64,000 nt of DNA from Gammaproteobacteria bacterium (GTDB taxonomy: Bacteria; Pseudomonadota; Gammaproteobacteria; Eutrophobiales; Eutrophobiaceae). The DNA is taken from positions 672,001 to 736,000 of the forward strand of contig CBDCTH010000012.1 of NCBI GenBank assembly GCA_965222155.1, read 5' to 3'. Below, in pieces: positions 1 through 64,000 of this stretch. Made by a program: the position numbers and the translations under genes. A model generated the notes under the pieces. It was not told where the DNA came from, did no database searches, and saw nothing but the letters and a program-made list of their open reading frames with translations. The first letter of the stretch is position 1. Each line of letters opens with the position of its first letter.

Positions 1-109
1 CGAATAATAATCCGCAACGTTGCCGGTGATGAAACCATCAAAGCCGTTGATGGTTGACGGTGAATTAATATACTTTGCTCCATCTTCTCATTTATAACCG
101 GGAGTAATA

Positions 110-529
110 ATGGATATACCGTCGATAGCTGTTATTTTGGGTGCCATTTCAAAGGCCATTGAAATCACCAACCGTATCAATAGCAGTGACAATCCAATGG
201 GAAAGGCTGAAGTGAAACTCCAATTTGCGAATTTAATCAGTGAGCTTGCTGATGCAAAAGTGGAGATAACCAACATCCAACAACAATTACTAGAAAAGGA
301 TGAACAGATCCGTAACCTTAATGAGCAAATTGCTGTTAAGGGGAAGCTCCAATATGAACCACCTTATTACTGGCTTGTTGAGGACGAAAATAAAGACGGT
401 CCTTTTTGTCAGTCTTGTTACGATAAGGATAACAAGTTTATCAGACTCTATGATACGCAAGACAATAAGGGTGTCTGGAATTGTAAAGTTTGCAAGAATA
501 CCTACATTAGCAGCACATTTAATACCTAG
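110..529 (+). CDS. Hypothetical protein, coiled-coil plus C-terminal CxxC...CxxC zinc-ribbon-like motif
   Basis: 139-aa ORF with GGAG RBS; CQSC and CKVC motifs; AT-rich relative to neighbours. Confidence 0.7.
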   Translation: MDIPSIAVILGAISKAIEITNRINSSDNPMGKAEVKLQFANLISELADAKVEITNIQQQLLEKDEQIRNLNEQIAVKGKLQYEPPYYWLVEDENKDGPFCQSCYDKDNKFIRLYDTQDNKGVWNCKVCKNTYISSTFNT

Positions 530-634
530 AATATCCAACAAAAAATCTAATTGGAGAGCGAGCTGATCTATTCAAATTTTGGCAAGAGTTATCAAAATAA
601 TCCGTCATCGCGTCCCAACGGTGATAATTAATCC

Positions 635-1276
635 ATGGCTAATCACTTTTCAGACCTGCGCCGGGAATATCGTCACGTGGCATTGCATGAACAGGATGCA
701 ATGGATGACCCGGTAGAGCAGTTTAAAGACTGGTTCGGGCAGGCTGTCGAGTTCGGAGTACCGCTACCCAATGCCATGGCGCTGGCGACGGCAACAAAGG
801 ACGGCAAGCCCACAGCCCGGTATGTGTTGTTAAAGGAGATAAGTGAGCGGGGATTTTCCTTTTATACCCATTCCGTCAGCGTTAAAGGCAAGCAGATTGC
901 GGAAAACCCGGACGTTGCCCTGGTATTTTACTGGTCACAAATGCACCGGCAGGTACGGGTGGAAGGCAAGGCCTGCCTGCTGACTAACGCGGAGGCAGAT
1001 GCCTACTTCAATACCCGGCCCTATGACAGCCGTCTTGCCGTATGGGTCGCGGATCAAAGTAGACCGGTTGATAGTCGGGAATTTCTTGAAACCAAGATGA
1101 CCGAGATTGCAGAACGGTACCCGGGCGATTTCGTGCCCAGGCCTGATACCTGGGTCGGGTATACGGTTACGCCTGAGTGTATGGAATTCTGGCAGGGCAG
1201 GGAAAGCCGATTACATGACCGGCTGCTCTATACCAGGGAGGACGACGGCTGGAAACTGGTCAGGCTGGCACCCTGA
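635..1276 (+). CDS. pdxH: Pyridoxine/pyridoxamine 5'-phosphate oxidase
   Basis: Motifs LRREY, AMALAT, RYVLLK, RQVRVEG, EFWQGRESRLHDR, RLAP. Confidence 0.95.
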   Translation: MANHFSDLRREYRHVALHEQDAMDDPVEQFKDWFGQAVEFGVPLPNAMALATATKDGKPTARYVLLKEISERGFSFYTHSVSVKGKQIAENPDVALVFYWSQMHRQVRVEGKACLLTNAEADAYFNTRPYDSRLAVWVADQSRPVDSREFLETKMTEIAERYPGDFVPRPDTWVGYTVTPECMEFWQGRESRLHDRLLYTREDDGWKLVRLAP

Positions 1277-1304
1277 TCCGCAGCACTCGCAAAGTTGCAT
1301 AAAT

Positions 1305-1466
1305 CTGTTTCGGGTCTCTCTCCCAGCGTATGGGAAGGGCGGTGAACCTGCAAAGTCAGGACCGCTTAAAAGGGGTTCCTCGCCCGCAGCCCAAACAGGC
1401 AGATTGATCATACCATGGGCATCGCCGCGGATATACGCTTCTTACAATGTCTATCCTACATTGACC
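1305..1466 (+). ncRNA. Orphan structured RNA resembling an IS110/IS1111-family non-coding end (bridge/seekRNA-like), no transposase
   Basis: Nested stems: CTGTTT(C)GGG/CCCAAACAG, TCCCA/TGGGA, GGGCGGTGAACC/GGTTCCTCGCCC, CCTG/CAGG; followed by GGATATACG...TTGAC as in IS1111-type right ends (family assignment from recall). Confidence 0.4.
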
Positions 1467-1597
1467 TAAGGAACCTCTGATTAAGTCAGAGGTTTGCGTA
1501 TTTCACTGAATCCTGCCACCCGTTTCACGTGAAGGCTGCCACCCGGAACGCAGCAAAGCTGCCACCCCCAGGCGCGTGATGACGTGGGTGTTGGTCA

Positions 1598-2356
1598 TTA
1601 TGACTCTGTTGGGGTCATCGTCGTCAATGTTTTTTTCTGTTTTCGCATGGATTCACCCTTGAGTTGTATTTTGTAAGCATTATGCACCAGGCGGTCAAGG
1701 ATGGCATCGGCGAGGGTGGGGTCGCCGATGCTGTGATGCCATTTTTCGGCCGGTAATTGACTGGTAGCGAGGGTGGAGCGTGCGCCGTGGCGGTCTTCCA
1801 GGATTTCCAGCAGGTCACGGCGCTGCTCTGCGTTCAATTTGACCAGGCCCCAGTCATCGAGGATGAGGGCCTGGGTTTTTGCCAGGGTGGTGAGGAGCTT
1901 GGGATAGCGTCCATCGCCCTTGGCGATGGACAGGTCCTGGAGGAGTCTGGGCAGGCGCAGGTAGAGGGCGGTGTAGCCGTGCCGGCAGGCGTTGTGTGCC
2001 AGGGCACAGGCGAGCCAGGTTTTGCCGACGCCGGTGGGGCCGGTGATGAGGATATTGAGGTGTTCGCGGACCCACTGGCAGGTGGCCAGTGATTGCATCA
2101 GGGATTTATCCAGTCCGCGCGGGTGGCGATAGTCGATATCCTCCAGGGTGGCATTGTGTTTGAGGCGGGCGCATCGCAGCCGGTTGGACAGGCGTCGGTT
2201 GTCCCGTTCGGTTATCTCCCGGTCGACGAGCAGGCCGAGGCGTTCCTCGAAGCTGAGGGTATCGATATCGGGCACGGACATCTGCTCGGTGAGGGCGGCA
2301 GCCATACCGGTGCATTTCAAGGTCTGGAGTTTGTCCAGGGTGGGATGTATCAACAT
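1598..2356 (-). CDS. istB: IS21 helper ATPase IstB
   Basis: Walker A GPTGVGKT, LILDDWG, ADAILDRLVHNA, GESMRK; ATG at 2356 preceded by AGGAG. Confidence 0.95.
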   Translation of the reverse strand: MLIHPTLDKLQTLKCTGMAAALTEQMSVPDIDTLSFEERLGLLVDREITERDNRRLSNRLRCARLKHNATLEDIDYRHPRGLDKSLMQSLATCQWVREHLNILITGPTGVGKTWLACALAHNACRHGYTALYLRLPRLLQDLSIAKGDGRYPKLLTTLAKTQALILDDWGLVKLNAEQRRDLLEILEDRHGARSTLATSQLPAEKWHHSIGDPTLADAILDRLVHNAYKIQLKGESMRKQKKTLTTMTPTES

Positions 2357-2375
2357 AGCAGTCTCCTGTCGTGGG

Positions 2376-3917
2376 TCAGTGGTAGTAGGATGGGCCACGG
2401 ATATTGTCGTGGTCATCAGGTAAGGCCGCCTCGGTCTGCTCGGCGAGGGGTTGCCGGTCCAGGCCGTGGCGGAGGATGGATTCGATACTTTTGTAACTGT
2501 GGCTGCCCAGGGTGAGGGCGCGTTGGCAGGCGGCCTCCAGCCGGTCGTCGCCGTAGGTTTTAGCCAGGCGCAGGATCCCTAAGCAACTGCGGTAGGCCTG
2601 CTGGGGGTGCTTGCGGGCAGACAGGACACGGAGGATAAGGGTTTCTGTGGCCGGCCCGACCTGCGCGGCCCAGCGGCCCAGGCGTTGCGGGGACCACTCG
2701 CCGGCCTGGCGGTGCGCCTCGGGCATGTGGGCCGGGACGGTGGTATGACGTGCCTTATGATACGAGCGTCGATGGCTGGCGATGCGCTGGCCGCGATGAA
2801 AGCATTCAATGGTGTTGGCGGTGATGCGCACGTCCAGTTGTTTTTTGATGAGCGCGTGGGGCACGGAGTAGTAATGGCCATGGACCTCGATGTGATAGTC
2901 GATATGGACCCGCGCCTGCTTCCACTCGGCGTATTCGTACGCTTCGACGGGCAGGGGGCGCAGGGCCGGTTTATCCAGTTGCTCAAACAGCGCGCGCCGG
3001 GTGCCCGGCAGTTTCTTGAAGGGCCGGTTGTTGAGCGTCTCCAGCAACGCCCGGATGGCGCGGTTCAACTCTGCCAGGGAGAAGCACTGACGCTGGCGCA
3101 GGGCGGCGAGGATCCAGCGCTCTACCACCTGTACCGCGACCTCGGCTTTCGCTTTGTCACGGGGACGACGCACCCGTGCCGGGACAATGGCGACCCCGTA
3201 ATGGGTGGCCAGGTCCTGGTAGGTGGGGTTGATGTCCGGCTCATAGCGATGCGCACGGCTCACCCCGGCGCGTAAATTATCCGGCACCACCACCTCCGGC
3301 ACACCGCCCAGGTAGGTAAAACAGCGCACGTGGGCGCCGATCCAATCTTCCAGGCCCTGGCTCCAGGTGGCCTCGGCATAGGTGTAGTTCGACGCGCCCA
3401 GCGCTGCCACAAACACCTCTGCCTCACGGACTTCCCCGGTTGCCGGGTTGATGACCTGAGCACGCATACCGGCATAATCCACGAACAGCTTCTCACCGGC
3501 CCGGTGCTCCTGGCGCATGACCAGATCCAGCTTGCCACGCCACGTCCGATAATGCTGGCAGAACCAGGTGTACTGATAGCCTTGCGGGTGAGTCTGGCGA
3601 TACTCATGCCATAACAACTGCAAGGTGACGCCCGGGCGTTTCAACTCCCGATGAATGTGTGACCAATCGGGCACGCCGCGGGCCGCGGCGGGTACAGCTG
3701 GGGCGGGCGGAAACAGCAGACGCTCCAGCGCCCCGTCATCCAGCGCCGCAGGCAGCGGCCAACCCAGCCCGGCCGCCTCGGCCCGGCGCAGGTACTCATC
3801 CACCGCCGGACGGGAAATGCCACAACTCCTGGCTGTCTGGCGTTTGCTCAGGCCCTGGCTCCAGCACAGGCGTAATACGTCTTTTATCTTTCTCATGGAC
3901 AACCTCTTTGCAGGCAT
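2376..3917 (-). CDS. istA: IS21 DDE transposase IstA
   Basis: N-terminal HTH, AGEKLFVDYAG, VPDNLR, PRDKAKAE, HDNIRGPSYYH. Confidence 0.95.
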   Translation of the reverse strand: MPAKRLSMRKIKDVLRLCWSQGLSKRQTARSCGISRPAVDEYLRRAEAAGLGWPLPAALDDGALERLLFPPAPAVPAAARGVPDWSHIHRELKRPGVTLQLLWHEYRQTHPQGYQYTWFCQHYRTWRGKLDLVMRQEHRAGEKLFVDYAGMRAQVINPATGEVREAEVFVAALGASNYTYAEATWSQGLEDWIGAHVRCFTYLGGVPEVVVPDNLRAGVSRAHRYEPDINPTYQDLATHYGVAIVPARVRRPRDKAKAEVAVQVVERWILAALRQRQCFSLAELNRAIRALLETLNNRPFKKLPGTRRALFEQLDKPALRPLPVEAYEYAEWKQARVHIDYHIEVHGHYYSVPHALIKKQLDVRITANTIECFHRGQRIASHRRSYHKARHTTVPAHMPEAHRQAGEWSPQRLGRWAAQVGPATETLILRVLSARKHPQQAYRSCLGILRLAKTYGDDRLEAACQRALTLGSHSYKSIESILRHGLDRQPLAEQTEAALPDDHDNIRGPSYYH

Positions 3918-4169
3918 CTGTGTTTCCTCCTTTCAGTAGAAATAAGGACACAGGATACCCTTGGTTATCCACGTCAAACGCGCCGACTATCTACCTCCTT
4001 GGGGGTGGCAGCTTTGCCGTGTAATGGGTGGCAGCTTTGCTGTGAAATACGCACACATAAACTGAAAGGAAACAAATAGTTAGGCAGGTCCGACCCTATA
4101 TTATCCTATCCATCCCCCGTAATCCGGCCCACGCAGCTTGACGGATTTCCGTACTTACCCGTCTGTTAG

Positions 4170-4509
4170 CCCGGATTTCTCACCAGTTGATGCGATGATC
4201 GCGCCGGATTTTGTGCGCCAGCGGGCGCCTGCGACCGAAAGCATAGCCGTAGCTCTGGTTGAGGGACAAATCGTCAGTCCTGACGATTTGCACGGCGACA
4301 GCCGCCCGCAGGGTTGCGCCCAGAGCCTGCCCCTGTATGGAGTTGAGCAGGGGGATGGGCGCAATGAACACGTGCCCGCTGGCGCACAAAAGACAAGCGA
4401 GGGCGCATCAAGCGCAGTCTGCTATAGCGATATAGTGAGCAGATTATCATAACGTATTGACAGCAAACAACTATCCGATGACGACAAGCGAACTGGTGAG
4501 AAATCCGGG
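4170..4509. mobile_element. MITE copy 1 (~340 bp, non-autonomous)
   Basis: TIR CCCGGATTTCTCACCAGTT/AACTGGTGAGAAATCCGGG; TTAG direct repeats at 4166-4169 and 4510-4513; second copy at 23179-23513. Confidence 0.85.
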
Positions 4510-4598
4510 TTAGGCACTCAAGCCGTCCCGCGAAACCTTGGCGCCACTAATATAATAATCAGTAAGAGAATTAAATGGAAAGGTACAACAGAAGTATT

Positions 4599-4924
4599 TG
4601 GTGGGCCCGGTAGGACTTGAACCTACGACCAATGGATTCACTTTACCCTTTTATTTCTAAAAGGAGCGGACTATCTCACTACCCTCAACCGAATGCTAGG
4701 GTACGGGACGCTCAAGCCTGTTATTAAGAACACTCCAGTTCCCAGGTAGTCTCTGCACCTTCCGAGGGTGTACCCCCGGCTTGGCTCAGGGTTGCCAGTC
4801 CTTCCGCCTTGGCAGGCAGGTGGATTAAGGTTTCCCTGAATTCATCCCGTTCATTTCATATTTTTCAATATGAACGCACCATTTTCGATGAGTCCACTGC
4901 TCTAACCAGCTGAGCTACAGGCCC
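4599..4924 (-). tRNA. tRNA-Ile2 (anticodon CAU), exons 4924-4888 and 4638-4599, split by a group I intron
   Basis: Spliced 77-nt sequence GGGCCUGUAGCUCAGCUGGUUAGAGCAGUGGACUCAU|AAUCCAUUGGUCGUAGGUUCAAGUCCUACCGGGCCCACCA folds as a cloverleaf with CUCAUAA loop and CCA end; ileX-like sequence and position downstream of rpoD. Confidence 0.92.
4639..4887 (-). ncRNA. Group I self-splicing intron (249 nt, no ORF) in tRNA anticodon loop
   Basis: Follows U, ends in G; P1 CAUCG-AAAA-UGGUG with U.G wobble; P2 and P9 GAAA tetraloop hairpins; P4/P5 UUCAGGGAAACC...GGCAACCCUGAG; P7 GACUA/UAGUC; P3 ACGGGAUG/CGUCCCGU. Confidence 0.92.
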
Positions 4925-4965
4925 AAATAATAATAATAAGAATCACATATAATACGACAGCTTTC

Positions 4966-4990
4966 AAAAAGCAACCCTGGCAGGTTGCTC
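4966..4990 (-). terminator. Probable intrinsic terminator after rpoD
   Basis: Minus strand AGCAACC-tgccag-GGTTGCT followed by a T run. Confidence 0.55.
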
Positions 4991-5007
4991 TGCTCTAATC
5001 CGTTATG

Positions 5008-6849
<1,842 letters not shown>

Positions 6850-6958
6850 GGGCGTCTGAATCCGATTGTCTAGTAGTTGGTCTGCTTGTTAACGATATAT
6901 GGCAAAAAATAATTCTCTATTATAGCACATTATTTAATCAGATCATCGATTAACAGTT

Positions 6959-8716
6959 CTATTTTTTATTCCCACTTTCTTTTGAGTAGCGCCTGCGCAG
7001 TTGCGATTTAGCCTCTTCAGTCAACTCGCTGGGGCTGGATTGGGTGATCTTTTCAATGGATTGTCTGGTTTTAATCAGGTTCAGCTTTTCCACCATATCA
7101 ATGAATTCAAGTTCCGGGTCAAAGTGTTCATCCCTCGGCAATCCGAAACCTGATGCAAGTTCATTCAGTCGTTGCCCGTAGCGCGAACCCCGCCAGTGCT
7201 CGATAATGCCCGCGCAGGTTATTTCGGGATTTGAGTGGACCAATGTAACAAGCTCCGTCAAAAACTCGACGCCCGGAACAGTAATGCCGGACAGTTCAGC
7301 GGGGTCTTCCACAAGCATGGCCAGTTCGGGCTTGTTCAAAATATACGATACGATAGCGCTGATGTCGGCTGTTCTTTCCCGTTTCTGCCGGGACCGGGGA
7401 AGGCCGGGACGACGCTGCGTGGCGCCGGAGCGGTGTTCCTGTAACAGCTTGTGGACTCCTTCGGAATCGATTTGCGCGATACCGGCAACTTCCTGCGTTA
7501 ACAGTACGCGCAGTCCGCTGTCGGGCATTTTGGCCAGGTAAGGCACTATCAGGTCCAGAAAATTTGCCCTGCCTTCACGGGTGGTGGTGCCGGTCCTGGA
7601 TTTTATAGAATCCAGCAGGAAATCGGAGAGAGGAACGATATTTTTATCGGATCGGAATTGTTCCGCACCATATTCCCTGATAAAACTGTCGGGATCATCC
7701 CCTTCGGGCATGAAGTTGAACAACGCCTGTCTTCCCTCACGGAGTTGGGGAACCGTAATTTCCAAAGCCCGCCATGCCGCCTTTTTGCCTGCTTCATCAC
7801 CATCGAAACAAAATATGAGCTGGTCGGCAACCCGGTACAGTTTTTCCAGGTGGTTTTCCGTCGCAGCAGTGCCCATGGTGGCGACTGCGTTGACAACACC
7901 GTTTTGGGCCAGCGCGATCACATCCATATAACCTTCAACAATATAAAGCCTCTCAGGCTGTTTGTTCTTCTGGCGGGCGTGGTAGAGGCCATACAGCTCG
8001 CGACCTTTGTGGAACAGGGGTGTTTCCGGCGTATTCATGTATTTCGGGATATCCTCACCCAGCACCCGGCCACCGAAACCGATGATGCGTCCGCGTTGGT
8101 CGCGTATTGGAAACATGATGCGGTCGCGGAAACGATCGTAAAATCCTTCAGTATCGCGGCGTACTATCATTCCCGCTTCGACCAGGCGGGTTTTAGCTGC
8201 CGCTGACTTGCCCAAAGCGTTTCCCAGGTTTTTCCAGCCCGGCGGGGCGTAACCGATCTCATAATCCTTGATGACCGCGCCGCTGATGCCTCGTTTTTTC
8301 AGGTAATCGATCGCCCTGCCGTCGTTCTCGTGCAGTTGGCACTGGTAGAATTTTGCGGCTTGTTCCAGCAGCTCATATAATTCGTCATGCTGGTTTGAAG
8401 CCGGCTGATAACCCGCTTCGCGCGGGATTTCCAGTCCATACCGTCCGGCCAGGTCTTCTAAGGCCTCAACGAAACCCAGGCCATTGTATTCCATAATAAA
8501 GGTAATTACCGTGCCGCCGGCGCCACAGCCAAAGCAGTGGTAGAACTGCTTGTTCTGACTCACCGTAAAGGAAGGCGTTTTCTCCTCATGAAACGGACAC
8601 AGGGCCTGGTGATCCTTACCGGCTTTGCGCAAGGGGACGCAGCTGTCAATGACCTCGACGATATCGGCCCGCGCCAGCAAGTCATCAATGAAACCTTGAG
8701 GTATTCTACCCGCCAT
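6959..8716 (-). CDS. dnaG: DNA primase
   Basis: CPFHEEKTPSF zinc finger, FGGRV, EGYMDV, FDGDEAG, DPDS TOPRIM motifs. Confidence 0.97.
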   Translation of the reverse strand: MAGRIPQGFIDDLLARADIVEVIDSCVPLRKAGKDHQALCPFHEEKTPSFTVSQNKQFYHCFGCGAGGTVITFIMEYNGLGFVEALEDLAGRYGLEIPREAGYQPASNQHDELYELLEQAAKFYQCQLHENDGRAIDYLKKRGISGAVIKDYEIGYAPPGWKNLGNALGKSAAAKTRLVEAGMIVRRDTEGFYDRFRDRIMFPIRDQRGRIIGFGGRVLGEDIPKYMNTPETPLFHKGRELYGLYHARQKNKQPERLYIVEGYMDVIALAQNGVVNAVATMGTAATENHLEKLYRVADQLIFCFDGDEAGKKAAWRALEITVPQLREGRQALFNFMPEGDDPDSFIREYGAEQFRSDKNIVPLSDFLLDSIKSRTGTTTREGRANFLDLIVPYLAKMPDSGLRVLLTQEVAGIAQIDSEGVHKLLQEHRSGATQRRPGLPRSRQKRERTADISAIVSYILNKPELAMLVEDPAELSGITVPGVEFLTELVTLVHSNPEITCAGIIEHWRGSRYGQRLNELASGFGLPRDEHFDPELEFIDMVEKLNLIKTRQSIEKITQSSPSELTEEAKSQLRRRYSKESGNKK

Positions 8717-8814
8717 TAGTCCTGCCTGCTGAGTGTTAGCTAAGCGAATAGGGATATTATAGCCGGGTTAACACCCTGCATACCGGTGGCTTTGAATAGA
8801 CCCTGACGTTTATA

Positions 8815-9264
8815 CTACGGAGTCAGCCGGGCTTTTACCAGTGTGCTGACTTTGCCCATATCCGCACGCCCCTGCAACGCGGATTTTAATTGTCCCATGA
8901 CTTTTCCCATGTCTTTCATTGATGCGGCGCCTGTCGCGGCTATCACTTCGTCAACTCTGGCATTGATTTCTGCAGCATCCAGCGGCTGGGGCAGGTAGCT
9001 GAGGATGATATCAAGCTCAAACTGCTCTTTTTCGACCAGGTCCTGACGATCCGCCATAGAGTATTGTTGAATGGAATCACGCTGCTGTTTTGCCATTTTA
9101 TCCAGGACAGCCATGACCTGGACGTCATCAAGTTCGATACGTTCATCCACCTCTCGTTGTTTAATGGAGGCAGTGATAAGCCGTAAAGCAGCAAGGCGGT
9201 CTTTTTCCTTACTGCGCATGGCAGCTTTAACATCTTCGTTGATTTGGTGTTTGAGATCACCCAT
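8815..9264 (-). CDS. GatB/YqeY domain protein
   Basis: MRSKEKDRL, MKDMGKVM, GRADM motifs; between rpsU and dnaG. Confidence 0.9.
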   Translation of the reverse strand: MGDLKHQINEDVKAAMRSKEKDRLAALRLITASIKQREVDERIELDDVQVMAVLDKMAKQQRDSIQQYSMADRQDLVEKEQFELDIILSYLPQPLDAAEINARVDEVIAATGAASMKDMGKVMGQLKSALQGRADMGKVSTLVKARLTP

Positions 9265-9289
9265 GAAATGCACTGGCCAGGAGGTGCGT

Positions 9290-9505
9290 TCAGTACTGCC
9301 TGATTTGTCGAGGGCCGGTTTTTACCTGGCGCTTCTGGTGGCGTTTTACTGCGGCGGCAGCTTTTCGTTTTCTCATTTGTGTGGGTTTTTCGTAAAATTC
9401 GCGCCGGTGGACTTCAGCCAGTACGCCGGCTTTCTCGCAGGCTCGCTTAAAACGTCGCAATGCGAAATCGAACGGTTCATTATCTCTTACTTTTACACTG
9501 GGCAT
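9290..9505 (-). CDS. rpsU: 30S ribosomal protein S21
   Basis: ALRRFKR...EFYEKPT. Confidence 0.97.
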
Positions 9506-9679
9506 AGAGTATGTGATTCCTGTCTAATTTATTCAAAAGAATCAACAATTCTAGTAGGAATCACGCCAAATGCAAGAAGAAAAAGATAAAAGGCTCGGTA
9601 GAATTTCTATAGTCGTTCGGCTCGCAAATGTCCGGCTGATGATTACTACTGTACAATATAGATAATTCGGAGACATAGA

Positions 9680-10684
9680 ATGCGCATCCTGGGAATAGAA
9701 ACTTCATGCGATGAAACCGGAATCGCCATCTACGATTCGGAAGAAGGCCTGCTGTCGAATCAACTTCACAGCCAGGTCCGTCTGCACGATACCTATGGCG
9801 GCGTGGTGCCGGAGTTGGCGTCGCGCGACCATGTCCGGCGCATCGCGCCGTTGCTGGCGGCAGCCATGCAGGAGGCCGATTTGGAACCGGGCGCTATCGA
9901 CGGTATTGCCTATACGGCCGGCCCGGGGTTGATCGGGGCATTGCTCGTCGGCGCCAGTGTCGGCAGAAGCCTGGCCTACTCGTGGGGCGTGCCCGCTGTC
10001 GGCGTGCACCACATGGAGGCACATCTGATGGCGGTGATGCTGGAACATGAGCGTCCCGACTACCCGTTTCTTGCCTTGCTTGTTTCAGGGGGGCATACCC
10101 AATTGCTGGAAGTAAGATCGGTCGGTGATTACACGATGCTGGGAGAATCATTGGATGACGCGGCGGGTGAGGCTTTCGATAAAACCGCAAAATTGCTGGG
10201 ACTGGGTTACCCCGGCGGTCCGCAGTTATCGGCCCTGGCGGAGAACGGGCGTAGCGACCGGTACAGGTTCCCGCGGCCCATGACCGATAAGCCGGGGCTG
10301 GATTTCAGTTTCAGCGGACTGAAGACTGCCGTGGCGCTGGTGGTTAAGGAACTTGACGACAAGGATGAACAGGTGCGCGCCGACATCGCCCGCGCTTTCG
10401 TAGAAGCGGTGGTTGATTCCCTGGCCATAAAATGTGAGCGAGCCATAAAACAGACCGGTATCACCAGGCTGGTGGCGGCCGGCGGGGTCAGCGCCAACAA
10501 ACAGCTACGGCAGAAACTGAAACGATTGGCGTATGAGACGGGCGGTCAAATTTTCTATCCAAGGCCGGAATTCTGTACCGATAACGGCGCCATGATCGCC
10601 TATACGGGTTACCTCAAAATCAGCGCCGGTCAACGCGAACCCCTGAAGTTTACAGCCTATCCCCGCTGGTCGCTGGAATATTAA
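9680..10684 (+). CDS. tsaD: tRNA t6A modification protein TsaD
   Basis: [47 protein letters not shown]. Confidence 0.97.
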
Positions 10685-11268
10685 ATATTTATCTTATTTT
10701 CCTCTCCGGCCAGGAGATTTTTAATGTTTGATCGGTGGCGCCAGATTAAAATGACGGACATCAGGCTTACACCGGCAAGTTGGAACGGGGAGGCTATGAT
10801 TAACCAGCAGTATGCGGGTGCAAGCAAGCAGGCCGTGATTGCCGCCAGGGAGGAATACCTGAACAGCAGCGCCACCAGCAGCCAGGAAATAATAAATGCC
10901 ACGCCCAGCAGCCAGTGGAAAGCCAGCAATACGCCGATTAACGTTGCCACCCCCTTGCCGCCGCGAAAACCGAAAAATATCGGGTAGATATGGCCTGTAA
11001 AAGCAGCCATGCCCGCTGCGGCGATAAATACATCCGGCGCCTGGACCAGGCGCAGCAACAGGATGGGAACGAGGCCTTTCAATACATCTCCACAAAGGGT
11101 CAGCAAGGCGGCTGTCTTACCGTGCAACCGCAATACATTGGTCGCGCCCGGGTTGCCGGAGCCCTGTTCTCTTGGGTCACCGAGGGCCAGGGCGTTGCAG
11201 ACAATGACGGCACTGGCAAGAGAACCTGCCAGATAGGCGAGAATTACCAGCCCTGTATAAATGATCAT
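10681..11268 (-). CDS. plsY: Glycerol-3-phosphate acyltransferase PlsY
   Basis: [23 protein letters not shown]. Confidence 0.95.
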
Positions 11269-11320
11269 AATCTTATTGGAATGGCAAATCTCCGGCCAGT
11301 CAAGTTGTTTGTAATGTGCA

Positions 11321-11407
11321 GATATTTGGGGTCAGAGTAAAAATACAGTTTGGCTGGTAGGGAGCGCTGATTTTTTATTATTTATTTTTACTCTGACCCC
11401 AAATATC
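11321..11407. repeat. Family A inverted-repeat doublet (REPIN-like), copy 1
   Basis: 26-bp arms GATATTTGGGGTCAGAGTAAAAATAC inverted around a 35-bp spacer. Confidence 0.9.
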
Positions 11408-11449
11408 TGATAGCTTATACCAACAGAAAAGCCATGTAACCCGAGTGCT

Positions 11450-11806
11450 ATGGATATCATATACCTGAATGACCTGCGCATTGATACCGTGATAGGTATC
11501 TATGACTGGGAGCGCCGTACAAAACAGACCGTGATCTTCGATATCGAGATGGCTGCCGATATCAGCAAGGCGGCTCAATCAGATAATATCGATGACACTG
11601 TGAGCTACAAGGCGGTGGCGAAACGGCTGATTAGCTACGTCAGTGCGGCGCAGTTCGAGTTGATTGAAACCCTGGCGGAAAAAGTGGCTGGGATACTCCT
11701 GGATGAGTTTAAAGTGCAATGGTGTCGGTTGCGATTGAATAAGCGCGGCGCGGTGCGCGGTGTACGCGACGTGGGCATTATCATAGAACGGGGTAGTAAA
11801 GACTGA
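11450..11806 (+). CDS. folB: Dihydroneopterin aldolase
   Basis: IGIYDWER, LIETLAEK, VGIIIERG. Confidence 0.93.
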   Translation: MDIIYLNDLRIDTVIGIYDWERRTKQTVIFDIEMAADISKAAQSDNIDDTVSYKAVAKRLISYVSAAQFELIETLAEKVAGILLDEFKVQWCRLRLNKRGAVRGVRDVGIIIERGSKD

Positions 11807-11807
11807 A

Positions 11808-12305
11808 ATGGCGCGTATTTTTATCGGCGTCGGCAGTAACCTGGAACGGGAGAAACACATCAGGGCCGGCATCCGGGAAATCAAGGAAATCTTTCATAAT
11901 TTACGGGTATCAACCATTTATGAAAACAAGGCAGTAGGGTTTGCCGGCGCAAATTTTTATAATTTCGTAGTTGGTTGCGATACCGACCTGGAGTTGGATG
12001 AGGTAATCAGCCGGCTCCACCGAATTGAAGATGGACATGGACGCGATCGGAGCCAGCCACACTTCTCATCCCGTACCCTTGACCTGGATTTGTTGTTATA
12101 TAACGATCTGGTGATCAAGACTGAATCAATTCAATTGCCCCGGCCTGACATCGACAAATATGCTTTCGTACTCTGTCCCCTTGCGGAAATAGCTGCCGAA
12201 CAGCGCCATCCCGTCTCCGCTAAAACCTATGCCCACCTATGGTCTGAATTTGACCGGTCAGGGCAGGAATTATGGCCTGTTGAATTTGACCTGGAATTGG
12301 AATAA
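11808..12305 (+). CDS. folK: 2-amino-4-hydroxy-6-hydroxymethyldihydropteridine diphosphokinase
   Basis: GVGSNL, RTLDLDLLLY. Confidence 0.93.
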   Translation: MARIFIGVGSNLEREKHIRAGIREIKEIFHNLRVSTIYENKAVGFAGANFYNFVVGCDTDLELDEVISRLHRIEDGHGRDRSQPHFSSRTLDLDLLLYNDLVIKTESIQLPRPDIDKYAFVLCPLAEIAAEQRHPVSAKTYAHLWSEFDRSGQELWPVEFDLELE

Positions 12306-12353
12306 TGCGCCCCGTCATAGCAGGGATGTGAATAACGCGTAACTTACAGTGGT

Positions 12354-13085
12354 TCATTGAGACAAGCTTCTGCCACCGTCAACGGCCAGAACCTGACCGG
12401 TGATATAATCAGCCTCGGCAATGAGAAAGTGCACCGCCCTGGCTACATCGACAGGCAACCCCCGGCGTTGCAGCGGGATAGCGGACAGTATCGAGTCTTT
12501 CGCTTCTTCACCCATCCCGTCGGGCCAGAGTATGGCGCCGGGAGAGACGGCATTCACGCGCACGTTCGGCGCAAGTTCCTGAGCCAGGGAGCGGGTCAGC
12601 ATAATCAGGCCGGACTTTGCCACGCTGTACATGGAGTGCTGTGGCAACGGTCGACTCCCGTGAATGTCCGTGATATTGATGATGCAACCCTGGGTTTTTT
12701 CCAGGTGAACGGCGGCATGCCTGGCCAGAAACAGCGGCGCTTTGAGGTTTGTGCCGATAATTTCGTCCCAGGTAGGTTCCTTGACTTGCGGTAACAGGGT
12801 CGGATAGAACATGGAAGCGTTATTTACCAGCGCATCCAGGCTGCCGCTGAGTTCAAGCGCCGAGCCGATTACCCAGTCGTAGGAGGACGCCGCCAGCAGG
12901 TCGGCCTGAACGGTACAGGATGAGTCGGCTCGAATATGGTTGAGTTCATCGGCCAACTGGTTAGCCTTCAGCGCGGAGCGGTTGTAATGAATGACCACAT
13001 TGAACTGCTTTGAATGCAGGTAGCGTGCGGCGGCAGCGCCGATACGCTGGGCGGCGCCGGTAATCAGTACTGTTTTACCTGCCAT
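12354..13085 (-). CDS. Pteridine reductase (FolM-like SDR)
   Basis: TGAAQRIG, LVNNAS, YSVAK, VDGGRSL; next to folBK. Confidence 0.88.
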   Translation of the reverse strand: MAGKTVLITGAAQRIGAAAARYLHSKQFNVVIHYNRSALKANQLADELNHIRADSSCTVQADLLAASSYDWVIGSALELSGSLDALVNNASMFYPTLLPQVKEPTWDEIIGTNLKAPLFLARHAAVHLEKTQGCIINITDIHGSRPLPQHSMYSVAKSGLIMLTRSLAQELAPNVRVNAVSPGAILWPDGMGEEAKDSILSAIPLQRRGLPVDVARAVHFLIAEADYITGQVLAVDGGRSLSQ

Positions 13086-13221
13086 TGCCTGGGTATGATG
13101 TAGCCGGATCCAATTAGGAAATTCTGATTTATCCAGTGCTTCCCTGATTGTATGCGCTCAGGACGTTCTCAGATGCACTATTCATACTGACTATTTGACA
13201 ACATATGTACATCCGTTGCAA

Positions 13222-14448
13222 ATGAATGATAACCAGACCAATGGATTGAACCCGGATTGGCAGTTGCCGGTTCCGGTGCGACAGGCCAGGGAGCACAGCC
13301 ATAATCTCACCGAACTGATCCGCGAACAGATTCATGTGAACGGAGGAAACATCAGCTTTGAGCGATATATGGAAATGGCCCTGTATGAGCCCGGCTGGGG
13401 CTATTACAGTGCCGGGGCAACCCGGTTTGGCGAGTCCGGAGATTTTATTACCGCGCCCCATGTCTCTCCCTTGTTTTCCCGTTGTGTGGCCAGGCAGTGC
13501 CGGCAAGTGCTGGCGCCCATGGCATCAGGCGACATCCTGGAAATAGGAGCAGGGTCTGGGGTCATGGCGCAGGACCTGTTGCTCGAACTGGAGGCATTGG
13601 ATACCTTGCCGGATAGCTATTTCATATTGGAGACCAGTGCAGATTTACGCCTGAGGCAGAAACAATTGTATACCTCCCGCATCCCTCATTTATTGCCGCG
13701 CATAAAATGGCTCGACACATTGCCCGAAAAACCCGTTAACGGGGTTATAATCGCCAATGAGGTGATTGATGCGCTGCCGGTAACGCGAGTAGTGCTGGAT
13801 AAGGGAGTATTGCATGAGTTGTGCGTAGGCCATAACGGGGATGAATTTTACTGGATTAAGGCGCCGCGCCCGGCTGATCCGGTCTGCGCATCCTGGGAAA
13901 AGATCGCCGGTTACCTGGTGGCGCCGCTTCCCGAACCCTTTGTGACGGAGATTAGCCTGCGTGTTGATGCCTGGATCAGATCTATCTCTGAGACACTTGA
14001 ACAGGGAGTCATGTTATTGATCGATTACGGTTACCCGAGGCAGGAGTATTACCACCCGCAAAGAGGTGGGGGAACCTTACTTTGCCATTACCGGCATCGC
14101 TTCCATGACGATCCGTTCTTTTTTCCGGGGCTACAGGATATCACGGCGTCCGTGGACTTCACTGCACTGGCGCAGTCTGCCCTGGACAACGGAATGCAAC
14201 TGGCAGGTTATACCAGCCAGGCCCATTTTCTCATCGGCTGCGGCCTGGCTGAAATAGCCGCGGCTTTGCAAAATGATAAAGGCTGTCCTGAGCCCGCCGT
14301 TTCCGGACAGGTAAAGCGCCTGACCCTGCCGGGGGAAATGGGTGAACGCTTCAAGGCCATCGCATTTACCAGGAATTTCCCGGAGCCATTGATGGGATTT
14401 CAATTCATCGACCAACAGGAACGACTGTGGAAAAAGGGGTATGGCTGA
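13222..14448 (+). CDS. SAM-dependent methyltransferase, MidA/NDUFAF7 family
   Basis: GDFITAP, LEIGAGSG, ANEVIDALP, IDYG, QDITASVDF; start codon uncertain. Confidence 0.88.
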   Translation: MNDNQTNGLNPDWQLPVPVRQAREHSHNLTELIREQIHVNGGNISFERYMEMALYEPGWGYYSAGATRFGESGDFITAPHVSPLFSRCVARQCRQVLAPMASGDILEIGAGSGVMAQDLLLELEALDTLPDSYFILETSADLRLRQKQLYTSRIPHLLPRIKWLDTLPEKPVNGVIIANEVIDALPVTRVVLDKGVLHELCVGHNGDEFYWIKAPRPADPVCASWEKIAGYLVAPLPEPFVTEISLRVDAWIRSISETLEQGVMLLIDYGYPRQEYYHPQRGGGTLLCHYRHRFHDDPFFFPGLQDITASVDFTALAQSALDNGMQLAGYTSQAHFLIGCGLAEIAAALQNDKGCPEPAVSGQVKRLTLPGEMGERFKAIAFTRNFPEPLMGFQFIDQQERLWKKGYG

Positions 14449-14493
14449 AAATGTATTCATGCCCCGTAGCCATTTGTATGCGAAAGCAGAGAA

Positions 14494-14569
14494 GTGGCAC
14501 ACAGCCTGCCCCTGCATGCTGTAAGCAGGGGGACGTGCCGTTGACGGACCAAAGGATGGAAATCCAGTC
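14494..14569. repeat. Small palindromic insert module
   Basis: Reverse complement of 52263-52338; contains AGCCTGCCCCTG...CAGGGGG. Confidence 0.75.
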
Positions 14570-14637
14570 AATTCCATAATTCCTTATAATAAAAGAAAGG
14601 CCACTTAACCATTAAAATAATATAGACGGACTACCAT

Positions 14638-15429
14638 GTGGACATTCTGCAATCAATAATCCTGGGTTTGCTGCAAGGACTCACCGAGTTCCTGCCCATA
14701 AGCAGTTCGGCCCACCTTATCCTGTTGCCGAAACTGCTGGACTGGGCGGACCAGGGCCTGTTGTACGACGTTGCCGCGCATTTCGGCAGCCTGCTGGCGC
14801 TGCTCATCTATTTCAGGCAGGACCTGCAGAAGATGGTCGTCGGATGGGCAAACTCATTCAGCAACGGGCAGAATGCCGAAGCAAATCTGGTCTGGTCATT
14901 GATCATTGCCACCATACCGATCTGTCTGGCCGGTTTGTTTTTTCATCGTGTGGTTGATCTCCTGCGCGAACCCTTAATCATCGCCGGCGCAACGGTGCTG
15001 TTCGGTTTGCTGCTCTGGTGGGCGGACAGCTCCGGTAAACGCCGGCGACGTCTGGATGATTTCCGGCTCAGAGACGCCGTAGTAATAGGCTTGTTTCAAA
15101 TTTTGGCCATGATCCCCGGCACATCACGCTCGGGCATCACGATCACCGCAGGATTGATGCTGGGCCTGGAGAGAGAAGCCGCCAGTCGATTTTCCTTTTT
15201 ATTGGCAATTCCAACCATACTGCTGGCATCAGGCTATGAACTGTTCAACGTGTCTTTCTACGGAATACAAGTGGATTGGGTTGCCTTGTTAACAGTTATG
15301 GTCGTCTCGTTTATCAGTGCATATGCAGCGATACATTATTTCCTGAAACTCATTGAACGCACCGGTATGTTGCCTTATGTCATCTATCGGTTAATCCTGG
15401 GCTGCATTTTATTTGCGCTATTTATATAG
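14638..15429 (+). CDS. uppP: Undecaprenyl-diphosphatase
   Basis: QGLTEFLPISSSAH, PGTSRSG, FSFLLAIP. Confidence 0.95.
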   Translation: MDILQSIILGLLQGLTEFLPISSSAHLILLPKLLDWADQGLLYDVAAHFGSLLALLIYFRQDLQKMVVGWANSFSNGQNAEANLVWSLIIATIPICLAGLFFHRVVDLLREPLIIAGATVLFGLLLWWADSSGKRRRRLDDFRLRDAVVIGLFQILAMIPGTSRSGITITAGLMLGLEREAASRFSFLLAIPTILLASGYELFNVSFYGIQVDWVALLTVMVVSFISAYAAIHYFLKLIERTGMLPYVIYRLILGCILFALFI

Positions 15430-15438
15430 CGTGACAAG

Positions 15439-15837
15439 TTATTCCCGCAGAAAAGCCTCATCAACGGGGACCTGCATCCCGCTGGCAAGTCCGTTATTCT
15501 GTTGCGCCAGCGCAATGACGGCAAGCAGTTCCCCGTGCTGTGCTTCACTCATGCCTTTGCCGGCGGCCGCGCTGGTATGTGAATGCACACAGTATTCGCA
15601 GGCATTGGCAACCGAGACCGCAATATAGATCATCTCCTTGGTCAGCGCGTCGATCTCCCCCGGCGCCATCACTTCCTTTGCGCCGCACCAGACACGCTTC
15701 AGCGTAGCCGGGTGATTGGCCAGGGCTTTCCAGAAGTTGTTGATGTAGTCAGTCTGCCGGGTTCGCCGGATGTCGTCATAAACGGCTCTCACCTCAGCAT
15801 CCGCCTCATCGTATTCAATCAGTTTTACCGTAGACAT
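15439..15837 (-). CDS. Carboxymuconolactone decarboxylase/AhpD-like protein
   Basis: EMIYIAVSVANACEYCVHSH motif. Confidence 0.88.
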   Translation of the reverse strand: MSTVKLIEYDEADAEVRAVYDDIRRTRQTDYINNFWKALANHPATLKRVWCGAKEVMAPGEIDALTKEMIYIAVSVANACEYCVHSHTSAAAGKGMSEAQHGELLAVIALAQQNNGLASGMQVPVDEAFLRE

Positions 15838-15899
15838 GAAAGGATTCCCCCTTATTGAAATAACAGGATTATAATCCAGGTCCGACGCCAGACCGACTG

Positions 15900-17120
15900 T
15901 TATACCACTCCTTGCTCCTTAACCTCCTTAATCGCCTCGATCCGTCGGGCGCGGATGTGCTCCGCAATCTGTGTGCCTTTCAGTCCTTGCGTATCCAGTG
16001 ATTTTGTATTAATGGACAAGCAGGCTGCGCGGTATTTCATGAATAGCTCAGCTTGCCGGTAGTCCCGCTGTTCCAGGCCCTTGCGTCCCCGCGCATCGGC
16101 TTCGCAGGCAAGCAGGAACTGGGCAAACCGATCCGGACGGCGGAAGGCGTCGAGCCCTTCGAGTTTGCCGAGGATTACGGCGGGGCTCATTTCATCGATA
16201 CGGTGACAGTTGAGGTGGTAGCGAGCAACAATGGTCGCGAGGTCCTTATACCTGTTGGGAATCCGCAGGCGTTCACACAGATCGCTTATCAATTCAACTC
16301 CGCGCGTTCCATGACCGTGATGACTGGGCCATATCTTTTGTGGTGTCGTAGCCTTGCCCAGGTCGTGCACCAGGGCGGCAAAACGTACTTCCGTGTCGGT
16401 GGAGAGTTTTGTCGCTTGTTCCAGCACCATCAACGTATGAAGGCCGCAGTCGATTTCCGGATGATAGCGCTCCGGTTGCGGAATCCCGAACAGGCGGTCA
16501 ATTTCCGGAAACAACCTGACCAGCGCGTTGCATTCCCTGAGTACTTCGAAATAGCGTCGCGGTTGCGGGGCCTTCAAGGCCTTTTCGGTTTCCAGCCAGA
16601 TGCGCTCCGGTGCCAGTGTTTCCAGTTCATTCGCGGCGCTGAGTTCTTTTAATAGTGATAGTGTCTCTTCGGCAACAGGGAAATTCAGTTGCGCGGCAAA
16701 CCTGGCGACCCGCAGCACCCGTAACGGGTCTTCGACAAAAGCCGCCGAGACGTGGCGAATGATCTTTCTCTCCAGGTCTTTCAGGCCGTTGAACGGGTCT
16801 ATCAGATTACCGTTTTCATCCCTGGCGATGGCGTTGATGGTGATATCCCGGCGCTGCAAGTCCTGTTCCAGGGTAATCTCGCCCGAGGTATCAAAAACAA
16901 AGCCCCTGTAACCCGGGCCTGTCTTGCGTTCGGTACGCGCCAGGGCATACTCCTCCCCGGTATCCGGGTGGATAAAAACGGGGAAATCCTTGCCGACCGT
17001 CTTATATCCCAGCGCCGTCATTTCCTCGGGCGTGCTGCCGACTACGACCCAGTCGCGATCTTTCACCTCGAGCCCCAGGAGTTCGTCCCGTACCGCGCCG
17101 CCGACCTGATAAATCTGCAT
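15900..17120 (-). CDS. cca: Multifunctional CCA-adding enzyme
   Basis: VGGAVRD, DRDWV, DLQRRDITINA, EDPLRVLRVARF, HD domain. Confidence 0.96.
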   Translation of the reverse strand: MQIYQVGGAVRDELLGLEVKDRDWVVVGSTPEEMTALGYKTVGKDFPVFIHPDTGEEYALARTERKTGPGYRGFVFDTSGEITLEQDLQRRDITINAIARDENGNLIDPFNGLKDLERKIIRHVSAAFVEDPLRVLRVARFAAQLNFPVAEETLSLLKELSAANELETLAPERIWLETEKALKAPQPRRYFEVLRECNALVRLFPEIDRLFGIPQPERYHPEIDCGLHTLMVLEQATKLSTDTEVRFAALVHDLGKATTPQKIWPSHHGHGTRGVELISDLCERLRIPNRYKDLATIVARYHLNCHRIDEMSPAVILGKLEGLDAFRRPDRFAQFLLACEADARGRKGLEQRDYRQAELFMKYRAACLSINTKSLDTQGLKGTQIAEHIRARRIEAIKEVKEQGVV

Positions 17121-17129
17121 GAGAAAAAG

Positions 17130-18050
17130 TTACAGTGTTTCCAGGTACTTGACCATGCGTTTTCGCAGTCCCGCATCCGGCACGCGACCCTTGCCTCCGG
17201 CCATGTTGTCCAGTACGTGCCTGACCCTGGTGGTGGCCGGGATGATACAGGTTGCGGCCGGATGGCCGGCTATGAATTTCAGGAAAAATTGTCCCCAACT
17301 GGCGCAATCGATCTCCCCGGCCCAGTCCGGCAAGGGCTTTCCCTTGACTTTGCGGAATAAATCGCCCCGTTGATAGGGGCGATTAATGATCGTGGCAATG
17401 CCCCTGTCCAGGGCCAGCGGCAGCAACCGCTCATCGGTAGTCCGGTTGGCGATGTTGTAACTCAGTTGGATAAAATCCAGCGGTTCCGTTTTCATGATGG
17501 CTTCCAGTTCTTCATGAAAGCGGCCGTGTGAAGTGGTGATGCCCAGGTAACGTATGCGGCCTTGTTCCTTCCATTCTCTCAGGGTCTTGATATGGATTTT
17601 CCAGTCGCGCAGGTTGTGGATCTGCATGAGGTCCATCTTCTCGACTCCCATGAGTTGCATGGATTCGTTCATCTGGAGAATGCCCGCTTCCCGCCCGTCA
17701 GTCCAGACCTTGGTTGCGGCAAACAACGCGGCGCTGTTTTGCGTAGTTTTCAGCAACTCACCCACAATGCCTTCCGCCGGACCGTACATGGGGGATGAAT
17801 CGATCATCTGGCCGCCGTGGTCGAAAAATACCTGCATAACCTCACCGAGTTGTTCCATGGGCGTGGCATGGGTAAAGGTGCGCGAGGTGCCCAGGCCCAT
17901 GATCGAAATTTCCTCGCCGCCGGCGGGGATGATGCGTTTGATAACATCAGTGGTCATGGCAGATAACATCCCGGGTATAACGCTGACTGCAACAGGAGCG
18001 GTCCAGGCATGCTTGATAAAGTTGCGCCGTGATAGTGTGAGATTTTTCAT
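17130..18050 (-). CDS. Aldo/keto reductase with Tat-like signal
   Basis: SRRNFIK leader; IDSSPMYG, ATKVW, DLMQIHN. Confidence 0.88.
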   Translation of the reverse strand: MKNLTLSRRNFIKHAWTAPVAVSVIPGMLSAMTTDVIKRIIPAGGEEISIMGLGTSRTFTHATPMEQLGEVMQVFFDHGGQMIDSSPMYGPAEGIVGELLKTTQNSAALFAATKVWTDGREAGILQMNESMQLMGVEKMDLMQIHNLRDWKIHIKTLREWKEQGRIRYLGITTSHGRFHEELEAIMKTEPLDFIQLSYNIANRTTDERLLPLALDRGIATIINRPYQRGDLFRKVKGKPLPDWAGEIDCASWGQFFLKFIAGHPAATCIIPATTRVRHVLDNMAGGKGRVPDAGLRKRMVKYLETL

Positions 18051-18065
18051 ATCGGGTCACCAGAT

Positions 18066-19367
18066 TCAATTTGTACTGCTATGCAAACGGTCGTGATCAT
18101 AGGCGCTTCCTATGAATACTGCCACGATTGCCCATACTAGCGCAATACCCGTGCCGGCCAGGGCAATTCCCGCCAGTCCCAGTCCGAACCCCTGAGCCAG
18201 ACCGGTATAGGCCCAACCACTCAGCATGTCACCGCCCCGGTATACCACAATGTCTATCACGGGTTTTGTCTTGAAGCGGGTTTCACGGCTCACCAGGGTA
18301 AACAGCATTTCCCGGCCGGGCCGGGTGATGGCATAGTTGCCGGCCCGGCGCACGATTTGCAGGCCCATCAGCACCATAAGCAGGGGGGAAAGCGCCACGA
18401 CCAGCCAGCCGGCGACGATAATAACGGGCACAATCGACAAGGTGACGGTCAACCCGAAGCGGATGGCCAGGCGATTGGTGGCAAACATGGCGGTAACAAT
18501 GGCAAGGGAATTAACGATCAAATCCATCATGCCCCAGTATTGTGAACGGGTAGCCCGATCGAATTCGGCCAGCATATTTTTCAGTTCAAAATAGACAAAT
18601 GTGCTCATGAACGTGTAAAGCAGGATGAACAAGCCGATCCCCAGCAGGTAGCGGTTACTGAAAAAGTCAACGAAACCGGAGAAGGGATTGCCTCCTATGG
18701 TCGCCCGGTCAGCCTGATCCGTGCTGATACTTTCATGATACAAGTCCTCCCGTTTCAGCTTCTCCATATACGTGATCAACGGAATGATCAGCAGCAGCAA
18801 CGCAGCAGCGAGCAGGATCAGGTTATAAACGCCTATCGCCGCTGAGAAAAAAACCGGAATAACGGGTCCGGCAACTGCGCCGATACTGGCGCCGGATGCA
18901 ATAAAACCGAACAGCCTTCTTCCCTGATCCTTTGAGAACGTATCCGCCATGAAACTCCAGAACACCGAGACATGAAACAGGCTGAAGACGCTGAGCCAGA
19001 CGTAAAACGCCTTATCGATGAAGACCGGGTTGTCCACAATCCGCGTGCCCAGGTAGAACGCCAGAAAGGATAAGGAGAAAAAGCCGTATACACCGGGGAC
19101 AAGGCGCCTGAACCTGACCTTTGTTATGGCGCTGCCATATACGGCGACTGCGAGCATGCTGATTACAAAGGTGGCAGTCCACAACCAGCTTAACTCCGCA
19201 TCGGACCAGTCACTGGCCATTGCGTCGCGAACCGGGCGCAGGGTGTAATACGCCACCATCAGGGTGAACATAAAGATGAACGACGTGAACGCAGCCCTGA
19301 TCTCATGGGCCTCGATCTTGAGCAGCAGTCTTATAACTCCGTTTACCCCGGAATCTCCCATTGGCAA
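18066..19367 (-). CDS. MFS transporter, NTP/ADP exchanger-like
   Basis: YYTLRPVRDAM, FWSFMAD, RPGREMLFT, VVYRGGD; multiple TM segments. Confidence 0.82.
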   Translation of the reverse strand: MPMGDSGVNGVIRLLLKIEAHEIRAAFTSFIFMFTLMVAYYTLRPVRDAMASDWSDAELSWLWTATFVISMLAVAVYGSAITKVRFRRLVPGVYGFFSLSFLAFYLGTRIVDNPVFIDKAFYVWLSVFSLFHVSVFWSFMADTFSKDQGRRLFGFIASGASIGAVAGPVIPVFFSAAIGVYNLILLAAALLLLIIPLITYMEKLKREDLYHESISTDQADRATIGGNPFSGFVDFFSNRYLLGIGLFILLYTFMSTFVYFELKNMLAEFDRATRSQYWGMMDLIVNSLAIVTAMFATNRLAIRFGLTVTLSIVPVIIVAGWLVVALSPLLMVLMGLQIVRRAGNYAITRPGREMLFTLVSRETRFKTKPVIDIVVYRGGDMLSGWAYTGLAQGFGLGLAGIALAGTGIALVWAIVAVFIGSAYDHDRLHSSTN

Positions 19368-19445
19368 TATTTCGTGTATTTTGACAAGATAATAGTTTAC
19401 AGGTAGAACACACTAATAGTCAGAGCTATTGACGCGCCCAGGATA

Positions 19446-19865
19446 ATGATGAACAAAATTTCAAACATTCCGTATATTTCAGACTCTTTTTTTGAGTATG
19501 AGAAACGTATCTGGCAGAATATCTGGTTGCTGGCAGGACATGAAGCTGATGTAAACGAAAATGGGAAATTTATTACATTTGACCTGAGTGCAATTAATGT
19601 TTCTGTCGTCATATTGCGGCAGAGCAGCGACAAATTAAGCGCATTCTACAATATTTGTCCACATCGTAATGGCCGCCTGGCGACCCGGAATGCCTTGACG
19701 GAGGATTGGCCGGTCGTGGAATGGGCGCATCAAAACATGCGTGCGGGTGTAACTGACAAAAGTACTATCGGATCGGATATGGAAACGACGGTAATCGCGC
19801 ATTACGTGAAATTACTGAAGTATCTCGGTCTAAGCGAAGACGAGCTACAAAATGAATACGCCTGA
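19446..19865 (+). pseudogene. Internally deleted Rieske ring-hydroxylating oxygenase alpha subunit
   Basis: N-terminal part up to CPHR joined directly to C-terminal EDWPVVE segment; second Rieske CxxH motif absent. Confidence 0.65.
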
Positions 19866-20196
19866 TTTTTCAGATTTGAAAGAGTTTATTGACGAATGGG
19901 GATACGCAGATGCCCATCACCGTTTGAATAAAAGGTCCGATGCGGATTTTTCCGATATAAAAAAGTTTTATGATGCCGTTGTTCCACGTATTGAAGAAAT
20001 CATAGAGTTCCTGAACCGGTTCCCTGTCAACGACATACCCGAACAGTTCAAACCGCTTGCTTACATGGCGCTGGCTGCCTGTGAGGTAGACGACCCCGTG
20101 AATATTTGGGAGGCGTCTGAATTAATGTACATATCCAACTCAAAAGACTGGCGCGTCAAGAAGAGTTTTTATGATTACAACAGCGAATTTACGTGA
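19852..20196 (+). CDS. Hypothetical protein
   Basis: 114-aa ORF overlapping the preceding stop, natural-looking composition. Confidence 0.6.
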   Translation: MNTPDFSDLKEFIDEWGYADAHHRLNKRSDADFSDIKKFYDAVVPRIEEIIEFLNRFPVNDIPEQFKPLAYMALAACEVDDPVNIWEASELMYISNSKDWRVKKSFYDYNSEFT

Positions 20197-20279
20197 TATT
20201 CAACTTGTTTATGATGGACACGTTCGAATTCGAAAGTATGCGGTTGTCCCATTGATAAAAAATTGGCCTGTTTCTGACT

Positions 20280-20648
20280 TTGTTTGATTCAACTACGCCG
20301 GATCAAGACAGCGGTCTTGAAGATGCCGTCTTTGCCGTCAAGGGTAAAAAGCTGCTCTGCCGGGATTGCCGGCACGTTATTACCTATGACAATCAGGAAA
20401 CAACGCGGCAGGGACAGTTTATTCATTACCGCACCAACCCTGCCGGTTATACGTACGAATTCTGCTGTTATGCAACCGCGCCGGGGTGCTCAACCCTGGG
20501 GGTGGCGACGAGCATGCACACCTGGTTCCCGGGCTATAGCTGGAAACTCGCCGCCTGTCAGTCCTGTGCCGCACACCTTGGCTGGCTGTTCGAGGGTGAT
20601 GCTTCATTTTATGGTTTGATCCGGAACAGGTTGGTTCCGGAAGAGTAA
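20280..20648 (+). CDS. Cereblon-like (CULT/Yippee zinc-binding) protein
   Basis: CRDC...NPAG...TWFPGYSW...CQSCAAHLGW...FYGLI; start uncertain. Confidence 0.88.
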   Translation: MFDSTTPDQDSGLEDAVFAVKGKKLLCRDCRHVITYDNQETTRQGQFIHYRTNPAGYTYEFCCYATAPGCSTLGVATSMHTWFPGYSWKLAACQSCAAHLGWLFEGDASFYGLIRNRLVPEE

Positions 20649-20802
20649 ATTCTACGCATTTCACCCGGCTTTCACCTGAATGTGCAGTATAATGGCTCCT
20701 CCCCCAGCCCGCAGATGGCAGTCGCGCCTGTATATCATGGCAGCCTGTATCTGCTTTGTTTTTTTGGGTTGGAGAGGAACCTGAGGACTCTGGTAGCTAA
20801 AT

Positions 20803-22029
20803 ATGGATAATAAATTACATACAAACGAAACCCGTTCCGATAATACCGTTCAAGGGGCATTGGAAGGCGTGCGTGTTCTCGAACTCGGTCAACTTATTGC
20901 CGGTCCGTTCTGCGGACAGTTATTTGCAGACCTGGGCGCAGAGGTGATTAAGATAGAATTACCCGGAAGGGGCGACCCTATGCGGGATTGGGGTAGAGGG
21001 GAACCCCTGTGGTGGCCGGTAATCGCCCGTAACAAGAAATGTATCACCTTGGACGTAAGAACCGAACAAGGCAATGCCATTATCGGAGAACTGGTTGAGC
21101 AAGCGGATATTGTCCTGGAGAACTTCAGACCGGGCACCATGGAGAAATGGGGACTGGGTTACGCCGATCTGGCCAGGATCAACAAGGGCATTATCATGGT
21201 CAGGGTATCCGGCTATGGTCAACATGGTCCTTATTCGGAGCGAGCCGGTTATGGGGGCATCGGCGAAGCCATGGGGGGGTTGCGTTATATCGTCGGCGAT
21301 CCTTCTACGCCGCCAAGTCGCGTCGGCATCAGTATAGGCGATACGCTCGCCGCCATGTTCGCTACCATCGGGGCCTTGTCGGCGCTGCAATTTCGCCAAC
21401 GTACCGGGCAGGGGCAGGTCGTTGATTCGGCTATTTATGAAGCGGTGCTGGGCGTAATGGAGTCCATGGTTCCGGAATACAACCAGCTTGGTATCATCAG
21501 GGAGCGCACCGGTTCGATATTGGAGAAAATTGCTCCGTCGAACGTCTATCCCACGGCGGATAACGATATGATCATCATGGGGGCCAATCAGGACTCAGTG
21601 TTTGCCCGTCTGTGTGAGGCCATGCAACAACCGGAACTGGCAGCGGATGAGAGATTCAGCACCCACATAGCCCGCGGAAAAAACCAGGCAGAACTGGATG
21701 AGTTGATCTTTGCCTGGTCAATAAAATTTACGGCTGATGACCTGCTGGCGCTGCTGGAAAAACACGCTGTGCCGGCGGGACGGATTTATCGCGTCCCCGA
21801 TATGTTGAATGATGAACATTTCAGCGCTCGGGAAAGCATAGTAGACGTGGGCCATCCGAAATATGACAACCTGAAAATGCAAAACGTGTTTCCCCGGTTG
21901 TCGGCCACACCCGGTAACATAAAATGGACCGGTCCTGAGTTGGGGCAACACAACCAGGAAATCTACCAGGAGTTGCTCGACTACAGCCCCTCTGACCTGG
22001 AACGCATGAGTCAGGACAAGATCATATAA
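20803..22029 (+). CDS. CaiB/BaiF family (class III) CoA-transferase
   Basis: LIAGPF, DLGAEVIKIE, RNKK, ENFRPG, SGYGQHGP, GDTLAA. Confidence 0.92.
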   Translation: MDNKLHTNETRSDNTVQGALEGVRVLELGQLIAGPFCGQLFADLGAEVIKIELPGRGDPMRDWGRGEPLWWPVIARNKKCITLDVRTEQGNAIIGELVEQADIVLENFRPGTMEKWGLGYADLARINKGIIMVRVSGYGQHGPYSERAGYGGIGEAMGGLRYIVGDPSTPPSRVGISIGDTLAAMFATIGALSALQFRQRTGQGQVVDSAIYEAVLGVMESMVPEYNQLGIIRERTGSILEKIAPSNVYPTADNDMIIMGANQDSVFARLCEAMQQPELAADERFSTHIARGKNQAELDELIFAWSIKFTADDLLALLEKHAVPAGRIYRVPDMLNDEHFSARESIVDVGHPKYDNLKMQNVFPRLSATPGNIKWTGPELGQHNQEIYQELLDYSPSDLERMSQDKII

Positions 22030-22168
22030 GGACGGTTTATCTACTGGATACTGGTATTCACCAGTATGACGGCGAAGGACTTCGTCATGACAGCGAGGGA
22101 CTTCGTCATGCCGGACAGGGATTGTCCGGTATCCAGTCACAGGGACGTAAAGGTCGGGGGGAGCAGGC

Positions 22169-23185
22169 TCAGGTATACTCCCTGATGAGTTCGCACAGAG
22201 CAGCGATATGCCGGGGGCGGTCGTTCAGGGCAGGGATGTAAGTAAATTTTTCCCCACCGGCGGACAGAAAAAAATCCCTGTTCCGTATTTCAATTTCTTC
22301 CAGTGTTTCAAGGCAATCTGCCGCAAATCCAGGGCAGATTACCTGTACGTGTTCGATACCGGTCTTACCCCATTCCTGCAGCAGCTTGTCCGTATAAGGC
22401 TGTAACCATTCGCGGGGACCGAAACGAGACTGGAACGATACTTCCCAGCGATTTTTATCCAGTTCCAGCTGTCCGGCCACAAGATGCGCGGTTGCATGGC
22501 ATTCATCAGAATAAGGATCCCCGGCAAGAACATAATCCTTGGGTAAACCGTGAAATGAAAACAGCAGTTTATCCGCTTTGCCGGATTGCGCCCACTGCGC
22601 GCGGATGCTTTCTGCCAGGGCATCAATGTAGCCGGGATCATCATGGTAGCTTGTGATCATGCGTAACTGGGGGATACGGCGCCAGGTTTTCAGCACGGCG
22701 GCAACCGCATCGAATGTCGACGCCGTTGTCGCGGCTGAATACTGCGGGTACAGGGGCAGGATCAGCAGTTTCTTCAGGTTGTAGCTGCGCAGTTTCTCCA
22801 GGGTCGACCGGATCGACGGGTTGCCGTAACGCATACCCAGCTCTATGCGGTATGATGCTTCGGCGCTTTCACCCAGCGCCGACCGGATAGCCCGGCATTG
22901 TTTTTCCGATATGACCAGCAGGGGCGAGCCTGCTTCAGTCCATACTTCACGGTAAGCCCTGGCGGAACGACGCGGACGCAGCCTGAGAATGAAACCGTGC
23001 AATATGGGCCACCAGAGTAACCTTGGCGTTTCAATGACCCGTGGGTCCGATAAAAACTCCGCCAGGTATTTTCTCAGCGCGGCCGGCGTCGGCGCGTCGG
23101 GCGTCCCAAGATTGGTAACAAGAATCCCGGTGGTCGTCGGCGTATCGTATTTGAACTCGGGGTTGCCGCTGTATCTAGCCCGCAT
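22169..23185 (-). CDS. hemH: Ferrochelatase
   Basis: NLGTPDAP, PLYPQYS, SFHGLP, FQSRFG, DCLETLEEI; current ATG lies in a MITE terminal repeat. Confidence 0.95.
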   Translation of the reverse strand: MRARYSGNPEFKYDTPTTTGILVTNLGTPDAPTPAALRKYLAEFLSDPRVIETPRLLWWPILHGFILRLRPRRSARAYREVWTEAGSPLLVISEKQCRAIRSALGESAEASYRIELGMRYGNPSIRSTLEKLRSYNLKKLLILPLYPQYSAATTASTFDAVAAVLKTWRRIPQLRMITSYHDDPGYIDALAESIRAQWAQSGKADKLLFSFHGLPKDYVLAGDPYSDECHATAHLVAGQLELDKNRWEVSFQSRFGPREWLQPYTDKLLQEWGKTGIEHVQVICPGFAADCLETLEEIEIRNRDFFLSAGGEKFTYIPALNDRPRHIAALCELIREYT

Positions 23186-23513
23186 TTCTCACCAGTTGAT
23201 GCGATGATCGCGCAGGATTTTTGATGTGCGCCTTCCATGGCGCACACCCTACGGGCGCCCTGCGGGCGTCCAAATCTGCTCCGGGCAGATTTGTGACCGC
23301 TAGCGGGTGCCGGAGCCTGCCCCGTACTTGATACGGGGATCGAAAGCATAGCTGTAGCTCTGGTTGAGGGAGCATGTGCCCGCTGGCGGCAAAAAGACAA
23401 GCGAGGGCGCATCAAGCGCAGTCTGTTATGTTGATATAGTGAATAGATTATCATAACGTATTGACAGCAAACAACTAGCCGATGACGACAAGCGAACTGG
23501 TGAGAAATGCGGG
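23179..23513. mobile_element. MITE copy 2, inserted at the hemH start
   Basis: TIR CCCGCATTTCTCACCAGTT/AACTGGTGAGAAATGCGGG; terminal blocks near-identical to 4170-4509. Confidence 0.85.
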
Positions 23514-23625
23514 CTGATCATCTGTTGTCGTTACAACTCTGCCGTACTCGCGTCATTATGGGTTAGTCCTGAAAACTTCACCAGTGGTTCCGGCTTGGGA
23601 CAGACTCCGTTTCTCGCCCCGTACT

Positions 23626-23662
23626 ATATAAAATAACTATCGACAGAATAGATATAATCAAA
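23626..23662. promoter_or_regulatory. OxyR-like binding site upstream of catalase
   Basis: ATAT-N7-CTAT-N7-ATAG-N7-CAAA versus OxyR consensus ATAG-N7-CTAT-N7-ATAG-N7-CTAT. Confidence 0.6.
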
Positions 23663-23733
23663 TTTATTTATTAAACGAGTGTATCTATACTCCTGTCTAA
23701 ATCAATAACATTCATTTTGGACGGAGGTGGTAT

Positions 23734-25224
23734 ATGAAACACAAAACCTTGACAACGTCATCAGGCGCACCCATCGCCGATGATCAGAATTCACTGACTG
23801 CCGGACCTCGCGGGCCAGTGCTGATGCAGGACTGGCAGTTAATCGAAAAACTCGCGCATTTCAATCGGGAACGCATCCCTGAGCGTGTTGTTCACGCCAA
23901 GGGGACCGGTGCCTACGGCACGTTTACCCTGAAAAAAGACCTGTCGGATTACACCGTTGCCGAGTACCTTAACGGCGCGTATAAACAATCGGAAGTATTC
24001 GTGCGTTTTTCAACCGTAGGCGGGGAAAGCGGATCGGCCGATGCGGAGCGTGACCCGCGTGGATTTGCCGTCAAGTTTTATACCCGGGAAGGTAACCACG
24101 ATATAGTCGGCAACAATACACCGGTCTTCTTCCTGCGCGACCCGAGCAAATTCCCCGATTTCATTCATACGCAAAAACGCAACCCGGTGACTAACTGCAA
24201 GGACCCGGAAGCGGTATGGGATTTCTGGGCATTGAATCCGCAGGCCATGCACCAGGTCACCATCCTGTTTTCCGATCGGGGTGTACCGGCCGATTACCGG
24301 CACATGAACGGCTACGGTTCCCACACCTATTCAATGTGGAACAACAAGGGAGAACGTTTCTGGGTGAAATGGCATTTCAAGACACAACAGGGAATAAAAT
24401 GTCTGACGGAAGCGGAAGCGCGGGAAACGTGCGGTCAAGACCCCGACCACGCGCAACGGGACCTGGTCGCGGCCATAAAGAGTAAAAACTATCCCAGGTG
24501 GACGGTTAACATTCAGGTCATGCAGGAAAAACAGGCTGAGACCTATGCAATCAATCCATTTGACTTGACCAAGGTATGGCCGCACAAGGATTTTCCGTTG
24601 ATTGAAATCGGCGAGTTGGAGTTGAGCCGTAACGTTGACAATTATTTTGCGGAAACCGAGCAGTCTGCTTTTGCGCCCAGCAACCTGGTTCCGGGTATCG
24701 GCGCCTCACCTGACAAAATGTTACAGGCCCGGCTGTTTGCCTACCAGGATGCGCACCGGTACCGCATCGGAGCTAATTATAATGATCTGCCGGTGAATTA
24801 CCCTCGTGCGTCCGGCGCGGAAAATTACCAGCGCGCCAGCGCTATGGCGGGCACAAAATGCCCGTTTGATCATGGACGCATCAACAGTGGCGCTGCTGAC
24901 GTCAACTACGGGCCAAATTCAAAAGGCGGCCCGGAGGAAAAACCCCAGTACCATGAACCGCCTTTGAGGCTCGACGCCACAATGATTGAACGCCATGATC
25001 ATCGCGCCGGAGCGGATGATTATTCCCAGGCCGGCGCCTTGTTCCGACTCATGACGGATGATCAGCAACAGCAAATTGCAAATAATATTGCCGGCAGTCT
25101 GGGGCAGGCCTCACAGGAAGTACAGGAACACATGTTCGTGCACTTCGATAAGTGTGACCGGCAATATGGCCGGATGGTTCGGGACGCGATTTCCATGCAA
25201 ACCGAACTGGCGCAGGCATCCTGA
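23734..25224 (+). CDS. katA: Monofunctional small-subunit heme catalase
   Basis: FNRERIPERVVHAKG, RDPRGFAVKFYT, RLFAYQDAHRYR. Confidence 0.95.
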   Translation: MKHKTLTTSSGAPIADDQNSLTAGPRGPVLMQDWQLIEKLAHFNRERIPERVVHAKGTGAYGTFTLKKDLSDYTVAEYLNGAYKQSEVFVRFSTVGGESGSADAERDPRGFAVKFYTREGNHDIVGNNTPVFFLRDPSKFPDFIHTQKRNPVTNCKDPEAVWDFWALNPQAMHQVTILFSDRGVPADYRHMNGYGSHTYSMWNNKGERFWVKWHFKTQQGIKCLTEAEARETCGQDPDHAQRDLVAAIKSKNYPRWTVNIQVMQEKQAETYAINPFDLTKVWPHKDFPLIEIGELELSRNVDNYFAETEQSAFAPSNLVPGIGASPDKMLQARLFAYQDAHRYRIGANYNDLPVNYPRASGAENYQRASAMAGTKCPFDHGRINSGAADVNYGPNSKGGPEEKPQYHEPPLRLDATMIERHDHRAGADDYSQAGALFRLMTDDQQQQIANNIAGSLGQASQEVQEHMFVHFDKCDRQYGRMVRDAISMQTELAQAS

Positions 25225-25249
25225 CGCGGGCGAGACGGAGAGCGGGAAT

Positions 25250-25927
25250 TCGGAAACAGGTTTGAGTTTGGAGCAAGGTGTTTTTAACGAGCACATAGCC
25301 GTCGACGTAGGCAACCGGGCAGTGGCCACACTCCTGGTGGAAAAGCTGTGCGCGACACTGATTCTGGCCAACTACTCCCGGCTTGTTGTTGACCTGAATC
25401 GCGATCCGGACGACCCCACCGCGTTCATTCCGGAGAGCGACGGCGTGGACATACCGGGTAATCAAAATCTTGGCGCCGCGGAAAAGCAGCGACGAGGTAA
25501 TTCAATTCACCGGCCTTATCACGATGCCATAGACGGTTTGATCGACGATTTTCTGAGGCAGGGTACCGTACCCGTCATTATCAGCGTCCACAGTTTCACG
25601 CCTGTACTGGCAGGGCAGCGCCGTCCCTGGCATATCGGTGTGCTATGGGACAAGGACCCGCGCATCGCACTCCCCCTGCTGACAAGGCTCAGGCAGCATC
25701 GGGATTTGATCGTCGGCGACAATGAGCCTTATTCAGGCCATCACCTTGCCGATTATACGGTTGATCACCATGGGGAGGGCAGGGGACTTGCCAACGTTTC
25801 CATTGAAATACGGCAGGATCTCGTGTGTGATATGTCCGGTGTTGAACAATGGACGGCGCTCCTCGTCGAAGCCTTGTCGGAGATACTGGCCGATGAGACG
25901 CTGTATCAATATTTGGGGTCAGAGTAA
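25250..25927 (+). pseudogene. N-formylglutamate amidohydrolase family, apparently 5'-truncated
   Basis: HIAVDVG, SRLVVDLNR, SVHSFTP, GDNEPY, IEIRQDL present; usual N-terminal CDHAS segment missing; 5' boundary approximate. Confidence 0.65.
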
Positions 25928-25992
25928 AAATACGTAACAATGGACCTGCAACACCAATCGACGGACGTATTTTTACTCCGACCCCAAATATC
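25908..25992. repeat. Family A doublet, copy 2 (supplies stop codons to both flanking genes)
   Basis: 26-bp inverted arms, 33-bp spacer. Confidence 0.9.
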
Positions 25993-28459
25993 TGAGCGCC
26001 AGCACAGGTGGCGTGGATAAAACCTTGTATGTCCCGGCCAGTCCGGCGATGACGATAATCGATGTACAGAGTATCGGTGTGATTAGCCAGACCCAAGGGT
26101 TAATCACGACATCCATGTTAAAGACATATTCAGCCAGTAATATTTCTGCAACGGTGGCGGTCAACCCTGCAATAACTCCAGCAATCAGCCCGAGACAAGC
26201 AAACTCCGCCAGTAAACCGGCCAGTACCTGAGCGCGCCCCGCGCCCAGAGTCATTAACAGGGCAGTTTCGTGCCTGCGCTCATCATGGGTGGTTTGCAAC
26301 GCGGCAAGCAAGACAATGAGCCCGGCCAGCAAGGTAAAACCGGCAACAAATTCCACTGCCAGCACCACCTGTTCCATGATCTTTCGAACCTGTTTGAGAA
26401 TGGCGTCCACGTCGAAGACGGTGACGCTCGGCCAGGCCTTGACGAGGTCGGTGAGCAGTTGCTTTTTTTCAGCAGGTAAATAGAAACTGGTAATATGGGT
26501 AGTTGGGTAATCATCCAGTGTACCCGGGTTGGCAACGACGAAAAAATTCACGTTGAACGTATCCCAGTCAACCCACCTGGTATTGGCAACCGTACCAATC
26601 ACCGTGTTATCGGCAATTTTGAACTCAAGCCGGTCGCCCAGGGAAATCCCCAGGGTATCCGCGAACTCTTCTTCAAAGGAAAACAGGTTCTCATCGGTAG
26701 CATTCCACCATTCGCCGGTCAGCAGGCGGTTATCATCCTGCAATGTTTCCGCGGTGGATAAATTGAATGTCCGCCGGGCAAAACGTTTTGCCCGTTCATC
26801 GGTGTAGTCGTCGGTGTTAACCGTCCTGTCATTAACGCTCGTCAGTCGGGCTCGGATCAACGGATACGAGCGCGTCACAAGGCCGGTCCGCTCCCTGATA
26901 AACTCCCTGACCGCGTCCACCTCATCCGGCTGGATGTTAATGAGGAAGTAGTTGGGGGTATCGGCAGGCAATCGATTGCGCCAGTTCGCCAGGAGATCGG
27001 TCCGGATCAGCGTCAGCAGGGTAAGTAGCATCACACCGAGACTGATAGCGAGGATTTGCGCAGTGCTCAGGCCGGCCCGGCGAACGATATTTGCCAAGCC
27101 GAATCGGGCCGCGACGCCTACTCCCGACCTCAGTCCGGTCAACCGGCGAATAGCCAGCCGAGCCGCCAGAAACGCTGCCAAAGCGGTGAGCGCCAGTCCG
27201 CAGAAACCATAGACAAACAGCTTCCCACTGCCGGATTGCCACAGGGCCAATAACAACAGACAGCCAACGGCTGCCAGGTAAATTCCCAGGTTGTTCAACG
27301 GCAACGGCGTCAGGTCGCGCCTCAGCACCCTCAGCGGGGTGACATTTTTCAGACGCAGAATTTGCGGCATGGCAAAACCGAGCGCCGTCAATACACCGGC
27401 TGCCAGGCCGCTGAGCACAGGGGCCGGGGATGGCGCCGGTAATGGTCTTGACACCAGATCGTTCATCAGTACGGTCAGGCCGGTCTGTCCCAGGTAGCCC
27501 AGCCCGCAGCCGATTGCGCTACAGATCAAGGCCGTGATAAACAACTGGATGAGATACAGCTTGACGACCGTATCCGGGCCGGCGCCGAAGCAGCGCATGA
27601 TGGCGCAATTATCATAGTGTCTGACCGCATAGCGTTGCGCCGACAGTGCGACCGCCAGCCCGGCCAGGGCGATGCTGGCCAGCACGGCAAGCCCCAGGAA
27701 TTGCTCGGCCCGGTCCAGGGCGGTGCGCAGTTCGGGCCTGGCGTCACGGATACCCCGTACCTCATATTCAGGGTGATCGTCGATCAGGGAACGAAATCCG
27801 GTCACTGCCTCGCCTGCCCCGGCCAGCAAGAGTCGGTATGTCACCCGGCTGCCGGGCAGAATAAGGCCGGTGGCTTCAAGGTCCGCGAGATTCATCAGCA
27901 ATCTCGGCGCAATATTGAACATATCACCGCCGCGATCGGGTTCATAAGTCAGGACCTTGGCCGCAGGCAGGGTTGACTCACCCAGGTTGATTCGAGTGCC
28001 GACGCGCAAATCCAGCAATTGAAACAGTCTTGGGTCGAGCCAGACGGCGCCCTGTTGCGGGATGGCGTCGGCGCCGTATTCCATGGCAAACAACTCATCT
28101 GAAACCTGCAGCCGGCCCCGTAACGGGTAACCGGTTTGCACTGCCTTGACCTGCGCCAGTTCGAGTTTTCCGGCATGGACGACAACACTGGAGAAACTGG
28201 CAGTGAGCGCCGTGTTCAAACCCAGGTCTTGCGCGTGCTCGATAAATTCCTGTTTGAACGGTTCTGCCGAGCTCACGACCAGGTCTGCGGCAAGCAGTTC
28301 GGTGGCCTGGATTTCCGTCACCTGGTTCACTCTATCGGTAAAGAAATCAACGGATGTCAGGCTTGCGACGGCAATGATCAGGGCCAGGCCGAGCAGGCGC
28401 AGTTCTCCGCCCCGCCAATCCCGGCCAAGCTGCGAAAGTGATAATTTAACCAGGGACAT
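25973..28459 (-). CDS. ABC transporter permease, YbbP-like (FtsX family)
   Basis: RDWRGGEL, LIQ/LIL-PGSRV, PNYFLINIQP; two TM bundles; downstream of ybbA-like ATPase. Confidence 0.9.
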   Translation of the reverse strand: MSLVKLSLSQLGRDWRGGELRLLGLALIIAVASLTSVDFFTDRVNQVTEIQATELLAADLVVSSAEPFKQEFIEHAQDLGLNTALTASFSSVVVHAGKLELAQVKAVQTGYPLRGRLQVSDELFAMEYGADAIPQQGAVWLDPRLFQLLDLRVGTRINLGESTLPAAKVLTYEPDRGGDMFNIAPRLLMNLADLEATGLILPGSRVTYRLLLAGAGEAVTGFRSLIDDHPEYEVRGIRDARPELRTALDRAEQFLGLAVLASIALAGLAVALSAQRYAVRHYDNCAIMRCFGAGPDTVVKLYLIQLFITALICSAIGCGLGYLGQTGLTVLMNDLVSRPLPAPSPAPVLSGLAAGVLTALGFAMPQILRLKNVTPLRVLRRDLTPLPLNNLGIYLAAVGCLLLLALWQSGSGKLFVYGFCGLALTALAAFLAARLAIRRLTGLRSGVGVAARFGLANIVRRAGLSTAQILAISLGVMLLTLLTLIRTDLLANWRNRLPADTPNYFLINIQPDEVDAVREFIRERTGLVTRSYPLIRARLTSVNDRTVNTDDYTDERAKRFARRTFNLSTAETLQDDNRLLTGEWWNATDENLFSFEEEFADTLGISLGDRLEFKIADNTVIGTVANTRWVDWDTFNVNFFVVANPGTLDDYPTTHITSFYLPAEKKQLLTDLVKAWPSVTVFDVDAILKQVRKIMEQVVLAVEFVAGFTLLAGLIVLLAALQTTHDERRHETALLMTLGAGRAQVLAGLLAEFACLGLIAGVIAGLTATVAEILLAEYVFNMDVVINPWVWLITPILCTSIIVIAGLAGTYKVLSTPPVLALRYLGSE

Positions 28460-28483
28460 TGATGTTTGTGATATCTGAATATC

Positions 28484-29161
28484 TCAGGTTAAGCGGCCGC
28501 CGGCGAGAGTCAACTTTCTGGAACAGTGGCCCGCCACAGTTGGATCATGGGTGACCAGGATCAGGGTGGTGCCGTTCTCCGAATTAAGGTGAAACAATAA
28601 ATCCACGACTTGTACTGCCGTTTCCTGATCCAGGTTGCCGGTCAGTTCATCGGCGAACAGCACCAGCGGTGTGCCGGCAAAGGCCCTGGCTATGGCGACC
28701 CGTTGTTGTTCACCGCCGGATAACTGGTTCGGGTAGTGGGCGGTTCGAGCCGCCAATCCGACCCTGGCCAGTTGCGCCTGCGCCAAAGCCCGTGCGTCGC
28801 CGTTCCCTGCCAGTTCCAACGGCAACATGACGTTTTCCAGAGCGGTCAGGCCCTGCAATAACTGGAATGATTGAAACACGAAACCCACCCGCCGGTTGCG
28901 CAACTTTGCCCTGCCGGCTTCATCCAGCGTGGTCAGGTCCGTGTTGTCCAGGATGACTCTGCCGTTTGTCGGCAGGTCCAGGCCTGCCAGTATGCCGATC
29001 AGCGTCGACTTGCCGGAACCGGATACGCCCGTTATCGCCAGGCTCTCTCCAAATTTGATTTTAAGGTTGATATTGTCCAGGATAGTCAGGCTGCCGGCAG
29101 GGCCGATGACCCTTTTGCCCAGATTTTCCGCCCGGATAACATAATTTGAGGTTTGTTCCAT
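28484..29161 (-). CDS. ABC transporter ATP-binding protein, YbbA-like
   Basis: [21 protein letters not shown]; divergent from tesA with overlapping starts (CATG at 29159-29162). Confidence 0.92.
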
Positions 29162-29783
29162 GTTCAGGTTGATTATTTTTATAGTGAGTTTGATACTACC
29201 ATTGTCCGCGCCCGGTTCCGAAAAAACCATCCTGGTTCTGGGTGACAGCCTGAGCGCCGCCCACGGTATTGACGCACAAGCGGGCTGGGTGGCCCAATTA
29301 CGGCAGCGACTAAGCCGCGCCGACTACCGCTATGAAGTCACTAACGCCAGTATCAGCGGTGAAACCACCCATGGGGCGAATACCCGTCTCGACCTCATTT
29401 TAAAAGAGACAACACCGGATATCACCATCGTTGAACTGGGCGGTAATGATGGGCTGAGGGGTATTCCCCTGGCGGAAATCAAGGCTAATCTGACCAGTAT
29501 TATAGAGAAGATTTCTGCCGCTGACAGCAGCATTGTCCTGGTGGAGATGCTGCTGCCGCCAAATTACGGCGCGGCCTATATAGAAGAATTTGTAACCATA
29601 TACAAAAGCTTGGCCTTGAAGGATAATGTTATTCTGACCCCGTTTATTCTGGATAATATTGCCGGTGACCCGGATTTAATGCAGAGTGACGGCATTCACC
29701 CGACAGCCAAGGCTCAGGAAATAATGTTGGACAATATTTGGCCGCATCTTAATTCGCTGCTGGCAACGGATACCGGTCGATGA
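29160..29783 (+). CDS. tesA: Arylesterase/thioesterase I (GDSL)
   Basis: GDSLS, NASISGETT, ELGGNDGLRG, DGIHP. Confidence 0.92.
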   Translation: MFRLIIFIVSLILPLSAPGSEKTILVLGDSLSAAHGIDAQAGWVAQLRQRLSRADYRYEVTNASISGETTHGANTRLDLILKETTPDITIVELGGNDGLRGIPLAEIKANLTSIIEKISAADSSIVLVEMLLPPNYGAAYIEEFVTIYKSLALKDNVILTPFILDNIAGDPDLMQSDGIHPTAKAQEIMLDNIWPHLNSLLATDTGR

Positions 29784-30355
29784 ATTACTGTAATGACTGT
29801 GGCGCCCAGGTAGTACAGAAGATACCACCCGATGATAATCGGTTGCGCTTTGTATGCGCTTCCTGCGATACGGTTCACTATCAGAATCCGAAGATAGTCG
29901 CCGGTTGCATTCCCGTATGGGAGGACAAGGTGCTGCTGTGCAAACGCGCTATTGAACCCCGTTACGGCTACTGGACCCTGCCCGCGGGTTTCATGGAATT
30001 GGGCGAGACCTCCCATGCCGCCGCACTCAGGGAGACTCTGGAAGAGGCCAATGCCCGGGTTGAGATAATCAACCTGTTTGCATTGTTCAACCTGCCCCAC
30101 GTCAACCAGATTTACCTGATGTTCAACTCCAATCTTATGGATCTGAATTTCTCCGCCGGCGATGAGAGCCAGGAAGTGGCGTTGCTTTCCCGGGATGAGA
30201 TCCCATGGGAACAACTGGCCTTCACCACGATCCGCTACACACTGGAATTTTTCTTTGAAGATCAAAAAAACGACAGCCACCGGCTGCATACGGGAGATAT
30301 TATCCGTAACAGCTCAAGCCACGAATTCCTGACCGGCCCGGAAACCCGGTATTGA
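29780..30355 (+). CDS. NUDIX hydrolase with N-terminal zinc ribbon
   Basis: CNDCG...CASC, YQNPK, GFMELGE...RETLEEA Nudix box. Confidence 0.92.
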   Translation: MNYCNDCGAQVVQKIPPDDNRLRFVCASCDTVHYQNPKIVAGCIPVWEDKVLLCKRAIEPRYGYWTLPAGFMELGETSHAAALRETLEEANARVEIINLFALFNLPHVNQIYLMFNSNLMDLNFSAGDESQEVALLSRDEIPWEQLAFTTIRYTLEFFFEDQKNDSHRLHTGDIIRNSSSHEFLTGPETRY

Positions 30356-30418
30356 GTCGATTTCCGGATTCCGGAATTGCCGTACCTGACAGTTATTACA
30401 TCAACGTGAGAAATAAAA

Positions 30419-31606
30419 ATGATAAAACCACATGGATCCGATGAACTGAAGCCGCTGTTCGTCGAAGATGAAGTACGGCGACAAGCGCTGCTGGAAGAAG
30501 CGGAAACCCTGCCGCAGTTGTTGCTCAATTCGGCTGCCGCGGCCAATGCGGTGATGCTTGGCGCCGGTTATTTTTCGCCGCTGTCCGGCTATATGAATGC
30601 CGCCGATGCAATCAGCGTTGCCGGGGAAATGCACACCACTGCCGGCCTGTTCTGGCCGGTGCCCTGTCTGAACATGAGTGCCGACACCGCGACGATCAAT
30701 GGCGCCACGCGTATTGCATTACGCGATCCAAACGTCGATGGCCGGCCGGTTATCGCAATACAGGATGTGGCCTCCGTGGACACCTTGTCTGCTGATCAAA
30801 TCGCGCTGATCACGGAAAAGGTCTTCGGCACCCTGGACCCGAATCACCCCGGCGTAGCGACGTTTACAGCGTCCGGAAACCGGCTCGTGGCAGGTCCCAT
30901 ACAGGTATTGAATTACAGTTACTTCGAGCAGGATTTTCCCGACACTTTCAGGACAGCCATGCAGATTCGCGCGGGGATCGCCGCCACTGGCTGGGAAACA
31001 GTCGTCGCCTTTCAGACGCGTAACCCCATGCACAGGGCCCATGAAGAATTATGCAAGATGGCAAAGGCAGCGCTGCAAGCCGATGGCGTACTGATCCACA
31101 TGCTGTTGGGGAAGTTGAAGCCGGGGGATATTCCCGCCGATGTGCGTGATGCGGCCATTCGAAAAATGGTGGAGTTGTATTTCCCCGAGAATACCGTCAT
31201 GGTAACCGGCTACGGTTTCGACATGCTCTATGCCGGCCCGCGGGAGGCGGTACTGCATGCCGTGTTCAGGCAGAATGCCGGTTGCAGCCACCTGATTGTG
31301 GGGCGCGACCACGCGGGTGTCGGCAGTTATTACGGCCCGTTCGACGCGCAGGCCATTTTTCGCGGACAGGTTCCTGAAGGCGCGCTGGAGATAAAAATAT
31401 TCGAAGCGGACCACACTGCGTATTCAAAAAAACTGAACCGGGTGGTTATGATGCGTGACGTTCCGGATCACAAAATGGAAGATTTCGTACTCCTGTCCGG
31501 GACAAAAGTACGGGAAATGCTGGCCGCCGGCCAACCGCTGCCGGAAGAATTTGCCCGCCCCGAGGTGGCCCGGATACTCATGGAGCATTATCAACAGTCT
31601 GCCTGA
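30419..31606 (+). CDS. sat: Sulfate adenylyltransferase (ATP sulfurylase)
   Basis: FQTRNPMHRAH, YAGPREAVLHA, IVGRDHAG, LSGTKVR. Confidence 0.95.
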   Translation: MIKPHGSDELKPLFVEDEVRRQALLEEAETLPQLLLNSAAAANAVMLGAGYFSPLSGYMNAADAISVAGEMHTTAGLFWPVPCLNMSADTATINGATRIALRDPNVDGRPVIAIQDVASVDTLSADQIALITEKVFGTLDPNHPGVATFTASGNRLVAGPIQVLNYSYFEQDFPDTFRTAMQIRAGIAATGWETVVAFQTRNPMHRAHEELCKMAKAALQADGVLIHMLLGKLKPGDIPADVRDAAIRKMVELYFPENTVMVTGYGFDMLYAGPREAVLHAVFRQNAGCSHLIVGRDHAGVGSYYGPFDAQAIFRGQVPEGALEIKIFEADHTAYSKKLNRVVMMRDVPDHKMEDFVLLSGTKVREMLAAGQPLPEEFARPEVARILMEHYQQSA

Positions 31607-31650
31607 AGCCCCTTTGAAAAAAGAATTTGCACCTGCATCAAGTATTTTTG

Positions 31651-31706
31651 TTGACATCTGATTTTTTTCCACTATATTGTTAGCACTCACATTGGTAGAG
31701 TGCTAA
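31651..31706 (+). promoter_or_regulatory. Sigma70-type promoter plus CIRCE operator (HrcA) for groESL
   Basis: TTGACA (31651)...TATATT, then perfect TTAGCACTC-N9-GAGTGCTAA at 31680-31706. Confidence 0.9.
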
Positions 31707-31763
31707 CAATTTCATTATATTCATAAAACAACAGAAGTTTAGCTCACAGGAGGTAATCAATAT

Positions 31764-33721
<1,958 letters not shown>

Positions 33722-33741
33722 CCCATTGCAGTTTCTGCCTG

Positions 33742-33775
33742 AAAAAAAACCCGCCTCTCGGCGGGTTTTTTGTTT
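33742..33775 (+). terminator. Bidirectional intrinsic terminator after groEL
   Basis: A8-CCCGCC-TCTC-GGCGGG-T6. Confidence 0.85.
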
Positions 33776-33795
33776 CAGGGCCAGGGATGGTCTAT

Positions 33796-33888
33796 CGTCA
33801 TTCCGGCGCATGCCGGAATCCAGTAGATGGAACTTCCTGGATAAAGAATAGGTTAACTGACTGGATTCCGGCATGCGCCGGAATGACG
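33796..33888. repeat. Family B doublet (CGTCATTCCGGC-N4-GCCGGAATCCAGT arms), copy 1
   Basis: Perfect 29-bp inverted arms, 35-bp spacer. Confidence 0.9.
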
Positions 33889-34058
33889 ATCGCTGCGAAT
33901 GACGATCGCTGCGAATGACGATCGCTGCGAATGACGATCGCTGCGAATGACGATCGCTGCGAATGACGATCGCTGCGAATGACGCTGCCGTTGCGAATGG
34001 CGACCGTTGCGAATGGCGACCGTTGCGAATGGCGACCGTTGCGAATGGCGATCGCAGC
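33881..34058. repeat. 16-bp tandem repeat array (~11 units)
   Basis: 6x GAATGACGATCGCTGC, one 18-bp hybrid unit, 3x GAATGGCGACCGTTGC, 1 variant. Confidence 0.92.
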
Positions 34059-34079
34059 GTATAACGGCTGGCGCTCGTT

Positions 34080-35339
34080 CTACCTCTTTTTCATGGCGTC
34101 GAAGAACTGGGCATTGTTCTTGGTCGCTTTCAGCCGCTCCAGCAGAAATTCCATGGCGGTAATAGGTTCCATGGGATGCAATAGTTTCCTGAGTATCCAC
34201 ATTTTCTGCAGTTCCTCTTTTTCCGTCAGCAACTCTTCGCGCCGGGTACCGGAACGGTTGATGAAGATGGCCGGATAGATGCGTTTTTCCGAGATCTCCC
34301 GGTCCAGGTGCAATTCCATATTACCGGTGCCCTTGAATTCTTCATAGATGACTTCGTCCATGCGCGAACCGGTATCGACCAGGGCAGTGGCCAGGATGGT
34401 GAGGCTGCCGCCCTCCTCGATATTCCGTGCGGCGCCAAAAAAACGTTTCGGTCTTTGCAGTGCATTGGCGTCAACGCCACCGGTCAATACCTTGCCTGAT
34501 GCCGGCACAACCGTATTGTAGGCCCGGGCAAGACGGGTGATTGAATCAAGCAGGACGACTACATCCCGCTTATGCTCCGTCAGGCGTTTTGCCCTTTCTA
34601 TTACCATTTCAGCTACCTGTACGTGGCGCGAGGCGGGTTCATCAAAGGTGCTGGAGATCACCTCTCCCCGCACCGAGCGTTCCATTTCCGTGACTTCCTC
34701 CGGTCGCTCATCAATGAGCAGGACGATCAAATGGCATTCCGGGTGGTTGTGCTTGATTGACTGGGCAATGGATTGCAGGATCATCGTTTTGCCGGCCTTG
34801 GGCGGCGATACGATAAGACCGCGCTGGCCCCTGCCGATAGGCGCTACCAGGTCAATGATTCTCGGGGTCAGATCCTCGGTGCTGCCATTGCCTACTTCCA
34901 GCTTCAAACGTTCCTCCGCAAATAACGGCGTCAGGTTTTCAAAGATGATCTTGTTCCTGGCCTTTTCGGGCGCTTCGAAGTTGATCTCATTGACCTTGAG
35001 CAGCGCGAAGTAACGCTCGCCTTCCTTGGGCGGCCTGATCTTGCCGGAGATATTATCACCGGTTCGCAGGTTGAAACGCCTTATCTGGCTGGGAGAGACA
35101 TAGATGTCATCGGGACCGGCCAGGTAGGAACTGTCTGCGGAACGTAAAAATCCAAAGCCATCCTGGAGAATTTCCAGGACGCCGCTGCCGTAAATATCTT
35201 CGCCCTTTCTGGCATGCGCCTTCAGGATTTCAAAAATGACGTCTTGTTTTCTTGAGCGGGCCAAACCATCGAGGCCGAGGGATTCAGATATGAGAACTAA
35301 TTCTGATGCGGGTTGTTGCTTCAATTCTGTGAGATTCAT
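34080..35339 (-). CDS. rho: Transcription termination factor Rho
   Basis: [33 protein letters not shown]. Confidence 0.98.
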
Positions 35340-35521
35340 TTGCTACGTACAAATATGATTTTATTGACTGGCTCTATAACGACAGCCATGTGGTTGAAAT
35401 GCGCTTAAAACCCGGGTCTAAGTTAGAGGGAGTTATTACGACAGGTTAAGTGAAAATTAGCACGTCAAGTCGGAAACGTCCAGTTTTTTTATAACTTTTT
35501 TTAGTAAGTTTGTCAATAAGG

Positions 35522-35848
35522 TTAAATAGTGCTGTCAATGAAGGCAGACAACTGTAATTTCGATACCGCCCCCACTTTCGTTCCAATGACTTCGCCATCC
35601 TTGAATATCATCAACGTGGGGATGCCGCGTACCGCGTATTTCTGCGGGGTCTGGGGATTTTCGTCAATATTGATTTTTGCGACCTTCAGGTTGTCGGTAT
35701 ATTCGTCGGCAATTTCATCCAGGATTGGCGCTATCATCTTGCAGGGACCACACCACTCCGCCCAGTAGTCTACCATTACCGGCGCCCCCGATTTTAATAC
35801 ATCTTCTTCAAAACTGGAATCAGTTACGTGGATAATGCTGTCGTTCAT
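35522..35848 (-). CDS. trxA: Thioredoxin
   Basis: WCGPCK; upstream of rho. Confidence 0.97.
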
Positions 35849-36302
35849 ATTGTGTGCCACCTATGGTTATATCTGTAGTTTGTATGAGAGGAAGTGCCAT
35901 TTCATCCGAAATATTGATCAATTTCAAGTTCTCTTTGAAAAATCCCTATATTGCTGTGTAACTCATTAGGGAGATAGGCGATGCCAGCGCGCAGACCCCG
36001 CACCCCGTCCGAAAGAGGGCGGGTTGACCATGATAACACGGTGTTGTGGCGAAACTCTCTGTGCCATGATAGCTGCCCCGCGATTATGGCTTCATGTCGG
36101 ATCAGGTTTGCGCCACGGCACCTGTGATAGCAGCATATTGCCACAGCTCTGCGTGTGAACCAACCAACGCCGGCATGACGACGGCCGGGATTCGAAGGTA
36201 TGCATTTGCCCTGTAACCCCAAATCTCCTGATTGACATTCAAACTTATAATCTGGATGATTCACGAACCTGATCCCAGACCCCAATCATCCGGAGACGCA
36301 TC

Positions 36303-36452
36303 ATGTTTTGCCGTTGTACTATTAGTATACACCGCTGGTTACTGATCCTTACGTCGGCGCTCATCCTGACTGGCTGCGGCCAGAAGGGCGACCTTTACCT
36401 GCCCGATGACACCTCTGCAGAAGTTGTCTTGCAGACATCTGTGCATGGATAA
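36303..36452 (+). CDS. Small lipoprotein, YifL/LptM-like (not in ORF track)
   Basis: 49 aa: MFCRCTISIHRWLLILTSALILTGCGQKGDLYLP...; lipobox plus CGQKGxLYLP motif; overlaps lysA start. Confidence 0.85.
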   Translation: MFCRCTISIHRWLLILTSALILTGCGQKGDLYLPDDTSAEVVLQTSVHG

Positions 36453-37749
36453 TTTTTCATACAGAAACGGCGCCTTGTATGCCGAAGGTGTCGCTTTGAC
36501 TGCCCTTGCCGAACGCCATGGCACGCCGGCGTTCGTGTATTCGCGAGCGGCAATTGAGTCCCGCTGGCGCGCCTACGCAGACGCGTTCAGCGGGAGAGAT
36601 GCACTGATCTGTTACTCCGTCAAGGCAAACGGCAACCTGGCTATCCTGAACCTCCTGGCCGGACTGGGGTCGGGTTTTGACATTGTATCCGCTGGAGAAC
36701 TGGAGCGGGTGATAGCCGCAGGGGGCGAACCGGATAAGGTGGTGTTTTCCGGTGTCGGGAAACGCGCAGACGAAATCCGGCGCGCCCTGGAAGTCGGCGT
36801 CCGCTGTTTTAACGTTGAGACTGAGGCGGAATTACTGCGCCTGGATGAGATTGCCGGGCAGATGTCCGTTACGGCCCCCGTATCCATCCGGGTGAACCCG
36901 GATACCGATGCGCAGACACATCCGTTTATTGCCACGGGCCTGCGAGAAAACAAGTTCGGCATAGACTATGACCGGGCCCTGGCCGCCTATCAGCAGGCTG
37001 ACACCCTGGACAACCTCACACCGATCGGGATTGACTGTCATATCGGTTCACAGATCACCTCTGTCGAACCGTACGTCGATATGCTGGAAAAACTGCTCTC
37101 CCTGGTAGCGAGACTGGAACGGTCCGGTATCCCCATCAGGCATATCGACATCGGTGGAGGACTGGGCATCAATTACCGGTGCGGGAGTAGCGTTCAGCGA
37201 ACCGGCAGCGAACCTCAGACAAGCAGTCGCGACGGGAACGGAGACATACCCGGTATAACAGCTTTTGCAAAGGTCGTCAGGGACCTGATTCCTGAACCTT
37301 ACGGCATCATGCTGGAACCGGGTCGTTCCATAGTCGGCAATGCCTGCGTGTTGCTCACCCGGGTTGAGTACCTGAAGACAAACAACACAAAGCGCTTCGC
37401 AGTCGTGGACGCGAGCATGAACGATTTGTTGCGTCCATCCTTATACCAGGCCTGGCACGACATCATCCCTGTTACTGAACGCGAGCAGGTAATTGAACAT
37501 GAATACGATGTCGTCGGACCGGTGTGCGAGAGCGCTGATTTCCTGGGGTTGCAGCGCAGTCTCTCCCTGTTGCCGAACGACCTGCTGGCCGTCCTGTCCG
37601 CCGGGGCCTACGGGTTTTGTATGAGTTCCAATTACAACAGCAGGCCCAGGGCGGTAGAACTCCTGGTAGACGGGGAGCAGGAACACGTCATCCGGGAACG
37701 GGAGTCGCTGGAGCAACTGATGGCAGGAGAGAAGATTTTACCGGTTTGA
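36445..37749 (+). CDS. lysA: Diaminopimelate decarboxylase
   Basis: YSVKAN, HIGSQI, GGGLG, EPGRSI, GPVCES, MSSNYNSRP. Confidence 0.96.
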   Translation: MDNFSYRNGALYAEGVALTALAERHGTPAFVYSRAAIESRWRAYADAFSGRDALICYSVKANGNLAILNLLAGLGSGFDIVSAGELERVIAAGGEPDKVVFSGVGKRADEIRRALEVGVRCFNVETEAELLRLDEIAGQMSVTAPVSIRVNPDTDAQTHPFIATGLRENKFGIDYDRALAAYQQADTLDNLTPIGIDCHIGSQITSVEPYVDMLEKLLSLVARLERSGIPIRHIDIGGGLGINYRCGSSVQRTGSEPQTSSRDGNGDIPGITAFAKVVRDLIPEPYGIMLEPGRSIVGNACVLLTRVEYLKTNNTKRFAVVDASMNDLLRPSLYQAWHDIIPVTEREQVIEHEYDVVGPVCESADFLGLQRSLSLLPNDLLAVLSAGAYGFCMSSNYNSRPRAVELLVDGEQEHVIRERESLEQLMAGEKILPV

Positions 37750-37816
37750 ACGGCGTATCCTGCATCAGCCCCGGTGCTGTTGCACAGTCACCGTTGACAG
37801 ATATTACGCTGAAAAA

Positions 37817-37952
37817 TGCGCGAAAATGGTGCATAATCCAGGGGCTTTGAGCTATTTTGGCGCGCCATACTGGTAAATATATGAGTGGTGGACAGGTAAA
37901 GTGCTGAACGACACCGTTATTTTTCGATTTCCCGGAGTGGCATAAATTGTGC
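37817..37952 (+). promoter_or_regulatory. NtrC site and sigma-54 promoter of glnA
   Basis: TGCGCGAAAATGGTGCA (37817-37833); TGG-N10-GC at 37938-37952. Confidence 0.7.
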
Positions 37953-38049
37953 GATGTGGTATTGTTCGCTAGCGGTTGCCACTGTGAGCAGTCAGGGGAA
38001 ACCGGTAACACCATTAAATCAAATGTAAAAATGTGCGAGGAGATAAGCA

Positions 38050-39459
38050 ATGTCCAAAGAGAAGGTATATGGATTAATCGAAGAGCATGAGGTGCGTTTT
38101 GTTGACTTGCGGTTCTGTGATACGCGAGGCAAGGAACAGCATGTAACTGTGCCGGTTAATACCATCACAGACGAGTTTTTCGAAAATGGCAAGATGTTTG
38201 ACGGTTCGTCCATTGCCGGCTGGAAGGGGATTAACGAGTCAGATATGCTGTTGATGCCGGACACGGAAACAGCAGTGATCGATCCGTTTTATGATGAATC
38301 GACCCTGGACCTGCGTTGTGACGTACTGGAACCGACTACCATGCAAGGTTACGAACGCTGTCCGCGTTCCCTGGCAAAACGCGCGGAGGCCTACCTGCAA
38401 TCGACCGGCATAGCTGACTCTGCCTATTTCGGTCCGGAACCTGAATTTTTCATTTTTGATGAAGCTCGTTGGAGTGACAACCTGAACAGCGCTTTTTACG
38501 AGATTGATTCCGAAGAAGGCCACTGGAACAGTGACAAACTGATGGATAGCCCGAACCAGGGCCATCGCCCCGGCGTTAAAGGCGGCTATTTTCCGGTGCC
38601 GCCTGTGGATTCACTGCAAAACGTTCGCAGTTCCATCTGTATGGCATTAGAGGATATGGGGCAGACGGTCGAGGTGCATCACCATGAAGTCGCGACGGCC
38701 GGCCAGGCGGAAATCGGTACGGAATTCAAAACACTGGTAATCAAGGCGGATGAACTGCTCACCCTGAAATACTGCGCGATGAACGTCGCCCAGGGTTACG
38801 GCAAGACGGTGACCTTTATGCCGAAACCCCTGGTTGGCGATAACGGCAACGGTATGCACGTTCATCAGTCCCTGGGTAAAGACGGTCAAAACCTGTTTAC
38901 AGGTGATAAGTACGGTGGTCTTTCCGATCTGGCACTGCACTATATCGCAGGTATATTCAAGCATGCGCGGGCTCTCAATGCCTTCACGAATTCCGGCACC
39001 AACAGCTACAAGCGCCTGGTGCCCGGTTTTGAAGCCCCGGTATTGCTCGCCTATTCCGCGCGCAACCGTTCAGCGGCGGCCCGCATCCCCTGGGTTGCCA
39101 ACCCCCAGGCAAGACGCGTTGAAATCAGGTTTCCGGATTCCTGCGGCAATCCGTACTTCATGTTCGCGGCAATGATGATGGCGGGACTGGACGGGATTCA
39201 GAACAGGCTGGAGCCGGGCGAACCCCTGGAAAAAGACCTGTACGACCTGACGATCGAGGAAGAGTCGGAAATCCCCACCGTATGTTCATCGCTTGAACAG
39301 GCGTTGGAGGCGCTGGACCAGGATCGGGATTTCCTGACGGCCGGTGGTGTTTTTTCAGACGATATGATCGATGGTTATATTGAGTTGAAAATGGATGAGG
39401 TGAACCGTTTCCGCATGACCACACATCCGGTGGAACTTGATATGTACTACAGTCTGTAA
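38050..39459 (+). CDS. glnA: Glutamine synthetase type I
   Basis: [31 protein letters not shown]. Confidence 0.98.
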
Positions 39460-39475
39460 CATTCTGCCTGCTTTG

Positions 39476-39501
39476 GGGGGACAGATTTAAATCTGTCCCC
39501 C
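39476..39501. repeat. Family C palindrome GGGGGACAGATTTAAATCTGTCCCCC
   Basis: Identical copy at 55177-55202; variants near 42925 and 43094. Confidence 0.85.
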
Positions 39502-39517
39502 CTTTTCCGCAGAAGAT

Positions 39518-39659
39518 TTATCCGCAGATTACGCAGATTACGCAGATTATGATATATGATTCAAGAGAATTTGGGGCTTGATTCAAAAGTATGCGGTTGT
39601 CCTGATCCGGTGATTTAGCACTCTTTTAAATCTGCGTAATCTGCGTAATCTGCGGATAA
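39518..39659. repeat. Family D doublet: TTATCCGCAGATTACGCAGATTACGCAGATT arms
   Basis: Perfect 31-bp inverted arms built of 9-bp units, 80-bp spacer. Confidence 0.85.
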
Positions 39660-39668
39660 CTTACATAC

Positions 39669-40709
39669 ATGAATACGGACAGGCTGCAGGATAATCTTTA
39701 CACGGCCGTGCTGGTATTCGATGACGATCTTCGGCTTACGGATATCAATAATGCAGGGGAGACGTTATTTTTTATCAGCCGTGGCAAGATGTATGGTCAT
39801 AGCGCACATGAAATGCTGGCTGCCTCGCACAAGCTGCTGGAAAATATCGAGCGTACCCGGGCGACTAAACAACCCCGCATGGAATGGGGTATCGATTTGG
39901 ATCTTCCCGATGCAAAGTCTGTGTGTGTGGATTGTATCGTTACACCGGTAATTGAAGGCGAGGCATGTAAGGAAGTGGTGCTTGAGTTGATCAATGCCGA
40001 TTCCCGTGTGCGGGCCCTGCGAGAAAGTAATTTATCTTACTTGCACGACGCGGCGCGCAAGTCGTTAAGCGGTATAGCCCATGAAATCAAAAACCCCCTG
40101 GGGGGATTACGCGGCGCCGCGCAACTCCTGGAACGGGAGTTGAATGGTTCCAGCCTGGTGGAATATACCCAGATCATCATTAACGAAGCGGACCGATTAC
40201 GCAACCTGGTGGACCGGATGCTGGCCCCGGTGACAAGAAACCGGACCAGCCGCGTCAATATTCACAAGGTACTCGAGCATACCTGCGGCATTGTGGAGGC
40301 GGAGTCGGAATTTAATTTAAAAATCCAGCGCGACTATGATCCCAGCCTGCCGTCGTTGCGAGTTGATCGGGAGCAATTGATCCAGGCGCTGTTGAATATC
40401 TGCAGGAATGCGTTACAGGCGGTAGATGAAACCGGGAAAATTCTGATCCGTACCCGGATAAAACGCCGTTGTACAATCCGCCAAAGACATTACAAGCTGA
40501 CCGTCCAGATTGACGTTATCGATAATGGGCCCGGTGTTCCCGCAGAAATTGAGGATCATATATTTTATCCCATGGTCACAGGCCGGGTTGGCGGCTCCGG
40601 CCTGGGATTGTCCATTTCCCAGTCATTGATCCAATCCCAGAACGGCATGATTCAATACGAAAGAATCAATGACAGGACACATTTCAGGATTCTCCTGCCG
40701 GTGGAATGA
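39669..40709 (+). CDS. glnL: Nitrogen regulation sensor kinase NtrB
   Basis: IAHEIKNPLGGLRGAAQLL, DNGPG, GSGLGL. Confidence 0.93.
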   Translation: MNTDRLQDNLYTAVLVFDDDLRLTDINNAGETLFFISRGKMYGHSAHEMLAASHKLLENIERTRATKQPRMEWGIDLDLPDAKSVCVDCIVTPVIEGEACKEVVLELINADSRVRALRESNLSYLHDAARKSLSGIAHEIKNPLGGLRGAAQLLERELNGSSLVEYTQIIINEADRLRNLVDRMLAPVTRNRTSRVNIHKVLEHTCGIVEAESEFNLKIQRDYDPSLPSLRVDREQLIQALLNICRNALQAVDETGKILIRTRIKRRCTIRQRHYKLTVQIDVIDNGPGVPAEIEDHIFYPMVTGRVGGSGLGLSISQSLIQSQNGMIQYERINDRTHFRILLPVE

Positions 40710-40710
40710 A

Positions 40711-42111
40711 GTGACGGCCAACAATAAGGTCTGGATTGTTGATGACGATAAATCCATAAGGTGGGTGCTGGAACGCGCCTTGATCAAGGAACAACTGGAA
40801 CCGATAACCTTCGACAATGCACAGGATTTGCTGCAACGGCTCGGCACGGATAAACCGGACGTAATAATCTCGGACATTCATATGCCCGGCCTGGACGGCC
40901 TGGCTTTGCTGGAGGAGATAAAACAGAAGAACCCCGATGTGCCGGTTATTATCATGACCGCTTTCCCGGACCTGGACCGGGCGGTTTCATCGTTTCAGGG
41001 AGGGGCTTATGAGTACCTGCCCAAGCCGTTTGATATAGATGAACTGCTCAGCCTGGTGAAGCGCGCAGTACAGCGACATCCGGAGGGGCAGGTGGAAACA
41101 CCTGGAAAAGACAGCGCGACCACTGAAATCATCGGCTCTGCTACAGCCATGCAGGAAGTGTTTCGAGCAATCGGCAGGCTGTCGAGTTCCCACCTCACCG
41201 TCCTGGTCACCGGCGAGTCCGGCAGCGGAAAAGAACTGGTGGCGCAGGCATTGCATCGCCACAGCCCCCGGTCACAACGGCGGTTTATTGCCATCAACAT
41301 GGCGGCTATCCCCCGTGATTTGCTGGAATCCGAATTATTCGGTCATGAAAAAGGCGCGTTCACGGGCGCTACGTCACAGCGTCTTGGCCGTTTCGAACAG
41401 GCAAGCGGTGGCACCTTATTTCTCGATGAAATCGGTGATATGCCTGCAGACCTGCAAACGCGCCTGTTACGCGTACTGTCTACCGGCACCTTTTACAGGG
41501 TGGGCGGCCATTTACCCATTGACGCGGAAGTAAGGGTGATTGCTGCAACCAACCAGGACCTGGAGGAACGGGTAAAACGAAAAGCGTTTCGCGAAGACCT
41601 GTTTCATCGTTTAAACGTGATCCGGGTGCACGTTCCGTCACTGCGTGACAGGCGAGAGGATATTCCGTTATTAACGGAACATTTTCTACACTGCTCATCC
41701 ATCGAATTAAATATTGAAGCGAAACTGATGTTGCCGGCGACCCAGGAATTCCTGGACGGGCTGGATTGGCCGGGCAACGTAAGGCAACTGGAAAACCTGT
41801 GCCGCTGGATAACAGTCATGGCCCCGGGCAAGGAGATTCACCTGGATGACCTGCCGCCTGAACTGCGGGATACGGAACCGGCGGGGGAAAAAATTGAAAA
41901 CTGGGACAGCACGTTGCGTCGTTGGGTCAAATCAACCCTGCTCAAAGGTGAGACCGGATTATTGAGCAACCTCCTCCCGGAGTTTGAACGCATCCTGATT
42001 GAAGAAGCCTTGCAACAAACAGCAGGACGCCGCCACGAGGCCGCCAGGCTGCTGGGTTGGGGGCGTAATACCTTGACGAGGAAGATAAAATCACTGAATC
42101 TGAAAATTTAA
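40711..42111 (+). CDS. glnG: Nitrogen regulation response regulator NtrC
   Basis: Receiver [25 protein letters not shown]; GTG start. Confidence 0.96.
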
Positions 42112-42195
42112 GCTCAATTTTTACGGTTTTCAGGCACACTAATATTGTCATTCTTAATTTACAATATTTCCCGCATAATTTATGGAGACTTATAA

Positions 42196-42909
42196 ATGTT
42201 ACAAGAACGATTGATTGAGTATGAGCATGCCGGAGTCACTCTGGAAGGATTCCTGGCTTGTGACGATACGGAAGACGGGCCAAGACCTGCCGTCATGGTG
42301 GTGCATGCCTGGGCCGGGCGTAGTCAGTTTGAATGCGACAAAGCTCGCGCGCTGGCTGAACTGGGCTACGCCGGTTTCGCGGCTGACATGTTCGGAAAGG
42401 GCGTTCTGGGAAGCAGCAAGGAAGAGAATGCCGGTCTCATACAGCCGTTCCTGGAAGACCGGGCCTTTCTGCAATCCCGTTTGACCACGGCCCTGGAAAC
42501 CCTGAAGGCCTTGCCGGAAGTGGATGAAAACCGGATTGCCGCAATCGGTTTCTGCTTCGGCGGTCTGTGTGTCCTGGACCTGGCCCGTATCGGTACGGAT
42601 ATCAAGGGCGTGGCCAGTTTTCACGGCTTGTTCGGCGCGCCGGGTAATACGGCCGGTACCAGGATCAATGCAAAGGTGCTGGCGTTGCACGGTCATGAAG
42701 ATCCCATGGCGCCCGTTGCTTCCGTGGTTGCGCTTGAGAAAGAGTTGACGGAAGCTGGGGCTGACTGGCAGATACATGCCTACGGCAATACCATGCATTC
42801 CTTTACCAATCCGGCGGCTAATGACCCGGGTTTCGGCACGGTTTACAGTGAGAATGCAGACCGGCGTTCCTGGCAGACCCTGCAGAACTTTCTGGACGAA
42901 CTGTTTTAA
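42196..42909 (+). CDS. Dienelactone hydrolase family protein
   Basis: GFCFGG, FHG, HSFTNP. Confidence 0.9.
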   Translation: MLQERLIEYEHAGVTLEGFLACDDTEDGPRPAVMVVHAWAGRSQFECDKARALAELGYAGFAADMFGKGVLGSSKEENAGLIQPFLEDRAFLQSRLTTALETLKALPEVDENRIAAIGFCFGGLCVLDLARIGTDIKGVASFHGLFGAPGNTAGTRINAKVLALHGHEDPMAPVASVVALEKELTEAGADWQIHAYGNTMHSFTNPAANDPGFGTVYSENADRRSWQTLQNFLDELF

Positions 42910-42955
42910 GGAAACGAGAGAAAAAGGGGACAGAATCTGAGTTATCCCCACGGTC

Positions 42956-43049
42956 CGTCATTCCGGCGAATGCCGGAATCCAGTAGACAACTTATTCATT
43001 ATTGTAAGGAAATATTGCTTACTGGATTCCGGCATTCGCCGGAATGACG
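42956..43049. repeat. Family B doublet, copy 2
   Basis: Perfect 29-bp inverted arms, 36-bp spacer. Confidence 0.9.
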
Positions 43050-43122
43050 CGACGTCGATATTGTCGCGACGTCGATTTCGTGGGGATCCTTCAGGGACAG
43101 ATTTGAAATCTGTCTCCTTGTC

Positions 43123-44242
<1,120 letters not shown>

Positions 44243-44311
44243 CCTCCATTGAAGAAGAAGTCAGAAACGAATAGACTTCATCCTGTTGAAGACACAGGTT
44301 GTAATTACGAG

Positions 44312-45190
44312 ATGAATTCACCAAATAAATTCCGGCAGGCAGTTGAAGAAAACAAACCGTTACAGGTAGTCGGCGCTATTACAGCCCTGTCCGCGCGCAT
44401 GGCGGAACAGGCGGGGCACAAGGCGATTTATCTGTCCGGTGGCGGCCTGGCGGCAAATTCCCTGGGGATGCCCGACCTGGGCATCAGCGCCCTGGAAGAC
44501 CTGCTGACGGATATACGGCGCATCACCGACGTCTGTGAACTGCCGTTACTGGTGGACGCGGATACGGGTTTTGGCGGCGCTTTCAATATAGCCAGGACAA
44601 CCCGAAGCCTGGGCAAAGCCGGCGCCGCGGCCATGCATATCGAAGATCAGGTGGCAGAGAAACGTTGCGGGCACAGACCCAACAAAGCCATTGTATCGCA
44701 GGGGGAAATGGTGGATCGCATCAAAGCCGCGGTGGACGCCCGTAGCGACGAGAGTTTTGTCATCATGGCCAGGACCGATGCCCTGGCAGTCGAGGGCATG
44801 CAATCCGTCATTGACCGAATCAACGCCTGTATTGAAGCCGGCGCCGATATGATCTTCCCCGAGGCGGTGTCAACACTCGACCAATATAAGATGTTGCGTG
44901 CAAACATACCCGTTCCTTTCCTGGCGAATATTACGGAATTCGGCAATACCCCGCTGTTTTCCACACCGGAATTGGGCGCGGCAGGCGTCGATATCGTGCT
45001 GTACTGTTGCGGTGCCTACCGGGCGATGAACAAGGCTGCCATGACATTTTACCAGGCCATTCTCGAAGACGGCCATCAACGCAATGTTATTGACATGATG
45101 CAGACTCGGGAAGACATGTATGACATTTTGGGCTACCACGATTACGAACGAAAACTGGATGCTTTGTTTACCCGGGAACTGGTGGAATGA
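44312..45190 (+). CDS. prpB: Methylisocitrate lyase
   Basis: [27 protein letters not shown]. Confidence 0.95.
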
Positions 45191-46335
45191 CTCAGGCAAA
45201 TACAGGTTTGAAACCAAAGAAATCAGTGGTCCTGTCCGGGGTGTCGGCGGGGAATACCGCCTTATGCACGGTAGGTCGCAGCGGCAATGACCTGTCTTAT
45301 CGCGGTTACGATATCCTGGATATTGCCGAGACCTGTGAATTTGAAGAGATCGCACACCTGTTGATACATGAGCGGTTGCCGACCCGGAAGGAACTGGACA
45401 GGTATAAAATAAAACTGGCCGGGTTGCGCAGACTGCCGGACCAGGTAAAGAAGGGGATGGAGTTGCTGCCTGCAACTACACCGCCTATGGATGTCCTCAG
45501 GACCGGTTGTTCACTCCTGGGCGCTGTGGCGCCGGAATCCCGCGAACATACGACAGCAGAAGCACGGGATATTGCGGACCGGCTGTTGGCCTCGTTTCCT
45601 TCCATGCTGACCTACTGGTACCACTTCAGCCATCACGGCCGGCGCATTGATGAGGATACCGGAGAGGACTCTATCGGCGGCCACTTCCTGCACATGCTGC
45701 ATGGCGAACCTCCCTCCCGGTTATGGGAGCGGGCCATGCACACCTCCCTGATACTGTATGCCGAACATGAGTTCAATGCCTCGACCTTCACCGGCCGGGT
45801 CATTGCCGGGACGGGGTCGGATATATATTCGGCCGTTACCGGCGCCATCGGCGCGCTGCGCGGCCCCAGGCACGGCGGCGCCAATGAGGTGGCCCTGGAA
45901 ATCCAGCAACGCTATGCAACGCCGGATGAGGCCGAGGCGGACATCCGGGAACGTATTGCCCGGAAAGAAATCGTGATCGGGTTTGGCCATCCCGTTTATA
46001 CCATCTCCGACCCACGCAATGAAGTGATCAAAAGCATCGCAAAAAGGCTCTCTGTTGAAAAAGCGGACATGAGCCTGTTCAATATTGCCGAAAGACTGGA
46101 AACCGTGATGTGGGATATCAAAAATATGTTCCCAAACCTGGACTGGTTCTCCGCGGTGTCCTATAACATGATGGACATACCCACTCCCATGTTCACGCCG
46201 ATTTTCGTGATGGCGCGGGTAACTGGCTGGACGGCACACATTATCGAACAACGCCAGGATGGAAAAATTATACGGCCCGGCGCCAACTACACCGGCCCGG
46301 ATAAGATGGAGTTTATCCCGATAGAAAGAAGGTAG
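45187..46335 (+). CDS. prpC: 2-methylcitrate synthase
   Basis: [29 protein letters not shown]. Confidence 0.95.
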
Positions 46336-46373
46336 TGGTTCCGGCTCTACGAACCAGGAACTCTCATTGCCGG

Positions 46374-47408
46374 CTAACCCGCATATCTCACCCGACCGGC
46401 TTTGCCGTCATGTTCCCGGATCGTGCCGAGTCGCCACGCTGATTCGCCTGCAGCGCGTAATAATCCGAGAGTTTTTTCCGCTTCATCAGGGCCGACTACA
46501 AGCACCATTCCGATACCGCAATTAAAAATCCGGTACATTTCCGCCGAGTTGACCTTACCTGTTTCCTGCAACCAATGGAATAGTGCCGGCCAGCGCCAAC
46601 TGTCCCGATTAATTTCAGCGCACATATTTTCGGGAATGACCCGGGGAATGTTTTCCGTCAATCCTCCGCCCGTTATATGCGCAATGGCTTTCAGGTTTAT
46701 CTCCGGCAACAACGCGAATATGATTTCTTTGTAAATTCGTGTCGGTTCCAGCAATAATTCCGAAAATGGGATGCCGTCCAGCTTATCGGCTAATGCAGTC
46801 CCGGAGTCGGCCAGAATTTTACGGATCAGGGAAAAGCCGTTTGCGTGTGGTCCGCTGGAGGGGAGGGCAATCAGGATATCCTCCTGTTTAACGTGTTCCC
46901 CGGTGATTACTTCATCTTTTTCCATTACTCCCACGCAAAAACCAGCCAGATCGTATTCACCGGGCTGGTACATGCCCGGCATTTCTGCGGTTTCTCCGCC
47001 AATCAAGGCGCAACCGGAGAGTTCACAACCCCGGGCAATTCCTTTCACAACGTCCGTTGCCGTGGCAACATCCAGTTTGGAACAGGCAAAATAATCGAGA
47101 AAGAAAAGGGGCTCAGCGCCTTGCGCCAGGATGTCGTTAACACACATGGCAACCAGGTCGATACCGATGCTGTCGTGTCTGCCGAGATCGATTGCCAGCT
47201 TGATCTTTGTGCCCACGCCATCGGCGCCCGAAACCAGTACCGGGTGGCGATATTTTGTCGCGGAAAGATCAAATAATGCGCCGAAACCGCCCAGTTCGGC
47301 CAATACCTCAGGGCGATGCGTAGTTCGCACCAGGGATTTAATATTGGCTACCAGTTCGTTTCCCCGGTCGATACTGACCCCGGCGGCTTCATAGTCGGAA
47401 TGCTTCAT
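46374..47408 (-). CDS. purM: Phosphoribosylformylglycinamidine cyclo-ligase
   Basis: [26 protein letters not shown]. Confidence 0.96.
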
Positions 47409-47499
47409 TGATTCGATGATATTCAGGCATAAAGTACGATACTATAATGTGATGGACTATTACTTTCCAGGGACTTGAGGTTTTATACAGCTTGAAAAT

Positions 47500-48564
47500 A
47501 TGAAAAAAGCATTACGGATTTTTTGCTGTTTATGGTGTTTGTGCCTGCCGACCGTGCATGCTATCAAGGTACCGGGACTGTACGAAGCGGAGGCCGTCGT
47601 CGCCAATCAATCGAGTGAAGGCAGAAAGACAGCTATCCGGGCATGTCTGGGTATGGTACTGGTAAAACTGACCGGTGAGCGAAACGTATCGGGTAAGACG
47701 ACGCTGCAGCCGATTCTGGACCGTGCGGACAACTTTGTTCAACAATACCGTTACCGGGAAATTCAAACGGAAACACCTGCCATACCCGCTTCACCTTCCG
47801 TGACGGCATGGCATCTTGCCGTTAAATTCGATGAAGAGAACCTGAATAAGTCTTTGCGCGCTTCGGGGATACCGGTCTGGGACAATGAGCGGCCATCCAT
47901 ACTGATCTGGCTGGCGCTGGAACAGGCGAACCGGAGATTGTTTGCCGAAGCGGAGAGCGCTCCGGAATTGTTGGCCCTGCTGCATGAGCTTGCAGAACGT
48001 CGTGGCGTTTCCATCCTGTTTCCACTGCAGGATCTTGATGATAGAACACAAATACAACCTGGTGACGTATGGCTTGGTTTCCAGGAACCCATCATAGCCG
48101 CATCGGTCAGGTATAATGCTGACATTATCCTTACCGCAAGCGTGTACTCCCCCGTTCCTGGTATATGGGAAGGCAGGTGGAGAAGCTACCGCCATGACAG
48201 GCTGAGCCATGAGTGGGAAACTGAAACCGACCTGCTGGAAACCGCCCTGGAAGAAGGGTTTGACGGATTTATTGATACCCTTGTAACCCGGTTTGCCCGT
48301 GGCGGCAGTTATACCCTGCTGGGAGATGTTGAAATAACGGTCGGTGACATTAATTCTGTCGATCAATATGCACGCCTGATAAACTACCTGGGGTCGTTAA
48401 GTTCAATCAGTCAAATCCATGTCATGGAAGTGCGGACCGGGGAAGTTAAACTGGCATTGACCGCGCATGGCGGTGAACAGGCCATAGTGCATACCATCAG
48501 TCTGGGCAGGACCCTGGAGCCGGTTGAAGGCTTCGATGGCCATTACTATCGTCTGATTCCCTAG
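47500..48564 (+). CDS. DUF2066-like exported protein
   Basis: Signal peptide, LYEAE, LVKLTG, RPSILIWL; conserved position between purM and hda. Confidence 0.8.
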   Translation: MKKALRIFCCLWCLCLPTVHAIKVPGLYEAEAVVANQSSEGRKTAIRACLGMVLVKLTGERNVSGKTTLQPILDRADNFVQQYRYREIQTETPAIPASPSVTAWHLAVKFDEENLNKSLRASGIPVWDNERPSILIWLALEQANRRLFAEAESAPELLALLHELAERRGVSILFPLQDLDDRTQIQPGDVWLGFQEPIIAASVRYNADIILTASVYSPVPGIWEGRWRSYRHDRLSHEWETETDLLETALEEGFDGFIDTLVTRFARGGSYTLLGDVEITVGDINSVDQYARLINYLGSLSSISQIHVMEVRTGEVKLALTAHGGEQAIVHTISLGRTLEPVEGFDGHYYRLIP

Positions 48565-48602
48565 GAAGAAGTACGGGTTCCGGCTTATCTTCATGAAAAC
48601 GA

Positions 48603-49316
48603 ATGTCATTAGCTGATCAGAGTCGGCAACTCCTGTTGGCGTTCGCCCGCTACGATGTCTATGCCTTTGAAACATATATTCCCGGAGATAACAAGGAAGC
48701 GATTGACTCTTTGCAGAATACCGCAAAGGGATACGGTCACAGTAACATCTATATATGGGGAGGGTGGGGCGTTGGAAAGAGCCATTTGCTCCAGGCGCTT
48801 TGTAGCGCGGCCGCCCAGTCGCAACGGCAATGTGCATACATTCCATTGAGCCAACACGATGAGTTTACGCCGGAGCTGCTTTCATCCCTTGAGGAACTCA
48901 GCCTTGTCTGCCTGGACGATATGGATGAGGTGGCAGGCAAGACCCGGTGGGAAATGGCGTTATTTGACTTGTTCAATCGCTTAACGGATGCAAACATCCC
49001 CCTGGTGATGAGTTCCTGTCGCAGCCCCAAAGGCAGTCTGATCGAGCTGCCTGATCTGAAATCAAGACTGTCCTGGGGCCTGTGCTACCACCTGCAGCCG
49101 CTTGATGACGCCATGAAGATCGTCGCATTAAAATATCGCGCCCATGAGCGCGGATTTGAACTGACTGACCAGGTGGTGGAGTTTCTGATCAAACGTGTCG
49201 AACGAGATACCCATAATTTATTCCGTTGGCTTGACCGCCTGGACAGGCACAGCCTGATAGCGCAAAGAAGACTGACGGTAGATTTTGTCAAGGAAATACT
49301 CAAGGAAAGTCAGTAA
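48603..49316 (+). CDS. hda: DnaA regulatory inactivator Hda
   Basis: N-terminal QLLL clamp motif, GVGKSHLL, DLKSRL. Confidence 0.92.
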   Translation: MSLADQSRQLLLAFARYDVYAFETYIPGDNKEAIDSLQNTAKGYGHSNIYIWGGWGVGKSHLLQALCSAAAQSQRQCAYIPLSQHDEFTPELLSSLEELSLVCLDDMDEVAGKTRWEMALFDLFNRLTDANIPLVMSSCRSPKGSLIELPDLKSRLSWGLCYHLQPLDDAMKIVALKYRAHERGFELTDQVVEFLIKRVERDTHNLFRWLDRLDRHSLIAQRRLTVDFVKEILKESQ

Positions 49317-49330
49317 TATTTGGGGTCAGG

Positions 49331-49415
49331 AACATTTGGGGTCAGAGTAAAAATACAGGCACAGGCGGGTGTTTCTAATCCATTGCTTGATATTTTTACT
49401 CTGACCCCAAATGTT
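49331..49415. repeat. Family A doublet, copy 4
   Basis: Arms with matched variant AACATTT/AAATGTT, 33-bp spacer; partial arm duplications on both sides. Confidence 0.9.
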
Positions 49416-49430
49416 CCCCCAAATGTTCGT

Positions 49431-50027
<597 letters not shown>

Positions 50028-50375
50028 TCAGAGTATCTCAAGCACATTTTCCGGCGGGCGTCCTATGGCGGCTTTCCCGTTAGCCAGGACTATGGGCCGT
50101 TCGATAAGGACCGGGTGCTCAATCATGGCGTCAACCAACTGGTCGTCGGACAGATCCCCGGCATCCAGGCCATTGGCTTTATATGCGTCTTCTTTTCTAC
50201 GCATCAATTCCCGGGGCGCCAGCCCAAGCAAGTTCAATAGCCGCTTCAATTCGCTCTTGTCGGGTGGATTTTTCAGGTATTCGATGATCCTTGGCTCCAT
50301 TCCCTGCCGGCGCAGTAATTCCAGGGTTTGTCTCGATTTGGAACAACGGGGGTTATGATAAATTGTTACGGTCAT
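50028..50375 (-). CDS. arsC: Arsenate reductase (glutaredoxin-type) ArsC family
   Basis: [23 protein letters not shown]. Confidence 0.9.
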
Positions 50376-52087
50376 TTTTCTGTCCGCTTCTTTCCTTTGA
50401 TGAATTCAATGACGTTATCCAGCGGGATGTCAATACTTTGCGCGTCACGTCTGCCTTTGTATTCAAGAGTATGGTTATCCAGCCCGCGCTCGCTGAATAC
50501 GTAGCGGTGGGGTATGCCGATCAATTCCATGTCGGCAAACATGACCCCCGGCCGTTCCTTTCTGTCGTCCAGTAACACATCTATGCCGCTGTCGACAAGC
50601 CGTTGATATAAATCATCAACGGCCGCGCGCAGGCGTTGTGATTTGTGTGCATTGATGGGTACCAAGGCAATCTGGTACGGGGCCAGGGCATCCGGCCAGA
50701 TAATACCGCGGTCATCGTGATTTTGTTCAATGGCGGCGGCAACGATGCGAGAGACGCCGATACCGTAGCAACCCATGTACAAGGTCACGGCCTCGCCGGT
50801 TTCATCCAGACACAGGGCTTTCATTGCCGCACTGTACTTTGTGCCCAGTTGAAAGATATGTCCCACTTCGATGCCCCGGGCGATTTTAAGCGGCCCGGAA
50901 GTGTCGGGAGCCGGGTCGCCTTCCACCACGTTACGCAGGTCGGCGTGTGCGGGCTCCGCAAGGTCCCGTTGCCAGTTAACACCCGTGAGGTGATAACCGT
51001 TTTCGTTGGCGCCACAGATGAAATCCGCCAGGATCAGGGCGGCACTGTCGGCGATAACCGGCATGTTTAATCCGACCGGGCCCAGTGAACCGGTATCACA
51101 GTCCAGTTGTTTGCTGATCTCCTCAGGGGATGCAAAGGTCAGAGGTTTTGCCAGTTCCGGAAGTTTTTCCGCTTTCAGGCGGTTCAGGTCGTGGTCACCC
51201 CGCAATACCAGGGCGACAAGGGCGGTGTTGCTGCCCCTTACGATCAGGGTTTTCAGGCAGCGCGCCGGACTGACGTCAAAGAAACGGCTGATATCGTCAA
51301 TAGTATGTTGATCCGGAGTCGCTGTTTTCTGCAGGGACTCGCCCGGCGCCGGTCTTTTTTCCGCAGGTGGGGGTGCCGCAATGAGTTCCACATTGGTTGC
51401 GAATTCGGAGCCTTGCGAAAACGCGATACTGTCCTCACCGGAGTCAGCCAGTACGTGAAATTCATGGGATACCTTGCCGCCGATATTACCGCTGTCGGCA
51501 ACAACGGGGCGGAACTCCAGCTCCAGGCGATTGAAAATGCGTGTATAGGTCCGGTACATCACTTGATACGTCTGTTCCAGGGAATCCTGGCTGAGATGAA
51601 AGGAATAAGCGTCTTTCATAATAAATTCCCGGGCCCGCATGATTCCGAAGCGAGGGCGAATCTCATCGCGGAACTTGGTCTGGATCTGGTAGAAATTGGC
51701 CGGCAGTTGTTTATAACTGCGGATTTCGTGCCGGATCAGGTCCGTTATGACTTCCTCGTGGGTGGGTCCCAGACAGAAATCCCGTTTATGCCGATCCTTG
51801 AAACGCAATAATTCCGGGCCGTATTCCTCCCAGCGTCCGGATTCCTGCCACAGCTCGACTGGCTGCACTCCGGATAACAGGACTTCCCGGGCGCCCGAGG
51901 CATCCATTTCTTCACGCACAACGGCCTCTACCTTGCGCAGCACTCTCAGACCGAGCGGGAGCCAGTTATAGATCCCGGCGGCTACTTTCCGGATCATACC
52001 GGCCCGCAACATCAATTGGTGACTGATAACCTCGGCATCCGCCGGGGCCTCACGCAGGGTGGCCAACAGTGTTTCTGTAGTTCGCAT
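50372..52087 (-). CDS. proS: Proline--tRNA ligase
   Basis: [33 protein letters not shown]. Confidence 0.97.
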
Positions 52088-52194
52088 AGATGGATTTTTC
52101 CAGGGCAGACGTCAATCCCGATAATAAAGGATAGAACTGTAACTATACTAGGGGCAGGCCGTCAAGAATAGAAAACCAGCTGTATAACTCAGTT

Positions 52195-52362
52195 CGTCAT
52201 TCCGGCGCAGGCCGGAATCCAGTTAACAAACCAACCTTTTACCATAAGGAACCGTCTTTTTCGACTGGATTTGCATCCTACGCTCCGTTGACGGCACATC
52301 CCCCTGCTTACAGCCTGCAGGGGCAGGCTATGTACCACTACTCGGCCTGCGCCGGAATGACG
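52195..52362. repeat. Family B doublet, copy 3, right arm interrupted by an insert module
   Basis: Left arm intact; right arm split by ~70 bp matching 14494-14569 in reverse. Confidence 0.8.
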
Positions 52363-52725
52363 ATAACCCGGATTCTAAAGTATGCGTTCGCCCTGACGGG
52401 TTACCCTGAACCCCTTGTCAGGGGGGCGTCGTTCTGTTATACGCCCCCCTGCCGGCGCCTTCAGGCTGTCCCTGATCCCTGGCCCGTCGCAGTCAAACCG
52501 GGCCGCCTTCAGGCATAGAGGAAGTCATTACATCAGTAAATAGTAACTCACGAGTTCCTTTCTGGCGGTTAGCCCGACTTCCGGCTTACCGTTGCCTCAT
52601 TTCCTTAAGGCTGTACTGATTTTAGCCGGTTAAAATGAAAGGAAAAGCAGAGAATCGGCGTAAAAGTGATAAAAGTCACAAATATATATAAAAATATAAT
52701 GATAAGTGCGGGTCCACGACCTTGA

Positions 52726-52812
52726 GATATTTGGGGTCAGAGTAAAAATACTCGACGATAAATCAGCGCCGGCTGCCAACCTGACAGTATTTTTACTCTG
52801 ACCCCAAATATC
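52726..52812. repeat. Family A doublet, copy 5
   Basis: Perfect 26-bp arms, 35-bp spacer. Confidence 0.9.
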
Positions 52813-52892
52813 TGCAAAGCACAACTTGACGCTTGTGAAGAATATCAGTAAGTTACCATTTCTTCTTATTGATTAATCTGTGGAATTATCTG

Positions 52893-54620
52893 GTGGGTAA
52901 GTCAAAGCCAATACTACGCGGCGCGGAAATCTTCGTGCAGGCATTGAAAGATGAAGGGGTAAAGCATGTTTTCGGTTACCCCGGTGGCGCCGTATTGCAT
53001 ATTTACGATGAACTTTACAAGCAAACAGAGGTTGAGCATATCCTGGTACGCCACGAGCAGGGCGCCACTCACGCAGCCGATGGTTACGCCAGGGCAACGG
53101 GTCGCCCCGGCGTAGTACTGGTCACATCCGGCCCGGGAATTACCAATGCCATCACGGGTATTGCAACGGCTTATATGGATTCCATTCCCCTGGTTGTTTT
53201 CAGCGGCCAGGTTCCCACGTCCGTTATCGGTAATGATGCGTTCCAGGAAGTCGATGCCATCGGCATCTCCAGGCCCTGTGTAAAACACAATTTTCTCGTT
53301 TACGATGTGAAAGACCTGGCGGGCATCATCAAGAAGGCATTTTACGTGGCTTGCAGCGGTCGTCCCGGCCCCGTACTGGTGGATATCCCAAAGGACGTTA
53401 CGGCAAACTCCTGTGCCTACGAGTACCCGGATACAGTCGATATGCGTTCCTACCGGCCCACAGTCAAAGGCCACCCGGGCCAGATCAAGCGGGCAATCAA
53501 GCTCATGCTGAAAGCGCGCAAACCCATGATCTATACGGGCGGCGGCGTTGTCCTCTCAGACGCCGACGCCGAGTTAATCGAATTTACCCGGTTGCTGGGT
53601 TTCCCGATCACCAATACGCTGATGGGCCTGGGCGCGTATCCGGCGACGGACCGGCAGTTTATCGGCATGTTGGGAATGCACGGCACCTACGAAGCCAATA
53701 TGGCCATGCACCAGTGCGACGTATTGATTGCCATCGGTGCGCGTTTCGATGATCGGGTCACGGGCGACCTGGAGAAATTCTGCCCCCACGCGAGGATCAT
53801 CCAAATCGACGTCGATCCGTCCTCCATTGCCAAGAACGTGCCCGTGGATGTCCCCATCGTCGGTGATGTCAAGCACGTATTGCAGGAGGTCAATGCCGGT
53901 TTGAAGAGTATCAGTGACCGGCCTGACGTGGACGAATGGTGGCGCCAGATCAAAGCCTGGCAGGCTATGGATTGTCTGCGCTTTGACAGAAACTCCAGTC
54001 TGATTAAACCGCAACTGGTTATTGAACGATTGTATGAACTGACCGAAGGTAATGCTTATGTGTCTTCGGACGTCGGCCAGCACCAGATGTGGGCCGCCCA
54101 GTTCTATAAATTCGACAAGCCGCGCCGCTGGCTCAATTCAGGCGGTCTCGGCACTATGGGGTTCGGCTTGCCGGCGGCGATGGGGGCCAAGATAGCCTAC
54201 CCGGATGAAACGGTCGTGTGCATCACGGGCGAGGCCAGCCTGGTGATGTGTATCCAGGAGCTTTCAACCTGCCTGCAATACCGGACACCGATCAAGATTA
54301 TTAATTTGAACAACCGTTATATGGGCATGGTCAGGCAGTGGCAGGAGTTCTTTTACGAAAAGCGCTATTCACATTCTTATATGGAGGCCTTGCCTGATTT
54401 TGTCAAACTGGCTGAAAGCTTTGGCCACGTTGGGATGCGTATCGAAAAGGCCGCTGACGTGGACGCGGCGCTTAAAGAGGCGCTGGCAATGGAGGATAAG
54501 CTAGTTTTGATGGACTTTATTACCGACCAGACCGAGAACGTATATCCGATGATAGCTGCGGGCAAGGGACAGCACGAAATGCACCTGGCGCCCGGTTCAG
54601 AAGAGCGGGAACTGGCCTGA
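52893..54620 (+). CDS. ilvI: Acetolactate synthase large subunit
   Basis: FGYPGGA, RHEQGA, TSGPG, DVGQHQM, GLGTMG; probable GTG start. Confidence 0.95.
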   Translation: MGKSKPILRGAEIFVQALKDEGVKHVFGYPGGAVLHIYDELYKQTEVEHILVRHEQGATHAADGYARATGRPGVVLVTSGPGITNAITGIATAYMDSIPLVVFSGQVPTSVIGNDAFQEVDAIGISRPCVKHNFLVYDVKDLAGIIKKAFYVACSGRPGPVLVDIPKDVTANSCAYEYPDTVDMRSYRPTVKGHPGQIKRAIKLMLKARKPMIYTGGGVVLSDADAELIEFTRLLGFPITNTLMGLGAYPATDRQFIGMLGMHGTYEANMAMHQCDVLIAIGARFDDRVTGDLEKFCPHARIIQIDVDPSSIAKNVPVDVPIVGDVKHVLQEVNAGLKSISDRPDVDEWWRQIKAWQAMDCLRFDRNSSLIKPQLVIERLYELTEGNAYVSSDVGQHQMWAAQFYKFDKPRRWLNSGGLGTMGFGLPAAMGAKIAYPDETVVCITGEASLVMCIQELSTCLQYRTPIKIINLNNRYMGMVRQWQEFFYEKRYSHSYMEALPDFVKLAESFGHVGMRIEKAADVDAALKEALAMEDKLVLMDFITDQTENVYPMIAAGKGQHEMHLAPGSEERELA

Positions 54621-55111
54621 TGCGCCATATTCTGTCCCTCCTGGTCGAGAATGAGGCCGGGGCGTTATCCAGGATTTCCGGACTGTTCTCTGCCCGTGGC
54701 TTCAATATTGAATCCCTGACCGTTGCGCCGACGGAAGATTCCACTGTTTCCCGAATGACCATAGTCACCTCCGGTTCCGATGCGATTATCGAGCAGATAA
54801 CCAAGCACCTGAACAAACTGGTGGATGTGATAAAAGTCGTGGATTTAAATGAAAGTGATCATATCGAAAGGGAATTGATGCTGGTGAAAGTCAATGCGCT
54901 TGATTCTTCCCGGGAAGAACTGATGCGTTTGAGTGATATTTTCAGGGGGCGTATCATCGACGTGAATGAAAATTCTTATACAATAGAAATAACCGGCAAC
55001 GGCGATAAGCTGGATGCCTTCCTGAAAGCTGTTAAACCTGAATTGATCCTGGAAACCGTCAGGACCGGCGTTTCCGGTATTGCCCGCGGGGAAAGGGCAA
55101 TCAAGGTTTAA
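54620..55111 (+). CDS. ilvH: Acetolactate synthase small subunit
   Basis: ENEAGALSRISGLFSARGFNIESL. Confidence 0.95.
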   Translation: MRHILSLLVENEAGALSRISGLFSARGFNIESLTVAPTEDSTVSRMTIVTSGSDAIIEQITKHLNKLVDVIKVVDLNESDHIERELMLVKVNALDSSREELMRLSDIFRGRIIDVNENSYTIEITGNGDKLDAFLKAVKPELILETVRTGVSGIARGERAIKV

Positions 55112-55176
55112 TCAGGAGACAGGTGCTCCCGCTAACTCGAGGTCAATACAGTGATGTTTGCCGGATTCGAAAACAG

Positions 55177-55278
55177 GGGGGACAGATTTAAATCTGTCCC
55201 CCAGGAAATAAGCGGGCATGTTTCTCTGGGGGAGGGAGGGCGTCTCGCCCTCCACGAGGGCAGGTTGCCCTCGGTCCC
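55177..55278. repeat. Family C palindrome plus REP-like doublet GAGGGCGTCTCGCCCTC / GAGGGCAGGTTGCCCTC
   Basis: Short GC-rich hairpins between ilvH and ilvC. Confidence 0.7.
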
Positions 55279-55320
55279 GGGAATTAGCGGGAACTGCTGA
55301 ATCAGGAGAATGAGAGATAA

Positions 55321-56340
<1,020 letters not shown>

Positions 56341-56352
56341 TCTTTAAGCAGT

Positions 56353-56439
56353 GATATTTGGGGTCAGAGTAAAAATACGGGCAATCCGGTAGATTATGTT
56401 GCTGTGCTATTAAGTATTTTTACTCTGACCCCAAATATC
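56353..56439. repeat. Family A doublet, copy 6
   Basis: Perfect 26-bp arms, 35-bp spacer. Confidence 0.9.
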
Positions 56440-56465
56440 TCAACCTTTCACACAGGACATAAAGT

Positions 56466-57221
56466 ATGATTAAGCGTCGCAGGGGAATTTACCTGCTGCC
56501 CAACCTGTTCACCACGTCAGCGCTGTTTGCCGGGTTTTATGCGATCGTTGCCGCGATGAACGGACGCTTCGAATCTGCCGCCATCGCCATCTTTATTGCG
56601 ATGATCCTTGATGGCATGGATGGCCGTATTGCCAGGTTGACCAAGACGGAAACCGATTTTGGCGTTCAATACGATAGCTTGTCCGACATGGTTTCATTCG
56701 GGCTGGCGCCGGCCCTGGTGGTCTACCAGTGGTCTTTGCACGGCCTGGGCAAGTTGGGCTGGTTGGCCGCTTTCATTTACGCGGCAGCGGCGGCGTTGCG
56801 ACTGGCCAGGTTCAATACCCAGGCCGGCAGCGCCGACAAACGCTATTTCCAGGGATTACCCTGTCCGGCAGCGGCTGCAGTCATCGCCGGCCTGGTCTGG
56901 TTCGATAGCGTCGGCCAGCCTGTTGACGGTAATACCCTGGTTGTGTTTGCTTTTTCGCTGACTATTTGCGTCGGCCTGCTGATGGTCAGCAACATCCGCT
57001 ATCACAGTTTCAAACAATTCGATTTGCACGGCAAGGTGCCTTTTTTCAACATATTGTTCATCGTCCTGATCATTGCTCTGGTTGCCGTCAGACCCTCGCT
57101 GGTACTATTTTTGCTGTCCTTGATCTATGCCGTATCCGGTCCCCTGATGACACTGGTACTGATTCGGCGCCATAGAAACAAGCGAATCAACGTCGATGAC
57201 AGGGAGCAGGCAACGGATTGA
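56466..57221 (+). CDS. pssA: CDP-diacylglycerol--serine O-phosphatidyltransferase
   Basis: LPNLFT, DGMDGRIAR, DSLSDMVSFG, RLARFN. Confidence 0.94.
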   Translation: MIKRRRGIYLLPNLFTTSALFAGFYAIVAAMNGRFESAAIAIFIAMILDGMDGRIARLTKTETDFGVQYDSLSDMVSFGLAPALVVYQWSLHGLGKLGWLAAFIYAAAAALRLARFNTQAGSADKRYFQGLPCPAAAAVIAGLVWFDSVGQPVDGNTLVVFAFSLTICVGLLMVSNIRYHSFKQFDLHGKVPFFNILFIVLIIALVAVRPSLVLFLLSLIYAVSGPLMTLVLIRRHRNKRINVDDREQATD

Positions 57222-57377
57222 TACAGATTGATACAAATTAGTTGGCAATAGGTCAAAAATTGACTATGCTAACCTGTGTGCTGTCGTAAATGCGGGTAGT
57301 ACCAGAAGTTTGTTTCTGCCGTACATTGGATAGCTGAATACCAGTAATACATATCATAAAGTAAGGGGGAGAGCAGT

Positions 57378-57587
57378 ATGAGTACGAGGGGAACCGTCAA
57401 ATGGTTCAACAATGCTAAAGGATTTGGTTTTATTGAGCCGTCTGAAGGCGGAGATGATATTTTTGTACATTATTCGTCCATAAAATCTGAAGGCTATAAG
57501 AGTTTAAATGAGGGGCAGAGCGTAACCTATACCGCTGAGCAGGGTCCAAAAGGATTCCATGCTATTGAGGTGGTCGTTATCAACTGA
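57378..57587 (+). CDS. Cold-shock domain protein (CspD-like)
   Basis: [20 protein letters not shown]. Confidence 0.93.
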
Positions 57588-57609
57588 ACAGGTTGTTATC
57601 GTCTGATAG

Positions 57610-57636
57610 AACCCCGCGCTTGCGGGGTTTTGTTTT
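57610..57636 (+). terminator. Intrinsic terminator
   Basis: AACCCCGC-GCTT-GCGGGGTT followed by T-rich tract. Confidence 0.8.
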
Positions 57637-57768
57637 AACTGTTTATCCCCAGAGAGCGGAACAACATCTTTCGGGCATTACGGTGCCTTCGAACCTGTGG
57701 ACAATGATGTGTGGATCAGTTAATCATTCCAGGAATCAAATAGTGGTACTGACAGTCATATCAACATC

Positions 57769-57957
57769 ATGGGATTATTTGAACAGGTTTTAGTCGGTAT
57801 ATTAGCCGCCGGCGTCCTTTTCTTTTTCTGGCCCGGGGCGAAGGCCGCGATGAAGAAAAGCAGGGAAGCGGAGAACCCGGATTGGTCAAGTGCGCTTATA
57901 CCTATCGGCATAGTGGTCCTGTTCATCATATTCTTGATCATCCTTGCCCGGAATTGA
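57769..57957 (+). CDS. Small membrane protein
   Basis: 62 aa, two hydrophobic segments. Confidence 0.7.
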   Translation: MGLFEQVLVGILAAGVLFFFWPGAKAAMKKSREAENPDWSSALIPIGIVVLFIIFLIILARN

Positions 57958-57985
57958 TCGTTAGCCTGTTTCAAGTCGATTTTCC

Positions 57986-58639
57986 ATGTACGAGCTCTAT
58001 CTGGTAGAAAAAATAGCCGTCGCCGCCGTTCCCATTATCTTTGCCATTACCGTGCATGAAGTCGCCCACGGCTGGGTGGCGAGTAAACTGGGTGATCACA
58101 CGGCAAAGCTGGCTGGTCGGTTGACGCTGAACCCGGTAAGACACATCGACCCGGTAGGTACTATTGCCGTCCCTCTCATCATGATTGCCTTAACGCCTTT
58201 TGCCTTCGGTTGGGCAAAACCGGTACCTGTGGACTGGCGCAACCTGAAGCAGCCGAGGCGTGACATGGCGCTGGTGGCGGCGGCAGGACCGGGAGCTAAT
58301 CTCATTATGCTGGCGCTATGGACGCTGCTGCTGTCGGCTTTGTTTGCAACAGGCAACTCCGTTTCTTATGTGTCAACCTTATTGATTGAAATGGCGAAGG
58401 TCGGGATCATCATCAATATCGTATTGATTGCCCTGAACCTGTTGCCCCTGCCTCCCCTGGATGGTAGCCGGATTGTAACGGCTTTCCTTTCACCCGCAGC
58501 AGCGCACAAGTATAACGCCCTGGAACGCTGGGGCCTGCCGATCCTGGTTGTCCTGATCTTCACCGGAGTCCTGGGAAAGATCCTGCATCCGCTGATTGGT
58601 TTCATGCTCTCCATTGTGAATACGTTATTAAGTGGCTAA
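57986..58639 (+). CDS. Site-2 protease (M50) family
   Basis: HEVAH, GWAKPVPV, NLLPLPPLDG. Confidence 0.92.
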   Translation: MYELYLVEKIAVAAVPIIFAITVHEVAHGWVASKLGDHTAKLAGRLTLNPVRHIDPVGTIAVPLIMIALTPFAFGWAKPVPVDWRNLKQPRRDMALVAAAGPGANLIMLALWTLLLSALFATGNSVSYVSTLLIEMAKVGIIINIVLIALNLLPLPPLDGSRIVTAFLSPAAAHKYNALERWGLPILVVLIFTGVLGKILHPLIGFMLSIVNTLLSG

Positions 58640-58818
58640 ACGGTGATGGCAACTGGGTTCATCACTAAAACGACAAAAGAAAATACCGGCGGGTTCAGCC
58701 TGACAACAGGGGTAATACTACCATCTGACAGTCCGTAACCTTGCGAATTCCATTGCTCCAGACGGCGTTTTGTGATAAAGTCCGCTACCGGTCGAAGAAT
58801 AAGAACAGGGGGAGGGCA

Positions 58819-60213
58819 ATGACCAGTAACTGTATCAATCTATCACTTCAACGCTTTACACTCCTCGGCAAAACTCTCGCAGGTTTCATACTGCTGCTAG
58901 TCTCAATAGACGCTAACGCCGCCGTGGAACAGGAAATACAGTTCGTATTCAATACCTTTTCATTCCTTGTCTGGGGCGCGCTCGTGATGTGGATGTGCGC
59001 CGGTTTCACCATGCTCGAAGCGGGTTCGGTGCGCACCAAGAACGCTTCGGTTATCTGCCTGAAGAACATCGGTATTTATTCCATCGCCGGCCTTATGTAC
59101 TACTTCGTGGGCTACAATCTCATGTATACGGATGTGTCCGGGTGGATCGGCTCTTTCACCTTTCTCTACGGCCCGTCGGCGGACGAGCTTGCTTTGCTGT
59201 CCGGTGATGAGAATGCGAAAGCCGCGGTGATCGATAACGGTTATTCCGTAATGTCCGACTGGTTCTTCCAGATGGTGTTTGTCGCGACCACGGCATCCAT
59301 TATTTCCGGCACCATGGCTGAACGGGTGCGGCTGTGGTCATTTTTTCTCTTTACTATTTTTCTGACCGGTCTCATTTATCCTCTCGTCGGCGCCTGGACC
59401 TGGGGCGGCGGCTGGCTCAATGAAATGGGCTTTCAGGATTTTGCCGGGTCCACTATTGTCCACTCGACCGGCGGCTGGGCAGCGCTGGCCGGCGCCCTGG
59501 TAGTAGGTCCGAGATTAGGCAAATTCCGTCCTGACGGCAGTGTCAAGTCCACGCCGCCATCGAACGTCCCTATCGTGACCCTGGGTGTTTTTATCCTGTG
59601 GCTCGGTTGGTTCGGCTTCAACGGCGGGTCGCAACTCGCCTTGGGCGGTGCAGCCGATGCAGTGGCAATGAGCAACGTGCTGGTCAATACCAACCTGGCG
59701 GCGGCGGCCGGGGTTATGGCGGCTATCAGCGTATCACGGCCTCTCCTGGGACGGATTGATCTGCTCGCCGGACTGAACGGCGCAATAGCCGGGCTGGTCT
59801 CAATTACCGCGGGCCCGGATATCGTCGCTCATTACTGGGCGGTCGCTATCGGGATGGTCGGGGGCGTTATCTGCGTGGTCGCAATGAAGCTCCTGGAAAC
59901 ATGGAAAGTGGATGACGTAGTCGGCGCGATCCCTGCGCACCTGTTTGCCGGTGTCTGGGGTACCCTGGCAGTCTGCATTGCGGCCGGCGGCGACATCATG
60001 GTGCAGCTCACCGGCGTGCTTGCGGTCGGGGCGTTTGTCTTCCTGACTTCATTAGTCTTGTGGTTTGCCATTGAGAAGACTATAGGAGTCCGGGTAACTG
60101 CCGCTGTTGAAGAGGTAGGCCAGGATTCGGCGGAACTCGGGATCGAATCCTATCCCGAGTTTGCACTGATGCCGGATGTGGATGATGTTGATTTTCTGAC
60201 CAGGGAAGATTGA
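58819..60213 (+). CDS. amt: Ammonium transporter (Amt family)
   Basis: FFQMVF, DFAGSTIVH, WFGFNGGS, DDVVGAIPAH; RBS GGAGG. Confidence 0.93.
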   Translation: MTSNCINLSLQRFTLLGKTLAGFILLLVSIDANAAVEQEIQFVFNTFSFLVWGALVMWMCAGFTMLEAGSVRTKNASVICLKNIGIYSIAGLMYYFVGYNLMYTDVSGWIGSFTFLYGPSADELALLSGDENAKAAVIDNGYSVMSDWFFQMVFVATTASIISGTMAERVRLWSFFLFTIFLTGLIYPLVGAWTWGGGWLNEMGFQDFAGSTIVHSTGGWAALAGALVVGPRLGKFRPDGSVKSTPPSNVPIVTLGVFILWLGWFGFNGGSQLALGGAADAVAMSNVLVNTNLAAAAGVMAAISVSRPLLGRIDLLAGLNGAIAGLVSITAGPDIVAHYWAVAIGMVGGVICVVAMKLLETWKVDDVVGAIPAHLFAGVWGTLAVCIAAGGDIMVQLTGVLAVGAFVFLTSLVLWFAIEKTIGVRVTAAVEEVGQDSAELGIESYPEFALMPDVDDVDFLTRED

Positions 60214-60294
60214 ACTCCGCTAATTTAGCGGGGCCAAGTAAATAATCCGGTTCGCAATATTCCAGGGAGGGGATAGCTGAAAGAAGGTGTACAA

Positions 60295-60474
60295 ATGAAT
60301 CCTGCAGATGAAACGAAAATCATAGTAGCCGATATTAAGATGCCATTCATCTCAATGGTCGTTTTCATGGTCAAATGGGCGATAGCGGCAATTCCGGCGA
60401 TTATCATTTTGTTTATATTGGGTGCAATCCTGTCCGGTATATTCGGCAGTTTATCTCTCGGCATCGGTGTATAA
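60295..60474 (+). CDS. Small membrane protein (not in ORF track)
   Basis: 59 aa MNPADETKIIVADIKMPFISMVVFMVKWAIAAIPAII...; AAGG RBS. Confidence 0.7.
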   Translation: MNPADETKIIVADIKMPFISMVVFMVKWAIAAIPAIIILFILGAILSGIFGSLSLGIGV

Positions 60475-60527
60475 GGTGGTACCTCTTTGTGACCGTCGCC
60501 ATGGAATCAGCCCGCGCTGGGGTTGGG

Positions 60528-61868
60528 TTAATCCACTATACGGATTTTATTACCTACTGTATTCACCGGTTCGCCGTTTTCAAAACGTGGCCGGTAGATG
60601 CGCCCGCGGATCGTTTTCTTGGCATTTCTGCGGGCGGAGGTAGCATCCGGCGGCTCCGATTCGAGAATCTGTACATTTTTTGCACGGCCGGTGCTGGATA
60701 CGTCAAATGACGCGAGAACGGAAGTTGTCTTCTCCTGTTCCAGTTTGTCATCGACTTCGGGTAACGGCAGCCGTAGCGCCGGCAAATTCTGTGGCTTGCC
60801 GAATAATTCTTCAATCACTTCCTGGTGTTCACCGGTATCAGCCAGGAGTTGATAAGCGGATTTATAGTTCTTGTGGGCCGTGGTTTTCTTGCCTCTCAGG
60901 AGATTCCAGTCACCCAGGTGCACCAAGGCCCTGGCATGGGAATCCCTGGGCAGGTCAGGATTAGTCTCATGTATCTGCACAATTTGTTTCAACGCTTTGC
61001 CCACTGCAACGATACGTTGCCCCAGGGCGAAGTCCTTACTGCTGGACTGGCTGGCATAATAGCTTGGGTCGGGTACCCTTATGGTGTTACAGATACGTCT
61101 GGCGCCGCCGTTGGCTGTCGGAACGGTACGGCATATCACCTGGGTCCGGGTCGGACTACCGGCGCCGTGAAACTCATCCTGCGGGGTATTGGCGACTTCG
61201 ATGGCATACTGGTAATTTGTCAATGCCCTGCCGTAGAGCGGGTTGATCAGCCTTGGATCATTCTCACCATACTGGCGTTCCAGGATAACAATCGTATCCC
61301 GGAACAGTTTTTCGGATTCACCGATAGTACTGATTGCGCTGCTGTCCAGCAGGTCTTCCTTGTAGGCTTTCAGCTTCCAGCGCCCGACCGTATCGACGAC
61401 GGGTAACAGACGCGGGTCGCCGGCATCATAATTGCGCTTGTTTATCCATAGCAGTTGTTGATAGTTCTGATCCACTTCCTCCCAGTTGGCACTGGCGATA
61501 TTGCTTTTGATGAGTTGCTCTAAAATGAGCAGTTGGCTGGTACTGTAGAGTCCTTCATTGACCCGCTTGATTTGCAGGGCGCGTGTGAATGCCTCAACGG
61601 CTTCATCATGCTTTCCGTCGTTTTGGTAGACCAGACCGACGGATAACAGAAATTCACCCGTAGCGGGGTCGTAAACGCCATGTTCAGCCTCCCGGGCCTG
61701 GATTTCCCGCTCGTATTCCGCTATGGATTGAGAGAGATTAACCTGAGCTTGAGAATCTCTGCTGACTGAGGTGCTGTCTGCTTGACTTTCCCCGGCATGG
61801 GTGTAAGGCAGGCACACCAGAGAGAGAGAAGCAAGCGCTATTCTGATTTGAAATAAGCCAGGTTTCAT
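60528..61868 (-). CDS. Exported TPR protein with TonB C-terminal-like domain
   Basis: Signal peptide, TPR-like helices, C-terminal FDVSSTG...YRPRFENGEPV. Confidence 0.8.
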   Translation of the reverse strand: MKPGLFQIRIALASLSLVCLPYTHAGESQADSTSVSRDSQAQVNLSQSIAEYEREIQAREAEHGVYDPATGEFLLSVGLVYQNDGKHDEAVEAFTRALQIKRVNEGLYSTSQLLILEQLIKSNIASANWEEVDQNYQQLLWINKRNYDAGDPRLLPVVDTVGRWKLKAYKEDLLDSSAISTIGESEKLFRDTIVILERQYGENDPRLINPLYGRALTNYQYAIEVANTPQDEFHGAGSPTRTQVICRTVPTANGGARRICNTIRVPDPSYYASQSSSKDFALGQRIVAVGKALKQIVQIHETNPDLPRDSHARALVHLGDWNLLRGKKTTAHKNYKSAYQLLADTGEHQEVIEELFGKPQNLPALRLPLPEVDDKLEQEKTTSVLASFDVSSTGRAKNVQILESEPPDATSARRNAKKTIRGRIYRPRFENGEPVNTVGNKIRIVD

Positions 61869-62027
61869 TATACCGTCACATACTTTTGGTTATCATTACG
61901 ATCCTGGACTTCCGGGATAGTTCATGATTAAAGTATAGCACCACTAAGCGGTATTTCTCACCAATGGGTTTGATGAGGACGGCCTGGATTCAATAGAACG
62001 CAGTTGCCCTGAGGTTAAGCGCGGTGT

Positions 62028-62666
62028 TTAAGGCGGCGGCTCCAAAATCCGGATCTGCAGGGCCTTGCATGAATGATCGTTGATTGCTGATATATCATCC
62101 GGGCATGCTGAAGCAGCCACTAAAACATCCATCTCAGCCAGAAACTCTATATAGTCGCCTTTTTCGGTACGGGGAGGGTCGATGCGTATGGCGCCCTCAC
62201 CCCCGGGGTCGATTCTGACATTGGCAAAAGCGTTGAAAACACTGGGACTATATATATCTTCAAGTTCCAGGCCAAATTCCCCCAGAGCGTCGGTAAAATT
62301 ATCGCTGCAGCTTCGATGACCCGGCGCCTTCCAGATGTCCATCATGGTCCTGGTGCAGTGTGGACCCAGGAAATGATCGCCGATTTTGTTATCAATAACA
62401 GTTAACATCACGTTTTCATATGGAACCTTGGAATAGAGCTTACCAAGCCTGTAATGGCTGCCCATGCCGGATGGATGGAAATAATTCAGGCCTCCGGAGA
62501 ACTCGGCCATGAACTGTTCCTTGTAATTGTGTGCGTTCAGGAATATGAGACCGGCAACTTGTTTTCCTTGATGTTCAATGACGCGAAACGCCTGACCCTT
62601 GTTGACCCTGAAGGCCTTGCCAGTGCACTTGGGGATGATGAATTCATTAATCACCTTCGAGGTCAT
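62028..62666 (-). CDS. DUF1989 (urea carboxylase-associated family) protein
   Basis: GKQVA, SCSDNF, GDYIEFLAEMDVLVAASACP. Confidence 0.85.
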   Translation of the reverse strand: MTSKVINEFIIPKCTGKAFRVNKGQAFRVIEHQGKQVAGLIFLNAHNYKEQFMAEFSGGLNYFHPSGMGSHYRLGKLYSKVPYENVMLTVIDNKIGDHFLGPHCTRTMMDIWKAPGHRSCSDNFTDALGEFGLELEDIYSPSVFNAFANVRIDPGGEGAIRIDPPRTEKGDYIEFLAEMDVLVAASACPDDISAINDHSCKALQIRILEPPP

Positions 62667-62672
62667 CGTTTC

Positions 62673-63326
62673 TTATTCCTTCCATTCCAAGACCTGAAAC
62701 CTTAAGGCTTTGGCTTTAAAATCATTGCACGGACTTGTTTCATCCGGACATACCGAGAAAACGGCAATGACATCCATCTCCGCCAGAAAGTCTATATAGT
62801 CCCCCGTTTCCGCAAGGGGACGGGCAAAGTTCATGCCGCCATCTTCACCAAGCCACGAGTTCATCCAGACGTTGAAGATAGTTTCGTCATAGGTGTCTTC
62901 CTGCTTCAGGCCAATCTCTCTGAAAGCATCGGCAAAGTTATCGCTGCAGGTCCTGGTCCCCGGGAGGCCAAGATGTTCCAGTAATCGATTTGAGCAGTGA
63001 CACATCATTAAATGGCCGGCTCTTTCTCCCCCCCTGGCGCCGTCGCCAACTTTGTCATCGACGACGGTTGCCATGACATTCTCATAGGGAGGCTTGGAGT
63101 AGAGTTTGGTGAGCCGATAATAGCCACCTGTCCCCTGCATACTGTTCAGCATGGCGGAATACTCGGCGGCGAAGTGCTCCTTATAATTGTGCGCGTTTAA
63201 AAAAGTAAGATCGACTACCTGTTTCCCTTCATGCTCGATAACACGAAACACTTGGCCCTTCTCCACCCTCATCGTCTTACCCGTACTTCTGGGCACAACG
63301 AGATCCTGGATGACTTCCCACCCCAT
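62673..63326 (-). CDS. DUF1989 family protein, paralog
   Basis: GKQVVD, TCSDNF, AEMDVIAVFSVCP; start may extend to 63350. Confidence 0.85.
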   Translation of the reverse strand: MGWEVIQDLVVPRSTGKTMRVEKGQVFRVIEHEGKQVVDLTFLNAHNYKEHFAAEYSAMLNSMQGTGGYYRLTKLYSKPPYENVMATVVDDKVGDGARGGERAGHLMMCHCSNRLLEHLGLPGTRTCSDNFADAFREIGLKQEDTYDETIFNVWMNSWLGEDGGMNFARPLAETGDYIDFLAEMDVIAVFSVCPDETSPCNDFKAKALRFQVLEWKE

Positions 63327-63340
63327 GGTTGTTTTATTTC

Positions 63341-63676
63341 CTACGGCCACTCAAAGATCAGTCTCGAAGGCGGCCCGGGAGGAGGTTGAGATAAATCAAT
63401 GCCCAGAGTTTCCCTGAGAAAATTCTTTTGCATGACTGGAAGCGCTTGTTCCGATTGGGAGAATTCCCGGAGCATGGAAAACGGGTCATCGGATTGAAAT
63501 ACCAGGATAAGCAAATCCCCTTGAGGCGTTTCCTGTATATGCCAGCTCTCATGCAATATGCTGAAACCTTTTAGCGTATCTTCAAATTCTTCATGTTCAA
63601 CAGCTTCTGCAAGATGTTGCTCCAACGCTTTTGTTTTTCCCGGCGGGACCGGAACTGCCATTGCCAGAACAGGCAT
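63341..63676 (-). CDS. Hypothetical small alpha/beta protein
   Basis: 111 aa with AGGAG RBS, co-oriented in operon. Confidence 0.7.
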   Translation of the reverse strand: MPVLAMAVPVPPGKTKALEQHLAEAVEHEEFEDTLKGFSILHESWHIQETPQGDLLILVFQSDDPFSMLREFSQSEQALPVMQKNFLRETLGIDLSQPPPGPPSRLIFEWP

Positions 63677-63768
63677 GAGTGTCTCCTTTATTGGTAAAAA
63701 GAAAAGTTACTTGCTCAATGTTCAGCTTGATTGATTCAGCCAGGATTATTCTGTACCGGACATCATCT

Positions 63769-64000
63769 TCAGACTTCCGGCGGACCAGCCTGAATCTGTT
63801 CGCGCACCTGCCCCAACGTTCCGGGTCTGCCACACTCAAGCCATTCGAACCACCAGGTGGCGCCGGCGTCCCGGTAGGACTGTAACCTGCTGCGCGCTTC
63901 ATCCCTCTCCATTCCGTATGTGATGCCAGAGGCGATAACATCAAATGGCTCATCTGTGTCGCGTAAATCCGCTGTAAACCTGACCACTTCACGGATCTGT
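63769..64000 (-). CDS. C-terminal part of LLM-class flavin-dependent oxidoreductase (truncated by window edge)
   Basis: ...PFDVIASG...YRDAGATWWFEW...IQAGPP. Confidence 0.7.
   Translation of the reverse strand, partial: QIREVVRFTADLRDTDEPFDVIASGITYGMERDEARSRLQSYRDAGATWWFEWLECGRPGTLGQVREQIQAGPPEV

Follow-up and report, generated by a model that had tools for sequence, protein, structure and literature searches.

A compact group I intron, probably of the IC3 type, splits the only tRNA-Ile2-like gene of a gammaproteobacterial assembly

Background

How does a bacterium read AUA when the only gene found for the tRNA that should decode it is interrupted directly after the anticodon? The question is raised by a stretch of gammaproteobacterial DNA of 64,000 nucleotides, analysed as a whole and referred to below as the window, in which a tRNA(CAU) gene is split by an insert of 249 nt. 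Bacterial group I introns occur mainly in tRNA and rRNA genes, as stated in the available part of PMC3984707. The closest described case is the pre-tRNA-Ile of Azoarcus BH72, for which the accessible text of PMC13168695 reports an intron of 205 nt in the anticodon loop, a 3' exon of 40 nt and efficient self-splicing in vitro. Further, the available part of Williams 2020 (bioRxiv 10.1101/2020.01.27.920355) gives Ile2.5Ug as one of four classical classes of bacterial tRNA introns, all of type IC3, with a total of 3453 introns in about 80,000 genomes.

We hold with high confidence that the locus is a single tRNA-Ile2 gene split by a compact, probably IC3, group I intron of the Azoarcus type, 'Ile2.5Ug', which would act as a ribozyme, splice in the cell and release a tRNA that is probably modified to the lysidine form.

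Locus and exact boundaries

The split tRNA(CAU) gene occupies positions 4599-4924 of the window on the minus strand and has three parts:

4888..4924, minus strand: 5' exon of tRNA-Ile2(CAU), 37 nt, ending in the anticodon CAU (4890-4888); defined by the ARAGORN cloverleaf after excision and equal to bases 1-37 of the uninterrupted genes in 11 congeners
4639..4887, minus strand: group I intron, 249 nt, ORF-less, IC3-like, 'Ile2.5Ug', inserted after the anticodon; first base 4887 (C), omega-G 4639; defined by RF00028, the empty-site alleles and covariation
4599..4638, minus strand: 3' exon of tRNA-Ile2, 40 nt, from AAUCC to the encoded CCA; defined by ARAGORN and the empty-site alleles

The Rfam model RF00028 matched positions 4647-4899(-) over its full length (1-253) with 85.1 bits (E 3e-20), against a gathering score of 50 bits, and this was the sole RNA match at gathering level in the 64-kb window. 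When 4639-4887 was excised in a script, a sequence of 77 nt remained, which ARAGORN folds into a clean cloverleaf with the anticodon CAT. Over its whole length of 40 nt the 3' exon shares 80% identity with E. coli genes annotated as tRNA-Ile(CAT). Since in 11 of the 22 other species of the genus the segments 1-37 and 287-326 of the split gene follow each other without a gap, chance is excluded as the origin of this arrangement. Together with the cloverleaf, these empty-site alleles place the insertion between nucleotides 36 and 37, after CAU, so that the 5' exon ends in the U of CAU and the intron in G (4639). The bases flanking each junction differ, and therefore the boundaries 4639-4887 cannot slide.

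No ORF of 60 aa or more was found within the intron 4639-4887, and the ORFs of at least 30 aa touching it are 31-43 aa long and mostly on the opposite strand. These results agree with a preliminary description of the same DNA, which had proposed that a tRNA-Ile2-type gene is interrupted after CAU by a group I intron lacking a homing endonuclease gene, and that removal of the insert restores a 77-nt tRNA; the strand, absent from that description, is the minus strand.

The gene was also said there to be easily missed by standard annotation, which holds for ARAGORN. Run in default mode, ARAGORN reported no tRNA anywhere in the 64-kb window. With its intron option the gene was found and the intron given its right length (249), but it was placed 2 nt off and the gene was called tRNA-Gln(CTG). 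We rejected this call, as it puts a C at position -1, breaks the U.G pair of P1 and conflicts with the empty-site alleles. The boundary problem of ARAGORN is also described in the accessible portion of Williams 2020 (bioRxiv 10.1101/2020.01.27.920355).

Gene neighbourhood and transcription signals

The gene order on the minus strand is dnaG, rpoD and then the split tRNA-Ile2, with a mobile element further downstream:

5008..6849, minus strand: rpoD (sigma-70), 613 aa, six Pfam sigma-70 domains; its stop codon is followed after 84 nt by the tRNA on the same strand
1598-3917, minus strand: IS21-family element, separated from the tRNA by about 680 nt on its downstream side; it encodes an IstA-like transposase of 513 aa, with rve, HTH and Mu-transposase C-terminal domains, and behind it IstB (272 aa, 264 bits)

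In all 26 loci compared, of which 22 belong to the genus, 2 to other genera of its family and 2 to other families, rpoD lies upstream of tRNA-Ile2. The 1.5 kb downstream of the tRNA have essentially no counterpart in 19 related loci, including that of a 98%-identical relative, the sole match being 61 nt in one locus, and no conserved neighbour besides rpoD was seen among the related loci.

A consensus scan of the minus strand from rpoD to the tRNA gave no promoter-like site. By eye, a 7-bp hairpin (AGCAACC...GGUUGCU) followed by a short U-run can be seen at 4965-4989(-), 19 nt past the rpoD stop codon. This by-eye candidate, for which the consensus scan made no call, might serve to terminate rpoD shortly before the tRNA.

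Logan contigs from four metatranscriptome runs, which represent related organisms, contained none that showed transcription or splicing in the strain of the window. One contig (X1, 235 nt) is wholly intronic (4652-4886), and another (X3, 311 nt) covers 4603-4913 unspliced with 17 differences. A contig of 170 nt (X2) skips exactly 4639-4887 and joins 4638 to 4888. Its match ends at 4918 and its sequence beyond the tRNA differs from the window on both sides, hence we rejected it as a splice product; probably it is an intronless gene or transcript of another organism.

Secondary structure and covariation of the intron

The helices P1-P9 were drawn by hand on the window sequence, with the Rfam alignment and an alignment of 14 split genes as guides. 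Pair counts were taken from an alignment of 56 distinct split genes, made up of the window, 13 loci of relatives and 42 of the intron-positive named loci described further below; the remaining 31 of the 73 listed loci of this last kind were excluded for failure of the exon pattern, truncation of the locus or an HMM E-value exceeding 1e-30. The elements are, in the order of transcription:

4877..4890, minus strand: P1, exon CAU (4890-4888) with the internal guide GUG (4879-4877); pairs C-G, A-U and U.G, of which U4888.G4879 is the splice-site wobble
4855..4874, minus strand: P2 hairpin, 8 bp with a GAAA tetraloop; both sides changed in 8 of 8 pairs
4843..4850, minus strand: 5' strand of P3, pairing with 4703-4710; both sides changed in 4 of 8 pairs
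4786..4839, minus strand: P4 (4834-4839 with 4786-4791), P5 (4829-4830 with 4795-4796) and the variable P5a arm (4799-4824)
4757..4785, minus strand: P6 (4783-4785 with 4757-4759) and P6a (4773-4779 with 4762-4768, loop UACA)
4747..4751, minus strand: 5' strand of P7, GACUA, pairing with UAGUC at 4669-4673 and forming a pseudoknot with P3
4717..4746, minus strand: extra hairpin between P7 and P3', 30 nt; outer 4 bp, inner 5 bp and a conserved internal loop CUUAAUAAC
4682..4701, minus strand: P8 hairpin, outer three pairs conserved, inner part variable, limited by the alignment and poorly supported; 73% paired overall
4647..4664, minus strand: P9 hairpin, 7 bp with a GAAA tetraloop; both sides changed in 7 of 7 pairs

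All proposed pairs, 73 in the intron and 21 in the tRNA, are standard pairs in the window sequence. Over the 56 split genes 95.3% of the cells pair, compared with 36.0-46.0% in six slid controls; it should be noted that the structure was derived from the window sequence and so has an advantage over the controls in this measure, of which the counts of changes on both sides are independent. Such changes were found in 47 of the 94 pairs. The covariation score was 0.281 against 0.048-0.068 for the slid versions, and none of 500 shuffles reached it. An unconstrained fold of the intron gave -85.6 kcal/mol (z = -3.38) and recovered P2, P4, P5, P5a, P8 and P9.

The U.G wobble of P1 is present in 55 of the 56 sequences. 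In G038, a genome of another family of the same class, P1 is formed by exon CUU and guide GAG, both strands having changed. We discarded another conceivable outer stem for P2 (CGUU with AACG), since it competes with the covarying P3, and dropped the outermost P3 pair (4850 with 4703), which is unpaired in 44 of the 56 sequences. P4 and P5 are paired in 100% of the cells and P6 is invariant, while P6a has changes on both sides in 6 of its 7 pairs with 99.7% of cells paired. The P5a arm is lineage-specific, poorly aligned and poorly supported, with 74-80% paired. All five P7 pairs are invariant in the 56 sequences, so that covariation neither supports nor contradicts this helix; the core motifs AGAGACUA and GAGAUAGUCC beside it agree with the Rfam consensus. 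The omega-G at window position 4639 (G286 of the alignment) is invariant as well. The P1 wobble, the P2-P9 elements, P7 GACUA (4751-4747)/UAGUC (4673-4669) and the terminal G at 4639 had all been named in the preliminary description and were found in place.

The hairpin between P7 and P3' is paired in 100% of the cells of the 56 sequences, with changes on both sides in 5 of 9 pairs. In the RF00028 alignment it is scored as an insertion of 34 nt and it is absent from the Rfam consensus. It was found in the introns of Comamonas and Azonexus and is missing from a 223-nt Polynucleobacter intron at the same site. P1, P2, P3-P9, P5a, P6a and the GAAA loops on P2 and P9 presumably fit the IC3 architecture, the P7-P3' hairpin being outside the Rfam consensus.

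tRNA identity and AUA decoding

The spliced product is identical to an annotated (RefSeq) E. coli tRNA-Ile(CAT) at 63 of 77 positions, and to the Met-like and initiator-like CAT tRNAs of its own genome at 54 and 43, respectively. The pairs G3:C70, C4:G69 and C5:G68 are invariant in all 56 split genes. The accessible text of PMC11947777 gives as TilS identity elements the pairs 3:70 and 4:69 in Burkholderia, or 4:69 and 5:68 in E. coli.

ARAGORN found 46 tRNAs in the assembly (4.55 Mb on 12 contigs). Besides the split gene only two of the tRNAs in the assembly have the anticodon CAT. One is initiator-like, with a 1:72 mismatch and a GGG/CCC anticodon stem; the other is Met-like, and we take it to resemble the elongator tRNA-Met of E. 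coli closely. There was no tRNA-Ile(TAT) among the 46, and a blastn search of the assembly with the two exons and the intron detected none of them a second time, so that neither program gave an intronless tRNA-Ile2. The spliced product is thus tRNA-Ile2-like, and the split gene is the only such gene in the assembly. The intron-bearing congeners gave the same picture; in 10 of 10 no second contiguous tRNA-Ile2 was found at E <= 0.001, and five of these are single-contig genomes.

The assembly has an estimated contamination of 7.28% in addition to its 12 contigs, and a second tRNA-Ile2 copy that was left unassembled is still conceivable. As a separate observation, there are two copies each of tRNA-Thr(CGT) and tRNA-Gln(CTG), located on small contigs as well as on C10 (G000 contigs C7, C8 and C10); with the 7.28% contamination this points to duplication or redundancy among the contigs.

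A tilS gene is present, with 188.8 bits against a cut-off of 93.6 and an open frame of 444 aa. In a crude set of 2168 non-overlapping ORFs of at least 250 aa, which are not curated genes, the frequency of AUA is 12.2 per 1000 codons, its share of the Ile codons is 20.6%, and 2127 of the 2168 contain it. The split gene is the sole one of tRNA-Ile2 type, a tRNA-Ile(UAU) is missing from the assembly, a tilS gene exists and AUA is a frequent codon; AUA decoding therefore very probably depends on splicing. The same dependence had been put forward earlier as a possibility, and with no intronless second copy in the assembly it seems a sound one.

Distribution within the genus

We searched 40 relatives with the 326-nt split gene, 22 of them being the other species of the genus. 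The whole split gene was found in 10 of these 22 at 85-98% identity, and one congener genome (G011, 83% complete) had no match to it. A flank tree was built from 732 columns of the rpoD flank, that is from a single locus, and is not a species tree; left out of it were G011, with no match, and G038, where the tRNA is a different one and synteny with rpoD is missing.

The genus has 11 species with the intron, and 9 of these, among them that of the window, form part of one starred clade of this tree. The intronless G013 is nested in this clade as sister to the intron-bearing G015 (support 99/93), and the two most divergent introns (G012 and G017) are on the deepest host branches. On the rpoD-flank tree at least three gains or losses are needed within the genus. 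Distances between introns are correlated with those between rpoD flanks, with a Mantel r of 0.81 that was reached in 0 of 5000 permutations; divergence is slower in the intron than in the flank. The simplest reading of this pattern would be vertical descent under purifying selection combined with precise losses. Hence we suggest that the intron was mostly inherited vertically in the genus and was precisely lost several times, gain being less likely.

It might instead have been acquired recently and horizontally, by reverse splicing or by recombination of the whole tRNA locus, and not from the ancestor of the genus. The patchy occurrence, in 10 of 22 congeners and in 9 of 150 other families of the class (see below), fits such an origin, as do the three or more changes within the genus and the intronless G013 beside G015 (99/93); a related intron in the tRNA-Lys(CUU) of G038 further implies that the lineage has moved between tRNAs. 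The correlation of intron and flank distances (r 0.81) speaks against it, and so do the single starred clade with 9 of the 11 intron-bearing species, the position of the G012 and G017 introns on the deepest branches and the lack of a homing endonuclease gene. We consider recent horizontal acquisition unlikely and favour vertical descent with losses.

Occurrence in other bacteria

A scan of named genomes for a G before the conserved 3' half of tRNA-Ile2 gave at least 120 loci. An HMM built from introns of the window family matches at least 73 loci (73 of the 120 listed), with the same omega-G end. By NCBI class these 73 listed loci comprise 56 from Gammaproteobacteria, 12 from Betaproteobacteria, 3 from Pseudomonadota without a class, 1 without lineage and 1 from Verrucomicrobiales, the last being a contig of 2 kb. 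Gammaproteobacterial orders among the matches listed include Steroidobacterales, Woeseiales, Pseudomonadales and Acidiferrobacterales, and betaproteobacterial hosts among them include Comamonas testosteroni, Giesbergeria and Azonexus. The nearest named homologue among the matches listed is a 'Gammaproteobacteria bacterium' MAG at 82.7% identity.

When each family of the window's class was represented by one genome, 9 of 150 families other than the window's own had a BLAST match to the intron at E <= 1e-10; the host gene was checked for three of the nine, and in G038 it is a tRNA-Lys. The intron is a minority feature, yet widely recurrent. The view that it is unusual in a gammaproteobacterial context, expressed in the preliminary description, is not upheld by the at least 73 homologous loci, 56 of those listed being gammaproteobacterial, nor by the nine families.

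In G038 the homologue interrupts a tRNA-Lys(CUU) gene (L017:1501-1814) at the same position of the anticodon loop, with 68% identity over the whole split gene. The guide is changed from GUG to GAG, matching CUU, and the genome also has an uninterrupted tRNA-Ile2-like gene. It looks as if the intron may have moved here between two tRNAs with anticodon arms that differ by one base.

The other 47 of the 120 listed loci have no match to the intron HMM; some of them are short Azoarcus-like introns, and others include Syntrophales and Actinomycetota. In Polynucleobacter and other Burkholderiales (L025, L049, L061, L074 and others) we observed tRNA-Ile2 introns of 202-223 nt at the same site, which the window-family HMM misses or barely detects. 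The Polynucleobacter intron L025 has an Rfam score of 54.5 bits and no insertion between P7 and P3'. Given such short introns without the insertion, the Ile2 introns comprise at least two sub-lineages of different structure, one having the extra hairpin and one lacking it. The 223-nt Polynucleobacter intron we take to be Azoarcus-like.

The same genome as that of the window also has a 23S rRNA gene (L146:2186-6358, equal to G000:C12:1664485-1668657, minus strand) of 4173 nt, compared with 2925 positions of the model. It contains a group I match above the gathering score (L146:3964-4307, 55.2 bits) and a second one below it (L146:3149-3439, 32.3 bits). An ORF of 160 aa on the same strand (L146:3173-3655) overlaps the latter match and carries a LAGLIDADG_1 domain (86.5 bits). 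The genome thus appears to hold three group I introns; a 23S intron encodes a LAGLIDADG protein, whereas the tRNA-Ile2 intron is without an endonuclease ORF.

Comparison with known introns

The intron shares with that of Azoarcus, as far as PMC13168695 was accessible, the host tRNA, the site after CAU in the anticodon loop, the 40-nt 3' exon and a compact form without ORF, which bears out the earlier claim that the two occupy the same position. A guide triplet pairing with CAU is likewise described in the available part of PMC2241849. Set against these sources, the window intron is longer (249 nt compared with 205 nt); its P5a arm extends further and the P7-P3' hairpin comes in addition, as judged at the level of published descriptions. 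The nearest proxy for BH72 was the intron of Azonexus (Rhodocyclales), which the window-family HMM matches with E 3e-35.

From the class Ile2.5Ug, as presented in the accessible part of Williams 2020, the window intron shows no difference in kind: the host is tRNA-Ile2, the position in the anticodon loop is 5, U is at -1 and G at omega. The introns of cyanobacterial and plastid tRNA-Leu(UAA) and of tRNA-fMet (Leu.3Ug and fMet.2Ug in the same text) are similar in being compact group I introns, of type IC3 there and probably here, in anticodon loops of bacterial tRNAs and of patchy distribution; they differ in the host tRNA and in the loop position, which is 3 or 2 there and 5 here. The window intron is hence a well-preserved member of a classical, catalogued class. 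Only two points go beyond the textbook case: the conserved extra hairpin, which the members of a large sub-lineage have in common, and the fact that within one genus some species carry the intron and others lack it.

Proposed splicing pathway

From the anatomy above we suggest the following course of events. The precursor would fold into P1-P9, with the guide GUG paired to the anticodon CAU as P1. An external guanosine would then attack after U36, and the freed 5' exon would attack after the terminal G, so that the exons are joined to the 77-nt tRNA. TilS and IleRS would act on this product, TilS converting the CAU tRNA to the lysidine form, which would read AUA. Because AUA is a common codon, efficient splicing would be required for growth, and the gene would then be essential.

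Splicing in vivo might need a host protein or RNA chaperone, with the P7-P3' hairpin as a candidate binding site. A conserved hairpin of 30 nt with a nearly invariant internal loop, absent from both the Rfam consensus and the short Polynucleobacter intron, would suit such a role, and protein-assisted group I splicing in other systems is described in the available part of PMC3984707. On the other hand, the related Azoarcus pre-tRNA-Ile splices itself efficiently in vitro according to the accessible text of PMC13168695. All core elements and two GAAA tetraloops are present in the window intron, and no conserved neighbour gene was seen except rpoD. A need for a helper therefore seems quite improbable, and unaided self-splicing is the course that we prefer.

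Further, one may speculate that the intron is kept because it is useful. Since the sole tRNA-Ile2 would need a ribozyme step with guanosine as cofactor, and AUA is common, splicing could make AUA decoding, and with it bulk translation, responsive to folding conditions or to the guanine-nucleotide pool, and the P7-P3' hairpin could be an undescribed regulatory or tertiary-contact module; we regard this as very doubtful. It is barely credible that the split gene is a relic, either dead or spliced poorly, and that another, missed tRNA decodes AUA: no splicing was evident among the RNA-library contigs, the assembly has 12 contigs and 7.28% contamination and ARAGORN may miss unusual tRNAs, but the structure is under strong constraint with compensatory change in 47 pairs, divergence is slower in the intron than in the adjacent rpoD DNA, the split gene is the only copy in five single-contig congeners, tilS is intact and AUA occurs in 2127 of 2168 long ORFs.

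Implications

As default tRNA finders miss or misname the gene, this genus and many other Gammaproteobacteria will seem to be without an essential AUA-reading tRNA, and annotation pipelines should search for split tRNA-Ile2. With AUA common, sister species that have and lack the intron at the same rpoD-tRNA locus offer a natural comparison of what such an intron costs or benefits its host.
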